Positions 1-64,000 of a stretch of 64,000 bases of DNA are shown here, one piece after another. This DNA comes from Patescibacteria group bacterium (GTDB taxonomy: Bacteria > Patescibacteriota > Patescibacteriia > UM-FILTER-42-10). Within the stretch, counting starts at the first letter, position 1. Each line of letters begins with the position of its first letter. The DNA lies in assembly GCA_041664365.1 (NCBI GenBank), contig JBAYKW010000001.1:71168-135167 (forward strand), read 5' to 3'. The translations under genes were made by a program, and so were the position numbers. The notes under the pieces are model-generated. The model ran no database searches. It was given only the letters and a program-made list of their open reading frames with translations, and was not told where the DNA came from.

Positions 1-50
1 ATTTTCCATTCTTATCATACCAAAAATACAATATTATCGGAAGAGTGCCG

Positions 51-3000
51 TTATTCTGACACTTCAACCGCTCCATCGCCTACGATAGCCTCAATTTCTG
101 CCACTATTCTGCCACTTAAACTGATTGCCGTTTTGGTTGAGATAGTTTTCGGACTCCCGCCATTTTTCCATACCAGAAAAACTTTATATTCTCCCTGATT
201 CTTTTCAAAAATTACTTTCAGCTTGTCCAGGGTTTCTTTTTCTAAATTGGCAATTTTGATTGTGATTTTCTTCTCTATAGATTCGGGTTTATTGGAATCA
301 GATTGTCCGGAAAATTCTTTTACTTTTTCACAAATCAATTTCGGGATTCCTTCTTTCGTATTTACTTTCCCGGTAACCAGCAGCATTTTATCTTCTGCCC
401 AGATTTCATGATTGTCCTTCAGTGTGGATGGAAAAACTATTATTTCCACCGCTCCGGTCAGATCTTCCAAAGTGACAAAGAGCATCTGCTCGTTGGTCTT
501 GGTAATTATTTTTTTAATTGAAGTGATAATTCCACCGACAGTTATATTTCTTTTCAGTCCCTTACTAAGTGTGTTGATCGGGCTGGTAATTTTCTCCAGC
601 TGCTCACGATAATCATCGAGCGGGTGTTCGGAGATATACATCCCGAGCAGTTGTTTTTCCCATCCCAGTCTTGTCTTCTTATCAACCGGTTCTGATTCGG
701 TCAGGCGTAACTTTGGGCTGTGCTCGGCGGGAAGCATACCGAAAAGGTTGGTCTGGCCGTTAAGTCTTTCTTTCTGACTGTTTTTCGCGTAAATCAGGAT
801 TGACTCCAGATTATCGAGAAGGGTTTGGCGATTGCCAAAATCATCCATTGCTCCGCATTTGATGAGGCTCTCCAGTGATTTCTTATTCAAATCCCTAGTT
901 TGTACGCGTCTGAGGAAATCCTCCAGGTTTTTATATTTACCGTCTTTCTTTCTTTCATCAATTATGGTACGGACAATATTAGTTCCGATATTTTTGATGG
1001 CCATCAAGCCAAAACGGATGCGTGGCTGCTCGGTACCGAGACTCTCCTTAACCACGGTAAAAGTTGAAAAACTTTCATTAACGTCCGGCGGAACAACCTC
1101 AATGCCGTGCTTTTTTGTTTCCGCAACTTCTACGGCGATCCGGTCAGTATTGCCGTAATCAGCGGTTAGAAGGGCGGCCAGAAACTGCGCCGGCCAATTG
1201 GCTTTCAAATAGGCTGTCTGATAGGCAATCAAAGCGTAACAGGCTGCGTGTGACCGGTTGAAACCGTACTCAGCAAATGGTTCTACGAAATCGAACAGTT
1301 TTTCAGCAATCCTTTTTTGAATGCCGTTTGTTATCGCCCCTTGGACAAATTTCTCTCTTTGCTCCATGAGCAGTTTACGGATTTTTTTACCGATAGCTTT
1401 ACGCAGAATATCAGCCTCGCCAAGGGTGAATCCGCACAAATCACGGGCGATCTGCAGAATCTGTTCCTGATAAACGGCAATCCCGTATGTTTTTTTCAAA
1501 ATGGGTTCCAGTTTCGGGTGGAGATAGGTAATTTTTTTCTTACCGCGCTTGCCCGCGATGTAATCTGGGATCAGCTCCATCGGACCCGGGCGGTACAGGG
1601 AAACCATTGCAATGATATCTTCTAAATCCGTCGGTTTCAGTTCTTTCAGATAACGGGTCATGCCGGAGCTTTCTAATTGGAACACCCCGATCGTATCGCC
1701 CTTTTGAAACAGTTTGAAAGCATTTTTATCATCCAGCGGAATTTTATCTATATCAACTTCTTCGCCGGTTGTCTTAAAGATTATATCTAAAGCGTTTTCC
1801 AAAATTGTTAGATTCTTGAGTCCGAGAAAATCCATTTTCAAAAGTCCCAGATCTTCAATCGGATTCAGCGAATACTGAGTGATGATTGTTTTATCATCTT
1901 GACTGGCATATTGCGTCGGCACGTGCTGTTCTAGCGGATCCGGAGCGATGACTATTCCACAGGCATGGGTAGAAGTATGACGTGCTACACCTTCCAGTTT
2001 TTTTGCAGTATCAACCAGTTTTTTCGCTTCAGAATCTGTATTGTATAGATCTTTCAGTTCGGGGACGGATTTTAGCGCTTCATCCAACGTCATAAACATC
2101 GGGATCATCTTTGCCACCTGGTCGCAGAAATTATACGGCAGTCCCTGCACCCGGCCGACATCCCGGATAGCGGCTCTTGCTGCCATCGTACCAAATGTGA
2201 TTATTTGGGCGACATGGTCTTTGCCATATTTTTCTTCAACATATGTTATGACTTCATTCCGGCGGGAGTCAGCGAAATCGATATCAATATCCGGCATCGA
2301 AATTCTCTCGGGATTCAAAAATCTTTCAAACATTAGTTCATAGTGCAGGGGATCCAGGTTGGTAATATTTAAAACAAAGGAAACAAGACTGCCGGCGGCA
2401 GAACCTCTACCCGGGCCGACCACAATTTTATTATTTTTTGCCCAGTTAACAAAATCCTGGACGATTAAAAAGTAGGAGGAAAATCCGGTTTTATGAATTA
2501 CACTCAATTCATATTCCAGCCGGTCAATGATTGTTTTTGTTTTTTCATCCGTAATATTTTGTTTTTCCGGGTCAGACGGAATGTCGATTCCAAATCTTTT
2601 TTTAATTCCCTGAAAGCACAACTCCCGCAGATATTCATCGGTTGTTTTTTTCTCCGGTGTTTCGTAATGGGGGAGCATGATTTTACCGAATTCTATTTCA
2701 ACATTGCATTTTTCGGCAATTTTTACGGTGTTTTCGAGCGCTTCCGGGACATGACTGAAATCTCTGGCCATTTGTTCCGGAGTTTTCAGGGAAAAATCCT
2801 CCCCGACATAGGAAATACGGTCCGTTTCTTCCTGCTTTCTTTTCATCTGGATGCATAAAAGCACGTCCTGCGGATACGCGTCCGCCGGTTCCAAGTAATG
2901 AACATCATTGGTCGCAACCAGCGGGATACTCAATTTTTTACCCAGCTCGATTAAACTTTCGTTGACTTTATGCTGTTGTTCGATACTCGGGTGATTCTGG

Positions 3001-3521
3001 AGTTCCAAATAAAAATTACCCTCGCCAAAAAGGTTGGCATAGTTTTTAATCAGTTCTTCCGCATGACCAAGGTCATTATTTCTGATCGCTGATGGGATTT
3101 CTCCCTGCAGGCAGGCGGTCATGGCAATCAATCCCTTGGAATGTTTTTGCAATAATTCCCAGTCAATACGCGGTTTATAATAGAAACCTTCCAGGTGCGC
3201 TTTTGTAATCAGTGTAAGCAGATTCTGGTATCCGGTCTGATTCTTTGCCAGCAGAATTAAATGATACGGTCGGTCATCAACCCTGGATCTTTTATTATGC
3301 ATTCCGTTTTTTGCGACATATGTTTCCACGCCGATAATCGGTTTGATTCCCGCTTCCGTTGCTTTTTGAAAAAATTCAATCGCACCATATAAAACACCAT
3401 GGTCAGTTAAGGCCAGGGCATCCATATTCAGTTTTTTTGCTTTGCTGACTAAATCACCAATTTTGGGCAGGCCGTCGAGCAGGCTATAGTGGCTGTGAGT
3501 GTGGAGGTGAACAAAACTCAT
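51..3521 (-). CDS. dnaE: DNA polymerase III alpha subunit
   Basis: 1156 aa. N-terminal PHP domain motif MSFVHLHTHSHYSLLDG. Pol III alpha core motifs and a C-terminal OB-fold region are present throughout. Confidence 0.93.
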   Translation of the reverse strand: MSFVHLHTHSHYSLLDGLPKIGDLVSKAKKLNMDALALTDHGVLYGAIEFFQKATEAGIKPIIGVETYVAKNGMHNKRSRVDDRPYHLILLAKNQTGYQNLLTLITKAHLEGFYYKPRIDWELLQKHSKGLIAMTACLQGEIPSAIRNNDLGHAEELIKNYANLFGEGNFYLELQNHPSIEQQHKVNESLIELGKKLSIPLVATNDVHYLEPADAYPQDVLLCIQMKRKQEETDRISYVGEDFSLKTPEQMARDFSHVPEALENTVKIAEKCNVEIEFGKIMLPHYETPEKKTTDEYLRELCFQGIKKRFGIDIPSDPEKQNITDEKTKTIIDRLEYELSVIHKTGFSSYFLIVQDFVNWAKNNKIVVGPGRGSAAGSLVSFVLNITNLDPLHYELMFERFLNPERISMPDIDIDFADSRRNEVITYVEEKYGKDHVAQIITFGTMAARAAIRDVGRVQGLPYNFCDQVAKMIPMFMTLDEALKSVPELKDLYNTDSEAKKLVDTAKKLEGVARHTSTHACGIVIAPDPLEQHVPTQYASQDDKTIITQYSLNPIEDLGLLKMDFLGLKNLTILENALDIIFKTTGEEVDIDKIPLDDKNAFKLFQKGDTIGVFQLESSGMTRYLKELKPTDLEDIIAMVSLYRPGPMELIPDYIAGKRGKKKITYLHPKLEPILKKTYGIAVYQEQILQIARDLCGFTLGEADILRKAIGKKIRKLLMEQREKFVQGAITNGIQKRIAEKLFDFVEPFAEYGFNRSHAACYALIAYQTAYLKANWPAQFLAALLTADYGNTDRIAVEVAETKKHGIEVVPPDVNESFSTFTVVKESLGTEQPRIRFGLMAIKNIGTNIVRTIIDERKKDGKYKNLEDFLRRVQTRDLNKKSLESLIKCGAMDDFGNRQTLLDNLESILIYAKNSQKERLNGQTNLFGMLPAEHSPKLRLTESEPVDKKTRLGWEKQLLGMYISEHPLDDYREQLEKITSPINTLSKGLKRNITVGGIITSIKKIITKTNEQMLFVTLEDLTGAVEIIVFPSTLKDNHEIWAEDKMLLVTGKVNTKEGIPKLICEKVKEFSGQSDSNKPESIEKKITIKIANLEKETLDKLKVIFEKNQGEYKVFLVWKNGGSPKTISTKTAISLSGRIVAEIEAIVGDGAVEVSE

Positions 3522-3585
3522 GCTTGTTTTGGGTTGTTAATTCAGTTGTCAATTATAACACTTTTTCACTCACCCGATCAATGCG

Positions 3586-3613
3586 ATCAAAAAGCCCCCA
3601 AGATCGAGGGGGC
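3586..3613 (-). terminator. Intrinsic terminator for the small minus-strand gene (GCCCCC-N8-GGGGGC followed by a U-run on the minus strand)
   Basis: Stem GCCCCC (3594-3599) pairs with GGGGGC (3608-3613). Plus-strand CAAAAA at 3586-3591 reads as TTTTTG on the minus strand directly after the stem. Confidence 0.5.
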
Positions 3614-3633
3614 TCGAAACAAAGAGGTCTGAA

Positions 3634-4026
3634 TTATTTTTTTCTACGTCTTGCTTTATTGTTTACTTCTTCTTCAAATTCATCTTCATATTCATCATCC
3701 TTTCTGGACTTTCTGCCTTTAAACATATTCAATAAATCAGTTACGCCTTTTACCACTGTGGTAAGCATTGTTGTAGAATGTGTAATTTTTTCCCTAATCA
3801 AATTCAATACATTACCGAACTCCTCTACCTTACTCTTCACCTCTTCAACCATTTCTTTTGAAGATTTCAAAATCTGGGCGATGTAGTAAAGAATCCAAAC
3901 TGAAAATATTGTAACAATAAAAACACAAAGGGCGATCACAAGGAATAGAACGTCTTTGCTAGTTTCAAACATATGTTTATTTAATAAGAATAAATTTAAC
4001 AAGATTAAGTATATCATATATTTCAA
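3634..4026 (-). CDS. Small membrane protein, hypothetical (N-terminal TM helix plus charged coiled-coil tail)
   Basis: 130-aa ORF. The track start is TTG; the first in-frame ATG would be at 4017. It has one predicted hydrophobic helix and a KR/DE-rich C-terminus. No recognisable catalytic motif. Confidence 0.45.
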   Translation of the reverse strand: MKYMIYLILLNLFLLNKHMFETSKDVLFLVIALCVFIVTIFSVWILYYIAQILKSSKEMVEEVKSKVEEFGNVLNLIREKITHSTTMLTTVVKGVTDLLNMFKGRKSRKDDEYEDEFEEEVNNKARRRKK

Positions 4027-4073
4027 ATTTCAAGTATTATACTTCATTTTTTTGCCTATTTGTGGTATTTTAT

Positions 4074-4946
4074 ATGCAGGAACAAACCATGGCAGAATAC
4101 AGCGATAAACAACTTAAGATAAGTATTTGGTGGGTAACGCACCGATATCAGCTTAAAAAATGGTGGGTCATTTTGATTGCCGTGGCTGATTTGATGGTTT
4201 TTTTGTATATTCTGTTCAATGTCATTATTTTGCTTGTCACATGGACCAAGTTCACTACTATACCTAGTCAGATCGGTGTATCATACATCGACTTTGGGGC
4301 GTATCAACAGACGAATTCCCCGCAAGCTATCCAGGTGATAAACACCAGTCTGATACCAATTCCTGGACAGGTTCAAAAATATAATTTAATTGCAGAAATA
4401 AAAAATCCGAACGCAAAATGGGTTGCTAATTCCTTAGTTTTTCATTTTGTTTTAGACGGGGTTGACTTAGATCAGGAAACTACATTTCTTCTGCCTCAGG
4501 AACAGCGCTATGTTTTTAAATATGCCGTAAAAAGTACAGCGGAAAAGCCAATTGCCAAATTAGTGGTTGACGCTCCGGGATGGGTGAGGGTAGATTTTCC
4601 TGAAAAAAAACCCGCTATCAATTTTGAAGTTACGGACATAAAAACTGATCTGATTCCTATCCTAGGTGAAAGAGGAACGCAATCTTCATATTCGACTAGG
4701 GTTACAGCAATGATAAAGAACAATACTGTTTACAATTTCTGGAATGTTAAATTTCTGGTTGTTTTGTATAGCGGTAATTTGCCGGTTGCTGTCAACGAAG
4801 CAAAATTTGATCGATTTGCTGCATTGGAATCAAGGGAGTTGGGACTTTCCTGGGGTGAAGAATACGGATCTGTTACAAGTGTGAAAGTTGTCCCGGAAGT
4901 GAATGCATATGATCCCACTATGCTGTATTCACCGGATGAATTCTAG
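4074..4946 (+). CDS. Hypothetical membrane-anchored protein (single N-terminal TM), immediately upstream of the SEDS gene
   Basis: The track start is GTG at 4062; the first ATG is at 4074 (MQEQTMAEY...). One TM helix (ILIAVADLMVFLYILFNVIILLV) is followed by a ~230-aa soluble domain. No known motif recognised. Confidence 0.55.
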   Translation: MQEQTMAEYSDKQLKISIWWVTHRYQLKKWWVILIAVADLMVFLYILFNVIILLVTWTKFTTIPSQIGVSYIDFGAYQQTNSPQAIQVINTSLIPIPGQVQKYNLIAEIKNPNAKWVANSLVFHFVLDGVDLDQETTFLLPQEQRYVFKYAVKSTAEKPIAKLVVDAPGWVRVDFPEKKPAINFEVTDIKTDLIPILGERGTQSSYSTRVTAMIKNNTVYNFWNVKFLVVLYSGNLPVAVNEAKFDRFAALESRELGLSWGEEYGSVTSVKVVPEVNAYDPTMLYSPDEF

Positions 4947-4962
4947 AATTTGATTTTTTCCT

Positions 4963-6081
4963 TTGATCGGTATGATATTTGATAAATATTTCTCACAATT
5001 TAAAAGGTTTGACTGGATACTTTTCACGATCGCCGTTATTCTGGTGATATTCGGGTTATTGGCGATTTATAGTATTTCGGTCAATCAGGAAAATGGATCA
5101 TTCAGCCTGCTGGTTACTCAGCTGGTTGCTTTTGGTTTGGGAACAATTTTTCTGTTAACGCTGGCATTCTTTGACTATCGGATATTGCGGGGGTATGCCA
5201 ATATAATATATTGGATAGGAGTTTCATTGTTATTAGGTGTTTTAATTTTTGGTATCACGGTGAGAGGAACAAAAGGATGGTATTCTTTCTTCGGCCAGGT
5301 ATTCCAGCCGGTAGAGGTTGTTAAAGTATTAATGATTATTTTCCTGGCCCGCTATTTGGCGCACAAAGCATCGGAACCTTTTACATTTAAAAATGTATTG
5401 ATCAGCGCCCTCTTTATCGGTCTGCCGGTTGTACTGGTGTTAATGCAGCCGGATTTAGGGTCGGCAATAATATTTATTTCCATCTGGGCGGGGATGACCT
5501 GGTTAACCAGAATTAAAAAGTCACATATCCTGATAATCATAGGCACTATGTTTTTTGTTATGTTCATCAGCTGGTTTTTTCTGGCGGATTACCAAAAAGA
5601 GCGGGTTTTAAATTTTGCCCAACCGACCCGCGATCCATTAAAACAGGGATATAATGTCACACAGTCGATAATATCTATCGGATCAGGGCAATTTTGGGGC
5701 AGAGGTCTTTCGCTCGGTCCGCAAAGCCGTTTAAACTTCCTGCCGGCAAAAGAAACAGATTTTGTTTTTGCTGTGATTGCGGAGGAGCTTGGTTTTATCG
5801 GCGCGTTTTTTGTAATTTCCATATTTGGTTTATTGTTTTGGCGGATTATTAAAATAATCCGCTCGGCTCAAGATGACTTCGGAATATACGTTGCCTGGGG
5901 AATTTTGGTCATGATTGTTGTTCAAATGTTTATTAATATCGGTATGAATTTAGGACTAGCCCCGGTCGCGGGATTGCCGTTGCCATTCATCAGCGCGGGA
6001 GGCAGTTCACTGATGATGAGCTTGCTTTCCATTGGTATCGTTGAAAGTATATATATCCGCAGAAAATCCTTAAAACTGTAA
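4963..6081 (+). CDS. SEDS family peptidoglycan glycosyltransferase (FtsW/RodA)
   Basis: 372 aa with about 10 TM helices. Conserved SEDS motifs GQFWGRGLSLGPQ, LPAKETDFVFAVIAEELGFIGA and PFISAGGSS are present. Confidence 0.9.
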   Translation: MIGMIFDKYFSQFKRFDWILFTIAVILVIFGLLAIYSISVNQENGSFSLLVTQLVAFGLGTIFLLTLAFFDYRILRGYANIIYWIGVSLLLGVLIFGITVRGTKGWYSFFGQVFQPVEVVKVLMIIFLARYLAHKASEPFTFKNVLISALFIGLPVVLVLMQPDLGSAIIFISIWAGMTWLTRIKKSHILIIIGTMFFVMFISWFFLADYQKERVLNFAQPTRDPLKQGYNVTQSIISIGSGQFWGRGLSLGPQSRLNFLPAKETDFVFAVIAEELGFIGAFFVISIFGLLFWRIIKIIRSAQDDFGIYVAWGILVMIVVQMFINIGMNLGLAPVAGLPLPFISAGGSSLMMSLLSIGIVESIYIRRKSLKL

Positions 6082-6083
6082 AT

Positions 6084-6701
6084 ATGAAAATCCGACTGAA
6101 TTCATGGATTATGCAGCCATTATATTTATTTGTTACCCTACTTACAAAAAAGCCAGAGGGTTGTGAAAATATTCCAAAAAAAGGGCCGTTAATAATTGCC
6201 GCAAATCACATCAGTTATTTTGATATGTATATATTAATCGCACCGATAGTACGTGCAACTTCACGGCATATGAATTTTATCGCAAAAACAGGTAACTATC
6301 GCATATTTGATGCTGTCGCGATTGATCCGGCTGATCCTGCGCGCAGTTTGGAAAAAATGAGTGAGGTATTGAAAAATGGAGAACTTGTTGCTATATTTCC
6401 TGAAGGCAAAGCTAATCCGAACAAAGAATTGGCAAAAGGTAAAACGGGTGTAGCAAGACTCGCCCTGTATAACAGGGTTCCTGTTTTACCGGTTGGAATT
6501 GACGGCCCTCACGGTTCAACAGTCAAAGAATCCTTCAGAAATTTTTTTAAAGGGATTGGCAGAGCAAAGATCAAGATCGGCAAGCCGATTTACTTTGACC
6601 GATATTACGAAAAGGAAATAACTAAAGATTTGCTGGTAGAAGTGACGGGAGAAATAATGAAGGAAATTTCAAATTTGTCCGGTAAACCATATCCATTTTA
6701 A
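6084..6701 (+). CDS. plsC: 1-acyl-sn-glycerol-3-phosphate acyltransferase family protein
   Basis: HX4D acyltransferase motif (NHISYFD) and the FPEGK motif are present. 205 aa. Confidence 0.8.
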   Translation: MKIRLNSWIMQPLYLFVTLLTKKPEGCENIPKKGPLIIAANHISYFDMYILIAPIVRATSRHMNFIAKTGNYRIFDAVAIDPADPARSLEKMSEVLKNGELVAIFPEGKANPNKELAKGKTGVARLALYNRVPVLPVGIDGPHGSTVKESFRNFFKGIGRAKIKIGKPIYFDRYYEKEITKDLLVEVTGEIMKEISNLSGKPYPF

Positions 6702-6704
6702 TTT

Positions 6705-7970
6705 ATGACCAGAAGAAAAAAAATATTATTTTTACCGCACTCCGACGGGTTAGCGCACATAACCCGGTGTTTGACGATTGCTGATTTGTTGCCGAAATCA
6801 AAATATCACATAAGATTTGCGGTGAGTCGTGATAAACGTGACTTTGTCCGAAAAGCGGGGTATGGAACGTATACATTATCACCGTCAACCAGTTTTGATG
6901 TGGCGGAGGAGTATAAATTCGCGCAGAAAAATGAATATCTGGATTTGCTTTCCAATAACGTAGAAGAGGACTTGGATATTTTAAATAAATATAAACCGGA
7001 TGTGGTTATTTCTGATAAACGGACAACCGCCTGTATCTCAACCAGAATCAAAAAAATTCCGTGGATTACAATCGCGAATTCTATTTACCTGAAAGAGTTC
7101 TGGAAGGGGAACGGTTTGGATCTTTCAGAAAAAAAGCTTTTGAACCAATTTTACTATTTTGTCGGGTGGTTTTTTGTAAATTTTATTTCCAGGCAGGCAA
7201 TGAAAGTGCCTTTTCATAAAGTATCAAATCAATTCGCCAAGGCCTCGGTTTATGCCCAGTATGATGCGGATTTGAAACTGGTTGCGGACGTGCCGGAATA
7301 CGCCTCTCTCTCACCGCTACCCAGCGATGCATATTTTGTTGGTCCGTTATTGTGGCGTGGATTTGAAAAAAAAGAGCCGTCCTGGTTTAAAGATTTGGAT
7401 AAAACAAAGCCGATTATCTACTTATCACTCGGCGGAACTATTTATAACCAGGAAATGCTGAACAGTACTGTTGAAGCAGTTACTAATTCTGATTATCAGT
7501 TAATTGTAAGTCTAGGGCCGAATTTTAAACGAAATAAAATCGGTAAACTGCCGGATAACGTTTGGCTGGAAACTTATCTGCCCGGGCAAAGAGCCTGTGA
7601 GATCAGCGATATTGTAATTCATCATGGCGGTCATGGTACGGTTATGCAGGCATTGAAATACGGCAAGCCATGCATTGTAATTCCGCATAATTACGGTCAA
7701 TGGTACAATGCAAAAAGAATTGAACGGTTAAAGTGCGGGATAAACTTGAATCCGATTAAGGCATCATGGGTCAATCCAAATTCGTTATTAAAGGACGCAT
7801 TGGATGTTAAACCCTCTGAAATCAGATTTGCGATTGAAAAAATATTAAAACACGATAAGTACAGAAGAAATTCCGAAAAATTCAGAAAAACAATCCGTTC
7901 TTACCGTGAAGGTCATCGCGCGATAGACATTATTGAGCGTTTTATTAATACCCACCAAAAGCGGAAATAA
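6705..7970 (+). CDS. GT1 (MGT/UDP-glycosyltransferase-like) glycosyltransferase
   Basis: N-terminal Gly-rich acceptor domain. C-terminal donor-binding signature HHGGHGTVMQALKYGKPCIVIPH. Confidence 0.75.
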   Translation: MTRRKKILFLPHSDGLAHITRCLTIADLLPKSKYHIRFAVSRDKRDFVRKAGYGTYTLSPSTSFDVAEEYKFAQKNEYLDLLSNNVEEDLDILNKYKPDVVISDKRTTACISTRIKKIPWITIANSIYLKEFWKGNGLDLSEKKLLNQFYYFVGWFFVNFISRQAMKVPFHKVSNQFAKASVYAQYDADLKLVADVPEYASLSPLPSDAYFVGPLLWRGFEKKEPSWFKDLDKTKPIIYLSLGGTIYNQEMLNSTVEAVTNSDYQLIVSLGPNFKRNKIGKLPDNVWLETYLPGQRACEISDIVIHHGGHGTVMQALKYGKPCIVIPHNYGQWYNAKRIERLKCGINLNPIKASWVNPNSLLKDALDVKPSEIRFAIEKILKHDKYRRNSEKFRKTIRSYREGHRAIDIIERFINTHQKRK

Positions 7971-7982
7971 TAGGAATATTTA

Positions 7983-8016
7983 AAACAGCTTATGTCGATA
8001 TTTTAGCTGTTTTTTG
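7983..8016 (+). terminator. Intrinsic terminator after the glycosyltransferase gene
   Basis: AAACAGCT-N14-AGCTGTTT stem followed by TTTTTTGTT. Confidence 0.55.
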
Positions 8017-8021
8017 TTCCC

Positions 8022-8049
8022 TTGACGGATATTATAGGGGATATATAAT
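8022..8049 (+). promoter_or_regulatory. Sigma70-type promoter for the abrB-ABC operon
   Basis: TTGACG (8022-8027), 16-nt spacer, TATAAT (8044-8049). Confidence 0.45.
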
Positions 8050-8094
8050 TAAGTACGATTAATCATACATTTCATACATTACAAAAAATACATT

Positions 8095-8355
8095 ATGCAT
8101 AAAGAACATTGCGAAAAAGATCATAAGGTATGCGGTACAACAACAATCGGTGAGCGAGGGCAGGTAGTCATCCCGGCAGAAGTTAGAAAGCGCATGAATC
8201 TGAAAACCGGTGACCGGCTTTTAGTATTCTGCAAATTTGATAAATTTGTCGGATTAGTAAAATCGGACGATATTGATACATTTTTGGATAAAATGACCGA
8301 AAAAATGGTAAGTAGGGTGGAAAAAATTAGAAAAGAAATAAAAGGAGTAAAATAA
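8095..8355 (+). CDS. AbrB/MazE/SpoVT-family DNA-binding protein
   Basis: Swapped-hairpin motif TTIGERGQVVIPAEVRKRMNLKTGDRLLV. 86 aa. Starts 4 nt upstream of the ABC ATPase gene. Confidence 0.7.
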   Translation: MHKEHCEKDHKVCGTTTIGERGQVVIPAEVRKRMNLKTGDRLLVFCKFDKFVGLVKSDDIDTFLDKMTEKMVSRVEKIRKEIKGVK

Positions 8356-8358
8356 ATT

Positions 8359-9333
8359 ATGAATATAATTGAAGTAAAAAACTTAACCAGGAAATTTAAA
8401 GACTTTACAGCAGTTAAAGATGTCAGCTTTAACGTGGAAGAAGGGGAAGTCTTCGGTTTTCTCGGACCCAATGGCGCCGGTAAAACTACCACGATTAATA
8501 TGCTTTCAACATTGTTAAAACCGACATCCGGTGAAGCGATAATCAACGGGCATTCCGTAACGACAGACCGGGTGGCGGTCAGAAAATCAATCGGTTTGGT
8601 TTTTCAAGAATCAACTCTGGATGAGGAACTGACTGCACTGGAAAATCTGCGGTTTCACGCGGAGTTTTACGGCGTTCCCAAAGAAATATACCGAAAAAGG
8701 TCCGAAGAACTGCTTAAGATTGTTGATTTGTCGGACCGTGCCAAAACAGCCGTCAGGAATTTTTCCGGCGGCATGAAAAGGCGTCTGGAAATTGTCCGCG
8801 GAATGCTGCACTACCCGAAAGTTCTTTTTCTGGATGAGCCGACGATCGGTCTGGATCCGCAAACCCGCGCAACTATGTGGCAATATATTTTAAAAGTGGC
8901 AAAGCAGGAAAAAATTACGATCTTCCTGACTACGCACTATTTGAATGAGGCGGAAAACTGTAATCGTATTGCGATTATCGACCACGGCACGATTGTTGCG
9001 CTTGATACACCTGATAAGCTGAAGGAAAAGGTGGGCGGAGACATAATTACACTTGAAACGGATAATAATTCGGCAGCAATAGAATCCATCAAGAAATCAT
9101 TTTCGGAAAATGTGCGCGAAGAAGATGGCAAGATTGTTGTGATTGTTAAAGACGGAGATCAGGTATTGCCGAAAATGGTTCGTGAATTGCCGCAGATGGT
9201 TAAAAGTATTGAACTCAAAAGACCTTCGCTGGATGATGTATTCCTGAAACTGACCGGATCAAAAATCCGTGAAGAAGAACCGAATAACGCTGAGAAAACT
9301 AAAAGATTCTTAAGATCTAGGGGGAGAAGATAA
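8359..9333 (+). CDS. ABC transporter ATP-binding protein (ABC-2 exporter type)
   Basis: Walker A GPNGAGKTT. ABC signature LSGGMKRRL. Walker B LFLDEPT. Confidence 0.9.
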   Translation: MNIIEVKNLTRKFKDFTAVKDVSFNVEEGEVFGFLGPNGAGKTTTINMLSTLLKPTSGEAIINGHSVTTDRVAVRKSIGLVFQESTLDEELTALENLRFHAEFYGVPKEIYRKRSEELLKIVDLSDRAKTAVRNFSGGMKRRLEIVRGMLHYPKVLFLDEPTIGLDPQTRATMWQYILKVAKQEKITIFLTTHYLNEAENCNRIAIIDHGTIVALDTPDKLKEKVGGDIITLETDNNSAAIESIKKSFSENVREEDGKIVVIVKDGDQVLPKMVRELPQMVKSIELKRPSLDDVFLKLTGSKIREEEPNNAEKTKRFLRSRGRR

Positions 9334-9414
9334 TGAATCCCGTTAGAAATTAACGAAAATAACGGGATACAATTATCAAATTTTATAAACATTAATCACA
9401 GGATTTCTAACGGG

Positions 9415-10215
9415 ATGAAAAATGACATCAAACTGGAATTTAGATCAATGCGAAATATCTTTATGCGGGATATTTTGAGATTCTTCCGCGACAAGGCCAG
9501 AATTATCGGTTCAATTATGCAGCCTCTGATTTTTTTGGGCATCTTCGGGGTCGGATTGGAATCAACAATGAACATGGGTGGAGAGGGTTTAGGATTTAAT
9601 TTTGTACAATTCATGTTTCCTGGAATTATTGCCACGACTACGCTCGGGGTTGCGCTGAACACTTCCATCTCAATTGTGACTGATCGGGAATTCGGATTTC
9701 TGAAGGAAATCCTTGTCGCACCGGTTTCCCGGGCATCGATCATACTGGGGAAAATATTGTCCGGAGTTGTGATCGGATTATTTCAGGCAGTTTTATTGAT
9801 TGCTATATCACCGGTTTTCGGACTTTCGATTGACTGGGGCACGGTACCAGGGTTGCTGTTTGTTTCTCTTTTACTGTCTTTTGCTGTTACTTCGCTGGGT
9901 CTCTTTATCGCTACCAGGATGCGTAATGCCGAGGGGTTCCAGTTTGTGTTTCAGTTCTTATTCTTTCCGATGATGTTTCTTTCCGGCGCCTTCTTTTCAC
10001 TGACGAATGTTCCAAAATGGATGGAGATTGTCTCATCTATTAATCCGTTGACATATGCCGTAGATGGTCTGCGGAATATCGTATTCAGTAATGCGCCACA
10101 GCAGGTGATCGATTCCATTGTCATCCATTCATTATCTTTTGACGCACTAGTTATTGTTGCATTCGGGTTGGTAATGTTCGGATTGTCTTTCTGGAGCTTT
10201 AATCGCGCGGAATAG
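9415..10215 (+). CDS. ABC-2 family transporter permease
   Basis: 266 aa with six hydrophobic segments. Follows the ATPase, typical of ABC-2 exporters. Confidence 0.8.
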   Translation: MKNDIKLEFRSMRNIFMRDILRFFRDKARIIGSIMQPLIFLGIFGVGLESTMNMGGEGLGFNFVQFMFPGIIATTTLGVALNTSISIVTDREFGFLKEILVAPVSRASIILGKILSGVVIGLFQAVLLIAISPVFGLSIDWGTVPGLLFVSLLLSFAVTSLGLFIATRMRNAEGFQFVFQFLFFPMMFLSGAFFSLTNVPKWMEIVSSINPLTYAVDGLRNIVFSNAPQQVIDSIVIHSLSFDALVIVAFGLVMFGLSFWSFNRAE

Positions 10216-10251
10216 CTTATATTAATAAAAGGGGCGGATCTCCTGTTTGTC

Positions 10252-10273
10252 AGGGGACTTGACCCCTTTTTTT
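10252..10273 (+). terminator. Weak intrinsic terminator after the ABC permease
   Basis: AGGGG-ACTTGA-CCCCT followed by TTTTTT. The stem is short. Confidence 0.35.
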
Positions 10274-10286
10274 GATATGTTATACT
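10259..10286 (+). promoter_or_regulatory. Sigma70-type promoter of the hrcA operon
   Basis: TTGACC (10259-10264), 16-nt spacer, TATACT (10281-10286). CIRCE begins 4 nt downstream, the classical arrangement. Confidence 0.5.
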
Positions 10287-10289
10287 AAA

Positions 10290-10316
10290 TTAGCACTCTA
10301 CCATTAGGAGTGCTAA
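10290..10316 (+). promoter_or_regulatory. CIRCE operator (HrcA binding site)
   Basis: Perfect TTAGCACTC-N9-GAGTGCTAA inverted repeat, 12 nt upstream of the hrcA start. Confidence 0.9.
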
Positions 10317-10328
10317 CAGGTACCAAAT

Positions 10329-11030
10329 ATGGAACTAAATGACCGAAAAAAAGCCCTCCTTGCGGCTATAATCAAACAGCATATTAAAACTGCTATTCCG
10401 GTTGGATCCAACCTTTTGGTTGGCAAAGGCGGGTTTGATCTGTCCACGGCCACAATCCGCAATGAAATGATGGATCTGGAAAAGGAAGGATATCTCACTC
10501 ATCCGCACACTTCAGCCGGACGCATTCCAACCGAAAAGGGTTACCGTTTTTTTATTGATAATTATCTGGATGAAAGAGATTTAAGTGATAAGCACAAAAT
10601 ACAGCTTCAACAGATGTTAAAAGCAGATAACGAAGATTCATTTGCGGTAAAACAGGTGGCGAAAGAAGTAGCAGTTCTTTCCAACGGTGCGGTAGTCGTA
10701 GGATTTTCGCCAAGAGATATCTATTATACCGGACTGACCAATGTTTTCCGTCAGCCGGAGTTTGCGGAACTGGATGTTATTTATAATTTAAGTGAAGTTG
10801 TTGACCATCTGGATGAAGCTGTAGCGGGAATTTTTGATGATATCAGCAAAGACGTTCACATCCTACTTGGGAAAGAAAATCCTTTTGGTAAACAGTGCAG
10901 TACTATTTTAACCAAGTATCAAAGAGGAAGTGTTGAGGGTTTGATCGCAATCCTCGGACCGATGCGGATGAATTATTCCCATAACCGCGCGCTGATCAAA
11001 TACACTCAGGAACTTATAACTAATTTGTAA
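10329..11030 (+). CDS. hrcA: Heat-inducible transcription repressor HrcA (compact form)
   Basis: N-terminal winged helix (LLAAIIKQHIKTAIPVGSNLL). C-terminal ILGPMRMNYSHNRALIKY region. CIRCE upstream, grpE downstream. Confidence 0.85.
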   Translation: MELNDRKKALLAAIIKQHIKTAIPVGSNLLVGKGGFDLSTATIRNEMMDLEKEGYLTHPHTSAGRIPTEKGYRFFIDNYLDERDLSDKHKIQLQQMLKADNEDSFAVKQVAKEVAVLSNGAVVVGFSPRDIYYTGLTNVFRQPEFAELDVIYNLSEVVDHLDEAVAGIFDDISKDVHILLGKENPFGKQCSTILTKYQRGSVEGLIAILGPMRMNYSHNRALIKYTQELITNL

Positions 11031-11039
11031 TTAATATTT

Positions 11040-11540
11040 ATGACTCACCACGACAAGCACGAAAAACAGGATCAGGAGGCGGATAAGAACATTCAAAAAG
11101 AATTGGAAACTGCGAAAAATCAGGCGGAAGAATACCTGAACGGATGGAAAAGGGCCAAGGCCGATTACATCAATTTCAAAAGAGAACAGGAGCAAAGGCA
11201 GGCGGAATTGATGGAATTTGCCACCGCGGGAATGCTACTCGATATATTTCCGCTTGTTGATCAGTTTAAACAGGCAATGAAGCATGTGCCTAAAGAGATT
11301 GAGAGTTCGGACTGGATTGTAGGAGTCAAACACATCCAAAGCAATTTAAATAATGTATTAAAAGGTATGGGGATAGAAGAAATAAAAACAGTGGGTGAAA
11401 AGTTTAATCCGGAAATGCATGAAGCAATTGAAGAAGTGGAATCGGAAATGGAAAAAGGAATGGTAACGGAAGAACTAACAACTGGCTTTCGACTGAACGG
11501 CCGGGTAATCCAGCCGGCGAAAGTCAAAGTAGCTAAATAA
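11040..11540 (+). CDS. grpE: Nucleotide exchange factor GrpE
   Basis: 166 aa. Coiled-coil N-terminus plus a GrpE C-terminal beta domain (GFRLNGRVIQPAKVKV). Confidence 0.9.
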   Translation: MTHHDKHEKQDQEADKNIQKELETAKNQAEEYLNGWKRAKADYINFKREQEQRQAELMEFATAGMLLDIFPLVDQFKQAMKHVPKEIESSDWIVGVKHIQSNLNNVLKGMGIEEIKTVGEKFNPEMHEAIEEVESEMEKGMVTEELTTGFRLNGRVIQPAKVKVAK

Positions 11541-11564
11541 TTATTAACAAAAGGAGATAAATAT

Positions 11565-11996
11565 ATGCATATTATGAAATATCGACCAATGATCCAGCCT
11601 TGGGAGGACATGGACAAATTCATGGAAGAATACATGTCGGGCATGGCCAGCGGTTTCGTACCGGCGATTGACGTTTATCAGACCAAGGATTCGGTAATTG
11701 TTGAAACACCTCTGGCTGGCGTTGATCCGGAAAAGGTAAATATTTCCATCGAAAACGACGTACTGACCATAGAAGGTTCCATGGAAAAGAAGTCGGAAGT
11801 AGATGAAAAGGAATATTACCGCAAAGAGGTCAGAACCGGCAGTTTCCACCGCGCAGTCGCATTGCCGATTGCTGTAGATGGTGACAAGGCCAATGCCGAC
11901 TTTGAAAATGGAATTTTGAAAATTACCATTCCCAAAGCGGAACAGGTAATGCCAAAAACAATCAAAGTTAACGTATTAAAAAAAGGTTCCAAATAG
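11565..11996 (+). CDS. Hsp20/alpha-crystallin small heat shock protein
   Basis: Alpha-crystallin domain (ETPLAGVDPEKVNISIENDVLTIEG...FHRAVALP...ENGILKITIPK). Strong RBS AAAAGGAG. Confidence 0.9.
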   Translation: MHIMKYRPMIQPWEDMDKFMEEYMSGMASGFVPAIDVYQTKDSVIVETPLAGVDPEKVNISIENDVLTIEGSMEKKSEVDEKEYYRKEVRTGSFHRAVALPIAVDGDKANADFENGILKITIPKAEQVMPKTIKVNVLKKGSK

Positions 11997-12004
11997 GAAT
12001 CACT

Positions 12005-12095
12005 CGGAGCTTCTGGCTCCGGGCAGCGAAATGTCATTCTGAGCGAGACGAGAACTCGTCAAGCCGAAGAATCTATTTACATTTCGCTTCCCGGG
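12005..12095 (+). promoter_or_regulatory. Structured intergenic element between hsp20 and dnaK (nested inverted repeats, no U-tract)
   Basis: Hairpin CGGAGC-TTCTG-GCTCCG (12005-12021). A 16-nt imperfect inverted repeat CCGGGCAGCGAAATGT / ACATTTCGCTTCCCGG (12019-12034 and 12079-12094) encloses an inner GACGAG-AA-CTCGTC hairpin (12047-12060). Confidence 0.35.
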
Positions 12096-12149
12096 TTCAT
12101 AAGAAATTATTTATCAAATATCAATCATTAAAGAAAGGAATTAAGTAAA

Positions 12150-14066
12150 ATGGCAAAGATATTAGGTATCGATCTCGGTACCACCAACTCAGCAATGGCG
12201 ATCGTCGAGGGAGGCGAGCCGAAAGTGCTGGAAAATAAAGAAGGCAACCGCACCACTCCTTCCGTGGTTGCAATTTCCAAAAGCGGTGAACGTCTGGTCG
12301 GCCAGCTGGCCAAAAGACAGGCGGTAACTAATCCGGAAAATACAGTATTTTCAGTGAAACGTCTGATCGGACGCAGATGGGAGGAAGAAGAAGTCCAGAA
12401 CGACGCGAAAACATTGCCTTACAAAATTGAAAAAAATAATGACGGTGTTACGGTAAAAATGGGCGATAAACAACACACCCCACAGGAAGTTTCCGCGATG
12501 ATCCTACAGAAATTGAAGGCGGATGCCGAAGACAAACTGGGTGAAAAGATAACCGAAGCGGTAATTACCGTGCCGGCATATTTTGACGACTCACAGAGGC
12601 AGGCGACCAAGGATGCCGGTAAGATCGCCGGGTTTGACGTGAAACGCATTATCAACGAACCAACCGCGGCGGCACTTGCCTACGGGTTCAATAAGAAGAA
12701 AGATGAAAAGATCGCAGTCTATGATCTGGGCGGTGGAACATTTGATATTTCCATTTTGGAAATCGGTGATGACACCGTGGAAGTGAAAGCAACCAACGGC
12801 GATACACATCTTGGCGGAGATGATTTTGACCAGAAGATAATGCACTGGATCCTGGATGAATTTCAGAAAGACCAGGGAATTGATCTCTCCAAAGACAATC
12901 TGGCACTACAGAGAATCAAAGAAGCCGCGGAAAAAGCCAAGATTGAATTATCATCCACACAGGAGACAGAAATCAACCAGCCGTTTATTACAACCAATGA
13001 ATCAGGCCCGAAGCATTTGGTATTGAAATTGACCCGCGCCAAACTGGAAGATATCGTCGGTGATTTCGTGGAAAAAACACTGGAGCCTTGTAAGAAAGCG
13101 CTGAAAGATGCCGGTTTGGAAGCCAAAGATATGAATGAAATAGTGCTAGTCGGCGGACAAACCAGAATGCCGTTAGTACAGAAGAAAGTAGAAGAATTCT
13201 TCGGCAAAAAACCGAACTCATCTGTAAACCCGGACGAAGTAGTAGCAATCGGTGCAGCGGTACAAGCCGGTGTATTGCAGGGAGAAGTAAAAGACGTTCT
13301 GCTATTGGATGTTACCCCGCTAACACTTGGTATTGAAACTCTAGGCGGAGTACGCACACCATTAATTGAAAAGAATACAACCATTCCTGCATCAAAGAGT
13401 CAGGTGTTTTCTACCGCAGCAGATAACCAGACATCCGTAGAAATTCACGTCTTGCAGGGCGAAAGAGAAATGGCAGCCGACAACAAATCACTGGGCAGAT
13501 TTATCTTAGACGGCATCCCTCCGTCACCGCGCGGAATCCCGCAGGTGGAAGTAGGGTTTGACATTGATGCAAACGGAATCCTGAGCGTGAAAGCAAAAGA
13601 CAAAGCAACTAATAAAGAACAAAGCATCCGCATTGAAGCTTCTTCCGGACTGTCCGACGAGGAAGTTGAAAAGATGAAGAAAGACGCGGAGATTCACGCG
13701 GAAGAAGATAAGAAAAAGAAAAATTTGATCGAAGCCCGTAACATGGCAGAAACCATGGTGATCACTTCTGAAAAAGCGATCAAAGAGGGTGGCGATAAGA
13801 TTAAAGAAGAAGACAAGAAAGCCGTGGAAGAAAAGGTTAAAGCGGTTAATGATGTAAAAGACAAAGACGACGTGGAAGCGATCAAAAAAGCCACCGAAGA
13901 GCTATCAACAGCTGCTCAGAAGATTGGACAGGCGATGTATGAAGCACAGCAGAAGGAAGAAGCGGCAAAGAAAGCAGATGCATCAAAGGCCGGTGAGAAA
14001 AAAGAGGGAGACAAAGAACCAGTTGAAGGTGAATTCACGGAAGAGAAGAAGGAAGAGAAGAAATAA
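12150..14066 (+). CDS. dnaK: Molecular chaperone DnaK (Hsp70)
   Basis: 638 aa. Motifs IDLGTTNS and DLGGGTFD, and a C-terminal EEVD-like acidic tail. Confidence 0.97.
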
Positions 14067-14080
14067 TAAGTAATTAATTC

Positions 14081-14110
14081 GGTAGGCGAGAATACGTATT
14101 CTCGCCTACC
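14081..14110 (+). terminator. 30-bp perfect palindrome after dnaK (probable transcription stop / processing hairpin)
   Basis: GGTAGGCGAGAATAC|GTATTCTCGCCTACC, 15 nt after the dnaK stop. No strong U-run follows. Confidence 0.45.
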
Positions 14111-14154
14111 GGTGCAAGTAAAATAATTAATCCTGCAAGTTGCGGGATACATGT

Positions 14155-14922
14155 ATGAGATTAAAAAACAAATTCACTTTACCCTATATAGTCGGATCAG
14201 CTTTAATAGTACTTTTTTATGTAATGTTTATTATTAGTAGTATCGCTGGTAAGGTAACTATGGATGGTATGACTTTTTGGACTGCCACAAGTTCAATTGG
14301 ATCAATATTCATTATTATTATCGCAATTCAACCAATATTGAGAGAAAAGAAACTTCGAGAATTACAATATTCTGGTGGTCTTCAAATAGCTATGACTAAA
14401 GATGCAACAATAGTATTAGTGAATAAAACCGATGAACCGCTTGAAACAATTAAAATTAATCAAAAAATTTACTCTGGTGAATGTTTAAAAGAACAACCTA
14501 AGGGATATGTAAAAATTATTATTGAGGGTGGTACTCCTGAACCAACAGGGGACAATGTGACAAGAATTTTAATTAATCAAGCATACAAAAAAGTTTCAGA
14601 ACTGAAAAAACAAATACAAAAAGAATATAATGAAAAAATGCGGAACACTATTGATTCAATCGTGTCCGAAAAGGATCAAGAAATTTGGGATAATGAACAG
14701 GAAGATTGCTTTAAGCTTATGATTTCTCCTGGCGAAACTATTGGTTGGCCGGTGTCGCTAGGGCATGATTTAAAATATGGAAAAAGTGGAGTACCTTATT
14801 GTTTATTTAGAGTTGAAGTGTATTTTAGAACTCTAAATGGATCGGACAAAAGAAGTATAAAAGCGTTTTTTAGATTTTCTCTATATACCCCTCCAGAGGG
14901 ATGGGTAAAAGTTTCGTCATAA
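14155..14922 (+). CDS. Hypothetical membrane protein (very low-GC gene inserted between dnaK and dnaJ)
   Basis: The track start is TTG at 14140; the first ATG is 14155 (MRLKNKFTLPY...). Two N-terminal TM helices are followed by a soluble domain. About 30% GC with AT-rich codon usage, unlike the neighbouring genes. Confidence 0.5.
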   Translation: MRLKNKFTLPYIVGSALIVLFYVMFIISSIAGKVTMDGMTFWTATSSIGSIFIIIIAIQPILREKKLRELQYSGGLQIAMTKDATIVLVNKTDEPLETIKINQKIYSGECLKEQPKGYVKIIIEGGTPEPTGDNVTRILINQAYKKVSELKKQIQKEYNEKMRNTIDSIVSEKDQEIWDNEQEDCFKLMISPGETIGWPVSLGHDLKYGKSGVPYCLFRVEVYFRTLNGSDKRSIKAFFRFSLYTPPEGWVKVSS

Positions 14923-14963
14923 TTATTCATAAAGAACATTAATACGTAATAAATAAAACCACC

Positions 14964-15284
14964 ATGCCAAACCAACCAAACCAACAGCCCCCACAAGGGC
15001 AACAGCGACAAATGCAGATTAAGATCCCGGATAGCGTTTTAGCCGGACCAAATTATGCGAACAGTATGCGAGTCATGCATACCAAAGACGAGTTTACGAT
15101 TGATTTTATCAATATCCACCAGGCGGAAGGCGTGGGCGTGGTTACCAATCGGGTAAAAACCTCACCAGGTCACATGAAACGGGTTTTATCCGCTCTCGCG
15201 GACAATATCAAGCGCTATGAGACAAATTTTGGTACAATAGATGTTACGGATGCGCCGGCGGACGAAGTCGGATTCAAAGCATAA
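14964..15284 (+). CDS. DUF3467-like small protein
   Basis: 106 aa. Pattern YANSMRVMHTKDEFTIDF ... RVKTSPGHMKRVLSALADNIKRYETNFG matches, from memory, the conserved core of DUF3467 proteins. Confidence 0.55.
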   Translation: MPNQPNQQPPQGQQRQMQIKIPDSVLAGPNYANSMRVMHTKDEFTIDFINIHQAEGVGVVTNRVKTSPGHMKRVLSALADNIKRYETNFGTIDVTDAPADEVGFKA

Positions 15285-15301
15285 TCAATAAAGCAAAAAC
15301 C

Positions 15302-16444
15302 ATGACCAAGAATTCCAAATCAGCTGTTTTAGGAGTGCTGACTGTACTGGCCAGCGTGCTGGCTTGGTTTTCTTTATCTACGGTTTTCAATATGGAGTGG
15401 TCCGGAGATAATATTCCGATTGTACAGATTTTACTCAGATTGATTTTTCCGGTTGTTTCCTTTTGTTTCTATTTGGCTTTAGTAAGTATAACAACAATCT
15501 TAATTCAAAAAGAAAAAATTCAATTGCCGATCTGGACTTTATCCAGTTTACCGATGCTTTTATTCTTTCCCTTTTCTCCGTGGCTTCTGATTATTTCTTT
15601 GCTTCAGATACTGATGTTTGTGTATTACGCCTATCGGGTGCATAGTGAGAAAAAATCCAGAATAAAATTCAATTTGTATAAAATAATGCATTGGGGTATC
15701 GGCGGAGTAGTGGTGGCAATGGCATTGTCTATTTCATTACTGTACTATATCACTACAACAACAGAGGAGCGTGATTCGGGCAAAGAAGCGATTGACTCGC
15801 TGATTCTCAGTACCACAAACATTGCCAACGAGGTTATTCCTACACAAATAGAGGGTTATGATCCCGATAAAACTCTGGACCAGTTTATTTTGGAAACCAG
15901 CGCCGGTGTGGTGGAGGATATCAGCGGTCAGCTGAATAAAGAGCTGGAAGATACACTGGATGATCCAAAAGTAAAAGAGGGTCAGGCACTGATTGACGAT
16001 CTGCGAAGCAAGGTACAAAGCGGGGAAGTGGATATTAAAGCATTACCTCCCGAAATAAGGGATAATCTGTATAGCGACAAATTATCCGCGGATACCTTAG
16101 TTTCATCCTCATTCGTCCAAAGTATTTTTCAGGAACAGATCAATGACGCCCGAGATGAATTTATGAAAAGCGTCGGTATTGAGGCGCAAGGTTCGGATAA
16201 ACTGTCGGTAGTGATGGCCAAGATCATCCGCAAATACGCTTTTCAGTTCCTGGGACCTTACGAGGATTTCATCACCCCGCTGCTGGCATTGAGTTTGTTT
16301 TTTGCCCTGAATCTGTTTGGTTTTGTATTTTTAACATTAATCAATTCATTTACATCTCTGATTTTTAGAATATTATCCGCCACAAAATTCGTCAGGATTA
16401 TACAGGAAAAGAAAGACGTGGATGTTGTAATATTGGGAGAATAG
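15302..16444 (+). CDS. Hypothetical integral membrane protein
   Basis: 380 aa. Four or more N-terminal TM helices, an acidic central coiled region, and C-terminal TM helices. No catalytic motif. Confidence 0.55.
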   Translation: MTKNSKSAVLGVLTVLASVLAWFSLSTVFNMEWSGDNIPIVQILLRLIFPVVSFCFYLALVSITTILIQKEKIQLPIWTLSSLPMLLFFPFSPWLLIISLLQILMFVYYAYRVHSEKKSRIKFNLYKIMHWGIGGVVVAMALSISLLYYITTTTEERDSGKEAIDSLILSTTNIANEVIPTQIEGYDPDKTLDQFILETSAGVVEDISGQLNKELEDTLDDPKVKEGQALIDDLRSKVQSGEVDIKALPPEIRDNLYSDKLSADTLVSSSFVQSIFQEQINDARDEFMKSVGIEAQGSDKLSVVMAKIIRKYAFQFLGPYEDFITPLLALSLFFALNLFGFVFLTLINSFTSLIFRILSATKFVRIIQEKKDVDVVILGE

Positions 16445-16456
16445 AAAGAAAGAATT

Positions 16457-17542
16457 ATGGCAACAGATTACTATGAAATTCTGGGCGTCGCGAAAGATGC
16501 CTCGCAGGAAGAAATAAAAAAAGCTTTTCGTAAGAAAGCGCACCAATACCACCCGGATAAAAATACCGGTGATGAAGCTAAATTTAAGGAATTAAACCAG
16601 GCTTACCAGGTGCTTTCCAAAGAAGACAAGCGCAAACAGTACGACCAGTTTGGGTCCGCTTTTGACCAGCAGGGTGGTTTTTCCGGTGGTGCCGGATTTG
16701 ATCCACGGCAAGCTGGTTTCGGCGGAGCGGACGGAATTAATTTTGATTTTGGCGATCTGGGTGATATCTTCGGTGATTTCTTCGGTGGAGGAAGAGGAAG
16801 GGCAAGTGCGCGCCAGCAGAAAGGCGCGGATATTGAAACAGAAATGCAGGTTACCTTTTTCGATGCGGCGTTCGGCGTGGAAAAAACCGTGGAACTTTAT
16901 AAAACAGTAGCTTGTGAAAAATGCAGTGGTTCCGGCGCAGAAAGTTCCAGCGGGATTGTGGAATGCCCGATGTGCAAAGGTTCCGGACAGGTTGATCAAC
17001 TGCAACGAACTATTTTAGGCCAGATCCGAACCCGCGGTGTGTGTCCGGAGTGCAAAGGTGAAGGAAAAACTATTAAAGATAAGTGTACAAACTGCCGTGG
17101 CACCGGTGTGGATCGCGCGAGTAAGCGGATCAAAATAAAAATTCCTGCCGGGATTAATAACGGGCAGTCTATCCGTCTTTCCGGTGAAGGCGAAGCCGGC
17201 CAGCGTGGAAGTGTAGCGGGGGATTTGTATGTTGCTATTCGAGTAATGCCACACCATGAATTTCAGCGGGACGGCGACAATGTTTTTTCCGTTTCGGAAG
17301 TCAGTTTTGCGCAGGCAGCACTTGGAGATAAGATTTCCATCAACACTCTGGATGGTGAAGGTCAGCTTCGAATTCCGGCCGGTACTCAATCGGGCAAAGT
17401 ATTTAAAATTAAAGGTAAGGGAGTTATGCACTTAAATGCCCGAGGCAGAGGTGACCAGTTAGTTGAAATTATTGTAAAAACACCGGAAAAATTATCCCGG
17501 AAACAACGCGAATTATTGGAAAATCTGCAAAAACTGGATTAA
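16457..17542 (+). CDS. dnaJ: Molecular chaperone DnaJ
   Basis: J domain with HPD (YHPDKN). G/F-rich linker. Four CxxCxGxG zinc-finger repeats. C-terminal substrate-binding domains. Confidence 0.95.
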
Positions 17543-17562
17543 ATCAGTTTATCCACAGTAGT

Positions 17563-17597
17563 ATAGGCATAGCAATTGCCTATTTATTGTTTTTGTG
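17563..17597 (+). terminator. Intrinsic terminator after dnaJ
   Basis: ATAGGCA-TAGCAAT-TGCCTAT stem-loop followed by a T-rich tract (TTATTGTTTTTGTG). Confidence 0.55.
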
Positions 17598-17648
17598 TTA
17601 TACTTACAAAGTAATCAGATAAAATAAAACAAAAGGGGGAGAAATACA

Positions 17649-18218
17649 ATGTTTTTCGCAACAGTTGTAGCAGACACCGGTTCGTGGGTAGCTAATTTCG
17701 ACTGGTCAGAACCAACCTGGGACCTCTTTATTATCCTGTTTTTTGTCATCGCTGCCCTGCTCTACGGTATGTCACTGGGTCGCGATCGGATTATCGTAAT
17801 TCTGATCAGCATCTATATGGCGATGGCTGTAATCAATACTGCGCCGTTTTTGGGAGACACTACCGGCGAGATCGGCATAAACCAGTTTTTCGTAGTGAAG
17901 ATAACAGCTTTTGTAGCTGTTTTTGTTGCGTTATTTTTCATGCTTTCCCGATCCGCTTTAATCTCTACTGTCGCCAGTTCTGATGATCGTGGAAAATGGT
18001 GGCAGGTGATAGTTTTCAGCATCTTGCACGTCGGGTTATTAATCAGTATTACTTTATCATTTCTGCCAAAGTCAGCAGTTGAAGGACTTGCTCCGCTGAC
18101 TAAGACATTATTTACCTTGGAAATCAGCCAGTTCATCTGGGTGCTCGCTCCGATTCTTTTAATGATCCTGATCAAAGGCGGAGCGGCTGCAAAGAAAAGA
18201 TATAAATACGATATTTAG
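17649..18218 (+). CDS. Hypothetical integral membrane protein
   Basis: 189 aa with five or six TM helices. RBS AAAGGGGGAG upstream. Confidence 0.55.
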   Translation: MFFATVVADTGSWVANFDWSEPTWDLFIILFFVIAALLYGMSLGRDRIIVILISIYMAMAVINTAPFLGDTTGEIGINQFFVVKITAFVAVFVALFFMLSRSALISTVASSDDRGKWWQVIVFSILHVGLLISITLSFLPKSAVEGLAPLTKTLFTLEISQFIWVLAPILLMILIKGGAAAKKRYKYDI

Positions 18219-18225
18219 AATATAA

Positions 18226-18260
18226 AAAAATCCGGCAAGTTAAACGCGGGATTTTTTGTT
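18226..18260. terminator. Bidirectional terminator between convergent genes
   Basis: A7-TCCGGCAAGTTAAACGCGGGA-T6: the stem AATCCG/CGGGATT has one bulge and is flanked by an A-run and a T-run. Confidence 0.5.
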
Positions 18261-18267
18261 TGCCGAA

Positions 18268-18828
18268 TTATATCTGTTTGTGGAACAGTGCTTTATAAAA
18301 CCGCGGAAGGTAAGTCGAAGATAGCCAACCGAGCAGGGCGCCGATTATCCCGCCGGTAATTACATCACCGGGGAAATGCACTCCCAAATAGATTCGGGAA
18401 AGGCAAATCAGTACTGCCAGAACAATTAGCAATTTATGCAGTAGCTTTGATTTTGTGTTTAAGATAATCACCATGGTAAAACTGAATGCAACCAGGGCGT
18501 GGCTGGAAGGGAAGGAAAATCCTTCCGCAGTATGGTCAATTGTGGTTACCCAATCGTAAAATTCAAAAGGTCGCAGGCGCGCAAAAATATTTTTAACCAT
18601 GTATTCGTTTATAACAACACCGATACCGATGGCGATGGCGGATTCAAAAAACATCCATCCTTTATGCTGTTTATAAAAGATTAAGAACAGGATGATTAAA
18701 GGAAACCAAATTATTTTCGGATGGGCGATTGTAGTAAGTAACAGAAAAAACCAATCAAAAAACAGGTTATGAGGAATAACCTGATAAATCTTTTCAAAAA
18801 TTAGCTGATCCAGATTTAATAGTAGCAT
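18268..18828 (-). CDS. PAP2-family phosphatase (undecaprenyl-diphosphatase / phosphatidic acid phosphatase-like)
   Basis: PAP2 motifs KX6RP-like (FARLRPF), PSGH (PSSHAL) and SRX5HX3D (SRIYLGVHFPGD). The start overlaps the cysS stop. Confidence 0.8.
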   Translation of the reverse strand: MLLLNLDQLIFEKIYQVIPHNLFFDWFFLLLTTIAHPKIIWFPLIILFLIFYKQHKGWMFFESAIAIGIGVVINEYMVKNIFARLRPFEFYDWVTTIDHTAEGFSFPSSHALVAFSFTMVIILNTKSKLLHKLLIVLAVLICLSRIYLGVHFPGDVITGGIIGALLGWLSSTYLPRFYKALFHKQI

Positions 18829-20216
18829 TATTTATTTTTATGAATTTTTGGCCCCGAAGATGTATCAGTAACAATATACCCCAATGATTCAATTTCCGCT
18901 CTTATTTTGTCCGCTTCGCTAAAATCTTTGGCTAAACGCGCGTGCTCCCTTTTTGTCGCCAGTGTTTTAACGTGCTTTGGTGCTTCTTCTGTTTGCTCAA
19001 GTTTATCCAATCCGAGTCCCAGTACTTTGTCATATTCCAGTACTGTTCCTTTTTTTGCACCTGCCGGTAAGTTGGATTTAAAAATTTTCCAGACCAGTGC
19101 CAGTGCTTTAGGCATGTTCAGATCATCATTAATTGCATCCTCAAATTGCTGTTTAAAATCCTCATTAACGACCGGGTTGGTGTCTTTATAACTTTCCATC
19201 TGCCGATAAATAGAATCAAGCGCGGTGTTGGCTCCTTCCAGGTTTGTCCAATTGAAAGTCAGTTTCGAACGGTAATGGGTGGTAAGCAGTAAATAGCGAT
19301 AGGCGAGGGGATTAATCCCTTTCTCTTTCAGTGTTTCCAGAGTTATAAAATTCCCTTTTGATTTTGCCATTTTTTCGTCCTTCAGAATCAGAAACTCCCC
19401 GTGCAGCCAGTAGTTGGCCAGTTTTCTGTCGTTTGCCGCTTCACTCTGCGCTATTTCGTTCGTATGGTGGACGGGAATATGATCAACTCCGCCACAGTGA
19501 ATATCAAAAGGCTGACCCAGATATTTTACGGCCATTGCCGAACATTCTATTGCCCAACCGGGAAATCCGATGCCCCACGGCGATTCCCATTCCATCTGGC
19601 GCTTCGGCTCGCCTTTCAAAGGGTCTGGTGAAAATTTCCACAAAGCAAAATCATTCGGGCTTTTTTTGCCTTCCACGACCGCCACTCTGGCACCGGCCTT
19701 TTGCGCTTTGATATCTAGCCTGGCCATCTGTCCGTAACTTTCAAATTTACCGGTGTCAAAATATACGCCATCCGCAATGGTATAGGTGTAACCCTTTTCC
19801 TCTAACTTTTTAACCAGCTCAATCTGTTCTTTGATGTGGTCAGTGGCTTTGCACCAGATCACGGGTTCCGTAATGTTGAGGTCCGACATGTCGTTTTTAA
19901 ATGCAGAAGTGTAATACTCAGCAATTTCCCATACCGTTTTCTTTTCCTGCTTGGCCCGTTTTTCCATTTTATCTTCACCGGTGTCCGCATCTGATACCAG
20001 ATGCCCGACATCAGTAATATTCATCACATGTTTTACTTTGTAGCTATTGTATTGCAATACCCGTCGTAATATATCCTCAAAAACATAAGTCCGGAGGTTT
20101 CCGATGTGCGCAAAATTATAAACAGTCGGACCGCAAGTATATAAACCAACCTCTGAATCTTTCAGAGGTTTAAAGGTTTCTTTTTTTCTTGAAAGGGTAT
20201 TAAACAGCGTAAGCAT
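18828..20216 (-). CDS. cysS: Cysteine--tRNA ligase
   Basis: HIGH motif (HIGNLRTY). KMSKS motif (KMAKSKGN). The zinc-binding Cys ligand is conserved. Confidence 0.95.
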
Positions 20217-21193
20217 TATTTTTGCTGATTTGAATTACTAATAACTTTTGACTTATAGTCGATTAATTCGTTTGTCCACTCATTGATTACTTCTTCTACA
20301 TCTTTGGCAGTTACTTCCGGAAGTGTTTCACCTTCTTTTGGATTCGTAATAGCTGACAAACGGACTTTTGCCGATGCTTCATCCATAATATCGATTGCCT
20401 TATCTGGAAAGTAGCGGTCTTTTAAGTATTTATCCGCCAGATCCACTGCCGCTTCCACTGCGCCATCAGTGATTTTAACCATATGATGTGTTTCATAATT
20501 GCCCCGGACGCCTTTAAGAATCATCAGAGTGTCATTGATACTTGGTTCTTTGACCATGACCGGCTGAAATCTTCTTTCCAACGTCGGATCGGTTTTGATA
20601 TATTTGATGTATTCTTCTTCTGTGGTAGCTCCGATAGCCTGTAGTTCTCCTCGTGCCAGTGCCGGTTTCAGAATATCTGACGCGTCAATTGCCCCGGATG
20701 CCTCGCCGGCTTCCGCTAAAGTTTGTAGTTCATCGATAAAAAGAATAATATTTCTTTCGGCATTCCTTATTTCATCTACAATTCCTTTTAATCTCTGCTC
20801 GAATTCACCGCGATATTTCGTACCGGCAACCAGTCCAGAAAGGTCCAAGGCCAAAACGCGTTTGTTTTTCAACGAGCTTGGGACATTATTGTTTCTTATT
20901 TCATTGGCCAATTCTTCCACAATCGCGGTTTTACCGACGCCGGATGGTCCGATTAAAACCGGATTATTTTTTGTCCGTCTGGAAAGAATCTGAATGACAC
21001 GTTTCAATTCGTGATAACGGCCGACTACCGGATCCAGTTTACCTTTTTCCGCTAATGCCGTAAGATCGCGTGAGTATTTGTCCAATACTGACCCTTTTTT
21101 TTCGTGGTTTTTTTGCTGACCATACCACAGTGAAAGACCGATAGAAACAAATATAATAATTGCAATGAAAAAATATACTGGGTCAGATGCCAT
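20216..21193 (-). CDS. Membrane-anchored single-domain AAA+ ATPase, ClpA/ClpB D1-like
   Basis: One N-terminal TM helix. The sequence [59 protein letters not shown] is near-identical in pattern to the ClpB D1 start. Walker [10 protein letters not shown] and sensor residues are present. The protein ends after D1 with no M-domain or D2. Confidence 0.8.
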
Positions 21194-21402
21194 AATAGAG
21201 AATTTAAATAATTACTTAGCTAGATTGTATGAAGTTAAAATGATTGCTGCAGCAAAGAAAGATGCGGCAATAGCAGTAAATGTAAGCAAAGTAATTACCT
21301 GGTCAACTCTCATCGCAAGTTGTGTTGACGTTTTTTGCTTTGTCATTGTCTGCGCGCGGTTTAAATTTACCATTTTGTTTATATAAAATTATTATACTAA
21401 AA

Positions 21403-22332
21403 TTAAATCCAGCGCCTCCTCTTAAAGTAGATTGCCACTGTTCCCATTACGACGATGTTGATTGCAACCATTATCCAGAATCCATATGGATTCTGCGCAA
21501 AAGGAATGTTTTTCATATTCATACCGAAAAAACCGGCGATAATACCAACAGGAAAAATAGTCAAAGATATTACAGTGAGAGTCTTCATAATGTCATTTAT
21601 TCTGTGAGAAATCAGGGATTCATTTGTATCCTGGAGTGTCTCCACCGCTTCTTTATATCCGCTTAAGGCGTCCCAGAATTCTTTCGTGTGATCGATTAGA
21701 TTACTGTAATGCATGTCGTCGTTTTTTGTTATGGCATAGCTATCATTTGCCTGTAGCCATGTTGTCAATTTCTGCAGAGTGTTTTTATGAACCTGCATTA
21801 TTTTCCTGAAATCAGTGATACTCCTACGAATAATCAGTATCTCCTCCACCATCTTTTTTTCATTTCCGGAAAATATCTCCTTTTCACTGATATCTATTTC
21901 AAGGCTCATATGATCAAGCATGGGATAAACTGAAAGCAATAGTTTCTCCAATATGAAATAAAGCAGCATTTCCACTGACTGGTCAAAGTGCTTTTTCCGG
22001 ATTTCTTGGTTATTTTGACACATCCTGAACGAATCGACTAAGGGTGGGAGATCATTATTGTGGATGGTAACGATATAGTCATTACTGATAAAAAAGTGCA
22101 CTTCCGATGGTCGTACTTGGCGTGTTTTTTTATCGTATAAAGGAAAAAGAAGTACCATGAAGTAGTACTTCCCATAATCGTCTATTTTAGATCTGTGAGT
22201 TGGAGTTATGCAATCTTCCAGTGCAAGGGGATGGAAATCGAATTCATTCCGCAGGTATTCAATCTCTTCCTGAGCAGGATTCACAATATTTATCCAGCGC
22301 AGTTTTTGTGTTTTTATTTCGTGGACATTCAT
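21403..22332 (-). CDS. corA: Magnesium/cobalt transporter CorA
   Basis: Two C-terminal TM helices with the GMN motif (GFFGMNMKN). Confidence 0.9.
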   Translation of the reverse strand: MNVHEIKTQKLRWINIVNPAQEEIEYLRNEFDFHPLALEDCITPTHRSKIDDYGKYYFMVLLFPLYDKKTRQVRPSEVHFFISNDYIVTIHNNDLPPLVDSFRMCQNNQEIRKKHFDQSVEMLLYFILEKLLLSVYPMLDHMSLEIDISEKEIFSGNEKKMVEEILIIRRSITDFRKIMQVHKNTLQKLTTWLQANDSYAITKNDDMHYSNLIDHTKEFWDALSGYKEAVETLQDTNESLISHRINDIMKTLTVISLTIFPVGIIAGFFGMNMKNIPFAQNPYGFWIMVAINIVVMGTVAIYFKRRRWI

Positions 22333-22445
22333 CCTGTTATAAATTTAATTTTTGTTTTAATCTGATTATATTGTAGCACACTTTTCTAATTTTGGCAAGA
22401 TAAAAAAAGGATGAAACCAGTGGGTCCATCCGAGCAATGCTGGTG

Positions 22446-22601
22446 CTATAATGTGCTGTTGTTGGATATATTGGATGCCTCGCGAAGGAATTCATCCTGT
22501 TCTGTCGGCGTCATGCCCTTGAAGTTCTGCCAGATGATTCGGGTGACAATGCCGACTAGAAACAATACTACGATAATCGCTCCAACTGTTAAGATGTTCA
22601 T
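22446..22601 (-). CDS. Small membrane protein (51 aa), not in the supplied ORF track
   Basis: Translation is MNILTVGAIIVVLFLVGIVTRIIWQNFKGMTPTEQDEFLREASNISNNSTL. Strong RBS AAGAGGAGG lies 5 nt upstream of the ATG (plus-strand complement at 22599-22601). Confidence 0.4.
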   Translation of the reverse strand: MNILTVGAIIVVLFLVGIVTRIIWQNFKGMTPTEQDEFLREASNISNNSTL

Positions 22602-22681
22602 CACAACCTCCTCTTAAGTCCGGAGGATAGAACACTATTCTAATGCTGATTCATCTTTTGTATTTTGTCAAACTGAGATAC

Positions 22682-22708
22682 AAAAAAACTGACATATATT
22701 TAGGTCAG
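22682..22708 (-). terminator. Intrinsic terminator on the minus strand between the lipoprotein gene and the small ORF
   Basis: On the minus strand: CTGAC-CTAAATATAT-GTCAG followed by TTTTTTTG. Confidence 0.4.
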
Positions 22709-22794
22709 AGTTATTAAGGGATTGGGTGGAGGGAGTTCGTAACGGCGTGTTGCAAACTCCCTCCTCGAAAAAATAGATTGTGCGAAGGTGCGAA

Positions 22795-23373
22795 TTACCG
22801 GATTATGTACCAGGGATCGAATTCTAGCAGGCCATAGACGGTCTGCTTAGAGTCCTCGATCAACGGCCCCCTGTAATGCGGGCCGTACGTCTGCCCCCAA
22901 GTTACCTCCACGGTAACCAGGTGCATACCCGGTGCGAGGTTAGTGAACCGCGCGTTGTCCAGGCCGACTAACCATGGGTTGTCGGTCCGTATCCGGAAGT
23001 AGAAGTAGCCGTCGCGACCCTGCTCGGCAACGATGGGGCCGAAATCGTCGACCCAGACCTCGACGAGCATCACCTTGGAAAGAAACTCGTCGTGCTTCCC
23101 GACCTGAACCCTCATCAAGCTCTCGGTGTACCGCAGCTTGAAAGGTTTCTTCGGCTTTTCCGGCTTGGAGTAGCCGATCTCGCTGAACATCACGTGCCCG
23201 TTCTCGTCGGTGTAGCGCAACGCCATCAACTTGAGCTCCTTGGAGCCGAAGTTGGTTTCAGTGTGGATGTTGTACACGCCTTCGAAGTTTCTCCACATAT
23301 GAGTGGAACAACCCGAGAGCGCGAACGTGGCCGCAAGGACCACCAGAGTGGAAATGAACGTGCGCTTCTTCAT
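22795..23373 (-). CDS. Putative lipoprotein (high-GC gene, unknown function)
   Basis: The real start is taken as MKKRTFISTLVVLAATFALSGC (lipobox LSGC), with RBS AAAGGAG 7 nt upstream. The track ORF extends to 23484 through the leader. GC is about 57% against a window average near 40%. Confidence 0.6.
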   Translation of the reverse strand: MKKRTFISTLVVLAATFALSGCSTHMWRNFEGVYNIHTETNFGSKELKLMALRYTDENGHVMFSEIGYSKPEKPKKPFKLRYTESLMRVQVGKHDEFLSKVMLVEVWVDDFGPIVAEQGRDGYFYFRIRTDNPWLVGLDNARFTNLAPGMHLVTVEVTWGQTYGPHYRGPLIEDSKQTVYGLLEFDPWYIIR

Positions 23374-23392
23374 GGCGCTCTCCTTTGGGTTG

Positions 23393-23412
23393 ATCATCCG
23401 CTTTCGGATGAT
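23393..23412. promoter_or_regulatory. Palindromic repeat copy 1 in the lipoprotein 5' leader (ATCATCCG-CTTT-CGGATGAT)
   Basis: An 8-bp perfect inverted repeat with a 4-nt spacer, lying between the predicted -10 and the RBS. Confidence 0.4.
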
Positions 23413-23451
23413 GTGTGATCGCCGAATCTCGAGAATCCTGAGAGTCTGGAT

Positions 23452-23469
23452 ATCCGCTTTCGGATGATT
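23452..23469. promoter_or_regulatory. Palindromic repeat copy 2 (ATCCG-CTTT-CGGATGATT), 57 bp from copy 1
   Basis: Shares the 17-nt direct-repeat core ATCCGCTTTCGGATGAT with copy 1. Confidence 0.4.
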
Positions 23470-23501
23470 GAGTTGCTGATTCACCCATTGTGAAACATTA
23501 G

Positions 23502-23530
23502 AGTATATACCTAAAATTGGTTTTTGTCAA
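23502..23530 (-). promoter_or_regulatory. Sigma70-type promoter for the lipoprotein gene
   Basis: On the minus strand: TTGACA (complement of 23525-23530), 17-nt spacer, TATACT (complement of 23502-23507). Confidence 0.45.
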
Positions 23531-23580
23531 GGCCATTAGAGAAAATCCTCTAACGGGATCAAGCCAGAATGGATGAATTG

Positions 23581-23609
23581 TTGCAAAAATAGCTAAAATG
23601 TGATATACT
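23581..23609 (+). promoter_or_regulatory. Sigma70-type promoter for the coiled-coil/ATPase operon
   Basis: TTGCAA (23581-23586), 17-nt spacer, TATACT (23604-23609). Confidence 0.45.
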
Positions 23610-23648
23610 ATATTCATTATTATTAAGAAATATTATTAATCAAATTAT

Positions 23649-24134
23649 ATGCCGGAACCGTTTGAGAAACCGATTACACCTGAAACTGCCCCTCAACAGA
23701 TGCCAGACAAAGATAGGCAGGAGGGTGGTGCTGAGGTTGAGAAGGAGTTAGAAAAACTGGAAAGTGAAATAAATAGGCAGGAAAAATCAATTCACTCAGT
23801 TACCGCGTCACTGCCGATTAAGCAGATGACTCCGACAAAACCGCAGGTTGTAAAATCGGCCACACGAAAACAAATTGAAGGAATTTTATCAGAGGATCTT
23901 AAGGAATTGTTTCAGGGGATGGATGCAGCACACAAAGCAGAATTTAAAAGGCAAGCCTCGGAAACAGCTTCCGCACTGGAAATATTAATAGCTTCGGCAA
24001 AAGCTACGGCCAGGAAAGTAGTAAAACTGATCAGCACCTGGTTGAAGCTGATACCCGGTATTAATGAATTTTTTCTGGAGCAGGAGGCAAAAATAAAAAC
24101 GGATAAGTTAATGGAGCTGGTTAAGAAAAAATAG
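23649..24134 (+). CDS. Hypothetical coiled-coil protein
   Basis: 161 aa, Glu/Lys-rich heptad-like sequence. The stop lies 3 nt before the start of the large ATPase gene. Confidence 0.55.
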   Translation: MPEPFEKPITPETAPQQMPDKDRQEGGAEVEKELEKLESEINRQEKSIHSVTASLPIKQMTPTKPQVVKSATRKQIEGILSEDLKELFQGMDAAHKAEFKRQASETASALEILIASAKATARKVVKLISTWLKLIPGINEFFLEQEAKIKTDKLMELVKKK

Positions 24135-24137
24135 GAT

Positions 24138-26918
24138 ATGGATTTTGATATTCAGACAATTTTTTCCAATCCAATAATACTTGGCGCGATCATATTTATA
24201 TCCGCCATCTTTATTATTGTTATTCTGCTCAAGATTGTCCGATTATGGTTGAAGAGAGGTCATTATCTCCCCGCAGGATTCCACAATGACACGTTACTGG
24301 TAATGGTTCCTAAAGAATTTGCCAGGGAAGATGATGAACGAAGAACAATTCCGGAATTAATTCTGCAGTTGGAACCGCTCTATACCAACCTTGGCGGATT
24401 GAAACCGCAACGTGGTTTGAATGCTTTTCTGTTCGGTCGGCATGACAATATTGCTTTTGAAATAATAAAAGATAAAGAGGAACGCATATCGTTTTACGTA
24501 ACTGTGCCACACTATTTAAAAAATTTCACAGAACAGCAAATCCATTCGGCATATCCTTCGGCAACTGTTGAAAAAGTGGAGGATTATAATATATTCATGG
24601 CACAGGGTGAAACTGTTGGCGCGTATTTGGTTCTGAAAAAACCATATATTTTCCCGATTAATACTTACAAAAAATTAGAAGTAGACCCGCTAAACGCAAT
24701 TACAAATTCATTATCAAAGTTGAACGAAGGAGAAGGAGCAGCGATACAAATATTGGCGCGCTCAGCTAATGCAGCCTGGCATGCCTGGCCGGCGAAGGTT
24801 GCATCGGAAATGCAACAGGGAAAAAAGCTGAAGGAAGCAATGAATTCATCGGCAGGCAGTTCCAAAGGTTTTGTCGGCAGTATTTTTAAATCAATATTTA
24901 CATCTTCAAAAGCTAAGGAAGATGATTTGCTTGATAAACCAAAACCGCATCAACTATCTCCAATGGACGAGGAAATAATTAAATCACTGGGGGAAAAGAC
25001 CTCCAAAGCCGGTTTTGACGTAAATATCAGGATTGCGGTTTCCTGTAAAGAAAAAGAGAACGCGGAAAGGCAATTAAGAAATATTGTGAATTCATTTTCT
25101 CAGTTTTCCGGATACGAGTATGGAAACGGATTTTCAACTATTTTGGTAGGTGGCAAACGTCGCATTTTTCATGATTTATTTTTCCGTAATTTTAACGAAC
25201 GCAGGTCGGTTCTGCTCACCAAAAACAGGTTCTTCCAGGATTTCATATTCCGTAATTTCAGCGATCGGAATTCTTATGTACTGAATACTGAGGAAATGAA
25301 CAGCATCTATCATTTTCCAATCAAGCTGTCGGAGACACCAAATATCCGCTGGCTCATGGCCAAAAAAGCGGCTCCGCCAAGTAATCTGCCAGATGAAGGA
25401 ATTATTTTGGGTGAGACTGATTATCGCGGACAAAAATCATTGATCCGAATAAAAGACCAGGATCGGCAAAGACATGTCTACATCATAGGACAAACCGGAT
25501 CGGGTAAGTCATATACCATGGCCAATATGGCGGTCCAGGATATCCAAAGAGGAGAGGGCTGTTGTTTGATTGACCCGCACGGCGGATTGATCGATGAATA
25601 CGTATTGCCGAACATACCGAAAGAGCGCGCGGAGGACGTGATTTATTTTGATCCATCAGATATGGAGAGGCCGATGGGTCTGAATCTTTTGGAATACGAT
25701 AAAAAATACCCTGAACAGAAGACTTTTGTAATCAATGAAATGATCAATATCTTTGATAAGCTGTACAACCTTTCCCAGACTGGCGGTCCGATGTTTGAAC
25801 AGTATATGCGTAATGCAATGCTCCTGGTGATGGATGATCCGAACGATACGGCTACACTCCTCGAAATTCCAAAAGTAATGGCGGATAAACAGTACCGCAC
25901 GGAAAAACTTGCCAAGGCGACTAACATTGTTGTTAAAAGATTTTGGGAGGAAGAAGCGGAAAAAGCCGGCGGTGAAGCGTCGCTTGCCAATATGGTTCCC
26001 TACATCACCAGTAAATTGAGCACTTTCATTTCAAACGACTATATGCGTCCGATTATCGCTCAGAAAGAAAGCGGATTCAATTTTCGGAAAGTAATGGATG
26101 AGCGAAAAATATTGCTGATCAATCTTTCTAAAGGAAGAATCGGCGATCTGAACGCGAAGCTACTGGGTTTGGTGATGGTGGGAAAAATACTGATGGCATC
26201 ATTAAGCCGTGTTGATATTCCGGAAGAGGAAAGAAAACCGTTTTACCTGTATATTGATGAGTTTCAAAATTATGTTACGGACAGTATTGCTGTCATATTA
26301 TCAGAAGCCAGAAAATACAAATTGTGTCTGACTATGGCTCACCAATATTTAGGACAATTAGTAGAAAATAACGACACTACAATCAAGGATGCGGTATTTG
26401 GAAACGTCGGCACGATTGCCGCATACCGGGTGGGTGTGGAGGATGCGGAACTCTTTGCCAAGCAGTTTGAGCCGGTATTTAACGAATATGATGTAATGAA
26501 TGTAGATAAATATGGGTTTAATCTTAAGCTATTAATCGACAATACACATGCCCGACCTTTTAATGTTAAAGGAAGAACCCTGCCTAAAGGCAATCCGCAA
26601 ATGGTGCAGGCCATCAAAGAGCTATCCAGGCTGAAATACGGAAAGGACCGCAATATTATTGAATCGGAAATTGCACTGCGCACGGCAATTAAAAAACCTC
26701 TGCCTCTAAATCCTGCTTTCTCCAGACGCGCATCAATCAGCGCTTTCCCAGTAAAACCGCTGGCAACTGACCCAGTGTCCGGAAACAAACAACCAGAGGC
26801 TACGGTTCAAACTGCACCTCTGCAGAATCCAATACAGAATACTGTTGTGTCCAATCCTGTTTCAAAACCGCCATCATCTGTGCCGTCTCCTGATATAAAT
26901 ACAAACATTAAGCCATAG
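24138..26918 (+). CDS. Membrane-anchored P-loop ATPase of the VirD4/TraG/TrwB-FtsK-HerA superfamily (type IV coupling protein-like) with a ~440-aa N-terminal domain of unknown function
   Basis: N-terminal TM helix (residues about 13-33). Walker A GQTGSGKS followed by the CLIDPHGGL motif, as in TrwB/VirD4. Walker B YLYIDEFQNY. Motif EARKYKLCLTMAHQYLGQL resembles the EGRKxG...ATQ motif of FtsK/HerA/T4CP. Low-complexity Pro/Ser/Asn C-terminal tail. Confidence 0.7.
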   Translation: MDFDIQTIFSNPIILGAIIFISAIFIIVILLKIVRLWLKRGHYLPAGFHNDTLLVMVPKEFAREDDERRTIPELILQLEPLYTNLGGLKPQRGLNAFLFGRHDNIAFEIIKDKEERISFYVTVPHYLKNFTEQQIHSAYPSATVEKVEDYNIFMAQGETVGAYLVLKKPYIFPINTYKKLEVDPLNAITNSLSKLNEGEGAAIQILARSANAAWHAWPAKVASEMQQGKKLKEAMNSSAGSSKGFVGSIFKSIFTSSKAKEDDLLDKPKPHQLSPMDEEIIKSLGEKTSKAGFDVNIRIAVSCKEKENAERQLRNIVNSFSQFSGYEYGNGFSTILVGGKRRIFHDLFFRNFNERRSVLLTKNRFFQDFIFRNFSDRNSYVLNTEEMNSIYHFPIKLSETPNIRWLMAKKAAPPSNLPDEGIILGETDYRGQKSLIRIKDQDRQRHVYIIGQTGSGKSYTMANMAVQDIQRGEGCCLIDPHGGLIDEYVLPNIPKERAEDVIYFDPSDMERPMGLNLLEYDKKYPEQKTFVINEMINIFDKLYNLSQTGGPMFEQYMRNAMLLVMDDPNDTATLLEIPKVMADKQYRTEKLAKATNIVVKRFWEEEAEKAGGEASLANMVPYITSKLSTFISNDYMRPIIAQKESGFNFRKVMDERKILLINLSKGRIGDLNAKLLGLVMVGKILMASLSRVDIPEEERKPFYLYIDEFQNYVTDSIAVILSEARKYKLCLTMAHQYLGQLVENNDTTIKDAVFGNVGTIAAYRVGVEDAELFAKQFEPVFNEYDVMNVDKYGFNLKLLIDNTHARPFNVKGRTLPKGNPQMVQAIKELSRLKYGKDRNIIESEIALRTAIKKPLPLNPAFSRRASISAFPVKPLATDPVSGNKQPEATVQTAPLQNPIQNTVVSNPVSKPPSSVPSPDINTNIKP

Positions 26919-26951
26919 TGTACTCAGTTTTGAATGCAAAAATAGAAATAT

Positions 26952-27500
26952 ATGTTTGATTCTTTTTTTTATTTTATCTTAATAATCGCAGTACTGTTAC
27001 TATTTGGGACAATGGCGTATGCCGGTTATCGGGGTGCTCCCTGGGTACCGACAAAAAAGAAAGATTTAAATCGCCTGATCGAACTTTCGGGAATAAAAGA
27101 CGGTGATATAGTTTTTGAATTGGGTTCCGGTGACGGGCGCATTCTTTTTGAAATTGCAAAGCGTTTCAAGGTGTCCGCAATCGGAGTGGAAATCTCATTA
27201 CCGCCGTATTTGGTTTCGAAAATCAAGGCCTGGCTAATGAATAAAATATTTGTTCATAAAATGAGGGGTACTGTCAGTATAAAATATCGTGATCTGTTTC
27301 AACAAAGTCTTACTTCAGCTGATCTGGTTGTTTGTTTTCTCATGCCGAAATCAATAACTGAATTGGAAGAAAAATTTGCCAAGGAATTGAAAAAAGGCGC
27401 TAAAGTTATTTCGTACGTGTTTCCGCTGAAATCATATGAGCCAAGAGCAGTAAGTAAGCCGGAAAAATCAAGTATTGCTATATATTTATATCAGTTTTAG
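26952..27500 (+). CDS. Class I SAM-dependent methyltransferase-like protein with an N-terminal TM helix
   Basis: Motif I VFELGSGDGRIL. Acidic beta2 end GVEIS. Motif II ADLVVCF. Confidence 0.55.
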   Translation: MFDSFFYFILIIAVLLLFGTMAYAGYRGAPWVPTKKKDLNRLIELSGIKDGDIVFELGSGDGRILFEIAKRFKVSAIGVEISLPPYLVSKIKAWLMNKIFVHKMRGTVSIKYRDLFQQSLTSADLVVCFLMPKSITELEEKFAKELKKGAKVISYVFPLKSYEPRAVSKPEKSSIAIYLYQF

Positions 27501-27678
27501 TATTTCGATTAATAGAATGTACGCGGGGATTCAACCCGTTTTTTTGCTGAATAAGTTGAATTGCACTTTACATTTGAAAACTCAATATGATACAATGTTA
27601 ATAACAAAAAACAAACATAAATTTACATAAAATAAAAAATAAATATAAAGAAGAATAAAAAGGGGAGGCAAAAATAAA

Positions 27679-28329
27679 ATGGTAGACGAAAATAAACTGG
27701 CACAAATAAAACAACTCATTGCTTCAGCGGAAGAAGCTATTCGTGTTGCTAAAGGCATGTTGGAAGGGGAATCGGAAGAATCGGATGCTGATTCAATTTC
27801 AAACGAAATCAGTCATTTACAAAAAGCCCGTTCGGTCGGTTCTGTGGACCACAACGGACGTGTCGTTGAAGGAGTTTTTGACGGTTTGAATATGGTTGGG
27901 CCGGATGGAAAGCAGTATAATGTGCCGGCGAACTATGCTTCCAAATCAAAACTGGTTGAGGGTGATGTATTAAAACTGACCATTTCTAATGATGGTTCTT
28001 TTGTTTTTAAGCAGATTGGCCCAGTTGAGAGAAAAAGATTGATCGGTATGCTCACTCAAGAAGAGTCAACGGGCGAATATCAGGTTTTAGCAAACGGTAA
28101 AAACTATAAGGTTCTTTTGGCAAGTATTACGTATTTTAAAGGAGAAGTCGGGGATGAAGTAGTTATACTGGTTCCAACAAACAAGCAAACGGAATGGGCG
28201 GCCGTGGAAAATATTGTTAAAGGCGGTGAAAGCCAACTGATTATTGATAACGGCGTAAGTACGGTAGCAATTCATGATGAGGAAGTAATTCCTGAAAAGG
28301 AGAAGGTTATAGACGATTTAGAAATATAG
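27679..28329 (+). CDS. Hypothetical protein with two internal tandem repeats
   Basis: 216 aa. Repeated pattern G..DGK.Y.VPANYASKSKLVEGD / G..NGKNYKVLLASITYFKGEVGDE. Very strong RBS AAAAGGGGAGG. Acidic termini. Confidence 0.55.
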   Translation: MVDENKLAQIKQLIASAEEAIRVAKGMLEGESEESDADSISNEISHLQKARSVGSVDHNGRVVEGVFDGLNMVGPDGKQYNVPANYASKSKLVEGDVLKLTISNDGSFVFKQIGPVERKRLIGMLTQEESTGEYQVLANGKNYKVLLASITYFKGEVGDEVVILVPTNKQTEWAAVENIVKGGESQLIIDNGVSTVAIHDEEVIPEKEKVIDDLEI

Positions 28330-28395
28330 AAGTTGATAATTTCTTAATAGGAAGACTATACCGCTGGGCTGGCCAGTACATTTTCTTCGAAAATT

Positions 28396-28421
28396 CCCTG
28401 GCTGGTGCAGGGTCTTTTTTG
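28396..28421 (+). terminator. Intrinsic terminator
   Basis: CCCTG-GCTGGTG-CAGGG followed by TCTTTTTTG. Confidence 0.5.
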
Positions 28422-28494
28422 TAATAGTTATGCAGATTGCAAATCTTTAAAATTCGCGCTAGTATAGTAGGTACCAAGAATAATGGATTGAATT

Positions 28495-30144
28495 ATGTCC
28501 CAAACAATATATCGAAAATATCGGCCGCAGTCTTTTAAAGATCTGGTTGATCAAAACCACATACGCATCACACTGATTAACGAATTAGAAAGCGGGAGAA
28601 TCGCGCATGCTTATTTATTTACCGGACCGCGCGGTGTGGGTAAAACAACGATCGCGAGGCTTTTCGCGAAATCCCTGAACTGTAAAAAACGCAAAAAAGA
28701 TTCTGCCGAACCGTGTAACGAATGCTCATCCTGCAAAGACATTATGAAAGGACGGCTACTTGATCTGATTGAAATTGACGCCGCATCTCATACCGGCGTA
28801 GATAATGTCAGACAAAATATAATTGACAATGCCCGCGTTGCAACTGTCTCAAGCACTTACAAAGTATTCATCATAGATGAAGTACACATGCTTTCAATTT
28901 CAGCATTTAATGCTCTATTGAAGACATTGGAGGAACCGCCGGAAAATGTTGTGTTTATCCTAGCGACGACGGAGGTACACAAAGTGCCACAAACCATTAT
29001 TTCCCGTTGTCAGCGTTTTGATTTTCAGAAGGTTGGTGTAAAAGATCTGGTTCTACGGTTGAACACTATTATTAGTCAGGAAAAAGTGCAGATTGATGAT
29101 GCGGTTTTGAAGGCGATTGCCCTGGCATCTGACGGTAGCGTGCGTGATGCGGAAAGTATGCTGGGACAGGTACTGTCACTTGGTGAAAAGAAAATTACCA
29201 TGGACCACATTGATCTGATCGTTCCTCATTCAGACGATACTTTGGTAATCCAATTTTTGAGTTTGGTTGCGATGGGCAACACGCCTGCATCAATAGAACT
29301 GGTAAACAGACTGGTAGATGAAGGCGGTAATGTCAGGAATTTTGTTAAAAATATAATAGAGGTTCTGCGGAGAATTATGTTACTGAATATTTCCAGTTCG
29401 CTGGAGAAATTTGTTGTGTATGAAATGGATGATGAACTCCAGAAAGAAATGACAAATATATCAAATCGTTATGATTCTAAAGAATTGATCCGATGGATTA
29501 ATATTTTCCTAGAAGTTGAACCCATGATTAAAACACAGACTGATATTATACAGCTGCCACTTGAAATAGCTGTTCTTGAGATTATTGAAGGAGATAAAGA
29601 TATATCATTACCGGGTGAAAAAAATCGACCGTCATTTACACCTAGTTTTCAATCTCCGGTTAAAAAGAGTAAAGCCGAAATAAAACCATTACCAACGGTA
29701 CAAAGGATTGTTAAAGAAGAAATTGAACCGATATTTGCTGAAAAGAAGAAGGATGCGAAAACAGATGAAATAAAAAAAGAGGTGCCGATTATTAAACTGT
29801 CAGAAATTGAGAAAAAGTGGAGAACGTTTTTAAAAAAATTAAAAGCGCATAATCATTCTCTGTCGCTTACTTTAAGTGTAGGGGAAGTTGTAGAAATCAG
29901 CGGTAAAATCATTACCATCGCTTTTGGTTTTCAATTCTATATGGACCGGGTGTGGGAGGCAAAAAATAAGCAGATTATTGAAAATGTACTGGATGAGGTT
30001 TATGAAACCCCACTTACTTTCACTTGTGTAATTGATAATGCTCTGAGGGATAAAAAGATACCGGAACACAATAAAAGTGAAGAAGAAAGCAGTGAATTGA
30101 AGGATGCGCTTGACACCTTCGGTGGTAAAGTGGTAGAAGGTTAA
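28495..30144 (+). CDS. dnaX: DNA polymerase III subunit gamma/tau
   Basis: Clamp-loader AAA+ motifs GPRGVGKTT. Zinc module CNECSSC. Walker B IIDEVHML. SRC-containing sensor (SRCQRF). Confidence 0.93.
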   Translation: MSQTIYRKYRPQSFKDLVDQNHIRITLINELESGRIAHAYLFTGPRGVGKTTIARLFAKSLNCKKRKKDSAEPCNECSSCKDIMKGRLLDLIEIDAASHTGVDNVRQNIIDNARVATVSSTYKVFIIDEVHMLSISAFNALLKTLEEPPENVVFILATTEVHKVPQTIISRCQRFDFQKVGVKDLVLRLNTIISQEKVQIDDAVLKAIALASDGSVRDAESMLGQVLSLGEKKITMDHIDLIVPHSDDTLVIQFLSLVAMGNTPASIELVNRLVDEGGNVRNFVKNIIEVLRRIMLLNISSSLEKFVVYEMDDELQKEMTNISNRYDSKELIRWINIFLEVEPMIKTQTDIIQLPLEIAVLEIIEGDKDISLPGEKNRPSFTPSFQSPVKKSKAEIKPLPTVQRIVKEEIEPIFAEKKKDAKTDEIKKEVPIIKLSEIEKKWRTFLKKLKAHNHSLSLTLSVGEVVEISGKIITIAFGFQFYMDRVWEAKNKQIIENVLDEVYETPLTFTCVIDNALRDKKIPEHNKSEEESSELKDALDTFGGKVVEG

Positions 30145-30286
30145 ATAAGAATATTACTGTCACGCGGTAATTGGGGGATTATTTTTTTGAAAAAATCATT
30201 GGGGAGTAGCTCCGTTCATTCCACAAACGGAATGCACGGACGAGCAAGCGGTAATTATTTACATACTTGCTTTAACAATACATCAT

Positions 30287-30340
30287 TGGGGAGTAGCCAA
30301 GTGGTAAGGCAACGGGTTCTGGTCCCGTCACCGGGGGTTC
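30287..30340 (+). pseudogene. tRNA-Gln 5' fragment (positions 1-54, lacking the 3' half)
   Basis: 53/54 nt identical to 30667-30720. It is followed by unrelated GC-rich hairpins, not by the T-loop 3' half or the acceptor 3' strand. Confidence 0.6.
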
Positions 30341-30392
30341 TGCGCCCGAGGCGCACTCGCCTCCGGCGAGGAATCCTAAAATCTAAAACACA

Positions 30393-30662
30393 ATGTATTC
30401 AACCTATGTAATAAAAAGTATACATTTCCAAAGTAGGTACGTTGGCAGTACAGATAATGTTGAAAAAAGAGTAGAAGAACATAATAACGGCAAGTGTAGA
30501 TATACTAAGGGACGATCACCGTGGGTATTGATTTATAAAGAAGATTTTAATAGCAGATCTGAGGCAATGAAAAGAGAAAAGTTTTTGAAATCCGGTAAAG
30601 GTAGAAAATTGCTTGATGAAAAACTGAAAAAAATAGCAGATATCGAAAACAAAAATATTTAA
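30393..30662 (+). CDS. GIY-YIG (URI-domain) nuclease family small protein
   Basis: 89 aa. YVIKS (GIY), YVGST (YIG), RVEEHNNG and W/E/N motifs, as in COG2827/UPF0213 proteins. Confidence 0.8.
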   Translation: MYSTYVIKSIHFQSRYVGSTDNVEKRVEEHNNGKCRYTKGRSPWVLIYKEDFNSRSEAMKREKFLKSGKGRKLLDEKLKKIADIENKNI

Positions 30663-30666
30663 ACGA

Positions 30667-30740
30667 TGGGGAGTAGCCAAGCGGTAAGGCAACGGGTTCT
30701 GGTCCCGTCACCGGGGGTTCGAATCCCTCCTCCCCAGCCA
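30667..30740 (+). tRNA. tRNA-Gln (anticodon CTG)
   Basis: Manual cloverleaf fold. Acceptor TGGGGAG/CTCCCCA. D-arm GCC-AAGCGGTAA-GGC. Anticodon stem ACGGG/CCCGT with loop TTCTGGT. T-arm GGGGG-TTCGAAT-CCCTC. Discriminator G and encoded CCA. Confidence 0.85.
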
Positions 30741-30759
30741 AAAGGATTTTAGAAAGAAT

Positions 30760-30790
30760 CAACGTGAATAGAGCACGTTGTTTTTTTATT
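30760..30790 (+). terminator. Intrinsic terminator downstream of tRNA-Gln
   Basis: CAACGTG-AATAGAG-CACGTTG followed by TTTTTTTATT. Confidence 0.6.
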
Positions 30791-30897
30791 AGTGTGGATT
30801 CGAACGGGCAGAAGCGAAACAATCCGGAGCGAAGTGAAGGAGCAGTAGAGCGTCGACAAATGCGAGCCTGCGTAGCATTTGGCGCTGCCCAGGACGA

Positions 30898-30917
30898 GAA
30901 TCCCTCCTCCCCAACCA
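30898..30917 (+). repeat. Direct repeat of the tRNA-Gln 3' end (att-like)
   Basis: GAATCCCTCCTCCCCAACCA matches tRNA 30721-30740 (GAATCCCTCCTCCCCAGCCA) at 19/20 positions. It lies inside the high-GC island. Confidence 0.5.
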
Positions 30918-30990
30918 CGGGTCATCAGACCCTTCACCTGTCACAACCAAGCAAGCTTGGTTGTTTTAGGTTGCGGGTCTGTGCCCCTTT

Positions 30991-31040
30991 CCCCAACCCG
31001 CCAAGGGCGGGTCGGGGGCCCCATTTTTTGGTTTTATTTT
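30991..31040 (+). terminator. GC-rich intrinsic terminator inside the island
   Basis: CCCGCC-AAG-GGCGGG plus a GGGGGCCCC palindrome, followed by ATTTTTTGGTTTTATTTT. Confidence 0.45.
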
Positions 31041-31183
31041 CTGTCTCGGCGAAGATGAGCTCGGCTAGTCAAGCCAATGCCTTGCGCGCTCCTGTTGCGC
31101 TCAGGATAAATAATGAATAAAGATGTTTGTTTATAAATGGGATTTGAACGGATGTGCTAAGCAAGGACGTTCTGGCTATTATT

Positions 31184-31212
31184 GACATGCCAACCTACAT
31201 AATGTAAGTTGC
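31184..31212 (+). promoter_or_regulatory. Sigma70-type promoter of the Cys-rich gene
   Basis: TTGACA, 17-nt spacer, TAAGTT. Followed by RBS AAAGGGAGG 8 nt before the ATG. Confidence 0.45.
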
Positions 31213-31253
31213 ACACTGCGTAGCTCATCTTCAGTCTGAAAGGGAGGAAAAGC

Positions 31254-31763
31254 ATGAGCTTCAGTGACTTGATATTGCGGATGTACTGTCTTAGTCCATT
31301 CCGCTTCACGGCAACCAAGTGCGGTCATCGCACAAAGCGTACCGGAAAGTTGTCCGCGTTCGGACTCACTGTGATCTGCAGGAGCCCCATGAACACTGAC
31401 GGTTCGGTGGATTACTGTCATGACTGCCTTGGCAGTATGACCATCCAATGCGTGTGGTGCGGTGAACCGATTCTTGTCGGTGATCCGATTACGCTGTACA
31501 CGCCTGCGATTGCACTGTTTGCGCCGGTAGATGAATGGTGTATTCCCAAACATGCGGTCATCTACCGCAAAGAGCATCCTGTTCAACTCGTCGGTTGCCT
31601 CAGAATGAGTTGCGCCGATTCCAGCGCGGATCGAGCAGGGTTCTGGCTTCCGGGTGAAGACGGTAAAGGCCGTGTCCTGCGGGTACAAACTGCACTTGAA
31701 GCCATCCTTAACGCACCTGTATCGTCAATCATGCTGGTGCGCGACACGCACGACTTCGCTTGA
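31254..31763 (+). CDS. Cysteine-rich hypothetical protein (high-GC island cargo)
   Basis: 169 aa with 11 Cys, including CHDC...CVWC. Strong SD. About 56% GC. The antisense ORF 31179-31688 is judged spurious. Confidence 0.5.
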   Translation: MSFSDLILRMYCLSPFRFTATKCGHRTKRTGKLSAFGLTVICRSPMNTDGSVDYCHDCLGSMTIQCVWCGEPILVGDPITLYTPAIALFAPVDEWCIPKHAVIYRKEHPVQLVGCLRMSCADSSADRAGFWLPGEDGKGRVLRVQTALEAILNAPVSSIMLVRDTHDFA

Positions 31764-31923
31764 AGCGATGAATTTGACGTTCATTCCTCTCGATAACCAT
31801 CCGGCTAGGTAGCCACCAAATTCCGGTAGGTATGGCGGGCTGACATTTCATGATGTTAGCTCTTTTTATTGGAAAAATGACTGCATAATTAAACCCCTAT
31901 ACTTAGTTTTATATTTTTTTAAA

Positions 31924-31951
31924 TTGATAATCCGTGCAAATCTGCTATAAT
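31924..31951 (+). promoter_or_regulatory. Sigma70 consensus promoter of rubrerythrin
   Basis: TTGATA, 16-nt spacer, TATAAT. Confidence 0.5.
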
Positions 31952-31958
31952 TAAATCC

Positions 31959-31977
31959 GATATAAATAATCATTAAC
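31959..31977 (+). promoter_or_regulatory. Fur/PerR-box-like site between the -10 element and the rubrerythrin start
   Basis: GATATAAATAATCATTAAC matches the 19-bp Fur box GATAATGATAATCATTATC at 15/19 positions. Confidence 0.3.
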
Positions 31978-31987
31978 ATCAATTGAT

Positions 31988-32563
31988 ATGGGAAATTTAG
32001 CAGGTTCTCAAACAGAAGAAAATTTGCTCAAAGCATTTGCCGGGGAATCACAGGCCAGAATGCGTTATGATTATTTTTCCAAGCAGGCAAAAAAAGAAGG
32101 ACTGGAACAGATCTTCGGGTTTTTTGAGGAGACGGCGATGAACGAACGCGAGCATGCCAAAGTGTTTTTTAAATTCCTGGAAGGCAATATGGTGGAAATT
32201 ACCGCGACCTATCCGGCGGGAAAAATCGGAACTACATTGGAAAACCTGAAAGCGGCGGCGGATGGGGAGAACGAAGAATGGACGAAGCTCTATCCGGAAT
32301 TTGCAAAAGTTGCTGACGAGGAAGGATTTAAGGAAATTGCCAATGCCTTTCGGAATATCGCTAAAGTAGAGGAACAACACGAAAAAAGATACAGAAAACT
32401 GTATCAAAATCTGGACGAAGGAAAAGTATTTGTCAGTGGAGATAAAATAGTCTGGAAATGTCGGAATTGCGGCTATTTGCATGAGGGCACAAAGGCTCCG
32501 AATATCTGCCCGGCTTGCCAGCATCCGCAGGCTCACTTTGAAATATTTAAACAAAATTATTAA
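31988..32563 (+). CDS. rbr: Rubrerythrin
   Basis: Ferritin-like diiron domain (two EXXH motifs). C-terminal rubredoxin-like CxxC...CxxC (CRNCGY...CPACQHP). Confidence 0.9.
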
Positions 32564-32584
32564 TAACTAGAAAGGATTAAACCC

Positions 32585-32836
32585 ATGAAAATTACCAAGA
32601 AAAGAGTTCCAACTTCATCGTCAACCGGCGAACACGTTAAGTTCGATAAACTGATTGAACATACCAATAAGATAAAAGGTAAGTACAGCTCGATGGATGA
32701 TGAAACAAAAAAGAAAGTAATGTTGGGTTTGGCGGGTGCATTTGCTATATTGACCAGCATTGCGACGGTAAAAAGAGTGAATAAAACACGAAAAAAGATA
32801 AAGGCTAGAAAGGATTCCAAGCGAGAAGGATTATGA
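32585..32836 (+). CDS. Small hypothetical protein with one TM helix
   Basis: 83 aa, basic, one hydrophobic segment (VMLGLAGAFAILTSIATV). Overlaps the next gene start by 4 nt. Confidence 0.4.
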   Translation: MKITKKRVPTSSSTGEHVKFDKLIEHTNKIKGKYSSMDDETKKKVMLGLAGAFAILTSIATVKRVNKTRKKIKARKDSKREGL

Positions 32837-33879
32837 CCAAAAAAAACCGAAAAGTAAGCGTTGCTTTTTTTGAGGTTGAGCAGTGGGAAAAAGAATATTT
32901 AGAAAAAAGATTAAAAGGATTTGAACTAATTTTTTTTGGTAAAACAGCGGACAAGGAAAGTCTGAACAGTATTCAGAATGTCAGCATCTTGTCTCCTTTT
33001 ATCTATTCTAAAATAAGCAAGGATATTCTATTAGCCCTACCTAACCTGAAATTAGTGGCGACCCGCTCTACCGGATTTGATCACATTGATCTGGTGTCGG
33101 CGCGCAAATTAAATATCAAAGTGGCGAATGTCCCGACGTACGGAGCGAATACGGTTGCGGAGCATACCTTCGCCTTAATCCTTTCGTTGAGCAGGAAAAT
33201 CCATCAGGCTTATGAGCGGACATCACGGGGAAATTTCAGCCTGGAGGGATTGCGCGGTTTTGACCTTAGAGATAAAACGATCGGTGTGGTCGGCGGGGGA
33301 AATATCGGACAGCATGTTGTGCGGATCGCGCAGGGGTTCAACATGAAAGTAATCGTATATGATGTTCACCGCGACCGGAAATTAGCAAAGAAAATGGGTT
33401 TTGAGTATGTGACGCTTAACCGGCTGATCAGTACATCAAATATTATTACCCTCCACGCGCCATATAACAAAAAAACCCATCACATGATCAATAGGCAGAA
33501 TATTAAGCTGGTAAAAGACGGGGCAATGATTATCAATACTGCCCGTGGAGGCCTGATTGATACTACGGCATTAATAGACGGGTTGCGCGACGGCAAGCTA
33601 GCCGGTATTGGATTAGATGTTTTGGAAGAAGAAAAATACATTCTGAAAGAAGAAGCGGAACTATTATCCCCGCACTTCATCAGTAAAAATCAGCAGAATA
33701 TAAAAGAAAATCTGGAGACAGTCGTGGAAGGACATATGCTACTCATGTCGGATAAAGTTGTAGTAACTCCGCACAATGCATTTAACAGCAAGGAGGCACT
33801 GGAAAGAATATTGGATACGACCATTGAAAATATTACTTCCTTCAGTAAGAAAATAAGGATGAAAAACTTAGTTAAATAG
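32833..33879 (+). CDS. D-isomer-specific 2-hydroxyacid dehydrogenase (NAD-binding)
   Basis: GVVGGGNIGQHV Rossmann motif. Catalytic R/E/H positions of the D-2-HDH family. Confidence 0.85.
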   Translation: MTKKNRKVSVAFFEVEQWEKEYLEKRLKGFELIFFGKTADKESLNSIQNVSILSPFIYSKISKDILLALPNLKLVATRSTGFDHIDLVSARKLNIKVANVPTYGANTVAEHTFALILSLSRKIHQAYERTSRGNFSLEGLRGFDLRDKTIGVVGGGNIGQHVVRIAQGFNMKVIVYDVHRDRKLAKKMGFEYVTLNRLISTSNIITLHAPYNKKTHHMINRQNIKLVKDGAMIINTARGGLIDTTALIDGLRDGKLAGIGLDVLEEEKYILKEEAELLSPHFISKNQQNIKENLETVVEGHMLLMSDKVVVTPHNAFNSKEALERILDTTIENITSFSKKIRMKNLVK

Positions 33880-33892
33880 CTTGAGCCAGTTC

Positions 33893-33923
33893 AAAAAAAC
33901 CGTCTGATTTAGACGGTTTTTTG
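33893..33923 (+). terminator. Intrinsic terminator
   Basis: A7-CCGTCT-GATTT-AGACGG-T6. Confidence 0.6.
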
Positions 33924-33954
33924 TTATTGATATTCTTGATATACTTATTATGTA

Positions 33955-34752
33955 ATGAAAAGAAAAGCACTAATTCTTGGCGCTACGGGATATTTAGGGT
34001 CGGAAGTTGTAAATAACGCTCCCGAAAATCTTGTTTTGTATTTTGGAAGTAGAGATGTGAGAATCGCAGGACATAATCAAGTAATGGTCGACCTGCTTGA
34101 TTATGATACCGTAAAAAAGGCGATTGCTGATATTGCTCCTGACATTATTATTCATTCGGCAAGATTAGGCGAATTTGATGATGATCCAGTAAAGGCCAAA
34201 GAGGTAACCGCGAACTTAGTCTCATCCATTAAATCAGTTAGCGCGAGATTGATTTATATGTCTTCAGACGCGGTGTTTGACGGAACAAAGGGAGAATATA
34301 AAGAAGACAGCAGGGGTAACCCCGTGACCGATTATGGCAGGGCAAAATTAGCAGCAGAAAATGTAATCAAATCTGAGATGGATAATTATACAATCATTCG
34401 TGCCGGGTATATTTATGGCGTTGGGGCGAAGGGGATGGACCGAAGATGTGAAAAAATACTCGCAGAAACGAAGGATGGAAAAAAAGTAAAAAGATTTAAC
34501 GACGTGTTTAGAACCCCGATCCATGTTACAAAATTGGCTAAGTTTATTTGGAAACTGGTGGGGTCGGATTTTAAAGGGATTATTCATGTTGGTGAAGAGA
34601 AGCAGAGCGTCTACCAGTTTAGCCAAAAGATTTTAAAAGATGCTGGTGCAGACAGTAGCCTGGTTGAATCTGATTCTGCAAGAGATAAGGGATTAAATAT
34701 CGCAATAGACACGTCTCTAAACACAAAGCTTTATCATACTTTAATAAAATAA
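33955..34752 (+). CDS. RmlD-like NAD(P)-dependent reductase (dTDP-4-dehydrorhamnose reductase family)
   Basis: GATGYLGS Rossmann motif. RmlD substrate-domain pattern SSDAVFDG...Y.E.D...P...YG..K..AE. Confidence 0.7.
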   Translation: MKRKALILGATGYLGSEVVNNAPENLVLYFGSRDVRIAGHNQVMVDLLDYDTVKKAIADIAPDIIIHSARLGEFDDDPVKAKEVTANLVSSIKSVSARLIYMSSDAVFDGTKGEYKEDSRGNPVTDYGRAKLAAENVIKSEMDNYTIIRAGYIYGVGAKGMDRRCEKILAETKDGKKVKRFNDVFRTPIHVTKLAKFIWKLVGSDFKGIIHVGEEKQSVYQFSQKILKDAGADSSLVESDSARDKGLNIAIDTSLNTKLYHTLIK

Positions 34753-34786
34753 AAACAGTCCCAGAGAGCGAAGGAACTGTTTTTTA
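34753..34786 (+). terminator. Intrinsic terminator
   Basis: AAACAGT-N16-ACTGTTT followed by TTTAG. Confidence 0.55.
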
Positions 34787-34863
34787 GTATTTATCTGTCA
34801 GTGGCGTGTTCTATGAGTATGTATAATTTGTTACATAACAATTTATATTGTGTTGTTTTGGTT

Positions 34864-34942
34864 AAATAAAAAAATGGACCGTTGAACTGAAGGCAGTTCT
34901 CGGGTCCCTTATCAGGAATGTGCGATAGCCGTATTAGACGGC
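34864..34942 (-). repeat. 3' module copy A: Rho-independent terminator plus stop-proximal hairpin, repeated after both island genes
   Basis: On the minus strand: GCCGTCTAATACGGC hairpin, then GGACC-CGA-GAACTG-CCTTC-CAGTTC-AAC-GGTCC, then ATTTTTTTATTT. Confidence 0.6.
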
Positions 34943-34946
34943 GCAG

Positions 34947-35270
34947 TTAGGGGTTATCTGGTGGGACGAGGATCATGTTGAGCGACATACCGAGCTTGCC
35001 GAGTTTCTCGATGAGATCGATCAATGTCCTTCTACCAAAGTTCCGGACCGACATGAGGTCTTCTTCGGTCGTGAGGACAAGATCGAGGATGGTGCGTATG
35101 TGGAGATCACGGCAGGCGTGCTTCATCCGTACAGAGGCATCTAATTCTGCCACTTTCATGCACACCACTTGGATGGGGATAACGACTGTGTTGCCATCCT
35201 GTGCGCGGAGTGGAATACACAGTTCACCCGATTGTCTCACGATCATGCCAACGGCTAGTAGCTTACTCAT
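34947..35270 (-). CDS. Free-standing RNA polymerase alpha-subunit C-terminal domain (alphaCTD) protein
   Basis: Start taken at MSKLLAVGM, with SD AGGAGGAGGTGA 4 nt upstream. The track start MEHRL lacks an RBS. The C-terminal 65 aa align in pattern with E. coli RpoA 250-315 (ELDASVRMKHACRDLHIRTILDLVLTTEEDLMSVRNFGRRTLIDLIEKLGKLGMSL vs [55 protein letters not shown]). About 60% GC. Confidence 0.65.
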   Translation of the reverse strand: MSKLLAVGMIVRQSGELCIPLRAQDGNTVVIPIQVVCMKVAELDASVRMKHACRDLHIRTILDLVLTTEEDLMSVRNFGRRTLIDLIEKLGKLGMSLNMILVPPDNP

Positions 35271-35361
35271 CTGTTCACCTCCTCCTATGGAGCAGTCTAA
35301 AGAGACACAAAGGCGATGCTCCATCGTAATTTAATGTTTCTAAATTGTCAAGCCCCGTTTG

Positions 35362-35440
35362 AAATAAAAAAATGGACCTTTGAACAGAAGCTGTTCGCAG
35401 GTCCTTCACGGGAATGAGCGGGTGGCCGTACTAGACGGCC
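35362..35440 (-). repeat. 3' module copy B (after pepT)
   Basis: About 80% identical to copy A. The inner stem is GAACAG/CTGTTC where A has GAACTG/CAGTTC, a compensatory double substitution preserving pairing. The pepT stop codon sits in the GGCCGTACTAGACGGCC hairpin. Confidence 0.6.
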
Positions 35441-36696
35441 TGGTACTCGGTGTACAGAGCGATGATGTGCTTCAGGATCAAGGCAGTACACTCGAGCTCA
35501 TCGACCACCAGGAATTCCTCCTTGCCATGGAGGTTGCGGGAGCCGTAGCCGATGTTGGGTGTGGCACAGGTGGGGTAGATCATGTTGAAGCCGGCGCCGT
35601 CCGTCCCGCCGCGGACGTTGTGATCGGAGGTGGTGACACCGTGGATAGCGTGTGCCGCGTAGATCGGCTGGAGCAGGTCGCGGTTGGCTTCGTTGATCGA
35701 GCGGTTGTTGATGCACACCGTCTCGTCCGACACGATCTTGAAGGTACAACCTTCGGCCCTGGCGCACTGCTGTGCGACCTGGACTGCGCGTCGCATCATC
35801 ACGTCCGTTTCCTTCTCGTCGAAGGAGCGGGGGACGATGAGCAGGCTGGCCTTGCCGGCGTCCATCTTAGCGTCCACGATGTAGAAGAACGGTGCCCTGC
35901 GGTCAGCGATGCCGGCGTACGGGTTGAGGAAGAGCTGTTCCATCTGCATGGCGAATGCCATCGCCGCGTAATGAGCGCGGTGGAGCTTGTGCGGGTAGAC
36001 GCCGGGGTGGGCGTCAGCGCCGTAGAACTCCATCTTCACCATCCGGCAGGCGAAACAGCCCAGGTCGATCTCGCCGACCGGACCTCCGTCCACGGTGAGC
36101 AGAACATCCCACGCACCGGCGATCTCCGGCGGGATGTTCTTCCCCTTGATGCGACCGATCTCCTCGTCGGTGCAGATCCACAAGTCGAGCGGTCCGTGCG
36201 AAAGTTGCTTGAGGAGCATGTTGCCAACTGCGTCAACGATGACGGCTAGACCACCCTTGTCGTCTGCACCGAGCAGACTGTCGCCGGAGCCGGTGATGAT
36301 GGTCTTGCCCTCCAGTCCCGTGAGGTCTTCGGCGGGGATCACGACATCACCCTTCGGCAGCACGATGCTCCCGCCCCGATAAGGGGGATGGATGATCGGA
36401 GTGACGGCGCCGGAAACGCCGGGGTAGGTGTCGACGTGTGCGGAAAGGCACAGGTACGGCTTGTCTTCGAGTCCTTTGGTCGCCGGGAAGCGAACGATGA
36501 GTTCACCTTCCGGCAGGTCCACGAACTGGCCATCGGCAGTGCCCAGCTCGAGCAGGCCGTCTTTCAAGAGGTGCATGACTTCAAGCTGTCCGGGGCTTGT
36601 CGGGAACTCCGTTGACTCGGCGTTCGAAGCTGAGTCCACGCCGACATAGCGCAGGAACAGTTCCGTGACCGGAGCGAGTGCGGTCGGTTGGTTCAT
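35431..36696 (-). CDS. pepT: Peptidase T (tripeptide aminopeptidase, M20B)
   Basis: Start at MNQPTAL with SD GGGAGG; the track start is TTG at 36711. Motif ELFLRYVGVDS as in PepT N-termini. HxD, GADDKGG and EEIG metal ligands. About 62% GC. Confidence 0.85.
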   Translation of the reverse strand: MNQPTALAPVTELFLRYVGVDSASNAESTEFPTSPGQLEVMHLLKDGLLELGTADGQFVDLPEGELIVRFPATKGLEDKPYLCLSAHVDTYPGVSGAVTPIIHPPYRGGSIVLPKGDVVIPAEDLTGLEGKTIITGSGDSLLGADDKGGLAVIVDAVGNMLLKQLSHGPLDLWICTDEEIGRIKGKNIPPEIAGAWDVLLTVDGGPVGEIDLGCFACRMVKMEFYGADAHPGVYPHKLHRAHYAAMAFAMQMEQLFLNPYAGIADRRAPFFYIVDAKMDAGKASLLIVPRSFDEKETDVMMRRAVQVAQQCARAEGCTFKIVSDETVCINNRSINEANRDLLQPIYAAHAIHGVTTSDHNVRGGTDGAGFNMIYPTCATPNIGYGSRNLHGKEEFLVVDELECTALILKHIIALYTEYQAV

Positions 36697-36858
36697 GCCG
36701 AAACCTCCCAAGAATCGGGTAATTGTCTACTGTACCCGGAAATTGGGCACAGTTTTGGTTTTTACCATATTATTTTGACTCTGGCAAGCTAGGGTAGTCA
36801 CATAGTGACTGCACTGACAAGTCGCCAGAAGCAGCAATATTTGATACAATAATCCGGT

Positions 36859-37641
36859 ATGAATAAGGAAACAAAGATAATAATCAAAGCAGTAGAAGCC
36901 GGCGGGGAAGTATTAAGGAAATATTTTGGCCAGGAGCTTAAAGTTGTTCAAAAGACACTTCCGGCTGATGTATACACAAAAGCGGATATTGAGTCGGAAG
37001 CAGCGATTTTAAGTATTGTTACCAAAGAATTACCAGGCTATAATATCTTTTCCGAAGAAACGGGAGAGATCAGGAGAAATTCCGAATATACATTAATTAT
37101 TGATCCCTTGGACGGGTCAAATAACTTTGTTCTGGGGATTCCCAATTTTTCTGCATCAATAGCCCTTTTAAAAAATGATGAAATAATAGCGTCTGCAATT
37201 TATGATCCGATTCAGAAAAAAACCTATCACGCGGAAAAGGGAAACGGCGCATTCTGCAATAAGAAAAAAATTGAAGTAAATAAAATTTCTGAATGGGAAA
37301 AATCAACTGTTGTTTATATAACCCATTATACTGTGAACCGCAGACCGCATAAGCTAATTATTGACCGGATTGAGAATAAGAAAGTAAAAAGAGTTTTGCG
37401 CAACTGGTCACCCTCACTGGATTTTTGCATGCTCGCTTCAGGAAAAATTGAAATTCTGATTAATAATTACAGCGAGATTTATGATCATATTGCCGGTAAA
37501 CTGATTGCCAGGGAAGCCGGGGCACGCATTACAGATTTTTCCGGAAAAGCTGAAAAAAATGACATGAATAGCATATTCATGGCCACTAACGGCACCAAAC
37601 TCCATGGCGAAACTGTAAAATTATCACTGACAAATAAATAA
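36859..37641 (+). CDS. Inositol monophosphatase / FBPase family protein
   Basis: IMPase motifs FSEETGE and IIDPLDGSNNF, and WSPSLD. Confidence 0.8.
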   Translation: MNKETKIIIKAVEAGGEVLRKYFGQELKVVQKTLPADVYTKADIESEAAILSIVTKELPGYNIFSEETGEIRRNSEYTLIIDPLDGSNNFVLGIPNFSASIALLKNDEIIASAIYDPIQKKTYHAEKGNGAFCNKKKIEVNKISEWEKSTVVYITHYTVNRRPHKLIIDRIENKKVKRVLRNWSPSLDFCMLASGKIEILINNYSEIYDHIAGKLIAREAGARITDFSGKAEKNDMNSIFMATNGTKLHGETVKLSLTNK

Positions 37642-37645
37642 AATT

Positions 37646-37870
37646 ATGAGTGAAGGATTATCAAAATTTAATGAAGGTGGAATATCTAATGAGGATGAGC
37701 AAAAAAAAGCGCGCATTGATGTTATTCGTTATGAAATTATGCAAATTGAAAGAAAAATCATGAAATTGAATATTCACCGCAAACCAGATTCTGAAGCTGA
37801 AATTAGTAGCCTACACGAAAGACAAGCAGAACTTTTAACCGAATTACAACAACTTGAAAATGAAAATTAA
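37646..37870 (+). CDS. Small coiled-coil protein (DUF465/YdcH-like?)
   Basis: 74 aa. Pattern IRYEIMQIERKIMKL...LHERQAELLTELQQLE resembles YdcH-family proteins. Weak call. Confidence 0.35.
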   Translation: MSEGLSKFNEGGISNEDEQKKARIDVIRYEIMQIERKIMKLNIHRKPDSEAEISSLHERQAELLTELQQLENEN

Positions 37871-38876
37871 AAAAGAAAAAATAGCCTCTATTTCTAGTGG
37901 TCATGATCCATTGCATATCGGTTTAATGGGAGCACTCGCTATAATGCTCGCTGCTTTTTTATGGGCATTTGACGGAGTGGTGCTGACACCCTGGGTGGTT
38001 GATCTGGGACTTTCTGATATACCGACATTTGTTTTTATGCTGCATGCGGTGTCATCGGTTTTCCTGAGCTATTATTTATTTAGAAAGTTTAAAGAATTGA
38101 AAAATCTGGACAAAAAAGACTGGTTGGCATTCGGTCTGACCGGATTCTTTGGCGGAGCGGTCGGTACCATGGCGATTATTGCGGCGATAGTTCAGGTTTA
38201 CAGCGAGGGTTTAAACATTTCTGTTGTACTATTACTGCAAAAACTTCAGCCGATCTTTGCTATTTTACTGGCCTTTATTTGGCTGAAGGAGAGGCCGAGA
38301 AAAATATTTTATGTCTGGGCCGCGGTTGCTTTAATCGGTAGCTATCTTTTGACATTCGGCCTGCATAGTCCGGATTTTAAAGCAACTGGCATGTTCATTC
38401 CGGCAATGCTGGCTATTTTAGCGGCGTTTTCGTTCGGATCCTCCACGGTATTTTCTAAAAAAGCGGTTGCTAAAATTAATCATGGATTGAGCACGGCACT
38501 GCGGTTTTTTATCACAACCGCAATTATGCTGGTAATAATTTCGGTTATAGAACTGCTAAAATCAGCTGGAATTGAAACGAGCTATGCCGGGTTTAGCGGA
38601 TTTAGCGCAATTAACTGGAACCTGATCGGCGCGTTTGTTGTTATCGCTTTGAGCACCGGCGGAATGGCGATATTTATATATTACTGGGGGCTGAAAAAAG
38701 TTTTAGCATCACGTTCGACTGTTTATGAAATGGTATTTCCGGTAAGTGCAATAATTCTGGAATACTTTATTCATAAACAGACTCTGACAGCCGGACAATG
38801 GCTGGGTGCTGTAATTGTATTTGGCGCAATCTGGTCAATTCTGCGACTGAAAAAGATTGATGCGCAGGTTGAATAA
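37854..38876 (+). CDS. EamA/DMT-family transporter
   Basis: 340 aa, 10 TM helices in two EamA-like halves. Confidence 0.8.
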   Translation: MKMKIKKEKIASISSGHDPLHIGLMGALAIMLAAFLWAFDGVVLTPWVVDLGLSDIPTFVFMLHAVSSVFLSYYLFRKFKELKNLDKKDWLAFGLTGFFGGAVGTMAIIAAIVQVYSEGLNISVVLLLQKLQPIFAILLAFIWLKERPRKIFYVWAAVALIGSYLLTFGLHSPDFKATGMFIPAMLAILAAFSFGSSTVFSKKAVAKINHGLSTALRFFITTAIMLVIISVIELLKSAGIETSYAGFSGFSAINWNLIGAFVVIALSTGGMAIFIYYWGLKKVLASRSTVYEMVFPVSAIILEYFIHKQTLTAGQWLGAVIVFGAIWSILRLKKIDAQVE

Positions 38877-38897
38877 TAATGATATAATAAAAAAAAT

Positions 38898-39647
38898 ATG
38901 ACAGAAATTTGGCTTTATACAATTGGTAGTGTTTTTATAGTCAGCTTGGTTTCCTTTATTGGAATCCTGGCGATTTCGATTAATCTGGAAAAGTTGAAGA
39001 AAGGTCTTTTATTCCTGGTCAGTTTTGCCGCCGGCTCACTTCTGGGCGATGCATTTATCCATTTGATTCCGGAGGTATTTGAGGAATCAGAAAATACAGA
39101 GATCGTACCCTTTATGATATTAGCGGGATTTATCATCTTCTTTATTTTGGAAAAGATTCTCTGCTGGCGTCATTGCCATGTACCGACATCCGAAGAACAC
39201 CCGCATCCGGTGGCAGTGAACAATTTGGTTGGGGATGGATTTCACAACTTGATAGACGGTATGATTATTGCCGGCAGTTTTTTAGTGAGTATACCCTTAG
39301 GTATCGCAACCAGTATTGCTGTTTTACTGCATGAAATACCGCAGGAAATAGGTGATTTCGGCATATTACTGCACGCCGGGTTCAATAAGCGGAAAGCATT
39401 AATATTCAATTACCTGTCGGCATTGACGGCATTGGTCGGTGCAGCTCTTACTCTGATTATCGGAACAGCGCTGGAAAACAAGCAGGTTTTTGTGATTGCA
39501 TTTACCATCGGAGGTTTTATCTATATTGCGGCGGCGGATTTAATACCGGAAATGAAGAAGGAAACAAACTTTAAAAAATCCTGGTTCCAGCTTTTGTCTC
39601 TGATGCTCGGAATTGGCGTGATGGCACTTTTACTGTTGCTAGAATAA
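38898..39647 (+). CDS. ZIP-family metal (zinc) transporter
   Basis: ZIP signature HEIPQEIGDFGILL plus a His-rich loop (HCHVPTSEEHPHP). Confidence 0.85.
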   Translation: MTEIWLYTIGSVFIVSLVSFIGILAISINLEKLKKGLLFLVSFAAGSLLGDAFIHLIPEVFEESENTEIVPFMILAGFIIFFILEKILCWRHCHVPTSEEHPHPVAVNNLVGDGFHNLIDGMIIAGSFLVSIPLGIATSIAVLLHEIPQEIGDFGILLHAGFNKRKALIFNYLSALTALVGAALTLIIGTALENKQVFVIAFTIGGFIYIAAADLIPEMKKETNFKKSWFQLLSLMLGIGVMALLLLLE

Positions 39648-39665
39648 ATATCTTTTGATAAATCT

Positions 39666-40466
39666 GTGGAAAATAATTATTTATTGGCTTTTGCATTAAC
39701 TTTATTTGCAGGACTTTCGACAGGGATCGGAAGCGCTGTGGTTTTTTTTACAAAAAAACCGTCAGGAAAATTCCTATCTGTTTCACTGGGTTTTTCAGCA
39801 GGCGTGATGATTTATGTGTCGTTCATGGAATTACTGCCGAATGGTATTTCTAAACTCGGAGAGAAAATGAATGGATCGGGCGAATGGGTTGGTCTGCTGG
39901 CTTTTTTTGTTGGAATATTTACGGTTGCATTAATTGATAAACTGATTCCAAGTCATGATAACCCACATGAAGTGCATACTATGGAAGATATTGAAAATGA
40001 TACCTTGGGTCATCATCACAAGATGTATAGAATTGGGTTGTTGTCCGCGCTGGTTATTGCAATCCACAACTTTCCTGAAGGTCTGGTTACTTTTGCCGGA
40101 ACGATCGCTGAGCCCTCACTTGGCATAACGCTTGCGATCGCCGTTGCCATCCACAATATACCCGAAGGGATAGCAGTCGCAGTTCCGGTATTGTATGCTA
40201 CAAAAAGCAAAAAGAAAGCGTTTTGGTTTTCTATTTTTTCCGGTATCGCAGAACCGGTCGGCGCAGTTGCAGGATATTTTGTTTTATCATGGATATTCAC
40301 CGATATACTTATTGGAATACTTTTATCATATGTCTCGGGTATAATGGTATTCATATCTCTTGATCAATTGCTTCCAACCGCCAAAGCATACGGTGAGCAT
40401 CATCTTGCGATTTATGGATTAGTCGCTGGCATGGCTTTAATGGGAGCTAGTCTACTATTATTCTAA
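39666..40466 (+). CDS. ZIP-family metal transporter, ZupT-like (GTG start)
   Basis: Motifs HNFPEGL and HNIPEGIAVAVP. His-rich loop HDNPHEVH...GHHH. Confidence 0.85.
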   Translation: MENNYLLAFALTLFAGLSTGIGSAVVFFTKKPSGKFLSVSLGFSAGVMIYVSFMELLPNGISKLGEKMNGSGEWVGLLAFFVGIFTVALIDKLIPSHDNPHEVHTMEDIENDTLGHHHKMYRIGLLSALVIAIHNFPEGLVTFAGTIAEPSLGITLAIAVAIHNIPEGIAVAVPVLYATKSKKKAFWFSIFSGIAEPVGAVAGYFVLSWIFTDILIGILLSYVSGIMVFISLDQLLPTAKAYGEHHLAIYGLVAGMALMGASLLLF

Positions 40467-40487
40467 ATATTTTGCTAAAATAATTGT

Positions 40488-41159
40488 ATGCATTTACCGG
40501 ACGGGTTTATTGATACAAAAATTGCAGCTTCTTTTCTGGGAGCGGCTTTGACTTTCGGCGCATTCTCAATTGCAAAAATCAAAAAAAACATTTTAGTTAA
40601 GAATAAAAAATTTGCTTTAGTTACACCGGAAGGAATTAATTTCGGGTCTGGTGAGACTATGGGAATTTCAAAGTACGGAAGGAAACTGCTGATCAACATG
40701 GTTTTGGTTGGGTCATATATTTTTGTAATGCAGATGGTGGATTTTGAACTCGTAGGTGGTCAAATTGGCCATTTTCTTGGCGGAGCGCTGGCCGGCATTT
40801 TGCTCGGACCTTTTGCCGGTATGATAGTTATTTCCATAGTTCTCGCGATCCAGGCATTTTTTATGGCGGATGGGGGAATGATTGCACTTGGCTTGAATAT
40901 AGTTAACATGGCGGTAATCGGCGCGGCGGGCGGGTATTATATTTTCACGTTTATCAGAAAAAGTGTTAGACACAGAACTATTGCAGTTTTACTTGCTGTG
41001 TTCTTAAGCGTTGTACTTGCAGCCTTTGCTTACGAATTAGAATCAATGATGACTGGTGCTATTTTTAATCCGGCATTTATTCAAACTCACATGATTGTCG
41101 GTTTGGCTGAAGGATTCATTACATTACTGATGCTTAGGGCATTTAATTTTAAAGAATAG
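40488..41159 (+). CDS. NikM/CbiM-family metal-transporter substrate component-like membrane protein
   Basis: N-terminus MHLPDGF, as in the M-H-[IL]-P-D-G metal-binding N-terminus of NikM/CbiM. 223 aa with six or seven TM helices. No CbiQ/CbiO partner is adjacent. Confidence 0.5.
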   Translation: MHLPDGFIDTKIAASFLGAALTFGAFSIAKIKKNILVKNKKFALVTPEGINFGSGETMGISKYGRKLLINMVLVGSYIFVMQMVDFELVGGQIGHFLGGALAGILLGPFAGMIVISIVLAIQAFFMADGGMIALGLNIVNMAVIGAAGGYYIFTFIRKSVRHRTIAVLLAVFLSVVLAAFAYELESMMTGAIFNPAFIQTHMIVGLAEGFITLLMLRAFNFKE

Positions 41160-41213
41160 ATAATCCCAAAAAGCTGATTGGACGTGAATCAGTTTTTTTA
41201 ATACAATGGATCT

Positions 41214-42197
41214 ATGCAATCCACAGACAAAATTTACGGAGACATCGAAATAACGGAGCCGGTGGTTTTGGCATTGATTGAAACCCCGCAAATGCAGCGG
41301 CTGAAAAAAATCCACCAATACGGCATTTATCATTATTTCTATCCGGAAGCAGGTACTACCCGCTTTGAACATTCGCTGGGTGTTTACTGGATATTGAATC
41401 AGTTCGGAGCAAGCCTTGAGGAGCAGATTGCGGGGCTGTTGCATGATATTTCCCATGGTACTTTTTCACACGTCATGGATCATTTGTACAATCGCTACGA
41501 AAAAGAAGACTACCAGGAAAGTGTGAACGAGAAATATTTTCAGACTGATATCAGTACGGTTTTGCGCAGGTTTAATATTGACCCTGCCGTTGTGGAAGAT
41601 ATTAAAAGATGGCCGCTCGCGGAGAACAATCTGCCGGATATCTGCGCGGATCGTCTGCAATATACGCTGGCTGATGCTGTTACTGCGAATAAAACTGACC
41701 AAAAGAAGGCAATGACAATAATCAGCGATCTGACAGTGAAGAATAATATGATTGTTTTCCGGGATGCAAATATTGCGAAAGAATTTGCCGAATTGTCATT
41801 ATGGATGTGCGGGAATTTTTGGCACTCGAACTGGGGTGTTTATTCCTATGATATGCTGAAAAATATTCTGGTGATGGCAATGGACGCAGGTATACTGAAT
41901 AAAGAAGATCTGGATACTGATGATGACGCGGTAATCATGAAATTAGAAAATTGCAAAAACAAAGATATTGTTTATGCGACCATGAGACTGAAAAATCTTG
42001 ACCGCAGCAAAGTTATTGAAGATGTGGACAACTATGACTATATTCACAAAAAATCCAAAATGCGCGTGATTGATCCACTGATAATTATTGGTGATAATAT
42101 GACTAGGGTTTCTGAAATCTATCCCGAATTTAAGATGGGATTTGAACAAGAAAAGATTAGGGTGAATAGCCCCCGGTATTTAAAACTTATTGATTAG
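41214..42197 (+). CDS. HD-domain phosphohydrolase
   Basis: H...HD motif (FEHSLGVY ... LLHDISHGTFSH). Confidence 0.75.
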   Translation: MQSTDKIYGDIEITEPVVLALIETPQMQRLKKIHQYGIYHYFYPEAGTTRFEHSLGVYWILNQFGASLEEQIAGLLHDISHGTFSHVMDHLYNRYEKEDYQESVNEKYFQTDISTVLRRFNIDPAVVEDIKRWPLAENNLPDICADRLQYTLADAVTANKTDQKKAMTIISDLTVKNNMIVFRDANIAKEFAELSLWMCGNFWHSNWGVYSYDMLKNILVMAMDAGILNKEDLDTDDDAVIMKLENCKNKDIVYATMRLKNLDRSKVIEDVDNYDYIHKKSKMRVIDPLIIIGDNMTRVSEIYPEFKMGFEQEKIRVNSPRYLKLID

Positions 42198-42622
42198 TCT
42201 TTGTTTGGCCGAGCATTGTAGCTTTCAAATGCTGGTTTTAGGTTATCAATAAGTTTGAATTTCATGTATTCTTTCGGATTAATCCATTCATATTTATCAT
42301 GATCATCACTTAAGTTAACTTGGTCGGTGTCGGCCTGACATTCGAAAAAGATCCCGACAATTTGCCACAGCTCACCGTTTTTTTCCGGTCGCCATTCGTT
42401 CACAAAAAACGGATCTCCGATTGCGATATTTAACCCGGTTTCTTCTTTAATCTCTCTGCGCAGACTTTCATCAAACCTTTGTCCCGGTTTAACCCGCCCG
42501 CCGGGAATATCATAATATCCCTCATTAGTGCCGTCCTTATATTTTCCTGATTCCCGAAGAATCAGTATTTTACCGTTATATTTGATAAATGCTTTAGTGG
42601 CAGTGAATTGTTTTATATCCAT
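42194..42622 (-). CDS. NUDIX hydrolase
   Basis: Nudix box GGRVKPGQRFDESLRREIKEETGL. Confidence 0.85.
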   Translation of the reverse strand: MDIKQFTATKAFIKYNGKILILRESGKYKDGTNEGYYDIPGGRVKPGQRFDESLRREIKEETGLNIAIGDPFFVNEWRPEKNGELWQIVGIFFECQADTDQVNLSDDHDKYEWINPKEYMKFKLIDNLKPAFESYNARPNKD

Positions 42623-42627
42623 AGAAA

Positions 42628-43017
42628 TTATATTTTAAGGATAAAATCAAATAATATTCCCAGTATCAATGCGATCCCGGAAAGTATAAAAATCGCATAG
42701 TTATTCCATTTTTCTTTGGAGGATACCAGCGTGCCGAGAATATAACGCAGTGCTTTTTTATCATCGTCGGTCAAATGGTCTAAGCTGTCCATTTTCTCGC
42801 GTAGTTTATGTTCTACAATTAATTTTGATCGTTTTTTTGAGATGTCGAATCGATGAATAAAATAAATAATGAATCCGATAGTACCGATGTACCAGAATAT
42901 TTTTACTACAGTCGCGTCATTAATAACAATTATAGCGCGGTAAGCAAATGTAGCGATTATGCCGGACCAAAAATAAAACAACCGTAGCGGTTTTGGACTT
43001 GTTTTCGGTTCTTCCAT
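42628..43017 (-). CDS. Hypothetical membrane protein
   Basis: 129 aa with three TM helices. Four nt downstream of the permease gene. Confidence 0.5.
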   Translation of the reverse strand: MEEPKTSPKPLRLFYFWSGIIATFAYRAIIVINDATVVKIFWYIGTIGFIIYFIHRFDISKKRSKLIVEHKLREKMDSLDHLTDDDKKALRYILGTLVSSKEKWNNYAIFILSGIALILGILFDFILKI

Positions 43018-43051
43018 GTTTTTTAAATATCCCTTCTAGTTCTATTTATAA

Positions 43052-44251
43052 TTATTTACCCCAGATAGCGTTTAACAATTTTATCCTAGTGATCATAAAA
43101 GAGGGAATTAGGCTGACCAGAATTGAAACAATGATAATTGATTCCATCCGGAAAATGAAATCCGCAGGCTCAATTGCTAATGTGGCGTCAACAATCGGCA
43201 ATACAAAAGGGTGAGCGATAAAATACGGCATAATTGCACCGAAAAACAATGCAGCGCCTAGAGCAACGCCGATCACGGAATATATAGAAGAGATTATTAC
43301 GTACGCGGAACGGATGATATAAGGTTTCACGCCGATCGCCCTTAGAATTCCAATTTGCTGTTTTTTATTTGAGATATCTATGTAAACGACAATAAATATT
43401 GTAACTGCGGCAATCAGCGTGGCGACCAGACTTAAAATGAAATCAATTGACAGAAAACTAGTCGTTACCGAGTTCATCATACCGGCCGCGTCCTCCCAGG
43501 TATAGTATGTTCCATGAATTCCACTTTCTTTTATTTGTTCTATCACTGCCTGCTCATCACGGGGTTCATTAAGCCGGACTAAAGCGGTATTTGCCTGATC
43601 AGCTAATGATGGAAAAACCGAATCCAATCCTGCGTATGTGATGAATGCGGTATTGTCCACGGACATATATTTTGAATTAAATATTCCCCTTACGACAAAC
43701 TCTTTTTCAATGCCGTTAAGATTTGCTTTTATGACATCACCGATTTCCGCGTGCAGGGAGAAAGCGTCTAGTTCCGCGACATCTCCGCCGGCAATCTGTT
43801 TGCCGAGAATAATTCCACTCTGATCGCCGGACTTTAAGTATTCTCCGGAAATCATATTGTCAAAAATCTTTGTTACTTTTATTTCTTGTTCGGGATTAAT
43901 TGCATTAACAATCCAGTTACCGTTTTTTTCACCCAATGCAAGATTTCCACCGATTTCAAACTGCGTGGTTACCGATTCAATACCGGGGATTTGTACAATT
44001 TTTTCAATAACATTGTTTCGGTTTTCAAAAACATCTTTTCCGCTGTTCGGTTTAATCAAAATGTGACCGGAATACATATTAATTACCTGTTCGTTTGATC
44101 CCTTAATAACACCTTTAAAAAGCGAGGAAACAAAAACTAGGTTGATAAATGCAGCCGCCATTAAGAATATTATCAAAAAGAAAGTCCACTTACTGCCACG
44201 GGTAATCTGTCGGAATGCAAGGAAAAATGGAATTTTGAATTCATATTTCAT
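43052..44251 (-). CDS. ABC transporter permease, FtsX/MacB/LolC-like
   Basis: One N-terminal TM helix, a large periplasmic domain, and three C-terminal TM helices (FtsX fold). The start overlaps the ATPase stop. Confidence 0.8.
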   Translation of the reverse strand: MKYEFKIPFFLAFRQITRGSKWTFFLIIFLMAAAFINLVFVSSLFKGVIKGSNEQVINMYSGHILIKPNSGKDVFENRNNVIEKIVQIPGIESVTTQFEIGGNLALGEKNGNWIVNAINPEQEIKVTKIFDNMISGEYLKSGDQSGIILGKQIAGGDVAELDAFSLHAEIGDVIKANLNGIEKEFVVRGIFNSKYMSVDNTAFITYAGLDSVFPSLADQANTALVRLNEPRDEQAVIEQIKESGIHGTYYTWEDAAGMMNSVTTSFLSIDFILSLVATLIAAVTIFIVVYIDISNKKQQIGILRAIGVKPYIIRSAYVIISSIYSVIGVALGAALFFGAIMPYFIAHPFVLPIVDATLAIEPADFIFRMESIIIVSILVSLIPSFMITRIKLLNAIWGK

Positions 44252-44961
44252 AATAAAATCCCATCTCTTAATTCAATAATTCTGCTGGCATAACTTTTTT
44301 CGTCCTGTTCGTGGGAAATCATCACAATTGTATGACCTTCAGCGTGCAGTCTCTCAAAAATTTCCAGAATTCCTGCGGCTGCGACTGAATCCAGGTTGGC
44401 GGTCGGTTCATCAGCAAAAAGTATTTTTGGGTTGTTGATCAGAGCGCGGGCAATCGCTACCTTCTGCTGTTCTCCTCCGGACATTTGTTTCGGCTGGTGT
44501 TTGAGCCGGTTTTCCAAACCGACTTTTTTCAGTAAATCAATTGCTCTTGGTCTGCATATTTTTGTCGGTTCAGTCAGCATGGCTGGGAGCATTACGTTTT
44601 CAATGGCGTTTAATTCCGGTATTAATGCGTATTCCTGAAAAATATAGCCGATTTTATTGTGGCGGATTCCGCGTCGGTGCTTCTCATTCAGATGAGTTAC
44701 TTCATCACCGTCCAGATATATTTCACCGCGGTTCGGCCAGTCCAAAAGTCCGATCTGGCGGAGTAGGGTGGATTTTCCTGATCCGTTTCTGCCGGTAATA
44801 ATCAAAAATTCTCCTTCTTGAATATCTAAGGAGATTTTTCGGAGTGCCTTAACCTTGATTTCGCCAAGGTTATATGTTTTCTCAATATTTTTAATTGAGA
44901 TGATTGCTTGCTGTTCCATAAACGTCTTGTATTTTGACTGGATTATAGCATAAATCCCCAA
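44248..44961 (-). CDS. ABC transporter ATP-binding protein (LolD/MacB-type)
   Basis: Walker A GRNGSGKST. Signature LSGGEQQKVAIARAL. Walker B LFADEPT. Confidence 0.9.
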   Translation of the reverse strand: MGIYAIIQSKYKTFMEQQAIISIKNIEKTYNLGEIKVKALRKISLDIQEGEFLIITGRNGSGKSTLLRQIGLLDWPNRGEIYLDGDEVTHLNEKHRRGIRHNKIGYIFQEYALIPELNAIENVMLPAMLTEPTKICRPRAIDLLKKVGLENRLKHQPKQMSGGEQQKVAIARALINNPKILFADEPTANLDSVAAAGILEIFERLHAEGHTIVMISHEQDEKSYASRIIELRDGILL

Positions 44962-45035
44962 AATTGTTAATAAAACTTGCTATTTACGGCTTAAACAGTT
45001 AAACTTAACGCGCATTAATTATTACTAAAAATTCC

Positions 45036-45671
45036 ATGAAAAATTTTAACAGAAACGGAAAATCATTTGACCGGAAAAACGGTCCCAGTTTTGACCGCAG
45101 AGAATCAATGAGCGGCGGATACAACAGAGGGGGTGATTCGGATCATCACGTAATGCATCAAGCGGTTTGCTCGGAATGCGGTCAGAGCTGCGAAGTACCG
45201 TTTAAACCGACCGGTAATAAGCCGGTTTACTGCAGTAACTGCTTTAAAGGCAAGGACAAATCAAGTTCTAGCCGATCTTTTGGCAGGGATTTTGGCAAAC
45301 CGAATTTTTATGAAAAGAAAATGTTTAAAGCCACCTGTTCCCAGTGCGGACAGAGTTGCGAAGTACCATTCAGACCTACAGGGGAGAAGCCGGTTCTATG
45401 TTCCAGCTGTTTTGGCAAAGATCCGAGAAGCACAGATCGAAAGCCAAGTGATGTGAATAGTGGAAAGTTCGATGGTCAGTTGAAGACTATTAACGAGAAG
45501 CTGGATAAAATATTAAGACAATTAGCACAAACTGAAACAAATGTTTCCCCAGTAAAAGAAAAAACTGTTATCAAACCAGAAGTGAAGAAGAAGGAAACAG
45601 CAAAAGCTGCGGTAAAAAAGAAGGTGGTTAAGACGGTTAAAGTAAAGCCAAAAGCAAAGAAGAAAAAATAA
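45036..45671 (+). CDS. Tandem zinc-ribbon protein with a lysine-rich C-terminal tail
   Basis: Two copies of C..CGQSCEVPF.PTG.KPV.CS.CF (CxxC-N17-CxxC). Arg/Gly-rich N-terminus. KKKVVKTVKVKPKAKKKK tail. Confidence 0.6.
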   Translation: MKNFNRNGKSFDRKNGPSFDRRESMSGGYNRGGDSDHHVMHQAVCSECGQSCEVPFKPTGNKPVYCSNCFKGKDKSSSSRSFGRDFGKPNFYEKKMFKATCSQCGQSCEVPFRPTGEKPVLCSSCFGKDPRSTDRKPSDVNSGKFDGQLKTINEKLDKILRQLAQTETNVSPVKEKTVIKPEVKKKETAKAAVKKKVVKTVKVKPKAKKKK

Positions 45672-45724
45672 GCACACAACTATTTTTGGCTTGTATATTT
45701 AGAATATATTTGTTATTGTGATAA

Positions 45725-45830
45725 TACCTTGAGTGCTGGGGAGTGAAAAAGCAAAAAGTCCTTCCAAGGAAGGTGCTTTGGAACTATGAACTAGCATTAA
45801 TTATAACCGGTCAACAGCCGGTTTTTTGTG
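45725..45830 (+). ncRNA. Candidate yybP-ykoY (Mn2+) riboswitch leader with terminator expression platform
   Basis: GGGGAGTG (45738-45745) resembles the conserved GGGGAGUAG L1 of the motif. Internal hairpin CCTTCC-AA-GGAAGG. Terminator AACCGG-TCAACAG-CCGGTT-TTTTT (45805-45827) lies 33 nt before the TerC start. TerC is the classic regulated gene. Confidence 0.35.
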
Positions 45831-45859
45831 AATTAATTTGGTTATGTCATAATTACTAT

Positions 45860-46780
45860 ATGGATATTCAGACAAAATTGTTTATTCTGTTCGGAGTAGT
45901 TGTTACTCTGTTTTTAATTATTGATCTCGGTTTTTTTAACCGGAAAAGCCATAAAATTGAATTCAGACCGGCATTATATCAGTCAATATTCTGGATAGTG
46001 ATTTCTGTGCTCTTTGGTCTGCTGATATATATTTACATGGACAGGGAATTGGCAGCTCAGTTTATGAGTGCCTATGTAACGGAAAAAATGTTGTCTGTCG
46101 ACAATCTGTTTGTGATTATGCTTATCTTCAGCTATTTTAAGCTAGAGGAAAAATATCATCACAGAGTGCTGTTCTGGGGTATTATGGGGGCAATTGTATT
46201 CAGAGGAGTATTTATCGGTGTTGGTGCATATATTATTCATCAATTTCACTGGGTACTTTATGTTTTTGGTGCAGTACTGCTTTATACTGGAATTAAGCTT
46301 TTACGTGATAAAAAAGAAGAGCATATTCATTTTAATGATAATAAGATTATCAAGCTCGCGCGTAAATATTTACCATTCACGGTAAATCATCATAATGGCA
46401 AATTCTTCACCCGAGAGCACGGTAAGTTTATGTTTACTTCACTATTTATGATCATGATATTGATTGAAGCGACAGATATTCTTTTTGCTGTAGATTCTAT
46501 TCCAGCAGTTTTCGCAATATCTCAAAATTTCTTTATCGTTTTCACCTCAAACATCTTTGCAATCCTGGGGTTAAGGGCACTGTTTTTCCTGATTGAAAGT
46601 GTTCTGCATCGATTTCATCATTTACAAAAAGGACTAGCATTTATCCTTCTGTTTATTGGAATAAAAATGCTTTCTGGAATTCTTGGCGTTCACATATCAT
46701 CCTTAGTTTCATTTGGCATAATTATGTTTGCGCTTTTCTCATCAATTATTTTATCAATTCTGTTTCCGAAGAAAATATAA
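45860..46780 (+). CDS. TerC-family integral membrane protein (Mn efflux-associated)
   Basis: Start taken at MDIQTKLFILFGVVV. The track start 45743 would read through the leader. Motifs DLGFFNRKSHKIEF and EKMLSVDNLFVI are typical of TerC/Alx. Confidence 0.85.
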   Translation: MDIQTKLFILFGVVVTLFLIIDLGFFNRKSHKIEFRPALYQSIFWIVISVLFGLLIYIYMDRELAAQFMSAYVTEKMLSVDNLFVIMLIFSYFKLEEKYHHRVLFWGIMGAIVFRGVFIGVGAYIIHQFHWVLYVFGAVLLYTGIKLLRDKKEEHIHFNDNKIIKLARKYLPFTVNHHNGKFFTREHGKFMFTSLFMIMILIEATDILFAVDSIPAVFAISQNFFIVFTSNIFAILGLRALFFLIESVLHRFHHLQKGLAFILLFIGIKMLSGILGVHISSLVSFGIIMFALFSSIILSILFPKKI

Positions 46781-46821
46781 GTCAGTGAATGACGGCATAT
46801 TTTATATTACATAAGTTACTT

Positions 46822-47943
46822 TTATTTTGCGATAAAAAGCGAAATCCATTGGGAAAGTGACGAAGTAAACATTTCCGGTTTTTCGATTAGCAGTTTTTTC
46901 AGCTCGGATTGCTTGAACCATCTTACTTCAGCTACTTCCTCTGTTTGTAGCATGAATTCCTCAGCATTCTTGTTAATTGCCAAAGTAAACCATTGGATAA
47001 AAAAGTTGCTAGAATTCCGGACTCTTGTTTTTTCATATGACATGAACTTCAAACCAAAGATGCCAATTTCCTCCTTAGCTTCTTTTATTATGTTTTGTTC
47101 GTAGGTTTCTCCTGTTTCAACAGTCCCTGCGACAGCCGCGCTCCACTTCCCCGGATTAATACTTTTAGTTAACGCTCTTTTAGCTAATAATACATTGCCC
47201 TTTGAGTTAGTGATCCACAGTCCGGTCGCACGAAAAATATCACTTTTATTAATCTGATCTCTGTATTTAAATCCGATTTCCTCGTCATTTTCGTTTACAA
47301 CAGTGATTTTTTGTTTGGAATGTGATTGATAATTACCATTAATCATGATTTCAAACTTCCTAAGATCTCCCAGTAGTTTATCTGGATTCTGATACAAAAT
47401 TGTCTGCATGCCGAAGTGCTCTGCCGCTTCAACTACAACCGGTAGATCATCAATATATAAAACTTCTTTTGGCAGTACCTTTAATTTCTTTAAAGCATCG
47501 TCAAATAATTTCGTATCCGGTTTTTTTGATCCAAGTTGGTAGGTCAATGTAATGGAATCAAAAATATTCATATCAATTATAGGTTTAAACCCATATTCAA
47601 AATCCCACTCGCTGGTGCTGGATAAGAGTCCCAGCTTGTAATTTGGTTTTAGCTGATGAATCAGCTCGATTGTCTCCGGGATGGGAGTGAAGATTTTGGT
47701 ATAGGCTTCTCTAAACTGTTTCGGAGTTATTATTAAATCACATAATTCTATAACTTGATTGTAAAATTCATCGGAATTAATTTTGCCCTGCTCGTAATAA
47801 CTTGGTAGTTTTGATTTTTCATAAATTAATTTGCTCAACTCAAAAACAGATTTGCCGGTATGTTTGGCAATTTTATTCAAAAACAAGCCATTGTCAAAAC
47901 TGGCTATGACATTCCCGAAATCAAATATGATTGCTTTAATCAT
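46822..47943 (-). CDS. HAD-like hydrolase fused to a C-terminal NUDIX domain
   Basis: HAD motifs I (IIFDFGNV; the second Asp is replaced by Gly), II (LLSSTS), III (K in SKKPD) and IV (YIDDLP). C-terminal Nudix box GTVETGETYEQNIIKEAKEEIG. Confidence 0.75.
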   Translation of the reverse strand: MIKAIIFDFGNVIASFDNGLFLNKIAKHTGKSVFELSKLIYEKSKLPSYYEQGKINSDEFYNQVIELCDLIITPKQFREAYTKIFTPIPETIELIHQLKPNYKLGLLSSTSEWDFEYGFKPIIDMNIFDSITLTYQLGSKKPDTKLFDDALKKLKVLPKEVLYIDDLPVVVEAAEHFGMQTILYQNPDKLLGDLRKFEIMINGNYQSHSKQKITVVNENDEEIGFKYRDQINKSDIFRATGLWITNSKGNVLLAKRALTKSINPGKWSAAVAGTVETGETYEQNIIKEAKEEIGIFGLKFMSYEKTRVRNSSNFFIQWFTLAINKNAEEFMLQTEEVAEVRWFKQSELKKLLIEKPEMFTSSLSQWISLFIAK

Positions 47944-48047
47944 TGTCTATATAAAATAAGTGAAATAACCCAGCTTTAGCCATTATATCGCATATTGATT
48001 AAAAAAAACATCAAGCGGAGGCCTGATGTGATGAACGTTATGAGCTA

Positions 48048-48506
48048 TCATCCGGAAGGTCCGGACAGGGATATTGTGTACAGTCTCTGGCCGTACTCGA
48101 CCGGTTGACCGGTTTCGGCATGAATCTGCCTGATTGTACCCTCAAATTGGGAAACGACCGGGTTTTTCAGCCCGTGTATTTCAATATAACCCACGGTTTC
48201 GCCCTGCGAAACAAAACTGCCCTCGATGAGTGGCGGATTTTCCTCCAGATCGGCCGCGGCCAAAAACCATCCCACAGACGGCGATTCGATAGTACACAGC
48301 TGTTCCTGGACCGCCAACTTTTCCGCAGTCTGCGGCTGGCTGGCGGAACTGTCCGAAGGTGACATTCGAACACGGATCTTGGAAAATCCCCTCATGTTCC
48401 TTACTTCCAGCTCGGCAATAGTTGGATGCTCTTGGAGCAGGCTGACTATTTGCCGGACTTTTTTCAAGTCCATATCTGCTCCTTTCTGGTGTTGAGCCGG
48501 TGGCAA
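48048..48506 (-). CDS. BCCP-like biotinyl/lipoyl-domain protein lacking the canonical AMKM biotinylation motif
   Basis: N-terminus DLKKVRQIVSLLQEHPTIAELEV resembles the AccB N-terminus. The C-terminal hybrid-barrel pattern ...GETVGYIEIHGLKNP..EGTI...GQPVEYGQRLYTI aligns with the BCCP ...CIVEAMKMMN..SGTV...GQPVEFDEPL pattern, but with IHGL in place of AMKM. The GC is elevated (about 52%). Confidence 0.5.
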   Translation of the reverse strand: MPPAQHQKGADMDLKKVRQIVSLLQEHPTIAELEVRNMRGFSKIRVRMSPSDSSASQPQTAEKLAVQEQLCTIESPSVGWFLAAADLEENPPLIEGSFVSQGETVGYIEIHGLKNPVVSQFEGTIRQIHAETGQPVEYGQRLYTISLSGPSG

Positions 48507-48599
48507 TGATCAAACGGGCTTTTTAGGCCATATAGAGTTTAGGCGTAAATTTTGGACATGTCAATAAAGTGTATTGATTGTAAAATAAAAGAAGTTATT

Positions 48600-50117
48600 C
48601 TATTTGTCAGTATAAAAAAGATGCGCCGATGCCTCATGGGCGATTAGGGAATCAATAAGCTCGCCGGCTTGTGATAAATAATTCAGGAAGAATGCGCGGT
48701 ACTCAAAGAATCCCGGGTTTTCCCACGAGGTTTTATGTGTTGTTATAATCCATATTCTCTCATTATTTTCTGATAATTGTTCCAGTTCTTTTAAATATTG
48801 TTCCCGATTTCTTCCCGCAAAGTTTGAAACATAGTAGTTTGATTCGGGGATTTGCATCCTGAGCTGGTAATATTCATATAGGGAAGCAACATCAAAAGGA
48901 ATATAAATAATGTCATCTTGTTTTCTATTATTTTCAACATATTCAAATACAACATCAATTTCACATTTCTCTACTGGGAAAATTGCGGAAGATATACCAT
49001 AAACAGATTGAGATAGGAGTATGATTAGAAGTGTAAAAATTACTATTGATTTTCTAATATGTGATTTGCTATAGATTGAAGCAAGGCCTTTTATTACCCC
49101 CAGAATTATTAATGGCAGTAAAAATAGAACAAGTCTTCCATAAATCGGATAGTAATGAAGAATTGATGCGATAGTCAAAAATACGACAGGTGAAACTAAT
49201 ATATAAAAACTGAATTTGGATTGTTTGAAGAGTTTAATTAACCCAAAAATAAAAATGATGCCTATTGGAATAGAAAGAAGATTATACATACCTGGATAAT
49301 CAAATATTCTGATAAAAGTTACTTCCCATTGTCCCAGTCCTTCCATACTGAAAGGAGAACTCAGAAATCCGTCGTGCCAAAAAAATGATAGGTAGCTGCT
49401 TGAAATAAAATACTTAAGAAAAGAAAAATAGTAGAGAATAATATTTATTATCCATAAAATTATGGACAGAGACACGGCTTTTAGCTGCCCCCATTGCTTA
49501 TTCACTATGTAATATATAAAAAAGCTTGTTCCGGTTCCGGCCAAAAAAAATGATGCCGGAAATGAAAAATAAATTAAAAATGACCCGAGTATTCCAAATA
49601 ATATTCCATATCTGATTGTGTATCTTCTATTTTTCATAAACAGTGCGGTGTTTAGTATGAGTATCACAATCAGTACGTCAACAATGTATGGTTTGATTTC
49701 AGTTGAAAAATCAATAAGTGGAAATGATACAGAAAAAATAAAAACTGACAAAGGTAAAAATAATTTGGAAATTATTTGTTTTGCTAATTTGTAAAACGCT
49801 ATAATAGAAAGAATCCCGCAGATGAGCGGAAAAAGCCTAAAAGCATATTCACTTATGCCAAAAAAGGTAATAAATATTTTTTCAATCCATAGAAAACCGA
49901 GCGGGGCCACTTGAAGATAATCCAGCGAGTGTGCAATCCTGTCCAGAGGCAAATTAATGATGCTAATAGCAATTGATGCTTCATCTGTCCACAACGAGTT
50001 ATTCTGGATAAATCTTAGGATTCTAAGCAGAGCACCAAAGAAAATAATGACCCAAACACACGTCTGTGAAAAATAGAATAATTGTATACTTTTAAATGTC
50101 TTCCTAAAAACACTCAT
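48600..50117 (-). CDS. GT39/GT83-like (ArnT/PMT-type) membrane glycosyltransferase
   Basis: 505 aa with 11 or more TM helices. First periplasmic loop carries the LWTDEA motif (DE catalytic pair). Soluble C-terminal domain. Confidence 0.7.
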   Translation of the reverse strand: MSVFRKTFKSIQLFYFSQTCVWVIIFFGALLRILRFIQNNSLWTDEASIAISIINLPLDRIAHSLDYLQVAPLGFLWIEKIFITFFGISEYAFRLFPLICGILSIIAFYKLAKQIISKLFLPLSVFIFSVSFPLIDFSTEIKPYIVDVLIVILILNTALFMKNRRYTIRYGILFGILGSFLIYFSFPASFFLAGTGTSFFIYYIVNKQWGQLKAVSLSIILWIINIILYYFSFLKYFISSSYLSFFWHDGFLSSPFSMEGLGQWEVTFIRIFDYPGMYNLLSIPIGIIFIFGLIKLFKQSKFSFYILVSPVVFLTIASILHYYPIYGRLVLFLLPLIILGVIKGLASIYSKSHIRKSIVIFTLLIILLSQSVYGISSAIFPVEKCEIDVVFEYVENNRKQDDIIYIPFDVASLYEYYQLRMQIPESNYYVSNFAGRNREQYLKELEQLSENNERIWIITTHKTSWENPGFFEYRAFFLNYLSQAGELIDSLIAHEASAHLFYTDK

Positions 50118-50162
50118 CTTTTTAGGCTAAATTTATACTGAAAACTATGATAGAATTGTATC

Positions 50163-51197
50163 ATGCTAAATGCAAAACAGATAATCTTGGAGGGAAATTC
50201 ACTTGGTTTTGATTTACTTGGTGTAATGCCAGTGCAACCCAGTAAATATAAACATCAACTTGACCAGTGGCTGAGAAACGGAATGGCGGGAGAGATGGAA
50301 TGGATTCGCCGAGGTCAGGAAAAGCGTGATAATCCGAAAAGAGTATTCCCAGAGGCAAAAACCGTGATCATGGTCGGCATGAATTATTTTAATCAAGATA
50401 TATCAGCAGATTTACTTAATGATCCATCCAGAGGAATTATTGCGCGGTATGCCTGGTTTGATGATTATCATGAAATCGTAAAACTTCGTCTGGAAAAACT
50501 TGTCGGATCGATTTCAGTAATATTAAAAAAGAATATCAACGCCAAGGTTTATGTAGACACGGGTCCTTTCCTGGAGCGGGAATACGCTAGCCGGTCCGGA
50601 CTGGGTTTCATCGGTAATAATACCAGTCTGATAAATTACCGGATGGGTTCATATCTTTTTCTCGGTGAGATTTTGATCGATGCGGAATTAGAAAGCTTTC
50701 TAATGAAGCGGATCGGATCCTGCGGAACATGCCAGCGCTGCCGAAATAGCTGCCCAACCGACGCGCTGGTGCAGAACCGGGTTTTGGACGCCAGACGATG
50801 TATATCGTATTTGACCATAGAGCTGAAAGGCAGTATTCCAGAGGAAATGCGCCCGTTAATGAAAAACAGAATCTACGGATGCGATATTTGCCAGGAAGTG
50901 TGTCCTTGGAACAGCAAATCGAAGGAGGCATCAATAAATGAATTCAAAGCTAAAAATGATTTGATTGCCCCTAAACTGAATGATCTTGCCAAAATGTCGC
51001 AGACTGAATTTAACTCTCGCTTCAAAAACAGTCCGATTAAAAGAACAAAATACAGGGGATTTATGAGAAACGTGGCGGTGGCTCTGGGAAACTGGGGGAG
51101 CAAGGAAGCACTGTGTGCTATAGAGCTATTAATTAAAAATGAAGATGAACTGGTGCGAACCCACGCAATTTGGGCAAAAAAGCAAATACTGCTATAA
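50163..51197 (+). CDS. queG: Epoxyqueuosine reductase
   Basis: Two 4Fe-4S motifs (CGTCQRCRNSCP, CDICQEVCPWN). C-terminal HEAT-like repeat. N-terminal DUF1730-like region. Confidence 0.85.
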   Translation: MLNAKQIILEGNSLGFDLLGVMPVQPSKYKHQLDQWLRNGMAGEMEWIRRGQEKRDNPKRVFPEAKTVIMVGMNYFNQDISADLLNDPSRGIIARYAWFDDYHEIVKLRLEKLVGSISVILKKNINAKVYVDTGPFLEREYASRSGLGFIGNNTSLINYRMGSYLFLGEILIDAELESFLMKRIGSCGTCQRCRNSCPTDALVQNRVLDARRCISYLTIELKGSIPEEMRPLMKNRIYGCDICQEVCPWNSKSKEASINEFKAKNDLIAPKLNDLAKMSQTEFNSRFKNSPIKRTKYRGFMRNVAVALGNWGSKEALCAIELLIKNEDELVRTHAIWAKKQILL

Positions 51198-51207
51198 TGC
51201 CTGACAA

Positions 51208-52644
51208 ATGAGCAACGAATTCTCCGAACTTAAAAATGGGCTTGAATATCGGCAGAAAGATATTACATTTTCCACGGGTCGAAACAGTAAGAGCCGTTAT
51301 ACTATGTTGCGCGAAGGGAATCCCAGAAAAGTACTGATTCACGGAATCCCTTTTTTGATTACGATTAATCAGAATGATAAATTGGAGGTACTGTCCGGCC
51401 GGTCTATCCTAATCGAGGACGGCGTGATAGTTAAAATACTAAAAGCAACCGAACTTTCCTTTGTTGATCTGACCGAGATAGATCTGATCTATGACGCGGA
51501 ACAGGGCGGAGGAATCGTAGTTACACCGGGGTTGGTCAACGCGCACGCGCACCCGCCCATGTATCTGCTCCGGTCCACGCTCACATTTTCCGAGGCGAAT
51601 TTAGAAAAAACCCTGCGTGGCATGGCAAGACTAGAAGGGAAGATGAATGAAGATGATTTTTTCCTGGGAGCAGTGGGGGATTTTACCGAACAGCAGAAAT
51701 TTGGAATTTCCACGACACTGAGTCACTACGGTGTTTTTAATCCGATTGATGACGCGGCAAAACTGACCGGTCAGGTAGTAATCAACGCGATCAGCGCGGT
51801 AAGTAATTCACACCCGGAAAATACGCCGGCGATGGTTGAAAAATATTTGAAAAATAAAGCAAAGTATCATACAGAACCGGCTATTGCGATTCATGAGCCG
51901 TCCAAAGCTTCCGAAGCAATTTTCAAAAAAGTGAGGATTCTGCAGAAGAAATATAACGCTCTTTTTACTATCCATGTTGCGGAAACTAAAGAGTCGCTGG
52001 AGAAATCGGTAAAGAAGTTTGGTGAGCATCCGGTAAAAACACTGGACCGGTTTGGCCTCTTGAATCCACGGACAATGATGTCGCACGTTGTGCACGTCGG
52101 CCGGGAGGAAGTAGCATTGATTTTAAAGAGAAAGGCGGGAGTGGTTCATTTGCCGACGTCTAATCTATTGCACCGAAGTGGGCAGTTTGATTATCCGCTG
52201 TTTCATAAACTGAAAGCAACCGGACAGATCGCGCTTGGTACGGACAGTGTTGTCAGTAAAAATAGACTGGATCTACTTACGGAAGCTCTGCAAACAAAAA
52301 CCATGCATCAAAACAGGAAGATTGTTCCGTACAGTGATTTATTCAATATGATAACTGCACAGGGTGCCAGGTTACTCGGTCTCAAAAAGGTAGGAAAATT
52401 ATTGCCCGGATACAGGGCGGATATTGCATTTTGGAAACTGCAGGACCGCGGGTTTTTGCCGTACAATTCCAAGGATCCTAAAACCCTGGTCAGTAATATG
52501 ATTACATATGGCGGAAGAAATATCAGGGACCTGATGATCAACGGAAGTTTTGTGATTTCCAACCGCAAGCATAATTTTATCAACGAAACTAACCTGTTGA
52601 TGCAACTTCAGCTGGCGCATATGCAGTTGAGGAAAAAAATATAG
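51208..52644 (+). CDS. Amidohydrolase-family deaminase/chlorohydrolase (MtaD/SsnA-like)
   Basis: Metal-binding HxH (NAHAHP), later His/Asp ligands (HVAE, HVVHV, GTDS), and the TIM-barrel amidohydrolase layout. Confidence 0.75.
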   Translation: MSNEFSELKNGLEYRQKDITFSTGRNSKSRYTMLREGNPRKVLIHGIPFLITINQNDKLEVLSGRSILIEDGVIVKILKATELSFVDLTEIDLIYDAEQGGGIVVTPGLVNAHAHPPMYLLRSTLTFSEANLEKTLRGMARLEGKMNEDDFFLGAVGDFTEQQKFGISTTLSHYGVFNPIDDAAKLTGQVVINAISAVSNSHPENTPAMVEKYLKNKAKYHTEPAIAIHEPSKASEAIFKKVRILQKKYNALFTIHVAETKESLEKSVKKFGEHPVKTLDRFGLLNPRTMMSHVVHVGREEVALILKRKAGVVHLPTSNLLHRSGQFDYPLFHKLKATGQIALGTDSVVSKNRLDLLTEALQTKTMHQNRKIVPYSDLFNMITAQGARLLGLKKVGKLLPGYRADIAFWKLQDRGFLPYNSKDPKTLVSNMITYGGRNIRDLMINGSFVISNRKHNFINETNLLMQLQLAHMQLRKKI

Positions 52645-52687
52645 CAGACTAAAAAGACGGGGATTGATCACCCGTCTTTTTGAATAA

Positions 52688-54163
52688 TTATTTTTCCAAA
52701 TGATAATTCGGCGGCTGTTTGGTTATTGTAACATCATGCGGATGACTTTCTCGTAGTCCCGCCGGGCTGATCTTGATAAACCTCGCTTTTTTATGCAGTT
52801 CCGGAATGGTTTTTGCGCCAATATAACCCATGCCGGATTTAATTCCGCCAACCAGCTGGTAAATATGTCGTGATACCAGACCTTTATAGATCACTCTGGC
52901 TGAAACTCCCTCCGGAACCAGTTTTTCGCTGTCTTTTTGCGATCCCTGTCCGTAACGGTCTTTTGATCCGTGTATCATTGCTTCTTTAGATCCCATTCCG
53001 CGGTAGGATTTGTACATTTTACCCCCTTCATATTCGATCTCTCCCGGCGTTTCTTCACAACCGGCAAACATACTTCCGATCATGACTGAATCTGCCTTAG
53101 CGCCGAGTGCCTTAACAATATCGCCGGAATACCGGATTCCTCCGTCGGCAATGATCGGAATATTGGATTTCCCTCTGCCCTTTACCGCCGCCATAATTGC
53201 ACTGATTTGGGGTACGCCAATTCCGGCGACAACCCTGGTGGTGCAAATTGATCCGGGTCCGACACCGACTTTGACGGCATCCGCGCCGGCGCGGATCAGA
53301 TCTCTGGTGCCTTCCTCTGTGGCGACATTGCCGGCAATAATATCCACATTGGAAAATAGCCTGTTCTTTTTTAAAGCTTTAACTGTATCGAGTACACCTT
53401 TCGTATGGCCGTGGGCAGTGTCCACTACTAAAACGTCCGCGCCGGCGGCAACCAGATACTTGGCGCGCTCCAGCGCTTCTAAACCAACGGAAATCGCCGC
53501 ACCAACGCGCAGTTGTTTCTTATCGTCTTTACACGCATTGGGATGCTGTTCGTTTTTTTCCAGATCCTTTCTGGTCACCATACTCATCAGTTTTCCCTGC
53601 TTATTAACTATAGGCAATGCGGTAAGTCTTTTTTCACGTATAATTTTGTTGGCCTGTTGCAGAGTCATGCCGTGTTTACCCACCACAATTTCATTAATCC
53701 GCTTCATTTTGAATTTAATCGGTAATTTCAAATCATCCGGCACGAAGTAGTCCTGTTCTGTAATCATTCCGACGAGCTTGTTGTTTCTGTCGACAATCGG
53801 GATTTTCTTGTATCCTTTTTTGTCGCGGATTTCCGCCGCATCTTCAATCGGATCTTCCGGTTGTAGGGTAACGGGATTTTCAATAAATCCGTTCTCAAAC
53901 CTTTTTACAAAACTGACTTCCTGTGCCTGCTGGTCTGCCGGCATATTTTTGTGAATGATTCCTATTCCGCCGTGCAGTGCGAGAGCGATCGCCAGGCGAT
54001 GCTCAGTCACTGTATCCATCGGTGAGGAGATCAGCGGAATATTCAGGCTGATTCTTCTGGTCAACCGCGTTTTCAAATCTGTATCATTCGGAAGAATCGC
54101 TGATTTTTGGGGCACTAGCAATACATCGTCATAGGTTAAAGTCTCTTCAAACTGAGTGAACAT
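52688..54163 (-). CDS. guaB: IMP dehydrogenase
   Basis: Catalytic Cys loop [14 protein letters not shown] pair. GGIR motif. Confidence 0.95.
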
Positions 54164-54248
54164 AATGATTAGGGTTAAGGGGTAAGGTTTTAGGGTAAAT
54201 GTTAAAATGTTGTTTTAATTGTAAGGATATTTTACAATAAAGACAAGT

Positions 54249-56072
54249 ATGAAACAAAAACAGATTGCAATATTAGATTTTGGTTCCCAATACACCCACT
54301 TAATTGCGCGGAGAATTCGCCAGCTGGGTGTTTTAGCTAATATCTATCCGCCGGAAACACCACTTATCAGACTGGAATCGTCCTGGGGAATCATCCTTTC
54401 GGGAGGACCAAACAGCGTTTATAATGATAAAATAAAATTTGACCGTAAAATTCTGAAAAGCGGTCTGCCGATTTTGGGCGTCTGTTACGGCCATCAGCTG
54501 ATCAGCCATCTGCTGGGCGGAAAAGTTGTTAGGGGTGATGTTAGAGAATACGGTGTGGCAGAGTTAAAAGTCGAGTCATTCAATGGCATCTTTAAAAAAT
54601 TCAGGCAAAAAAGCCAAGTCTGGATGAGCCATGGCGATCTGGTTACAAAGGTTCCAAAAGGATTCATAATTCTTGCCGGGACCCAACATTGCCCGGTTGC
54701 CGCGATGGGGAATACTGCAGAAAAAATTTACGGGGTTCAGTTTCACCCCGAAGTTTCGCATACGGAAAACGGACTGGATTTGATCAGAAATTTCGTTTTC
54801 AGCATCTGCGGCGCAAAAAAGGAATGGGATATCAGTCAGTATTTAGGGACAATTGAAGACGAGATAATAAAAAAAGTCGGTGAAAGAAAAGTTTTTTTAC
54901 TGGTTTCTGGCGGTGTGGATTCGGCAGTATGTTTTGCATTGCTTAACCGCGTGCTGGGAAAGGAAAAGGTGTTCGGGTTGCATATTGATCTGGGTTTTAT
55001 GAGGAAGAATGAATCAAGTGAAATTCAAAGTACTTTAGATAAGCTTGGATTCTCCAATTTGGCAATAATGAATGCGTCTGCAATGTTTCTTAGAAGATTA
55101 CGTGGAGTAATTGATCCGGAAAAAAAGCGGAAAATTATCGGTCGGGCTTATCTGGATGCGCAGAGAATTGCAATGAAAAGGTTTAAGCTTAATCCGAAAG
55201 ATTGGATACTAGCACAAGGGACCATTTATCCTGACACCATAGAATCGGGCGGTACAAAACATGCGGACAAAATAAAAACGCATCATAACCGCGTAAAAGA
55301 AGTTTTGGAAATGATAAAAAAAGGATTGGTCATTGAACCTTTGAAGGACCTTTATAAAGATGAAGTCCGGTTATTAGGGAAAAAAATTGGACTGCCCGAT
55401 GAAATAATTAACCGGCACCCGTTTCCCGGGCCTGGATTGGCTATCCGAATGATTTGTTCCGATGGGAGGCAATACGGAGACAATCTAAAAAAGCAGAACA
55501 AAGATCTGGATGAATTAATCACGCAGTTTAATTTTGATAACAAAACGGATATTACCGGATACGTTATGCCGGTCCGAAGTGTTGGTGTTCAGGGGGATGG
55601 GCGTACCTATGCTCATCCGGCGGTTTTTTCCGGCGATATAAGCATTAAGCAAATGCAGATTTTAGGACCGCTGGTTGCAAATCAGATCCCAAGTGTGAAT
55701 CGTGCCTGTCTGATACTTTTCAGCAGAAAAAATGCGGTAGGCATTGGTAAGAATAAAAAACTCCTGCTCAATAAAAAAAATATCAAACTTCTGCAGGAAG
55801 CGGACAATATTGTGCAGTCTGAAATAAAAAAATTCGGTTTGGATAAAAAGATTTGGCAGTTTCCGGTTGTTCTTGTGCCGTATTCGCTCTCGGGCGGCTA
55901 TACAATAATCCTACGGCCGGTGCAGTCCGAAGAGGCAATGACGGTAAAATTTTTTCCTCTGCCCGAAAATTTTGTAAAACAGATTGTTGCAAAGCTACAA
56001 AGCATAAAAATGATTGATCTAATTTTGTATGATTTCACTAACAAGCCGCCGGGCACGATTGAATGGGAATGA
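54249..56072 (+). CDS. guaA: GMP synthase (glutamine-hydrolysing), long form
   Basis: GATase Cys (GVCYGHQL). PP-loop SGGVDSAV. C-terminal dimerisation domain ending ...KPPGTIEWE. 607 aa. Confidence 0.9.
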   Translation: MKQKQIAILDFGSQYTHLIARRIRQLGVLANIYPPETPLIRLESSWGIILSGGPNSVYNDKIKFDRKILKSGLPILGVCYGHQLISHLLGGKVVRGDVREYGVAELKVESFNGIFKKFRQKSQVWMSHGDLVTKVPKGFIILAGTQHCPVAAMGNTAEKIYGVQFHPEVSHTENGLDLIRNFVFSICGAKKEWDISQYLGTIEDEIIKKVGERKVFLLVSGGVDSAVCFALLNRVLGKEKVFGLHIDLGFMRKNESSEIQSTLDKLGFSNLAIMNASAMFLRRLRGVIDPEKKRKIIGRAYLDAQRIAMKRFKLNPKDWILAQGTIYPDTIESGGTKHADKIKTHHNRVKEVLEMIKKGLVIEPLKDLYKDEVRLLGKKIGLPDEIINRHPFPGPGLAIRMICSDGRQYGDNLKKQNKDLDELITQFNFDNKTDITGYVMPVRSVGVQGDGRTYAHPAVFSGDISIKQMQILGPLVANQIPSVNRACLILFSRKNAVGIGKNKKLLLNKKNIKLLQEADNIVQSEIKKFGLDKKIWQFPVVLVPYSLSGGYTIILRPVQSEEAMTVKFFPLPENFVKQIVAKLQSIKMIDLILYDFTNKPPGTIEWE

Positions 56073-56093
56073 TATAAATGGTATACTGTCCTT

Positions 56094-57044
56094 ATGAACA
56101 GTGCGGTCCAAAAAACGGTAACAAAAATAGCATCTTTAGAAATACAGGGTGCGACACAGATAACCAGAGTAATTTTGGATGCTTTGCAGTCCGAAAGCAA
56201 TCAGTTGCTGAAAAAAACTAAGACTCAATTTCTCTCTGAGATAAGAAAAAGCGGCAAAGCGCTGGCAGAAGCAAGACCAACCGAACCGCTATCACGTAAT
56301 TCAGTCCAATTCGTATTACACTATTTAGAGAACAATAAAGACGGTTTGTCTGTCCCTGAACTGGTGAAACTACTAAAAAAAGCCTGCCATCTCTTTTTAG
56401 TTCTTCTGAAATATCATGATCAGAAAATTGCTGAGGCTGGTGCAAGACTGATTAAGCCGAATATGAAAGTGTTTACGCACTGTCATTCCTCGACTGTGGA
56501 ACATATTATTGCGGAGGCCAGCAAGCACTCTAAGATGCCGCGCGTTTTTTGCACGGAAACACGTCCGCTGTTTCAGGGCAGAACAACAGCTAAAAATCTT
56601 TTGAAACAAAAAATTGATGTTACAATGGTGGCTGATTCCGCAGCCGCGTTTCTGATCAGTAGAACTAGTGGTCGTGAAGTGATGGTGGACATTGCTTTTC
56701 TGGGTGCTGACTCTGTTACATCCGGCGGTTCGGTAATCAATAAAGTTGGCAGCTTTGGTATCGCACTGGTTGCTAATCATGAAAAAATCCCGGTTTATGT
56801 TGCTGCGTCTCTTTTAAAAACCGATCCGGAAACATTTATCAGTAAATATATCGGTATTGAACTGCGCGACCGAAAAGAAATATGGCCGAATGGTCCCAAG
56901 GGATTGAAGATAATCAATTTTGCTTTTGATCGTATCCCGTTCAAATTTATCAAGGGGATAATTTGTGAATTTGGCGTAATTAAGCCGCGCGATGTCGCGT
57001 ATCTGGTGCAAAAACATTACCCATGGATTTTTAAAAACTTTTAA
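56094..57044 (+). CDS. eIF-2B alpha/beta/delta-family isomerase, probable ribose-1,5-bisphosphate isomerase
   Basis: Family motifs VFTHCHSSTV, VFCTETRP and LGADSV. Sits between guaA and RuBisCO. Confidence 0.75.
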   Translation: MNSAVQKTVTKIASLEIQGATQITRVILDALQSESNQLLKKTKTQFLSEIRKSGKALAEARPTEPLSRNSVQFVLHYLENNKDGLSVPELVKLLKKACHLFLVLLKYHDQKIAEAGARLIKPNMKVFTHCHSSTVEHIIAEASKHSKMPRVFCTETRPLFQGRTTAKNLLKQKIDVTMVADSAAAFLISRTSGREVMVDIAFLGADSVTSGGSVINKVGSFGIALVANHEKIPVYVAASLLKTDPETFISKYIGIELRDRKEIWPNGPKGLKIINFAFDRIPFKFIKGIICEFGVIKPRDVAYLVQKHYPWIFKNF

Positions 57045-57045
57045 A

Positions 57046-58278
57046 ATGAATAAATTTTATAAAAAATTTGTTGATCAAGATTATAAACCAAAAAAAACGG
57101 AATTAGTCGCTTCTTTTTATATGGATACAAATATTGATTTTTCAGATGCGGCAGGAGGAGTAGCGGCAGAATCTTCTATCGGAACCTGGACTGATCTTGC
57201 CACATTATCCAAAGCAACATTTACAAAGCTTGGTGCTAAAGCATTTGATATTGATAAAAAAGCGCACACCTTCAAAGTCGCTTATCCAATTGCCTTGTTT
57301 GAAAAGGGAAGCATCCCGCAATTTTTATCCGGTGTTGCCGGAAATGTTTTTAGCATGAAGATAATAAAAAATCTGCGCCTCTCAGATGTTGATTTTCCGG
57401 AAAGTTATGTAAATAGTTTCCAGGGGCCACGCTTCGGTATTAAGGGTATTAGACGCATAACGGGAATTTATGACAGACCAATTCTAGGGTCGATTTTAAA
57501 GCCGAAGTTGGGTCTATCAGCACTGCAGCACGCCACTCTTTCTTATCAAGTATTCATCGGTGGAATTGATTTGGTAAAAGATGATGAAAATCTGACCGAC
57601 CTTTCCTTCAGCCGTTTTGACCAGCGGGTGCGTCTAACATTAAAAATGAGGGATAAAGCAGAAAAGGAAACAGGCAGTAAGAAGCTTTGTGTTTTTAATA
57701 TAACGGCACAGCCGGACGAAATGATCAGGAGAGCACAACTGGTTAAAAGTTTGGGTGGTGAAGTAGTGATGATAGATATGGTATCTGTCGGCCTCGACAA
57801 TGTGCAAATGTTGCGCAAACGGGATCTGGGATTAATAATCCATGGCCATCGCGCGGGACACTCAATGTTTACAAAAAACAGTAAGCACGGAATGAGTATG
57901 CTGGTGTTATCAAAACTGGCGCGTCTTGCCGGAATCGACCAATTGCATACCGGCACGGTAGTCGGAAAAATGGAAGGCGGTAAGGATAATGTGGTGGAAA
58001 TCGATGATTTTCTGCGCAGTAAATGGTTCGCAATCAAGACAGTATTCCCAATCGCATCGGGCGGTCTGTATCCTAATCTGATACCGTCGTTATACAAAAT
58101 ATTCGGCAAGGATGTAATTATGAACTTTGGCGGTGGAATTCATGGACACCCCGACGGAACATTCGCTGGTGCAAAAGCTGTAAAGCAGGCTTTGGACGCA
58201 ACAATTAACGGGGTGTCACTTGAAGAATATGCAAAGGATAACATCGAATTAGCTGTCGCGATTAGGTATTGGAAATAA
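57046..58278 (+). CDS. rbcL: RuBisCO large subunit, form II/III
   Basis: Start at MNKFYKK (57046); the track ORF begins upstream, inside the previous gene. Motifs KPKLGLS, GGIDLVKDDENL (carbamylated Lys), IHGHRAGH and GGGIHGHPDG. Confidence 0.9.
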   Translation: MNKFYKKFVDQDYKPKKTELVASFYMDTNIDFSDAAGGVAAESSIGTWTDLATLSKATFTKLGAKAFDIDKKAHTFKVAYPIALFEKGSIPQFLSGVAGNVFSMKIIKNLRLSDVDFPESYVNSFQGPRFGIKGIRRITGIYDRPILGSILKPKLGLSALQHATLSYQVFIGGIDLVKDDENLTDLSFSRFDQRVRLTLKMRDKAEKETGSKKLCVFNITAQPDEMIRRAQLVKSLGGEVVMIDMVSVGLDNVQMLRKRDLGLIIHGHRAGHSMFTKNSKHGMSMLVLSKLARLAGIDQLHTGTVVGKMEGGKDNVVEIDDFLRSKWFAIKTVFPIASGGLYPNLIPSLYKIFGKDVIMNFGGGIHGHPDGTFAGAKAVKQALDATINGVSLEEYAKDNIELAVAIRYWK

Positions 58279-58351
58279 GTAATTCGTAAATGGTAATTGG
58301 TAATCACGAACTGCAAATTACTAAATTACCAATTACAAATAAAAATAAATC

Positions 58352-59854
58352 ATGGCATTCTATTTGAGGGCAAAAAAGATTGATATTGAAACCGGCGAAA
58401 TGCCGAAGGTTCTTTTGAATGAAAAGGAGGCATTGAATTTTGGTATTCGTGCGGGGGATAGCATCGGTTTATCTTGGCATAATCGCAAAAGAATATTCGC
58501 AACTGTGAATTTAGCAGAAAAGGAGATTAAACCAGGAGAGATAGGGCTGTTTGAGGAAATCTGGGTTAAGTACCCGATGAAGAAAGATGAAATTATTGAA
58601 GTTGCAATAGTGGAACGCCCGGAATCAGTAAAAGCTATAAATAAAAAATTAAAAGGCGGTGTATTAAACTATGAAGAAATCCATTCAATAATCGCCGATA
58701 TTGTAAGCAGAAGACTTGGTCCTGTTGAGACTTCATATTTTGTCGCATCAGGTTTTTCACAACCGTATACATCTCAAGAATTGTACTCTTTGACGAAGTC
58801 AATCGCTGAAACGGGGGAACAGCTGAGTTTCCCTAAAAACAAAATTGTAGTGGACAAACATTCCGTCGGTGGTTTGGCCGGAAACAGAACAACAATGATC
58901 GTAGTACCGATTGTTGCTGCATTCGGTTTGTATATTCCCAAAACATCTTCACGTGCGATAACTTCTCCATCAGGAACAGCAGATACAATGGAGGTATTAG
59001 CACCGGTCAGTTTCACCATGGCAAGGATCAAGCAGATGGTAATGAAAAATAAAGTATGTATGATCTGGGGTGGCGGACTGAATATTGCTCCGGCAGATGA
59101 TTTAATAATCAAGGTTACAAAACCGTTATCCTTAGAACCATTTGATAAAATGGTTGTCAGTATTTTAGCAAAAAAAGTTGCAATGGGAATTAAATATCTG
59201 ATAATTGATATGCCGGTCGGTATTACATCGAAAATTCCGGATATGAAAACCGCAAATGATATTGAAAAGAAGTTCATATATCTGGGCAAGCGTTTCGGAA
59301 TTAAAGTTCATGTGGAAAAAATATTTGCCAATGAACCGGTAGGTAGAGGGGTCGGACCAGCATTAGAATCACGCGATGTCCTGCGTGTATTGCAACAAAA
59401 AAGCAACAGGCCAAAAGATTTACAGGATAAGGCACTGATTTTGGCTGGAAAACTTCTGGAAATATCCGGTCAGGTGGCGCGCGGTAAGGGAAAGTCAGTT
59501 GCAGAAGAAATTCTAGTTTCCGGTAAGGCATGGAAAAAAATGCAGGTTGTAATCAAGGAGCAAGGGGGTGATTCAACAATTGATTCAGACGCTGTGGTTT
59601 TGGGTGGTGAATATTACCGGGTACTTTCGACAAAGATTGGAAAGATAACTGCAGTTGATAATAAAGCCATAGACGAGATCGCCAGAACTTTAGGAGCTCC
59701 AGCAGAGAAGCTAGCCGGTATTTATTTACATAAAAGGGTTGGACAGGAAGTTAAGAAAGGCAGTAAACTATTCACTTTTTATGCAAACCGCAGGGAAAGA
59801 ATTGAACTCGCAAAAAAAGCTATTGAAAAGATCAATATATTTACAATTTCTTAG
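58352..59854 (+). CDS. AMP phosphorylase (thymidine phosphorylase family, archaeal DeoA-like)
   Basis: N-terminal AMPpase-specific domain (KKIDIETGEMPKVLLNEKEALNFGIRAGDSI). Thymidine-phosphorylase core VDKHSVGGLAGNRTTMIVVPIVAAFG. 500 aa. Confidence 0.85.
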   Translation: MAFYLRAKKIDIETGEMPKVLLNEKEALNFGIRAGDSIGLSWHNRKRIFATVNLAEKEIKPGEIGLFEEIWVKYPMKKDEIIEVAIVERPESVKAINKKLKGGVLNYEEIHSIIADIVSRRLGPVETSYFVASGFSQPYTSQELYSLTKSIAETGEQLSFPKNKIVVDKHSVGGLAGNRTTMIVVPIVAAFGLYIPKTSSRAITSPSGTADTMEVLAPVSFTMARIKQMVMKNKVCMIWGGGLNIAPADDLIIKVTKPLSLEPFDKMVVSILAKKVAMGIKYLIIDMPVGITSKIPDMKTANDIEKKFIYLGKRFGIKVHVEKIFANEPVGRGVGPALESRDVLRVLQQKSNRPKDLQDKALILAGKLLEISGQVARGKGKSVAEEILVSGKAWKKMQVVIKEQGGDSTIDSDAVVLGGEYYRVLSTKIGKITAVDNKAIDEIARTLGAPAEKLAGIYLHKRVGQEVKKGSKLFTFYANRRERIELAKKAIEKINIFTIS

Positions 59855-59967
59855 TAATTCCACTCATTCTGTATTAACCGCTAATTTCAGCGGTTTTATG
59901 TTAACATTGACATGAATGAATGTTTGTGATAGTATCAAACGTTGTTTAAATTAGTAATAATATAGAT

Positions 59968-61614
59968 ATGAATAAAAAAATAATATTTTTGATAGTATTG
60001 ATATTTGGTGCTTTCATACCGATATCAGTAAAAGCTGCTAGTGTAACAAATAACGTAGATGACTTCATTGGAACATTAGCAGAACCAAGGACAATTCAAT
60101 ATAATCGTGCGCCATATTTTGATGGTGACCGATTGTTTAATGGTACAACCTTTCAAAATATTCTTCAGGGAGTAACTGATTTTGACAGCACAAATAGCAT
60201 TACCGCAAAGGATGGCGTTGTCATTAGTGCGCTTGCCTATGATTTAGGATATCCAAAACCTGCGGGATACGGGGATAATCTATTGGCGGTAGACGCGAAT
60301 GGTATTGTTGTGAGTGATCATGGTCCATTTTCACCCCAACTGACACTTGGGTTTGTTACAAAAAATGCACAACGGACCAGTTATGTGTTTTCACAAACAA
60401 AGAAAATTGGCATCCAGGTGACAAACGAATATTCCATAACTGCTTTTGTATATAATAGTGCAGGTGAAAAGATTGAAACAGTACAATTGGCAGGAAGCAC
60501 GTTTTATGGTATTACACTTCAGAATAATGCAAATTTTATTGTGTTACAGTTTGCAATACCTCAGGGTGCTGGAATAACCGGCTTAGTATTTGAACATAAG
60601 GGAATGGAGATTCCGGAGTTTGTACCATTGCCGGTAGTTAGTACTCTACCTGATTCAGATGTTGTAGGACCAAGTGATAAAACCGGAATAATTGTTGCCA
60701 GTAACCAATGGGAAGCGCCGTATGTTAGAGTATTCAGCAATCAAGGTGAGTTCATACGAGAATTCCTGGTTTACGAAAAAGAATATTTAGGTGGAATTAA
60801 TCTGTCGATTGGAGATATTACTCTTGATGGTAAGGCTGATATTGTCGTCAGTCCAGTGCTGGGAAGAATGCCGGAGGTAAAAATATACAGTGTAGAAGGA
60901 AATTTAATAAATTCATTTCTAGCATATGATGAAAGTTTCGGCGGTGGAATCAATATTGCAATTGGTGATGTTGACGGAAATGGAATCAAGGAAATAATCA
61001 CCGGAGCGGGAGTGGGCGGACATCTGGTAAAAGTTTTTACTTATCGTGATGGACAATATCAGTTAATGAAGGAGTTTTCCGCATACAATTATAATTATCT
61101 TTTAGGCGTAAAAGTAGCAGCCGGAGATTTGGACGGAGATGGTAAATCGGAAATAATTACTGGAACCGAATCAGGCGGTGGTCCTCACGTTCGGGTTTTT
61201 GACGGCAACGGCAATCTTAAATTTTCACCGGGGTTCTTTGCTTACCGTGAGGATTTAAGGCATGGAATTAAGGTTGCATGTGGTGATTTAGACGGCGACG
61301 GTAGGGATGAGATTATTACCGGAACAAATATACGAATGGGGCCGCATGTTAGAGTTTTCGATCCCTTCGGAAATATCAAATTTACGCCGGGATTCTTCGC
61401 CTATGATAATGCTTTTAGAGGCGGAGTAAATGTGGCTGTTGCTGATTTAAACCAGGATGGGCGTGACGAAATCATAACAGGTGCTGGCCCGGGTGGCGGT
61501 CCACATATCCGAATATTTAACAGATATGGCGATACAATTGTGAGCTCCGGGTTCTTTGCTTATCCCATGTCATACAGAAGTGGTGTTCAAGTAGGCGGGG
61601 GAATAATAGAATAA
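59968..61614 (+). CDS. Secreted FG-GAP/VCBS repeat protein
   Basis: Signal peptide (MNKKIIFLIVLIFGAFIPISVKA). Seven or more repeats of GD[LV]DGDG[KR][DS]EIITG with intervening F..AY beta strands. Confidence 0.7.
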   Translation: MNKKIIFLIVLIFGAFIPISVKAASVTNNVDDFIGTLAEPRTIQYNRAPYFDGDRLFNGTTFQNILQGVTDFDSTNSITAKDGVVISALAYDLGYPKPAGYGDNLLAVDANGIVVSDHGPFSPQLTLGFVTKNAQRTSYVFSQTKKIGIQVTNEYSITAFVYNSAGEKIETVQLAGSTFYGITLQNNANFIVLQFAIPQGAGITGLVFEHKGMEIPEFVPLPVVSTLPDSDVVGPSDKTGIIVASNQWEAPYVRVFSNQGEFIREFLVYEKEYLGGINLSIGDITLDGKADIVVSPVLGRMPEVKIYSVEGNLINSFLAYDESFGGGINIAIGDVDGNGIKEIITGAGVGGHLVKVFTYRDGQYQLMKEFSAYNYNYLLGVKVAAGDLDGDGKSEIITGTESGGGPHVRVFDGNGNLKFSPGFFAYREDLRHGIKVACGDLDGDGRDEIITGTNIRMGPHVRVFDPFGNIKFTPGFFAYDNAFRGGVNVAVADLNQDGRDEIITGAGPGGGPHIRIFNRYGDTIVSSGFFAYPMSYRSGVQVGGGIIE

Positions 61615-61720
61615 ACCATATAAAAAACTGTTTCGAATAGCGGAACGGTTTTTTATATTAAACACATTGACCCGCAATATAAACGGAACTACAATACACA
61701 TATCAGTAATTTTTAGATGA

Positions 61721-62941
61721 ATGAATATTTTTTTGCGTGAAACAAAACATTATAAGATGCTGCCTGAGAAGTCTCGGATTTTGATATTTTCCTTTGCTTT
61801 GCGCAGTATCGCGCATCCGCTTTTGACTATTTTTATCAATTCATTTATCTGGCGCAGCACCGCATCGCTTCCCAGTGTCGTTATATATAATCTCGGTTTT
61901 TTCATTTTTCTCCCACTTGGTTTTTATGTCAACGGGTTGTTATTAAAGCGGATTAAAATAACAAAGTTGTATTTTACCGGTTTAGTGGTGACTTCGATCG
62001 CGATTGCTGCGACGATTTTGTTTTCAGGCAGTACTGTCTGGCATTTTTTATTTTACGGTGGGATCTATGGTTTCGGTGCCGGAATCTACTGGGCAAACCG
62101 TAATTTTCTTACATTTCAGGAAATTGAATCCAGCCATCGCAATTACTTTTACAGCATTGCATCCATTCTGAATTCCCTTATTTCTTTGCTGGTTACTTTT
62201 TTGGTTGGTTGGCTGATCGTGCTGGGGGAGAATAGCGGGCTGTATACCCCAACAATTGCCTACTGGGTGCTTTCCGTGCTGGCCGTAGTAGTCATGACAT
62301 ATTCCGGAGTAATAATTTTGAAAACAGATTATGTTACACCTAAAATAAATACCATAGCCAAATTCCGGATTTCCACAAAATGGAATATGGTACGGCTGAT
62401 CAGCTTTAGTATGGGAGTTTTGGAAGGAGTAGGGTTCTTCCTTCCGACGCTACTTATTTTATTTTATCTGGGTGACGAGGGAGTATTAGGAACGATCAGT
62501 ACAATTGTCACATTAATAATTGCCACTGCGACATATCTGTACGGTCGGCTTTCTAAAAGTCATCATCGCAAACCGGTATTTTTTGTATCGCTTTCCCTGA
62601 ATATATTATTTTCAATATTTTTATTGCTATTAGATCACCCATTCAATATTTATGTTTATGTATTATTTGCCGGCATTGCCTCCATCTTTCAGTGGCTGAC
62701 AATCGAGCCGATTCTTCTGGACGTTATGGATGACGAGACCAACGAGGAGATGGATAACCAGTACATGTTTGTTTTTGACAAGGAGTTGTTTCTGAATATT
62801 GGCAGGTTTTTCAGTGTTTCTGTTTTGTTATTGATAATAAAATTTACATCACAAAAGACAGGGTTAATGGTTTCGCCGCTCATATTGGGCGTAAGTCAGT
62901 TAATACTAATGTCATATATCCTGCGGAAAAGTAAATTTTAG
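61721..62941 (+). CDS. MFS-like multi-pass membrane transporter
   Basis: 406 aa with about 12 TM helices in two halves. No specific substrate motif recognised. Confidence 0.55.
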   Translation: MNIFLRETKHYKMLPEKSRILIFSFALRSIAHPLLTIFINSFIWRSTASLPSVVIYNLGFFIFLPLGFYVNGLLLKRIKITKLYFTGLVVTSIAIAATILFSGSTVWHFLFYGGIYGFGAGIYWANRNFLTFQEIESSHRNYFYSIASILNSLISLLVTFLVGWLIVLGENSGLYTPTIAYWVLSVLAVVVMTYSGVIILKTDYVTPKINTIAKFRISTKWNMVRLISFSMGVLEGVGFFLPTLLILFYLGDEGVLGTISTIVTLIIATATYLYGRLSKSHHRKPVFFVSLSLNILFSIFLLLLDHPFNIYVYVLFAGIASIFQWLTIEPILLDVMDDETNEEMDNQYMFVFDKELFLNIGRFFSVSVLLLIIKFTSQKTGLMVSPLILGVSQLILMSYILRKSKF

Positions 62942-62999
62942 ATTTAAATATTTAAGAGAAAATTAAAACAGTATTAATCGATACTGTTTTTGATTATGC

Positions 63000-63482
63000 T
63001 TAAAGTTTTCCCTGCTTAACCAGATCAGCGGATGACGGACCTGTTTGAATTTTGTAATGTGTTTTAGATTGATCCGCAAAATAATCTCTTATCCGTTCTA
63101 CTTGTTTAGGGGAAGTGTTTTTCGGAAATTGTTCCAATCCAAAGTATTTAATTTCATCTGCTTCATCAGTCAGTGTAATTTCACCACAAGTTATTTCACA
63201 GGTAAAAGAAAATACAATTTCATTTTTATCCGGTTTGCTGTATACACCTGAAAGATGAATTATTCTGGTATCGAGACCTGTCTCTTCCTTAATCTCGCGA
63301 ATTACAGCGTCCCAGGGAGATTCATTTGCTTCCACTTTGCCTCCAGGCAGATTCCACAAATCCAAATCCCGGCGGTGACTGAGTAAAACTCGTTCCTTTT
63401 CATCCATGATTATTCCGAATGTTCCGATGGTGAACATATTAAATAAATTTTCGACAGTTTTTCGCTCCGCAGTTGCATTCAA
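63000..63482 (-). CDS. NUDIX hydrolase
   Basis: Nudix box GGKVEANESPWDAVIREIKEETGL. A possible later start (MFTIGTF) would remove the overlap with the SET gene. Confidence 0.8.
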   Translation of the reverse strand: MNATAERKTVENLFNMFTIGTFGIIMDEKERVLLSHRRDLDLWNLPGGKVEANESPWDAVIREIKEETGLDTRIIHLSGVYSKPDKNEIVFSFTCEITCGEITLTDEADEIKYFGLEQFPKNTSPKQVERIRDYFADQSKTHYKIQTGPSSADLVKQGKL

Positions 63483-63816
63483 AATGCATCAGCATCTTTG
63501 ATTTGGAATAATCTGACGTTATTTCTTCACCTTCTTTAATATCTCTGACCGCAATATCGCAATCCTCTCCGGTTTCTGTGTTCGGATCGCAGGAGTGATT
63601 AACGTATCTTTCCGGTTCCTGCTGATGCAGATATTTGCCTCCCGCATAGTTGGCGATGTAATGCCTTTCAGAGGCAGGCAGTTTTTTAACTTCTTCCATG
63701 CTAAGAATGCTGTTCACTTGCCAGGGGAGCACTACCTCGCCTTTTTTAAAGTCTTTCGTCGCAAAAACACCCTTATTGTTGATGCTGGACCCTTTAACTA
63801 TTACGTTATCTGTCAT
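63439..63816 (-). CDS. Minimal SET-domain protein (putative protein-lysine methyltransferase)
   Basis: GVFATKDFKKGEVV, NHSCDPN and EGEEITSDY SET motifs. Post-SET CNCGAKNCR. Confidence 0.7.
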   Translation of the reverse strand: MTDNVIVKGSSINNKGVFATKDFKKGEVVLPWQVNSILSMEEVKKLPASERHYIANYAGGKYLHQQEPERYVNHSCDPNTETGEDCDIAVRDIKEGEEITSDYSKSKMLMHFECNCGAKNCRKFI

Positions 63817-63824
63817 AAATGTTT

Positions 63825-63999
63825 TTATTTAAAATTAGGGTTGCGATTGAAGAAATCGGTTAATGCGCCTTCTTTGTTATCTAAATCTATTTCTTTAAGT
63901 TCGTCAAGCGAAACCCATTTGTATTGTGATGCCTCTCTTTGGTCCAGTGTGGGTTCCATATCAGTGTGCACATGAAAATACATGATTAGTCGGGAAGTT
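63825..63999 (-). CDS. Partial ORF at the window edge (C-terminal ~58 aa; possibly the NUDIX C-terminus)
   Basis: Reads MYFHVHTDMEPTLDQREASQYKWVSLDELKEIDLDNKEGALTDFFNRNPNFK*. There is no stop upstream in frame, so the gene probably continues beyond the window. Confidence 0.3.
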   Translation of the reverse strand, partial: TSRLIMYFHVHTDMEPTLDQREASQYKWVSLDELKEIDLDNKEGALTDFFNRNPNFK

Positions 64000-64000
64000 T

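Follow-up and report, generated by a model that had tools for sequence, protein, structure and literature searches.

Genes and features of the locus

The window analyzed here, a 64,000-nt stretch of a Patescibacteria genome, carries on its plus strand three consecutive ORFs for a small protein (cc161), a membrane-anchored ATPase and an aKMT-type methyltransferase-like protein, followed by a fourth ORF, unk216 (Table 1). The three ORFs, the single TM helices and the ATPase motifs named in a preliminary description of this DNA are all present, and the 3-nt gap which it reported between the cc161 stop and the ATPase start can be read directly at the junction (AAA TAG gat ATG). A promoter said to drive the cc161 ORF did not hold up as well: the site agrees with 9 of 12 consensus positions, and promoter-like sites are not enriched in the region (20 observed versus 14.1 +/- 3.8 in shuffles), which leaves it plausible by position only. 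A terminator-like hairpin starts 23 nt past the methyltransferase stop.

Table 1. Features of the ATPase locus (positions in the window; aa, residues of the respective protein)
Feature	Position	Strand	Basis or remark
Promoter-like TTGCAA-17-TATACT, TG upstream	23581..23609	+	164-nt divergent intergenic region
cc161 ORF, 161 aa	23649-24134	+	ORF call
cc161 conserved helical C-terminal region, aa 76-155	23874..24113	+	conservation, 54 family members
DUF8128 + T4CP-like ATPase ORF, 926 aa, membrane-anchored	24138-26918	+	type I lineage
Single N-terminal TM helix, core aa 13-31	24174..24230	+	hydropathy; model helix 12-41
DUF8128 (PF26449), aa 46-431, predicted VirB4-NTD-like alpha/beta fold	24273..25430	+	precomputed Pfam
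Internal duplication KRRIFHDLFFRNFNERRSVLL / KNRFFQDFIFRNFSDRNSYVL, aa 340-360 and 362-382	25155..25283	+	low-confidence loop
T4CP-like nucleotide-binding domain, aa 436-850, with helical (all-alpha-like) insertion	25443..26687	+	Pfam, PDB profile search, Foldseek
Walker A GQTGSGKS, aa 451-458	25488..25511	+	G451, G454, G456, K457 invariant
Walker B YLYIDEFQ, aa 703-710	26244..26267	+	D707, E708, F709, Q710 invariant
Conserved Arg/Gln region EARKYKLCLTMAHQ, aa 723-736	26304..26345	+	aligns with TrwB GRKAGLRVVAGLQ
Pro/Ser/Asn-rich disordered C-terminal tail, aa 853-926	26694..26915	+	pLDDT below 50
aKMT-type methyltransferase-like ORF, 182 aa	26952-27500	+	lineage-specific neighbour
Terminator-like hairpin + T-run	27523..27549	+	consensus match only
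unk216 ORF, 216 aa	27679..28329	+	downstream of methyltransferase gene

No second ATPase of the same superfamily was found in the window, and Pfam searches detected no T4SS genes among its 20 largest other ORFs, two of which had no Pfam match; the remaining large ORFs are housekeeping genes (e.g., DnaE, FtsW, DnaK/J, GuaA/B, and RuBisCO). Likewise, no T4SS genes lie within 10 kb of the ATPase gene in 80 related loci. The label of an orphan module was therefore apt, as VirB4, relaxase and VirB6-like genes are absent from both settings.

The cc161 protein is soluble, with zero hydrophobic TM segments by hydropathy. Its earlier characterization as a Glu/Lys coiled coil stands only in part: the N-terminal half is variable and probably disordered, but the protein is more than a coiled coil, with a strongly conserved motif (WLKxIPGVNKFFLEQEAKIKTDKI) in its C-terminal region. 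The methyltransferase-like protein has a TM segment at about aa 5-25 (hydrophobic aa 1-27) ahead of a catalytic domain at aa 29-180, which supports the proposed anchored class I methyltransferase and specifies it as aKMT-type (PDB matches 5fa8, E 6.6e-21, and 5jwj, 2.2e-20). Structures of the archaeal aKMT/DOT1-like enzyme of Sulfolobus align with aa 29-180, including the VPT and GxGDGR motifs, whereas the TM anchor is an addition of the window protein. Its match to NCBIfam NF041081 covers 135 of 142 profile positions at 69.5 bits, under the equivalog cut-off of 200. The unk216 protein has a coiled-coil N-terminus and a core (aa 62-180) that is beta-rich and highly conserved; it has no Pfam or PDB match.

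Domain architecture and relatives of the ATPase

The 926-aa protein very probably represents a Patescibacteria-wide family composed of a TM helix, DUF8128, a TrwB/VirD4-type motor and a disordered tail. More than 2,167 close homologues (50-77% identity) were found, and a relative is present in more than 593 GTDB species genomes. Its only hydrophobic segment (19-aa windows spanning aa 3-41) is followed by basic residues (LKRGH); with one TM helix, the N-terminal domain and the motor lie on the same side of the membrane, which by a positive-inside reading would be the cytoplasm. The C-terminal tail, correctly described before as Pro/Ser/Asn-rich, differs widely in length between family members.

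The T4CP-like nature proposed for the P-loop half was borne out. The protein scores 36.3 bits against Pfam T4SS-DNA_transf and 34 bits against TrwB_AAD_bind, above the respective cut-offs of 20.1 and 20.5. Pfam T4CP families likewise pass their cut-offs in every one, or almost every one, of 32 family members, and T4CP families (T4SS-DNA_transf, TrwB_AAD_bind, and TraG-D_C) are the best profile and PDB-sequence matches of the motor domain. A PDB search with the family profile ranked TrwB first (5e-6), followed by DotL (6.5e-4) and HerA (3e-3), and Foldseek aligned the model with TrwB at a TMt of about 0.6 across about 420 columns. Besides an N-terminal membrane anchor, the window protein shares with T4CPs (TrwB/VirD4/TraG/TraD) the Walker A...DPxG, Walker B and RK...Q signatures and the helical insertion. 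The Walker A, DPHG (aa 479-482), Walker B and EARKY...HQ (aa 723-736) positions are invariant or near-invariant in 32 homologues, and the last of these regions may supply an arginine finger. CedD and CedB, archaeal ATPases for DNA import, gave weak NCBIfam matches.

The 440-aa N-terminal domain had been regarded as novel and motif-less, a view that can no longer be maintained: precomputed Pfam annotation of an identical protein (P0001) assigns it to DUF8128, which comprises 1,926 cluster representatives and includes thousands of Patescibacteria proteins plus proteins of Bacillus phages. The fold predicted for the domain agrees with that of the VirB4 N-terminal domain. When the modelled domain (pLDDT 85.8, pTM 0.83) was searched alone against PDB structures, the top 14 matches were all TrwK/VirB4 (E 1e-5 to 1e-3), and TrwB, HerA and FtsK gave no matches, indicating that the similarity is to the VirB4-specific N-terminal domain. 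The full model aligned with TrwK/VirB4 (E 1e-12) across some 930-970 columns, against about 420 for TrwB. In BFVD, the domain matched phage G gp156 (4.5e-18), the VirB4-like gp155 (4e-8) and a phage protein named 'type IV transporter'. This similarity is confined to the fold level, with TM-scores to TrwK of 0.31-0.42; the Pfam family of the VirB4 N-terminal domain (CagE_TrbE_VirB) was matched by none of the 32 family members examined, and the VirB4 profile TIGR00929 matched the ATPase at E 0.0076, below a meaningful level. The internal duplication within DUF8128 is lineage-specific, being absent from 31 homologues; its local alignment score was 61 (shuffles 22 +/- 4.5), and TRF found no DNA-level repeat there.

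The layout of an approximately 400-aa N-terminal alpha/beta domain followed by a RecA-like motor is shared with VirB4/TrwK/TraC, and the DUF8128 model matches both the TrwK N-terminal domain and the N-terminal part of phage gp155; however, the motor is closer to T4CPs, with a TrwB-type helical domain, and the protein brings its own TM helix. T4CPs have two TMs with a short external loop, whereas the window ATPase has one TM and a 390-aa cytoplasmic DUF8128 between anchor and motor; in addition, its gene belongs to the chromosomal core, has a small upstream partner of its own and shows no linkage to relaxase or T4SS genes.

Bacillus phage proteins of PHROG 5156 (SPP1 gp32, phage G gp156, SP-10, and D6E) are homologous over nearly the full length, the DUF8128-like N-terminal domain included. 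The phrog_5156 profile matched the window ATPase at E 6.7e-88 over aa 100-845, and an N-domain HMM scored 80.6 bits on phage G gp156. These phage proteins have no TM helix and are about 21-23% identical to the window ATPase. In phage G, gp153 (TrbL/VirB6-like), gp155 (P-loop_TraG/AAA_10, VirB4-like) and gp156 (DUF8128 plus ATPase) lie side by side, whereas the Patescibacteria loci have no such VirB4- and VirB6-like neighbours. SPP1 gp32 is non-essential in SPP1, and a translocon with small membrane proteins has been proposed for it.

Conserved neighbourhood and paralogue lineages

The conserved unit is a small upstream gene plus the ATPase gene, often followed by unk216 and dnaX, in a housekeeping synteny. 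A cc161 homologue occupies position -1 on the same strand in 52-55 of the 80 related loci, and in most of the others that position is filled by other small-protein families; no homology was detectable between the three small-partner families. All 389 cc161 homologues are annotated as 'hypothetical' and have no Pfam domain. The coupling to the ATPase gene noted earlier for this gene was supported: it encodes a conserved, tightly coupled partner, present in 55 of 80 loci. Downstream of the ATPase, an unk216 homologue occurs in 34-36 loci and dnaX follows directly or after one gene in 44-50. One paralogue, the DUF8128 ATPase P0260 (on three contigs), carries an unk216-like domain fused at its C-terminus (pairwise E 7e-14, HMM 1.6e-21).

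Two paralogue lineages were distinguished among Patescibacteria DUF8128 proteins. Type I has the small upstream partner, as in the window, and in type II the translationally coupled partner is a Sigma70_r4/HARE-HTH DNA-binding protein. In 95 of 100 bootstraps the type II clade did not include the window protein, which also scored higher against 0142-type than type II proteins; its most recent common ancestor with the 0142-type proteins left type II out in only 52 replicates of 100, the deep rooting being unstable. Locus L082, which holds the DUF8128 protein P0240, has the same gene order as ML1 (L20-L35-IF3-YifB...small-ATPase-(2 minus-strand genes)-GyrB-GyrA), and on the basis of this 10-gene synteny and its length SEML1_0142 is the apparent counterpart. 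We infer that the window ATPase belongs to type I, with SEML1_0142 as its Saccharimonadia member.

The window family almost certainly corresponds to the T4CP homologues of Quinonero-Coronel et al. 2025 (PMC12102498) and to the gene set of SEML1_0142 and SEML1_0293. NCBI annotation names are the same for all of these, and SEML1_0141/0142 repeat the small-gene-plus-ATPase layout of the window pair. The published homologues are VirD4-like, about two per genome and far from virB4: among 3,035 genomes, 2,918 contain such genes, seldom close to virB4, and only 148 of the 5,713 T4CP-like genes in Patescibacteria have virB4 nearby (PMC12102498). In Southlakia Tn-seq (Table S1), SEML1_0142 was scored ES/ES/ES, the small upstream gene SEML1_0141 GD/ES/ES, and the paralogue SEML1_0293 NE (PMC10633639). 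Published work puts these proteins into a single class and describes 'the' ML1 homologue as non-essential; the present analysis distinguishes two lineages, which differ in their upstream partners, and groups the window gene with the one whose ML1 member scored essential.

Possible functions

Like its relatives, the ATPase most likely assembles into a hexamer that uses ATP to drive translocation on the inner side of the membrane. Most likely, it would serve the chromosomal T4SS of Patescibacteria, a Gram-positive-type system, as coupling or second ATPase; that system would be encoded elsewhere and has no recognised coupling protein. In Southlakia, the T4SS is essential and a coupling protein is missing from its cluster (PMC10633639). 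The VirB4-like N-terminal domain may dock the motor onto a VirB3/VirB4/VirB6/VirB8-like membrane complex, and the small partner, in this lineage perhaps together with the 216-aa downstream protein, could act as adaptor or regulator. The side-by-side VirB4- and VirB6-like genes of phage G and the Tn-seq scores of SEML1_0141/0142 speak for this role, whereas the absence of T4SS genes from the window and from the 10 kb around the ATPase gene in the 80 loci speaks against it. Taken as a whole, architecture included, this reading of a chromosomal core translocation ATPase serving a distant T4SS is about evenly balanced.

As T4CP-like genes are more widespread than VirB4 (96% versus 80% of genomes), there is room for a T4SS-independent role, in which the ATPase and its small partner would form a stand-alone motor whose substrate is DNA or nucleoprotein. 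Such a motor could, for instance, handle DNA in connection with replication, take part in segregation, or work in uptake and export where the cell meets its host. A housekeeping translocase of this kind appears rather unlikely. It would accord with the strictly chromosomal core synteny near dnaX (gyrB/gyrA in Saccharimonadia), the DNA-binding partner of type II, the CedD and CedB matches, and phage homologues such as SPP1 gp32 that have no VirB4 neighbours. However, the dnaX synteny may simply be gene order conserved among related classes, no DNA-binding domain was identified in the ATPase, and unk216 has no recognisable fold family. Southlakia FtsK is canonical and essential, which makes a plain FtsK replacement improbable, and comEC deletion abolishes competence while viability is kept (PMC12857230), so ComEC-dependent uptake cannot account for the essentiality.

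A functional three-gene operon, with the membrane-tethered lysine methyltransferase modifying the ATPase, its partner or a substrate, seems improbable. One strand, gaps of 3 and 33 nt, a terminator-like hairpin only past the methyltransferase gene and membrane anchors on both proteins would suit it. The arrangement recurs in 4 of 80 loci (L021, L042, L045, and L062) and so survives weakly as a conserved trio, but in L006, L018 and L032 the methyltransferase homologue is kilobases away or upstream, and most family members, including Saccharimonadia loci, have no such neighbour. Moreover, aKMT-type enzymes are broad-specificity lysine methyltransferases. The methyltransferase gene thus lies outside the conserved unit; as a local neighbour, it would at most share a transcript with the other genes here.

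The suggested defence function, or a decayed conjugative element, is largely refuted and retains only a very slight probability. Homologues do occur in phages, and PADLOC linked the ATPase to mad8 (E 2e-15) and the methyltransferase to mad2 (E 2.7e-11), with weak HerA matches, as in a MADS-like or HerA-type ATPase-methyltransferase pair. These matches span generic P-loop and SAM-binding cores only, amounting to domain similarity to two parts of an eight-gene operon whose other six genes are absent here, and the MADS enzyme is a DNA methyltransferase of roughly 490 aa, whereas that of the window is a 182-aa protein-lysine type. Integrase, relaxase and other conjugation genes are absent among the large window ORFs and from the 80 loci, and the ATPase gene is a vertically inherited core gene, 50-77% identical across classes, with housekeeping synteny and ordinary GC content.

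Domain architecture of the ATPase

The motor of the 926-aa ATPase (aa 436-850) exceeded the curated thresholds of the Pfam families T4SS-DNA_transf (36.3 bits, GA 20.1), TrwB_AAD_bind (34 bits, GA 20.5; aligned over positions 9-306 of 387) and DUF87, a region common to T4CPs (33.9 bits, GA 23.2), and scored slightly under the curated cut-off of TraG-D_C; TrwB_AAD_bind, DUF87 and TraG-D_C were each matched in all 32 aligned members of the family. Among PDB sequences, the family profile found TrwB first (5e-6), then DotL and HerA, with VirB4 not among the matches. All ATPase motifs quoted in a preliminary description were found, Walker A and B included; in an alignment of 32 homologues, G451, G454, G456, K457 and D707-Q710 were invariant, and D479-G482, E723-Y727, H735 and Q736 were invariant or nearly so. 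A helical block (aa 526-655) is predicted between Walker A and B. Judged by these profiles, the earlier assignment of the motor to a TrwB/VirD4 (T4CP)-like family is right. The FtsK/SpoIIIE family PF01580 reached only E 0.096 (12.5 bits, cut-off 24), with the gamma and 4TM regions unmatched, and the NCBIfam HerA models gave 11-14 bits against cut-offs of at least 800, while no nuclease partner was conserved near the ATPase in the neighbourhoods of 80 relatives from different species. Similarly, VirB4 profiles scored low (TIGR00929, E 0.0076, 14.5 bits against a cut-off of 643; AAA_10, E 0.096), and CagE_TrbE_VirB was not among the 25 most-hit Pfam families of the 32 members.

In T4CPs, the nucleotide-binding domain (NBD) directly follows a pair of TM helices joined by a short external loop, with no VirB4-type N-domain; the window protein instead has a single hydrophobic segment, separated from the NBD by a folded domain of 390 aa. 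The single TM helix described previously was recovered by a hydropathy scan as one TM-grade segment (19-aa windows spanning aa 3-41), and the Pro/Ser/Asn-rich tail is predicted to be disordered from aa 853 onward. Basic residues come after this single helix, so that N-domain and ATPase should lie on the same side of the membrane, which, on the predicted topology, must be the cytoplasm.

The N-terminal domain (aa 46-431) had been described as novel, but it is already catalogued as PF26449, family name DUF8128, and is therefore a domain of unknown function and not a new one. A precomputed PF26449 match exists for P0001, a database protein with the same sequence as the window protein, and for each of the best 120 of at least 2,167 homologues in a large database; these 120 share 50-77% identity over ~90% of the length and come nearly all from Patescibacteria MAGs. 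Sampling a single genome for each GTDB species gave at least 593 relatives, and a search with the N-terminal 392 residues alone gave 1,926 representatives of clusters at 50% identity; the match always started 40-60 residues into the target, which is typically 800-870 aa long. A local Pfam search gave no match on this domain because the local copy predates PF26449, and a literature search for PF26449 found nothing.

The full-length AlphaFold2 model (pLDDT 80.2) matched best, among PDB structures, the TrwK/VirB4 chains of the R388 T4SS (~930-970 columns, E 1e-12), and only ~420 columns aligned with TrwB structures. For the N-domain modelled alone (pLDDT 85.8, pTM 0.83), the top 14 PDB matches were all TrwK/VirB4 (E 1e-5 to 1e-3, prob 0.94-1.0), with modest TM-scores against TrwK (0.31-0.42, TMq), followed by a gap and then unrelated alpha/beta folds; TrwB, HerA and FtsK were absent from these matches. 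These three have the motor of VirB4 without its N-domain, and the similarity therefore concerns the VirB4-specific N-terminal domain. Among predicted viral structures, the N-domain matched Bacillus phage G gp156 (4.5e-18), the N-terminal part of phage G gp155 (4e-8), which is VirB4-type by Pfam (P-loop_TraG, 57 bits; AAA_10, 36 bits), and a viral "component of type IV transporter system". The predicted models thus suggest that the N-domain resembles that of VirB4 at the fold level, a similarity short of demonstrated homology, and sequence profiles do not place the protein in the VirB4 families. This fold assignment of DUF8128 is new in this analysis. A low-confidence loop of the domain contains a 21-aa tandem duplication whose copies have diverged, KRRIFHDLFFRNFNERRSVLL / KNRFFQDFIFRNFSDRNSYVL, and which is not present in 31 homologues; TRF detected nothing at the DNA level, so that it is visible at the protein level only.

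Outside Patescibacteria, PHROG 5156 matched aa 100-845 (E 6.7e-88), and tblastn found 51 phage records, 47 from Bacillus phages, at ~21-23% identity, the best matches covering both ATPase domains; the N-domain HMM alone gave 80.6 bits on phage G gp156. DUF8128 is thereby tied to the Bacillus phage proteins SPP1 gp32 and phage G gp156. SPP1 gp32 is non-essential, has no TM helix and adjoins small membrane proteins, and a translocon of unknown role was proposed by the authors (PMC6316719). The gp156 gene directly follows VirB6-like and VirB4-like genes, the place that a coupling protein would occupy. Such neighbours are absent from the Patescibacteria loci. Phage G gp153-gp156 form a compact T4SS-like set (TrbL/VirB6-like, small ORF, VirB4-like ATPase, DUF8128 + T4CP-like ATPase).

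Conserved partner and two paralogue lineages

The observation of three same-strand ORFs in a row is real and agrees with the ORF listing, with the 3-nt gap between cc161, the 161-aa upstream partner ORF, and the ATPase (junction AAA-TAG-gat-ATG) and a further 33 nt before the methyltransferase. The hydropathy scan found no TM-grade segment in cc161. A promoter had been proposed ahead of cc161: it is a 9/12 consensus match, and such matches are not enriched locally (20 found in the region against 14.1 +/- 3.8 in shuffles), so the promoter is plausible by position only. A terminator-like hairpin lies 3' of the methyltransferase gene, and the GC content of the locus is ordinary for the window.

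Features of the window and of the comparison records
Feature	Record	Coordinates	Strand	Description
cc161	window	23649-24134	+	161 aa
ATPase	window	24138-26918	+	926 aa
Methyltransferase	window	26952-27500	+	182 aa
unk216	window	27679-28329	+	216 aa
Tandem 21-aa duplication	window	25155-25283		ATPase aa 340-382
ClpA/B-type AAA protein	window	20216-21193	-	325 aa
GC-richer stretch	window	22795-23484	-	putative lipoprotein, 229 aa
GC-richer stretch	window	30750-31800		overlapping ORFs on both strands
RuBisCO large subunit, then Glycos_transf_3/PYNP_C protein	window	56992-59854	+	428 aa; 500 aa
Small protein at position -1 of type I ATPase	L082	5552-5989		
Sigma70_r4/HARE-HTH protein and type II ATPase	L083/L084	3758-7826		
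Sigma70_r4/HARE-HTH protein and type II ATPase	L085	85-4088		
P0260 (type II ATPase fused to unk216 core)	L087	5001-8120		
Phage G gp153-gp156	L086	884-6448		

Across the 80 loci, a cc161 homologue is located directly upstream of the ATPase on the same strand in 52-55, with gaps of -3 to ~120 nt, and a second family of 136-201 aa (group B) holds this position in 15-19 further loci. The methyltransferase adjoins the ATPase in only four (L021, L042, L045 and L062), so the proposed conserved trio is not sustained, and the conserved unit is the small partner plus the ATPase. cc161 has 389 homologues, all annotated as hypothetical and none with a Pfam domain; its N-terminal half is variable and its C-terminal motif sharply conserved. 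No profile similarity exists between cc161 and group B (hhalign probability 0.1%), and the small ORF of L082 matches neither; a common origin of these mutually dissimilar families is thus unsupported. The proteins encoded at position -1 of type I ATPases, the lineage with a small upstream partner, measure ~140-200 aa and combine a low-complexity N-half with a helical C-terminus (L082 and L050-L080), and at least three families without detectable similarity occur there (cc161, group B, with the motif KGVxHAVKVARxLxDxYxLDxxHD, and a Saccharimonadia type).

Downstream, dnaX is next or one gene further in 44-50 of the 80 loci, and cysS and corA recur upstream. A homologue of the ORF unk216 is present in 34-36 loci, in most of them as the first downstream gene; unk216 has no relative among Pfam or PDB profiles, and its conserved core recurs as a C-terminal fusion in P0260, a DUF8128 ATPase (pairwise E 7e-14, HMM E 1.6e-21). 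P0260 is a fusion protein found on three contigs, and this single event supports a functional link. P0260 is a type II ATPase, of the second paralogue lineage, in a housekeeping context (DnaB, EF-P, RuvC).

The methyltransferase was rightly described as TM-anchored and class I-like: a TM-grade segment (aa 1-27) precedes the domain, and aa 29-180 align with Sulfolobus aKMT structures (5fa8, E 6.6e-21), a full-length similarity including the SAM-binding motifs; the match to NF041081 (E 3e-19) falls under the equivalog cut-off. This similarity shows that it is related to aKMT-type protein-lysine methyltransferases, equivalence not being implied. Co-transcription with the ATPase is possible in the window, although the methyltransferase does not belong to the conserved module.

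A published survey of 3,035 Patescibacteria genomes counted 5,713 VirD4-like T4CP homologues, spread over 2,918 of the genomes; just 148 homologues lay near virB4 (itself in 2,417 genomes), and possible exaptation was proposed, citing a non-essential homologue in Southlakia epibionticum ML1 (PMC12102498). The ATPase, as yet uncharacterised, is already catalogued (DUF8128) and almost certainly counted among these "T4CP homologues". The Tn-seq table of ML1 lists two such genes, SEML1_0293 (NE/NE/NE) and SEML1_0142 (ES/ES/ES; flagged core and Patescibacteria-enriched; 114 insertions in input DNA, 11 at T0); SEML1_0141, a gene for a 139-aa hypothetical protein, precedes SEML1_0142 by 12 nt and is scored GD/ES/ES, with 9 insertions in input and none recovered (PMC10633639).

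The DUF8128 protein P0240 (locus L082), which shares 38% identity with the window protein over 869 aa, is encoded in the order L20-L35-IF3-Mg-chelatase-(SmpB)-small ORF-(12-nt gap)-ATPase-two minus-strand genes-GyrB-GyrA, which is that of SEML1_0135-0146, and is therefore the positional orthologue of SEML1_0142. By contrast with this small-partner layout, P0210 and P0228 (DUF8128 + TrwB_AAD_bind) are encoded just after a Sigma70_r4/HARE-HTH gene, the two genes overlapping by 4 nt in L085; this is the layout of SEML1_0294 and SEML1_0293. In an NJ tree the type II group was monophyletic to the exclusion of the window protein in 95/100 bootstraps; rooting on the long phage branch was unstable, and the rooted tree neither supported nor refuted the window lineage and 0142-type proteins as sister groups. 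The window protein scored 476-549 bits against 0142-type and 436-487 bits against type II proteins in BLAST; these scores and the small upstream gene assign it to type I, and on these comparisons it is likely orthologous to the essential SEML1_0142. Also new in this analysis are the division into two lineages whose partners differ and the connection, made through synteny, between the partner-coupled lineage and a pair of essential genes. The type II upstream protein is 362-365 aa (Sigma70_r4 + HARE-HTH), and its layout is mirrored by SEML1_0294, the essential "RpoS", followed by non-essential SEML1_0293; in this layout a motor ATPase is coupled to a sigma-like DNA-binding protein.

A search for SEML1_0141 in the large database with group B partner proteins failed, as all top hits were Paceibacteria and "Saccharibacteria" labels were generic, and the loci L055, L056 and L078 showed no synteny with ML1, the link coming later through P0240. 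Many binchicken/SRP co-assembly MAGs with the ATPase gene (L001, L005, L009, L055, L056, L063 and others) are titled Gammaproteobacteria, Bdellovibrionales or Saccharibacteria; the closest relatives of their partner proteins are Paceibacteria/Parcubacteria, so these titles are unreliable.

Proposed role

The comparisons show a membrane-anchored T4CP-type motor with intact catalytic motifs, a VirB4-like head, a conserved small partner and core-gene behaviour. It would act as a hexameric translocation ATPase at the cytoplasmic membrane and is a candidate for the coupling ATPase, or a second ATPase, of the Patescibacteria T4SS, its VirB4-type head possibly docking on a VirB3/4/6/8-like complex. 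This role is preferred because the Southlakia T4SS is essential and its gene cluster has no coupling protein (PMC10633639), because the apparent type I counterpart in Saccharimonadia is essential too, because the head offers a docking route, and because phage G directly shows a T4SS-type association. However, the ATPase is more widely distributed than VirB4 and is not linked to T4SS genes in Patescibacteria: virB4, MPF and relaxase genes were found neither in the 64-kb window, as previously noted for virB4 and relaxase and here covering its 20 largest other ORFs, nor within 10 kb in the 80 loci. VirB4-like and TrbL-like proteins and further ATPases of the superfamily are likewise missing from the window and from all these loci. 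The main rival is a T4SS-independent DNA or nucleoprotein translocase, for which the synteny with dnaX and gyrBA and the DNA-binding partner of the type II paralogue argue. A plain replacement of FtsK was rejected, since ML1 has a separate canonical, essential FtsK. The defence function suggested earlier was likewise dismissed: PADLOC gave only partial matches of the module, to mad8 and mad2, which are generic, whereas MADS is an eight-gene system of which the rest of mad1-8 is missing, and the methyltransferase belongs to the protein-lysine and not the DNA type.

For host-dependent Patescibacteria, a conserved core T4CP-like ATPase that combines a VirB4-type head with a dedicated partner is an obvious candidate for the missing motor. 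The contrast between an essential type I and a dispensable type II gene qualifies the published claim that "the" T4CP homologue is non-essential and singles out two concrete genes, SEML1_0141 and SEML1_0142, in an organism that can be transformed. The architecture is also relevant to the divergence of VirB4 and VirD4 ATPases. A broader and rather doubtful reading is that this VirB4-head/VirD4-motor lineage keeps the ancestral two-domain layout that preceded the loss of the VirB4 N-domain by T4CPs, type I and its partner being in Patescibacteria an essential unrecognised module; it would be either the missing coupling ATPase, which would account for the indispensability of the pilus-bearing T4SS, or a stand-alone translocase acquiring host-derived macromolecules.

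Other features of the window

Pfam matches were lacking for two of the 20 largest other ORFs of the window; the remainder were housekeeping genes. Two stretches are locally GC-richer and may be recent insertions: one encodes a putative lipoprotein with no homologue across the 80 related loci, and the other follows GIY-YIG/tRNA-Gln and has no Rfam match at gathering thresholds. In addition, a protein with an N-terminal TM helix and a single ClpA/B-type AAA module (GPSGVGKT), much shorter than ClpB, has a 323-aa homologue (62% identity) at a similar position in L045. The RuBisCO large subunit and the Glycos_transf_3/PYNP_C protein represent the pairing expected for AMP/nucleoside salvage, which is typical of Patescibacteria and archaea.

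Follow-up and report, generated by a model that had tools for sequence, protein, structure and literature searches.

A hairpin-tagged tRNA-Gln copy and a GIY-YIG minigene in a Patescibacteria genome point to a family of very small, probably selfish cassettes at bacterial tRNA genes

The tRNA-Gln(CUG) locus

The window analyzed here, by which we mean the whole 64,000-nt stretch from Patescibacteria group bacterium (UM-FILTER-42-10; assembly GCA_041664365.1, contig JBAYKW010000001.1, positions 71,168 to 135,167, forward strand), contains a single tRNA gene, a presumably functional tRNA-Gln(CUG) at 30667-30740 (ARAGORN and Rfam, 60.8 bits) that is identical to the tRNA at the cassette-free site of a relative (L003). 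This gene and every feature described below lie on the plus strand. Nucleotides 1-54 of the tRNA are repeated at 30287-30340, with a single C to T mismatch in the D-loop and an end at GGTTC of the T-loop (blastn E = 6.5e-23), which agrees with the repeat noticed in the initial annotation. That annotation had also described the copy as an incomplete tRNA without the second half of its T-loop. Alone it is indeed no tRNA (Rfam 20.2 bits against a cut-off of 29, and no ARAGORN call), but the rest of the T-loop, GAATCC, is present at 30371-30376 as tRNA positions 55-60. Between the two parts stand two GC-rich hairpins, TGCGCC-CGA-GGCGCA (30341-30355) and CTCGCC-TCC-GGCGAG (30356-30370), previously recognized with coordinates that were 1-2 bases off. 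Because GAATCC completes the T-loop, the twin hairpin is an insertion within it. We regard GAATCC as host-derived and outside the element because in a related locus at a tRNA-Tyr gene (L024, T-loop TTCAAATCC) the six bases 3' of the twin are AAATCC, in agreement with its own tRNA. The junction is thus in the T-loop, between TTC and GAATCC, and not at the tRNA 5' end as first proposed; about half of the related cassettes moreover have the opposite polarity, tRNA-ORF-3' fragment.

Between the partial and the intact tRNA copy, a stand-alone ORF of 89 amino acids (30393-30662) matches the GIY-YIG profile over residues 1-71 (Pfam PF01541, 58.8 bits against a cut-off of 22.6, E = 6.8e-16), as its suggested family membership predicted. 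The closest solved structures are 1ZG2 (4.6e-7), 1YWL (2.8e-6) and SLX1 (4XLG, 0.0095), and the protein is a single catalytic domain of the minimal Slx1-like, or UPF0213, stand-alone branch. Positions conserved in at least 80% of 81 relatives (Y5, Y16-x-G18, R26, H30-N31, Y48-x-E50 and E57-AMKREKF), which include the Tyr residues of the GIY and YIG motifs, the Arg and the downstream Glu, align with the UPF0213 structures, and the catalytic residues are presumably among them; nuclease activity and its substrate are likewise predictions. Pfam and NCBIfam profiles reveal no DNA-binding module of the GIY-YIG homing endonucleases (I-TevI or Seg type) in the protein, the NCBIfam model grpIintron_endo reaches 14.9 bits, far under its cut-off of 56, and PADLOC defense-system models give no meaningful match. 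An identical protein (P0121) is present in the protein collection, where stand-alone proteins of this size bear no annotation beyond "GIY-YIG nuclease family protein" or "putative endonuclease". The arrangement of partial tRNA, GIY-YIG gene and complete tRNA is therefore real by ARAGORN, Rfam, blastn and Pfam alike.

Signals that may govern transcription flank this arrangement. A terminator-like hairpin with a T-run follows the tRNA at 30760-30787 (sequence scan) and is conserved in L003. Immediately 5' of the 54-nt copy, a consensus scan returned a weak promoter-like site, TTTACA-17-CATCAT (30258-30286), one of 2 sites found where 1.9 were expected by chance; it could be the start of a transcript spanning the 5' copy, the hairpins, the ORF and the tRNA.

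The same tRNA bears traces of other, older events. Upstream, an outer tRNA-Gln 5' fragment (30195-30254; blastn of the tRNA against the locus, and direct reading) comprises ATCAT with tRNA positions 1-11 (30200-30210), a 34-nt insert (30211-30244) carrying the hairpin TCCGTT/AACGGA, and tRNA positions 12-21 (30245-30254). The 16-nt repeat ATCATTGGGGAGTAGC, which had been reported at 30195-30210 and 30282-30297, is present at both places; the match is borderline alone (blastn E = 0.013) and is strengthened by the continuation past the 34-nt insert and by the same arrangement in a relative (L007, 7661-7714). Since L007 has this arrangement without a GIY-YIG gene, we do not follow the earlier suggestion that the outer copy marks a second targeting of the tRNA by the GIY-YIG module; it is rather part of an older hairpin-bearing 5' fragment. 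Downstream, a stretch conserved in relatives that we call segment B (GGATTCGAAC-GGGCAG...CTGCCC-AGGACGA, 30796-30897) separates the working tRNA from a displaced tRNA-Gln 3' fragment (GAATCCCTCCTCCCCAACCA, 30898-30917; positions 55-74, a 19/20 match to the tRNA 3' end, with discriminator A in place of G). Segment B lies 3' of tRNA-Gln in L003, L007, L010 and partly L005, among which only L010 has the GIY-YIG gene, and a motif search found it only at tRNA-Gln loci of close relatives and in L010; it has no Rfam match and an unremarkable fold z-score of -0.14. It is a separate, older event. The combination of GGATTCGAAC with GGAC raised the idea of a tmRNA-like sequence, which we rejected: ARAGORN and Rfam detect no tmRNA, the acceptor lacks the G3:U70 pair of a tmRNA, and TTCGAA is merely palindromic.

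Recurrence of the cassette and the twin hairpin

The layout recurs at many tRNA genes in many bacterial phyla. In our survey set of 80 loci encoding relatives of the 89-aa protein, a same-strand tRNA lies within 100 nt of the ORF at 55 (28 downstream, 27 upstream) and within 500 nt at 13 more, or 68 of 80; 89 of 93 tRNAs, representing 17 tRNA types, are co-stranded with the ORF. On the far side of the ORF, 57 of these 68 loci carry a partial copy of the neighboring tRNA, often with the same hairpins, and 5'-side duplications are as common as 3'-side ones. In dozens of genomes that are not related to one another, only a few bases part the ORF from tRNA and hairpins; its stop codon can fall inside the tRNA-like copy or the hairpin, so that the ORF 3' end overlaps the tRNA-like copy. 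Cassettes measure ~330-420 nt. They also form tandem arrays (L054, L063, L074, L117, L119) and occupy different tRNAs of one genome (L010/L012 and L016/L018); the proteins of such same-genome copies are just 72-75% identical, so no recent burst is seen. An in-frame stop interrupts one related copy. In only 35 of 69 cases do a protein and its nearest relative neighbor tRNAs for the same amino acid. Among the nearest flanking ORFs of the 80 loci, only 2 of 109 match Phage_integrase, and no transposase family recurs. Searches of viral contig, phage and plasmid collections found no comparable cassette; the plasmid matches were to a protein annotated yazA. Searches of open-access papers and bioRxiv returned no description of GIY-YIG minigenes flanked by tRNA copies or T-loop hairpins. 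The survey points to a widespread, apparently undescribed kind of selfish DNA element, and the selfish or homing-type module first suggested for the window is the best reading of a pattern that extends far past this locus.

The twin hairpin stands at the identical T-loop position in L010, L011, L012, L013, L014, L015, L017, L018, L019, L020, L022, L024 and L027. Across its stems 99.4% of cells are paired, both sides have changed in 6 of 12 pairs, and there are no one-sided changes. Single-sequence folding favors one long hairpin rather than the twin; covariation favors the twin. Stem mismatches include 11 G:T and 14 A:C, and without an excess of G:T over A:C nothing in them is specific to pairing at the RNA level. 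Across the 80 loci, perfect GC-rich hairpins are ~13-fold enriched within 160 nt of the ORFs, the strict hairpin motif is present at 45, and it takes the form of a twin at 20. Insertions lie in the T-loop, the anticodon loop or arm and the D-loop, two of the insertion sites being TTC/GAA (T-loop) and TTT/GAA (anticodon loop of tRNA-Gln UUG, in L057 and L031); in some family members a single hairpin takes the place of the anticodon arm, and both hairpin variant and insertion position track the protein clade. Hairpins are also nested in the loops of other hairpins (L002, L128). By comparative sequence evidence, the cassette family has conserved the twin hairpin as a covarying cis-element, a second component beside the GIY-YIG gene that the initial annotation had taken for the only cargo, and the hairpins would be the recognition structure of the nuclease.

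The hairpins can also occur alone. A pattern scan of metagenomes for the twin gave 140 sites at 119 loci, and 47 of the 114 sites with enough flanking sequence have no ORF; sites of this kind are common, so the hairpin structures may be independent of the ORF. Pairing ORF-less with ORF-bearing sites by blastn yielded 2 usable pairs only, at tRNA-Ser and tRNA-Pro. Within the 64-kb window the motif is found at this locus only, apart from one terminator and one weak match.

Mobility among close relatives

In the window, L001 and L002 the cassette fills the site between dnaX and tRNA-Gln; in syntenic L003-L008 both genes are present and the cassette is absent, a presence/absence polymorphism of the sort expected for the insertion that had been proposed here. 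Between the window and L002, synonymous divergence (pS) of the ORF is 0.269, a value resting on 48 synonymous sites in one genome pair, against 0.55-0.68 for four flanking genes; the lowest pS among 2000 random 88-codon samples of dnaX is 0.447. The ORF has evolved under purifying selection (dN/dS 0.17). Judged by these divergences, and for this one genome pair, the cassette is younger than its surroundings, the pattern of horizontal spread. Its low pS could also be explained by an overlapping RNA or DNA structure that constrains the same sites.

A probable selfish cassette and its alternatives

We consider it probable that the cassette in the tRNA-Gln gene belongs to a widespread family of selfish, homing-like elements of very small size that spread by tRNA-homology recombination. 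Such a cassette consists of a GIY-YIG gene of 80-90 amino acids (UPF0213/Slx1-like) and conserved GC-rich hairpins in a disabled partial copy of the host tRNA. The nuclease gene always sits, on the tRNA strand, with this hairpin-tagged copy on one side and the tRNA in intact form on the other, so that the partial duplication preserves tRNA function. Gene and tRNA are probably co-transcribed, with a start at the promoter-like site (30258-30286) and an end at the terminator (30760-30787). Recombination would spread the cassette, with tRNA sequence as its portable homology, and the nuclease would most likely stimulate that recombination through breaks, by analogy with homing endonucleases. Several observations count against this reading: hairpins of conserved sequence stand within host-derived copies of many tRNA types, ORF-less hairpin sites are frequent, same-genome copies give no sign of a recent burst, the promoter-like site is at chance level, and the protein is a bare catalytic domain without the DNA-binding modules of known GIY-YIG homing endonucleases. 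Moreover, the carrier's intact tRNA has an unbroken T-loop, so a simple model in which the nuclease cuts the T-loop of empty alleles would give the carrier no immunity.

The nearest parallel to a selfish cassette of this kind is SegB, a free-standing GIY-YIG homing endonuclease in the tRNA gene cluster of T-even phages, which promotes its own inheritance with the neighboring tRNA region and drives tandem amplification of tRNA-Tyr and segB units by way of microhomology that the 5' end of the tRNA shares with the 3' end of segB (PMC2330249; PMC13096335). In both systems a GIY-YIG gene stands directly beside tRNA genes, and the bacterial family also has tandem arrays, whose amplification may be akin to that of SegB beside tRNA-Tyr, and ORF 3' ends that overlap tRNA-like sequence. 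By contrast, SegB is a larger, multi-domain phage protein and ours a bare 89-aa Slx1/UPF0213 catalytic domain; the cassette family is chromosomal, and no member turned up in the viral collections searched; and SegB loci are not reported to have conserved hairpins in partial tRNA copies.

A more radical possibility, to which we give tentative and limited credence, is that an Slx1-like GIY-YIG protein and GC-rich hairpins together form a new mobile system with no integrase, transposase or intron, which either installs hairpins in the folded DNA loops of tRNA genes or uses the tagged tRNA-like RNA to guide the nuclease, the ORF-less sites then being non-autonomous derivatives. As a full alternative to the selfish cassette, in which the hairpins themselves are the true mobile palindromic units, inserting into folded tRNA-gene DNA loops and mobilized by a structure-specific GIY-YIG enzyme, or in which the tagged tRNA-like transcript is an RNA partner directing the nuclease, we find this line of thought unlikely. 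Slx1-type enzymes are structure-specific nucleases, and the SLX1 match (4XLG) of our protein would suit such a role, as would the confinement of insertions to loops, the two insertion sites, the nesting of hairpins within hairpins, the frequency of ORF-less sites and the overlap of ORF 3' ends with the tRNA-like copy. However, a hydrolytic GIY-YIG enzyme alone cannot join DNA strands, the motif is not dispersed elsewhere in the window, and most of the partial copies have only one acceptor-stem strand and hence cannot fold as whole tRNAs. Comparable hairpin elements are known elsewhere. IS200/IS605 (TnpA) and REP (RAYT) elements have sub-terminal hairpins, insertion by a short specific sequence, fixed orientation and ORF-less derivatives; they depend on HUH tyrosine transposases, whereas the GIY-YIG enzyme here is hydrolytic, and no HUH (Y1) transposase is encoded in the window cassette (its sole ORF is GIY-YIG) or recurs as a family among the neighbors of the 80 loci. 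In Allomyces, double-hairpin elements are associated with an ORF for a mobile endonuclease, by which the end of a gene is duplicated. Mobile-looking short GC-rich palindromes and double hairpins are described in the AT-rich genomes of fungal mitochondria, often by tRNA genes (Allomyces double-hairpin elements, yeast GC clusters and Neurospora palindromes that flank tRNA genes; cited in PMC2800124). These are organellar and genome-dispersed, with no GIY-YIG minigene, T-loop tie or sequence relationship to the present hairpins.

That the protein is instead a host-beneficial housekeeping or stress enzyme tied to tRNAs (such as a nuclease of tRNA metabolism that acts on RNA or DNA), co-transcribed with tRNAs and with the tagged pieces serving as mRNA processing or stability elements, seems to us rather unlikely. 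Purifying selection on the ORF, its strict co-orientation with an adjoining tRNA, its stops inside the tRNA-like copy or hairpin, and hairpin positions that respect tRNA structure (T-loop, anticodon arm, D-loop) would all fit a host function. A 2006 survey also describes stand-alone Slx1-like GIY-YIG proteins as vertically inherited, repair-type enzymes that in some prokaryotes are joined to methyltransferases by fusion or linkage, one such methyltransferase being TrmH-like and tRNA-modifying (PMC1564403). Our protein belongs with these Slx1-like or UPF0213 proteins (YhbQ, YazA, BH0048, EF2693) by family, minimal domain, motifs and the matches to 1ZG2 and 1YWL, but PMC1564403 reports no tRNA-gene linkage, partial tRNA copies or hairpins, and the subfamily found here behaves as a mobile cassette. 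Against a host function stand its patchy distribution, with the gene missing in close syntenic relatives, the wide variation in partner tRNA, the existence of degenerate copies, of tandem arrays and of genomes with more than one copy, a synonymous divergence well under that of the flanks, and the lack of a G:T excess in the stems.

Improbable, too, is an ordinary integration hot spot in which the tRNA fragments are attL/attR scars of passing integrase islands and the GIY-YIG gene a surviving passenger. Integrase islands and prophages are said, in work by Williams in 2002, to target tRNA genes including the T-loop or anticodon-loop region. At tRNA genes, which are classic integration sites, such islands bring a copy that makes the gene whole again, and part of the tRNA stays behind as a direct repeat (bioRxiv 10.1101/2022.07.05.498093), and direct tRNA repeats are what we see, of 54 and 20 nt here and at 57 of 68 related loci. 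The cargo between tRNA-Gln and rubrerythrin also differs in each relative, and in L005 and L007 displaced 3' ends that stem from other alleles of tRNA-Gln follow one another downstream. Yet no tyrosine or serine recombinase gene lies between the repeats of the window, integrases are rare among the neighboring ORFs, and the cassette is small, its ORF lying only a few bases from tRNA and hairpins in genome after unrelated genome, dozens in all. Integrase att sites have no conserved hairpins such as those at the junction, and the frequency of 5'-side duplication is unusual compared with integrase-driven islands, as had been remarked of the window from the start. Segment B, the 3' fragment and the variable cargo beyond them are nevertheless probably products of such a hot spot.

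The displaced 3' fragment invites one further alternative, very improbable in our view: that 30287-30340 and 30898-30917 are one split or intron-bearing gene from whose RNA an insert of 557 nt is excised. Joined, the two halves do form a perfect second tRNA-Gln(CUG), a formally valid tRNA of the kind that the initial annotation had named as a challenge to its reading. A valid joined tRNA does not mean an intron, since each half is found without the other: the 5' half occurs in L002 without the 3' fragment, and L003, L005 and L007 have the 3' fragment without the 54-nt copy or the cassette. Rfam, searched with the locus at E up to 10 and with the entire window, returns tRNA only and no group I or II intron core; the supposed intron would contain a complete tRNA-Gln with its own terminator, and of the 140 metagenome sites only 6 regain a tRNA when the twin hairpin is spliced out. 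Finally, 54-nt repeats can mislead short-read assemblers, but collapse or chimera at a repeated tRNA is very unlikely, because the closest relative's filled locus comes from two separate records (ENA and JGI/NCBI; L001, L002) and the same architecture is found in ~60 unrelated genomes and >100 metagenome contigs, the copies differing by point substitutions and carrying lineage-specific nested insertions.

If the selfish-cassette reading is correct, stand-alone GIY-YIG proteins of 80-90 amino acids include a large cross-phylum group of selfish cassettes at tRNA genes, and an abundant orphan protein family would gain a function. Cassettes of this kind would represent a third route of tRNA-gene colonization beside integrases and introns, and would explain many of the stray tRNA fragments and tRNA-like sequences in bacteria, including those in small Patescibacteria genomes with mostly single-copy tRNAs. 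They raise the question of how an element can occupy an essential gene without harm, and the hairpins in T-loops and anticodon arms supply a concrete biochemical hypothesis on the target of the smallest GIY-YIG nucleases. The parallel with SegB suggests that such nucleases may also drive the amplification of cellular tRNA genes.

The tRNA-Gln locus and its syntenic relatives

The window belongs to a Patescibacteria (CPR) genome, and its best dnaX relatives carry the annotation Patescibacteria group bacteria. The interval from dnaX (28495-30144) to a rubrerythrin gene (31988-32563) contains a single intact tRNA gene, tRNA-Gln(CUG) at 30667-30740. As proposed in the initial annotation, its first 54 nt recur with one D-loop mismatch at 30287-30340, and the 16-mer ATCATTGGGGAGTAGC, the tRNA 5' end with its upstream context, is found at 30195-30210 and again at 30282-30297. 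The outer 16-mer is further continued by tRNA-Gln positions 12-21 at 30245-30254, after a 34-nt insert with the hairpin TCCGTT/AACGGA. The two GC hairpins described after the partial copy are also present, at 30341-30355 and 30356-30370, and because the GAATCC directly 3' of them is the remainder of the T-loop, they form a 30-nt insert that separates TTC from GAATCC in the tRNA copy. The 89-aa ORF at 30393-30662, for which similarity to GIY-YIG nucleases had been suggested, matches the Pfam GIY-YIG profile with E=6.8e-16. A displaced tRNA-Gln 3' end, GAATCCCTCCTCCCCAACCA, lies at 30898-30917, and splicing 30287-30340 to it yields a perfect second tRNA-Gln(CUG) that differs from the working copy at 2 positions. 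We reject an intron as the explanation of this apparent split tRNA, because in relatives its parts are two separate events whose halves are joinable by coincidence.

In all eight syntenic loci reached via dnaX homologues (L001-L008), tRNA-Gln immediately follows dnaX. The same cassette of 5' copy, twin hairpin, GIY-YIG gene and tRNA is present in L001 and L002 (dnaX identity 87%), with additional hairpin sequence nested inside the first hairpin as well as in the D-loop; both lack the 3' fragment and segment B (30796-30897). L003 and L004 (82%) have neither cassette nor 5' copy, and carry a 157-nt stretch homologous to 30741-30897 followed by a decayed 3' fragment. No GIY-YIG gene is present in L007 and L008 (75%), where the hairpin-bearing outer 5' fragment comes with the tRNA, segment B, one 3' fragment, the non-coding segment C (30918-31030 in the window) and another 3' fragment. 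L005 has another tRNA-Gln allele followed by the displaced 3' end of the window-type allele. By this pattern of presence and absence, the cassette is a single event in the lineage of the window and L002, and the outer 5' fragment and segment B with its 3' fragment are separate, older events.

Displaced tRNA fragments at L005 (7741-7870) and at L026 (2880-3400), a further locus, come from another allele than the working tRNA, with differing acceptor stems, so whole tRNA alleles have apparently been replaced there. The tRNA terminator and the displaced 3' fragment flank segment B (GGATTCGAAC-GGGCAG...CTGCCC-AGGACGA), which is kept downstream of tRNA-Gln in L003, L007 and L010, and partly in L005, and has no stable fold (folding energy z = -0.14). 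Segment C is made up of a long hairpin, then a terminator hairpin and T-run (fold z-score -6.1), is 97.3% identical to its counterpart in L002 though non-coding, where adjacent spacers are at 78-81% and gene dS is >1, and also occurs in L007; Rfam has no match for this candidate small RNA. The GC-rich stretch at 31141-31920 (~53% GC) has overlapping 169-aa ORFs on both strands without a Pfam match and a second GGGATT(C/T)GAACGG motif at its left border, and its slot holds unrelated genes in relatives (a phosphoribosyltransferase in L002, others in L003, L005 and L007).

A tRNA-associated GIY-YIG family across bacteria

Scanning a genome collection with the 89-aa protein as query returned 80 loci, spanning Patescibacteria, Margulisbacteria, Bacteroidota, Ignavibacteria, Acidobacteriota, Fibrobacteria, KSB1, Gammaproteobacteria and others. 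A tRNA lies within 100 nt of the ORF in 55 of these loci (28 downstream, as in the window, and 27 upstream) and within 500 nt in 13 more; 7 of the 12 loci without a nearby tRNA are ended by a contig edge. The ORFs adjoin 17 tRNA types and share their strand with 89 of the 93 tRNAs in the 80 loci. In 57 of 68 loci, the opposite flank of the ORF carries a partial copy of the neighbouring tRNA, so that the ORF is bracketed by one intact and one partial tRNA, in either polarity. Housekeeping genes are the commonest neighbours, integrases make up only 2 of 109 nearest neighbouring ORFs, and in the collections searched no viral contig, and essentially no phage or plasmid record, has a member of the family.

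The GIY-YIG motif positions are kept across 81 relatives of the protein, whose database names are generic. Among solved structures, the 89-aa protein is closest to the UPF0213 proteins BH0048 and EF2693, then to SLX1; none of the NCBIfam and defence-system models fits it, and it has no DNA-binding domain. Homology search found an identical protein (P0121) on a 392-kb contig. At L064 (3244-3266) and L186 (site 112), the acceptor and D-arm of the tRNA-like copy encode the last codons and stop of the ORF, with TAG in the D-loop, and a hairpin contains the ORF's stop codon in L027 and L070.

Hairpins as a cis-element, with and without the ORF

The hairpins are a conserved, covarying cis-element of the cassette family. 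The window's 30-nt insert is found again, at the same T-loop position, beside GIY-YIG genes at tRNA-Gln, Asn, Tyr and Ser, each insert comprising two units of the form T-N-C-G-C-C, three loop bases, G-G-C-G-N-A. The next six bases are host-derived, since they match each host tRNA (AAATCC in a tRNA-Tyr with T-loop TTCAAATCC). Within 160 nt of the ORFs, the density of perfect GC-rich hairpins is ~13 times that in the remainder of the loci; the strict motif occurs in 45 of 80 loci, in 20 as an adjacent twin. Across 14 distinct T-loop twins, 99.4% of cells are paired, both sides have changed in 6 of 12 pairs (18 cells) and one-sided changes number 0; among stem mismatches, G:T and A:C are equally rare, and the structure may act in either DNA or RNA. 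Other members have one TCCGCC-NNN-GGCGGA hairpin in place of the partial copy's anticodon arm, as at tRNA-Arg (Acidobacteriota), Lys (KSB1), Asn (Bacteroidales), Met (Flavobacteria) and Pro (Gracilibacteria), and some place the twin after tRNA position 12-17 or 34. Both hairpin variant and insertion position track the protein clade. Hairpin modules are also nested in the loops of other hairpins and in the partial copy's D-loop (L002 6602-6633 and 6670-6729; L128), an arrangement that looks like insertion of hairpins into hairpin loops.

Searching metagenomes for the T-loop twin pattern gave at least 140 sites in at least 119 loci. Among the matches listed, a GIY-YIG ORF lies within 700 nt of 67 sites and is missing from 47 sites that have sufficient flanking sequence, and excising the 30 nt gives a complete tRNA at only 6 of 140. 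The typical ORF-less site runs from a full tRNA through an 8-60-nt spacer, GGTTC, the twin and GAATCC to the same tRNA's 3' end; some are repeated in tandem, and L112 has the window's polarity minus the ORF. Such sites may be either relics or non-autonomous elements. In a tRNA-Ser pair, the ORF, which has an in-frame stop, exactly fills the gap from the tRNA 3' end to GGTTC-twin. The GIY-YIG copy at tRNA-Ser(CGA) in L098 (site 10) is decaying, since it has an in-frame stop within the conserved C-terminal motif.

Age, mobility and a possible mechanism

Between the window and L002, the ORF has a dN/dS of 0.17 and a synonymous difference of only 0.269. In dnaX, rubrerythrin and two further neighbouring genes this difference is 0.55-0.68, and all 2000 random 88-codon dnaX samples gave 0.447 or more. 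The cassette is therefore younger than its host genomes, or some other constraint acts on its silent sites. Tandem arrays of at least two units of ORF and hairpin-tagged tRNA copy occur at L054 (2929-3647), L063 (2578-3325) and L074 (2329-3330), and in L117 and L119 the repeated unit has no ORF and comprises a tRNA 3' end, a spacer and the twin. Copies at different tRNAs occur in several genomes, and the nearest protein relative is at a same-amino-acid tRNA in 35 of 69 cases, which indicates fidelity to tRNA type plus frequent switching.

For a cassette whose architecture, recurrence, conserved covarying hairpins, polymorphism and low synonymous divergence are directly observed, a mechanism may be sketched. 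Co-transcription of the unit and the tRNA would start at a promoter-like site (30258-30286, a call at chance level) and end at a terminator at 30760-30787. The nuclease, perhaps recognising the hairpins as a structure, would make breaks that stimulate recombination, and insertion into the corresponding tRNA gene of a different genome could use homology supplied by the tRNA sequence. In function, the nearest analogue is phage SegB, likewise a GIY-YIG enzyme next to a tRNA (tRNA-Tyr), which drives the amplification of tRNA-plus-segB units in tandem via tRNA/segB microhomology (PMC13096335). We found no description of the tRNA/GIY-YIG cassette linkage in the open-access literature, bioRxiv or the 2006 superfamily survey (PMC1564403). 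We rate the linkage as apparently undescribed and the cassette itself as belonging with homing-type or tRNA-targeting selfish elements, and see a modest chance of a mechanism of a new kind.

Follow-up and report, generated by a model that had tools for sequence, protein, structure and literature searches.

A functional tRNA-Gln (CUG) gene lies between the genes for DnaX and rubrerythrin in a 64,000-nt stretch, referred to as the window, of a Patescibacteria group bacterium genome (GCA_041664365.1, contig JBAYKW010000001.1, positions 71,168 to 135,167 of the forward strand). Only two ORFs between DnaX and rubrerythrin were supported, namely a GIY-YIG gene upstream of the tRNA and a Cys-rich gene downstream of it. 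Four close relatives, L065, L066, L067, and L068, were compared with the window (DnaX identity among relatives, 75–87%), and the order of DnaX, tRNA-Gln, a slot, and rubrerythrin was kept in all four. A metagenome scan with DnaX yielded distant relatives of at most 60% identity, whose loci were reused for surveys of GIY-YIG genes and modules. As listed in Table 1, the GC-rich stretch 3′ of tRNA-Gln is not a single foreign island; it consists of three layered parts, a tRNA-derived module (module A), the displaced native trailer of tRNA-Gln (module B), and a self-contained cassette carrying the Cys-rich gene.

Table 1. Features around the tRNA-Gln gene, in window coordinates
Feature	Coordinates	Strand	Remarks
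F1, oldest 5′ pseudo-fragment of tRNA-Gln	30200–30254	+	Repeat family D2
F2, 5′ pseudo-copy of tRNA-Gln	30287–30376	+	Repeat family D1; weak Rfam tRNA match, 20.2 bits
89-aa GIY-YIG protein, catalytic domain only	30393–30662	+	Pfam PF01541, E = 6.8e-16, residues 1–71
Functional tRNA-Gln (CUG), CCA encoded	30667–30740	+	ARAGORN; Rfam RF00005, 60.8 bits
Part 1, tRNA-derived module	30741–30917		Terminator, inverted T-loop copy, GC-rich core, direct 3′ copy
AT-rich spacer with current tRNA terminator	30741–30795	+	Stem 30760–30780 and T-run; kept in L066 and L068
Inverted copy of tRNA T-loop region	30796–30805	+	GGATTCGAAC, reverse complement of tRNA nt 51–60
GC-rich core of module A	30806–30897	+	GGGCAG (30806–30811) and CTGCCC (30885–30890) could pair; inner hairpin
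F3, displaced 3′ end of tRNA-Gln, nt 55–74	30898–30917	+	Repeat family D4; 19/20 identical, discriminator G to A
Part 2, displaced native trailer and terminator hairpins of tRNA-Gln	30918–31151
Module B, displaced native trailer	30918–31030	+	Directly follows intact tRNA in L065
Conserved tail of module B	31031–31151	+	Ends in degenerate inverted T-loop motif GGGATTTGAACGG (31139–31151)
Part 3, self-contained cassette	31152–31921		Promoter, SD, 169-aa ORF, terminator
Cargo cassette, this genome only	31152–31921	+	No DNA homology to L065–L068 across stretch
Cassette promoter, –35 TTGACA	31182–31187	+
Cassette promoter, –10 TAAGTT	31205–31210	+
Cassette SD, GGGAGG	31242–31247	+
169-aa Cys-rich protein	31254–31763	+	Uncharacterised Patescibacteria family
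Cassette terminator	31837–31862	+
Rubrerythrin promoter, TTGATA-16-TATAAT with TG	31924–31951	+	Right slot edge; homology with relatives resumes

The initial annotation had described this stretch as one high-GC island and had inferred a high-GC donor for it. Its GC steps, up near 30790 and down near 31870, were borne out by a profile of 200-nt windows, in which GC was 0.33–0.42 upstream of the tRNA, 0.575 at 30800–31099, 0.50–0.555 at 31200–31799, and 0.32 at 31800–31999. The same profile, however, resolved two GC-rich blocks with an AT-richer dip (0.395–0.47) at about 31000–31299 rather than a single island. Furthermore, about one-third of the supposed island (30791–31151) proved to be conserved noncoding DNA of the lineage that owes its GC content to hairpins and not to a foreign donor. 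The hairpins and terminators themselves are real, and terminator-like sites were located at 30760–30780, 30943–30964, 31009–31021, and 31837–31862.

The reported 20-nt direct repeat of the tRNA 3′ end (30721–30740 and 30898–30917, identical at 19 of 20 positions) was confirmed and is conserved in relatives. Equivalents of the downstream copy, F3, were found in L068, in L067 (15 nt), and, in decayed form, in L066. The copy starts exactly in the T-loop (GGTTC/GAATCC), like att-type repeats. The two copies enclose only 157 nt (30741–30897), and 177 nt (30721–30897) lie between the two T-loop junctions. In L065, the intact tRNA is joined directly to CGGGTCATCAGACCC..., which corresponds to window positions 30918–31151 at 87% identity; therefore, the window holds an additional unit of exactly 177 nt with the 20-nt repeat as its boundaries. 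L066 and L068 carried this unit without the GIY-YIG gene, and L065 carried the GIY-YIG gene and an F2-like fragment without the unit. Because L066 and L068 share the repeat and lack the Cys-rich gene, the repeat neither delimits nor dates the Cys cassette. As judged from its distribution among the relatives, it is older than the Cys-rich gene, and it does not bracket this gene. An inverted T-loop fragment had also been noted in the junction; it exists, but it lies at 30796–30805 rather than at 30806–30815. This GGATTCGAAC motif is the left arm of module A, is able to base-pair with GAATCC in F3, and opens the GC-rich segments in L065–L068. The module A core was 84% identical to that of L066 and 60% identical to that of L068.

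The initial annotation had seen the downstream copies of the tRNA but missed two 5′ fragments of tRNA-Gln, F1 and F2. F1 is composed of tRNA nt 1–11 (30200–30210), a 34-nt hairpin insertion in the D-loop (30211–30244), and nt 12–21 (30245–30254). It occupies the place of the intact tRNA in L066, as the flank 5′ of F1 aligns with the flank of the L066 tRNA, and a homologue of F1 is found at this position in L068. F2 is composed of nt 1–54 (30287–30340, 53 of 54 identical), a 30-nt GC-rich double hairpin in the T-loop (30341–30370), and GAATCC (30371–30376), followed by a break; the same layout with larger D-loop and T-loop insertions was found in L065. Together, the 54 nt of F2 and the 20 nt of F3 make up exactly one tRNA-Gln. 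Readings of this pair as a group I intron or a split tRNA were rejected, having no Rfam support and no complementarity convincing by eye. All breakpoints fell in the tRNA T-loop. The hairpin insertion of F1 is in the D-loop. The hairpin inserts were each unique in the window and did not form a dispersed repeat family.

The GIY-YIG gene ends 4 nt before the tRNA start, and neither a second domain nor a DNA-binding domain was found in its 89-aa product with Pfam and NCBIfam. The gene was present beside tRNA-Gln in the window and L065 and absent from L066, L067, and L068. In 1.43 Mb of Patescibacteria loci, 6 of 12 GIY-YIG relatives adjoined a tRNA-Gln gene. The same order of a 5′ fragment with hairpin, GIY-YIG gene, tRNA, GC-rich module, and decayed 3′ fragment was repeated in L079, whose DnaX was only 45% identical.

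Module B contains a long imperfect hairpin (30926–30981) and a GC-rich intrinsic terminator (30991–31021, with a T-run at 31024–31029), and positions 30918–31030 folded at –60.4 kcal/mol (z = –6.0). Positions 30918–31022 were 98% identical to L065, compared with 80–83% for coding DNA. Homology with the relatives ended at 31151. In L068, the GGGATTTGAACGG motif is followed immediately by a decayed tRNA 3′ part, that is, a module without cargo, and in L066 module B is absent.

Downstream of the tRNA-proximal modules, the slot that extends to the rubrerythrin promoter contained different genes in each of L065, L066, L067, and L068. This turnover of cargo, together with the precise absence of the module from the closest relative, L065, sustains the earlier proposal of a tRNA-linked site of DNA insertion. 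Of the tRNA-targeted element that it had been attributed to, the repeat as the bounds of the Cys cassette and the high-GC donor did not hold. The Cys cassette had no flanking repeats, and no tRNA 3′ copy that could serve as a matching attR was found at the right cargo edge in any relative, even with up to 7 mismatches. The 8-mer AAACCCCT at 31891 was rejected as an att copy because 1685 of 2000 shuffles matched equally well. With regard to the proposed TTGACA-N17-TAAGTT promoter, the promoter scan did not call it and its –10 hexamer agrees with the consensus at 3 of 6 positions; nevertheless, a TTGACA-N17/18-TGnTAAATT-like layout recurs 5′ of the homologues. A minus-strand ORF (31179–31688) had no family match, lies opposite the homologue-supported plus-strand gene, and was treated as a shadow.

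The Cys-rich gene itself is atypical in composition as claimed, synonymous sites included (GC, 0.54; GC3, 0.58 versus 0.34–0.46 in host genes). A high-GC donor is nevertheless not needed, as the homologues are all from Patescibacteria and the family is GC-richer than its hosts nearly everywhere, with a mean excess across 51 loci of 0.08 for GC2 and 0.10 for GC3; part of the GC excess of the cassette is family intrinsic. Most probably, the source of the cassette was another Patescibacterium.

The ORF at 31254–31763 is a real gene with 111 homologues at E ≤ 0.01, the closest being 62–64% identical, and a profile search of the whole library detected 760 relatives (760 clusters at 50% identity). 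The 150 relatives listed were all single-domain proteins of 98–240 aa, with no fusions among them. The protein contains 10 cysteines, one fewer than first counted, and a ligand set of eight Cys/His residues (C23, H25, C55, C58, C66, C69, C115, and C120) is invariant or nearly so in the family. The AlphaFold model has a pLDDT of 88. Two zinc sites are predicted. Database searches did not assign the protein to a described family: the best Pfam matches were below the cutoffs (PSI, 15.9 versus 23.1 bits; PHF5, 13.7 versus 26.7 bits), NCBIfam, PHROGs, and PADLOC gave no match, and a sequence profile search of the PDB gave no significant hit, with E values of at least 0.34. Foldseek returned only insignificant, LIM-like zinc-finger matches (E of at least 0.9 against the PDB and at least 0.5 against BFVD). 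No conserved neighbor of the family genes was found over 62 loci, and no paralogue was found in the window; a second ORF of 176 aa in L001, considered as a paralogue, was unrelated. Our best guess is that the protein would be a zinc-stabilised nucleic acid- or protein-binding factor and not an enzyme of the insertion process.

Genes of this family were located within 1.2 kb on the 3′ side of a tRNA or tmRNA gene at 12 of 61 loci, compared with 28 of 496 control ORFs (p = 1.4e-4, with control sets that include unverified ORFs and loci that were sampled nonrandomly), and on the 5′ side at 1 of 61. Seven of the 17 members with at least 47% identity lay within 1.2 kb downstream of a tRNA or tmRNA gene on the same strand, as against none of the 40 more distant members. 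The upstream regions of all family genes were also considered for a shared T-loop-like motif; the loose pattern was only about twofold enriched and not decisive. The GGGGTCGNGA motif was found 11 times upstream of family genes versus 10.9 expected, with 6 of the 11 in tRNA or tmRNA flanks. A phage origin was rejected both for the family, which was absent from 2.9 million viral contigs, and for the start of module B, which had no viral match; the ten viral matches of GGATTCGAAYGGGCAGAA were ascribed to chance, nine of them being inside apparent coding sequence.

The bias to tRNA and tmRNA 3′ flanks and the atypical cargo composition would both fit a classical integrase-made islet in the 3′ end of tRNA-Gln, in which the 20-nt repeat represents attL/attR, the Cys-rich gene is the cargo that survived, and the integrase was lost by deletion. 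L065, precisely lacking the unit, would then be the empty site, the repeat starts in the T-loop exactly as in the Dehalococcoides ssrA islands (PMC3146451), and L010 has a perfect 18-nt copy of the tRNA-Glu 3′ end between the tRNA and a Cys-family gene. We consider this explanation unlikely. The repeat pair does not include the Cys-rich gene, relatives with other cargo also have the repeat and module A, the right cargo edge carries no 3′ copy, and the family is absent from the 2.9 million viral contigs. No integrase is present in the slot, and a crude motif scan, which is a weak test, found no tyrosine-recombinase box in the ORFs of the 64-kb window; likewise, visual inspection of the ORFs that follow module-bearing tRNAs at 8 other loci revealed no integrase. 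The 5′ fragments and the inverted T-loop copies are also left unexplained, and integrase-mediated integration would itself have to be inferred.

The architecture recurred at other tRNA genes. Inverted-plus-direct copies of the tRNA's own 3′ end were found downstream of 7 of 84 tRNA genes, and such copies were more frequent downstream than upstream of the tRNA (inverted, 11 versus 1; direct, 10 versus 1). Similar modules occurred 3′ of tRNA-Glu, tRNA-Tyr, and tRNA-Ser genes that have no GIY-YIG gene in their vicinity. Well-preserved modules fold as a long stem resembling the acceptor and T arms of a tRNA, their hairpins occupy equivalent positions, and their z-scores are –10 (L010), –6.6 (L013), –5.2 (L036), and –4.6 (L082). 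Three of the four left-arm hairpins have a CTGC loop, and a GAGCYGGGGTCGNGAG-like core motif recurred in L003, L010, L013, and L162.

These tRNA-mimicking folds, the shared loop, and the recurring core motif raise the question of whether the GC-rich noncoding part (30791–31151) is a structured RNA, with module A as a tRNA-like minihelix, module B as an sRNA or processing signal co-transcribed with the tRNA, and the repeat retained for RNA function. The high stability of module B and its conservation above that of coding DNA agree with this. On balance, such a role appears quite improbable: for 30741–31253 there was no Rfam match, the tRNA alone passing in Rfam 15, and the modules in L010 and L013 had none either. 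Module A of the window was unremarkable in stability (z = 0.2 versus shuffled sequence), lies behind an intrinsic terminator, and has no promoter call. Only one two-sided change was seen between the window and L068, and it results in another mismatch; covariation of the outer stems with the local tRNA is trivial, as these stems are copied from that tRNA. In addition, L065 precisely lacks module A and L066 lacks module B. Finally, an assembly or binning chimera, in which the assembler joined GC-rich DNA to a low-GC backbone, might be suspected from the sharp GC steps and from two further high-GC blocks in the same window, but it is virtually excluded by an independent Logan contig (run SRR6484324) that equals 30975–31993 at 100% and spans the right GC step and both cargo edges, by the reproduction of the left step (tRNA, terminator, and GGATTCGAAC) in L066 and L068, and by the conserved synteny of the backbone on both sides in four relatives.

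We therefore favor, at a probability of roughly 0.6, the reading that the region is a variable 3′-flank slot of the tRNA-Gln gene that was built in layers. Its observed basis comprises the anatomy, the presence and absence of parts among relatives, their conservation, and the gene family with its bias to tRNA 3′ flanks. In this layered history, DNA would have been inserted repeatedly into the loops of tRNA-Gln, mostly into the T-loop between nt 54 and 55, and each incoming piece would have carried a tRNA part that restored one intact gene. The 5′ fragments (30200–30254 and 30287–30376) would thereby have been pushed upstream, and the old 3′ end (30898–30917) and the native trailer with its terminator (30918–31151) downstream; the 20-nt repeat noted at first would be this displaced old 3′ end. 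Positions 30721–30897 are a small cargo-less module in which a replacement 3′ end and a terminator are followed by the inverted copy of the T-loop and the GC-rich core. From the T-loop-like motif (31139–31151) to the rubrerythrin promoter (31924), the lineage swaps cargo freely; in this genome, the cargo is an autonomous transcription unit whose product is a small protein predicted to have two zinc sites. The order of events, as read from three to four close relatives only, may have been either a single insertion that was later lost differentially or two insertions that arose independently.

As for the enzyme, the adjacent GIY-YIG nuclease would be preferred; it may cut the tRNA T-arm region and so provoke repair or gene conversion, as does T4 SegB. 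Parts may subsequently have been lost by recombination between the 54-nt and 20-nt repeats. The 89-aa protein is a bare catalytic domain without the DNA-binding domain of characterised homing endonucleases, and the scars occur without the GIY-YIG gene in L066, L067, and L068. Another enzyme acting in trans may be responsible. More tentatively, and at rather low confidence, the tRNA-flank modules and hairpin-expanded pseudo-tRNA copies might together constitute an undescribed class of small mobile element in Patescibacteria. Such an element would have an inverted and a direct copy of the last ~20 nt of the tRNA around a GC-rich core, would insert into T-loops and D-loops while carrying replacement tRNA pieces, so that the host keeps one working gene, would depend on a minimal GIY-YIG nuclease or a trans factor, and would create cargo-exchange slots.

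For gene gain in the tiny genomes of Patescibacteria, the locus presents a tRNA gene as a recurrent entry point at base-pair resolution, with scars on both sides and turnover of cargo. The recurring architecture suggests an insertion mechanism with no integrase gene in the slot, cases of which would be missed by island-finding tools. It also flags a large, neglected, Patescibacteria-only zinc-protein family to which no function is assigned and which prefers tRNA and tmRNA 3′ flanks. If the layered anatomy alone holds, this would be an ordinary tRNA-adjacent variable region, and it cautions that a GC step plus a tRNA repeat do not delimit an island.

Among known systems, integration hotspots lie between core genes, and phage morons are autonomous promoter-gene-terminator units. 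Similarly, the slot lies between conserved neighbors and its accessory genes vary per lineage, and the cargo is self-contained and atypical in composition. The locus differs in that the tRNA-side edge of the slot is a tRNA-derived palindromic motif and in that the family of the cargo is known from Patescibacteria only and had no member in the viral contigs searched. By analogy only, the modules resemble integron attC sites and the attP of CTX phage, which acts as a folded single strand: all are imperfect palindromes of ~100–180 bp whose structure is kept while the sequence varies, whose arms imitate the target site, and which stand beside exchangeable cargo. Unlike attC, the modules have no RYYYAAC or GTTRRRY core sites, and their arms, GGATTCGAAC and GAATCC..., are copies of the 3′ end of the neighboring tRNA; no integrase was found nearby among the supported ORFs or by the crude motif scan, and no link to IntI or XerCD was seen.

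Parallels are also offered by two systems that act on tRNA or tmRNA genes. Phage T4 encodes SegB, a free-standing homing endonuclease of the GIY-YIG type that targets the T-psi-C stem-loop motif in tRNA genes and takes neighboring DNA with it (PMC2330249). As in that system, a GIY-YIG gene is found here among tRNA genes, and close relatives differ in whether they have it. In contrast to SegB, the protein is an 89-aa catalytic domain without a DNA-binding domain, its genome is cellular and not that of a phage, its link is specific to tRNA-Gln, its cleavage activity is putative, and the duplicated pseudo-tRNA pieces carry hairpin insertions. The Dehalococcoides ssrA islands have a crossover in the T-loop and include integrase-less, “cis-mobilizable” tandem members (PMC3146451). 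Like the locus, they have a 20-bp direct repeat copied from the 3′ end of the gene, several tandem repeats on its downstream side, cargo that differs between strains, and units that lack integration genes. The tRNA-Gln locus differs from them in that its slot lacks an integrase, its repeat-bounded unit is only 177 nt long, its cargo lies outside the repeats, its 5′ fragments pile up upstream, and its unit includes an inverted T-loop copy.

GC content, computed in 200-nt windows, was 0.33-0.42 upstream of tRNA-Gln, peaked at 0.575 at 30800-31099, dipped to 0.395-0.47 around 31000-31299, and returned to 0.50-0.555 over 31200-31799 before falling to 0.32 at 31800-31999. The initial annotation had taken this DNA for a foreign islet marked by a 20-nt repeat of the tRNA 3′ end. 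The repeat was found again, with the tRNA end 30721-30740 recurring at 30898-30917 with one mismatch, and the proposed hairpin and terminator region held up in folding, as 30918-31030 reached -60.4 kcal/mol versus -37.7 in shuffles (z = -6.0). An inverted T-loop fragment, GGATTCGAAC, was also present, at 30796-30805 and not where it was first placed. An independent SRR6484324 contig of 1,019 nt was 100% identical to 30975-31993, covering the two ends of the gene cassette together with the right GC step; the step on the left (tRNA, terminator, and GGATTCGAAC) was seen again in the relatives L066 and L068, and the genes either side were syntenic in four relatives. The GC-rich stretch is thus not an assembly artefact.

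These relatives, L065, L066, L067, and L068, were reached via homologues of the neighbouring DnaX, which are 87%, 82%, 77%, and 75% identical to that of the window, respectively. All four keep the order DnaX, tRNA-Gln, variable slot, rubrerythrin, and 2-hydroxyacid dehydrogenase. The slot holds a phosphoribosyltransferase in L065, together with a GIY-YIG gene immediately 5′ of the tRNA, a single 226-aa ORF in L066, ORFs of 391 and 68 aa in L067, and FTR1 with ORFs of 387, 397, and 67 aa in L068; the Cys-rich gene is absent from all four. Module A (30741-30917) aligned with L066 and L068 (window 30664-30885 was 90.6% identical to L066) and was precisely missing in L065, where the tRNA CCA runs straight into CGGGTCATCAGACCC. 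Module B aligned with L065 (87%) and L068, and its hairpin part, 30918-31022, was 98% identical between the window and L065, versus only 80-83% for coding DNA. The remaining segment, 31152-31921, had no DNA counterpart in any of the four. With three segments that differ in their presence among relatives, the "island" is therefore composite. The alignments indicate an old 177-nt module ending in the 20-nt repeat, then 230 nt of trailer and terminator displaced from the tRNA itself, and lineage-specific cargo in the last 770 nt only. The initial observation is sound, and tying acquired DNA to the tRNA was right as a general idea. The specific model was not: the 20-nt repeat is no marker of the Cys cassette, and a large part of the GC-rich DNA is native structural sequence rather than foreign.

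Positions of features in the window and of comparable features in other Patescibacteria loci
Feature	Locus	Position	Detail
F1, 5′ tRNA-Gln fragment	window	30200-30254	tRNA nt 1-11, 34-nt hairpin insert, nt 12-21
F2, 5′ tRNA-Gln fragment	window	30287-30340	tRNA nt 1-54, 53/54 identical; then 30-nt double hairpin, then GAATCC
GIY-YIG ORF	window	30393-30662	PF01541, E = 6.8e-16; abuts tRNA-Gln
tRNA-Gln(CUG)	window	30667-30740	single tRNA gene of the window
Terminator-like sites	window	30760-30780; 30943-30964; 31009-31021; 31837-31862	terminator scan
Module A	window	30741-30917	177 nt as 30721-30897
F3, displaced 3′ copy	window	30898-30917	
Module B	window	30918-31151	
Cys-rich gene	window	31254-31763	
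Rubrerythrin promoter	window	31924-31951	TTGATA-16-TATAAT; homology with relatives resumes here
GIY-YIG genes at tRNA-Gln	L065	9668-10135	
	L079	2269-2523	
	L107	4322-4732	
	L118	2664-2942	
	L123	9562-9972	
Palindromic modules	L010	5160-5316	
	L013	about 6810-6980	minus strand
	L036	about 8085-8235	minus strand
	L082	4963-5147	
	L125	9832-9938	
Inverted tmRNA 3′ ends	L003	about 3920-3935	TGGTGGAGATG
	L015	about 2780-2795	GGAGATGG

Two 5′ fragments of tRNA-Gln, missed by the initial annotation, lie upstream of the GIY-YIG ORF. F2 (nt 1-54) and F3 (nt 55-74) together make up exactly one tRNA-Gln, divided at GGTTC|GAATCC, and F1 occupies the position of the intact tRNA in L066. L065 carries an F2-type copy, with hairpin inserts in the D-loop and T-loop, and the GIY-YIG gene without module A; module A and F3 are present in L066 and L068, which lack the GIY-YIG gene; L068 also has an F1-type fragment and a second mini-module without cargo, GGGATTCGAACGGGTGGAAACCCCTCTTCCCCAGCCA. 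The hairpin inserts within window 30200-30376 are unique, GC-rich, 30-34 nt long, and placed exactly in the loops (D-loop after nt 11, T-loop after nt 54), and hairpin-expanded pseudo-tRNA-Gln of the same type occurs in L065, L068, L079, L098, and L107. In L067 (9741-9868), the resident tRNA-Gln has given way to a plainly distinct allele (acceptor TCGGGGA...), and 15 nt of the 3′ end typical of the clade (CCTCCTCCCCAGCCA) remain 37 nt downstream, so whole-gene replacement also occurs at this site. The simplest history would have two steps: a unit with a whole replacement tRNA-Gln (30341-30897) would have entered the resident gene at its T-loop, and parts would then have been lost through recombination between the 54-nt and 20-nt repeats. 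A history of two separate insertions at this T-loop position would fit equally well.

Comparable modules were found elsewhere. Exact copies of at least 10 nt of the last 26 nt were surveyed within 300 nt each side of 84 tRNA genes with adequate flanks; inverted copies occurred downstream of 11 genes and upstream of 1, and direct copies downstream of 10 and upstream of 1. At seven genes (four Gln including the window, two Glu, and one Tyr), both occurred in the same order, the inverted copy 47-91 nt and the direct copy 127-213 nt past the gene. In well-preserved modules, the two tRNA-derived arms form a long stem with hairpins at matching positions, and four of these folded much more stably than shuffled sequence, with z-scores of -10.0, -6.6, -5.2, and -4.6; the L125 module, at -1.9, fell outside this range. 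Module A of the window had a z of about 0 and is a degenerate member of the type. No Rfam family matched the window module or the others searched. Beside tRNA-Glu, tRNA-Tyr, and tRNA-Gln, the modules adjoin the 3′ side as inverted copy, structured GC-rich core, and direct copy. A CTGC loop is common to 3/4 left-arm hairpins, and a GAGCYGGGGTCGNGAG-like core motif was seen in L003, L010, L013, and L162. Inverted copies of the tmRNA's own 3′ end also lie past the tmRNA terminator in L003, where a GGGGTCGAGAG core motif follows, and in L015, which suggests modules of this type at tmRNA genes too, located in both loci upstream of the Cys-family gene.

The Cys-rich ORF had 111 homologues at E <= 0.01 in a 5.8-billion-protein set, and a profile search reached 760 cluster representatives; the 150 listed all consist of a single domain and span 98-240 aa. 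Family loci in 57 species genomes bear Patescibacteria names, save a few records labelled Gammaproteobacteria or Bdellovibrionales, which are probably mislabelled. The exact window protein is annotated in a Patescibacteria MAG as 124 aa (WCW66_00520), starting at an internal methionine. Since the alignment to homologues of 175-198 aa begins at residue 1 and spans the full 169 aa, this public start is too late, and sequence comparison supports the 169-aa reading with its strong SD, some 10-20 C-terminal residues shorter than homologues. The protein has 10 cysteines, not the 11 first counted. Invariant residues in the family alignment include C23, C55, C58, C66, C69, C115, and C120, H25 is nearly invariant, and a DRAGFW.PGEDGKG motif is also conserved; judged by residue pattern, the eight conserved ligands fit two predicted zinc sites. 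The AlphaFold model was confident (pLDDT 88.3, pTM 0.80) and had no match in PDB or BFVD, and no family library searched recognised the sequence. The family has no conserved neighbour gene, and homologues keep their own TTGACA-N17/18-extended -10 promoter, strong SD, and terminator; the gene is a stand-alone unit. In the promoter originally proposed in the window, the -10 element is weak (3/6 consensus positions) and was not called by the promoter scan. GC1/GC2/GC3 of the gene were 0.55/0.49/0.58, versus a GC2 of about 0.32 and a GC3 of 0.34-0.46 in host genes. Over 51 loci, the family exceeded neighbouring ORFs by a mean of 0.08 in GC2 and 0.10 in GC3, so part of the window gene's excess belongs to the family; part fits non-native codon usage. 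Two more high-GC blocks in the window, 22795-23484 (a 229-aa ORF, GC3 0.78) and 34947-36711 (an ORF with an RNA-polymerase alpha C-terminal domain and a PepT-like M20 peptidase; GC 0.62, GC3 0.81), coincide with slots of differing gene content in the four relatives, the second holding an M29 peptidase (GC 0.61-0.67) in L065.

Family genes lay within 1.2 kb of the 3′ side of a tRNA or tmRNA at 12/61 loci versus 28/496 control ORFs (p = 1.4e-4, indicative only, as loci were sampled non-randomly and some cases may share ancestry), and on the 5′ side at 1/61. Of the members with 47% or more identity to the window protein, 7/17 were within 1.2 kb downstream of a same-strand tRNA or tmRNA (tRNA-Ser, tmRNA, or tRNA-Glu), compared with 0/40 more distant members. 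P0002, the closest homologue, likewise lies after the 3′ end of a tRNA that the contig edge truncates, and in L010 a perfect 18-nt tRNA-Glu 3′ copy, starting in the T-loop, lies between the tRNA and the Cys-family gene. In L001 (3971-4916), a LAGLIDADG-type ORF (faint Pfam hit) ends 18 nt before tRNA-Ser, with a Cys-family gene 85 nt further on; this locus shares with the window the order nuclease gene, tRNA, and Cys gene, and the nuclease family and tRNA differ.

When the window GIY-YIG protein was searched against about 1.43 Mb of fetched Patescibacteria loci, 6/12 relatives directly abutted a same-strand tRNA-Gln, and none abutted any of the other 60 tRNA genes. The gene stands just upstream or just downstream of its tRNA-Gln, and the protein is a GIY-YIG domain only. 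L079, with a DnaX only 45% identical, repeats the full order of the window: 5′ fragment with D-loop hairpin, GIY-YIG, intact tRNA-Gln, GC-rich spacer, and decayed 3′ fragment. L107 has tRNA-Gln, GIY-YIG, and next a second copy in which an 18-nt hairpin takes the place of the D-loop, and L098 has a second tRNA copy with hairpins in both loops.

The layered anatomy, T-loop breakpoints, precise presence or absence of segments, and cargo turnover are shown by the sequence comparisons. For the tRNA-proximal scars, we favour an origin by nuclease cutting and repair, with the GIY-YIG protein as candidate enzyme, because its gene is tied to tRNA-Gln across deep divergence and because integrase models predict neither the 5′ fragments nor the inverted copies seen among the scars. 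However, the protein consists of the catalytic domain alone, the gene is missing from several loci with scars, and modules at other tRNA genes have no GIY-YIG gene nearby; a recombinase acting in trans therefore stays a serious alternative. The search of the slot gave no integrase, a crude scan for tyrosine-recombinase box motifs was negative across the 64-kb window, and a by-eye check recognised no integrase or recombinase ORFs beside eight other module-bearing tRNA genes. The left edge of the Cys cassette coincides with a T-loop-like motif that in L068 forms a cargo-less module, and no flanking repeat of the cassette was found.

Cutting and repair at a T-loop would resemble the action of T4 SegB, a homing endonuclease of the GIY-YIG type that has the T-psi-C stem-loop motif of tRNA genes in its recognition site and carries neighbouring DNA along by co-conversion (PMC2330249). 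Variable regions that lie beside a tRNA gene and hold an orphan gene are already familiar. Three features look undescribed in the literature searched and merit a systematic survey: the palindromic modules that recur in tRNA flanks, the pseudo-tRNAs expanded by hairpins, and the link between GIY-YIG genes and tRNA-Gln.
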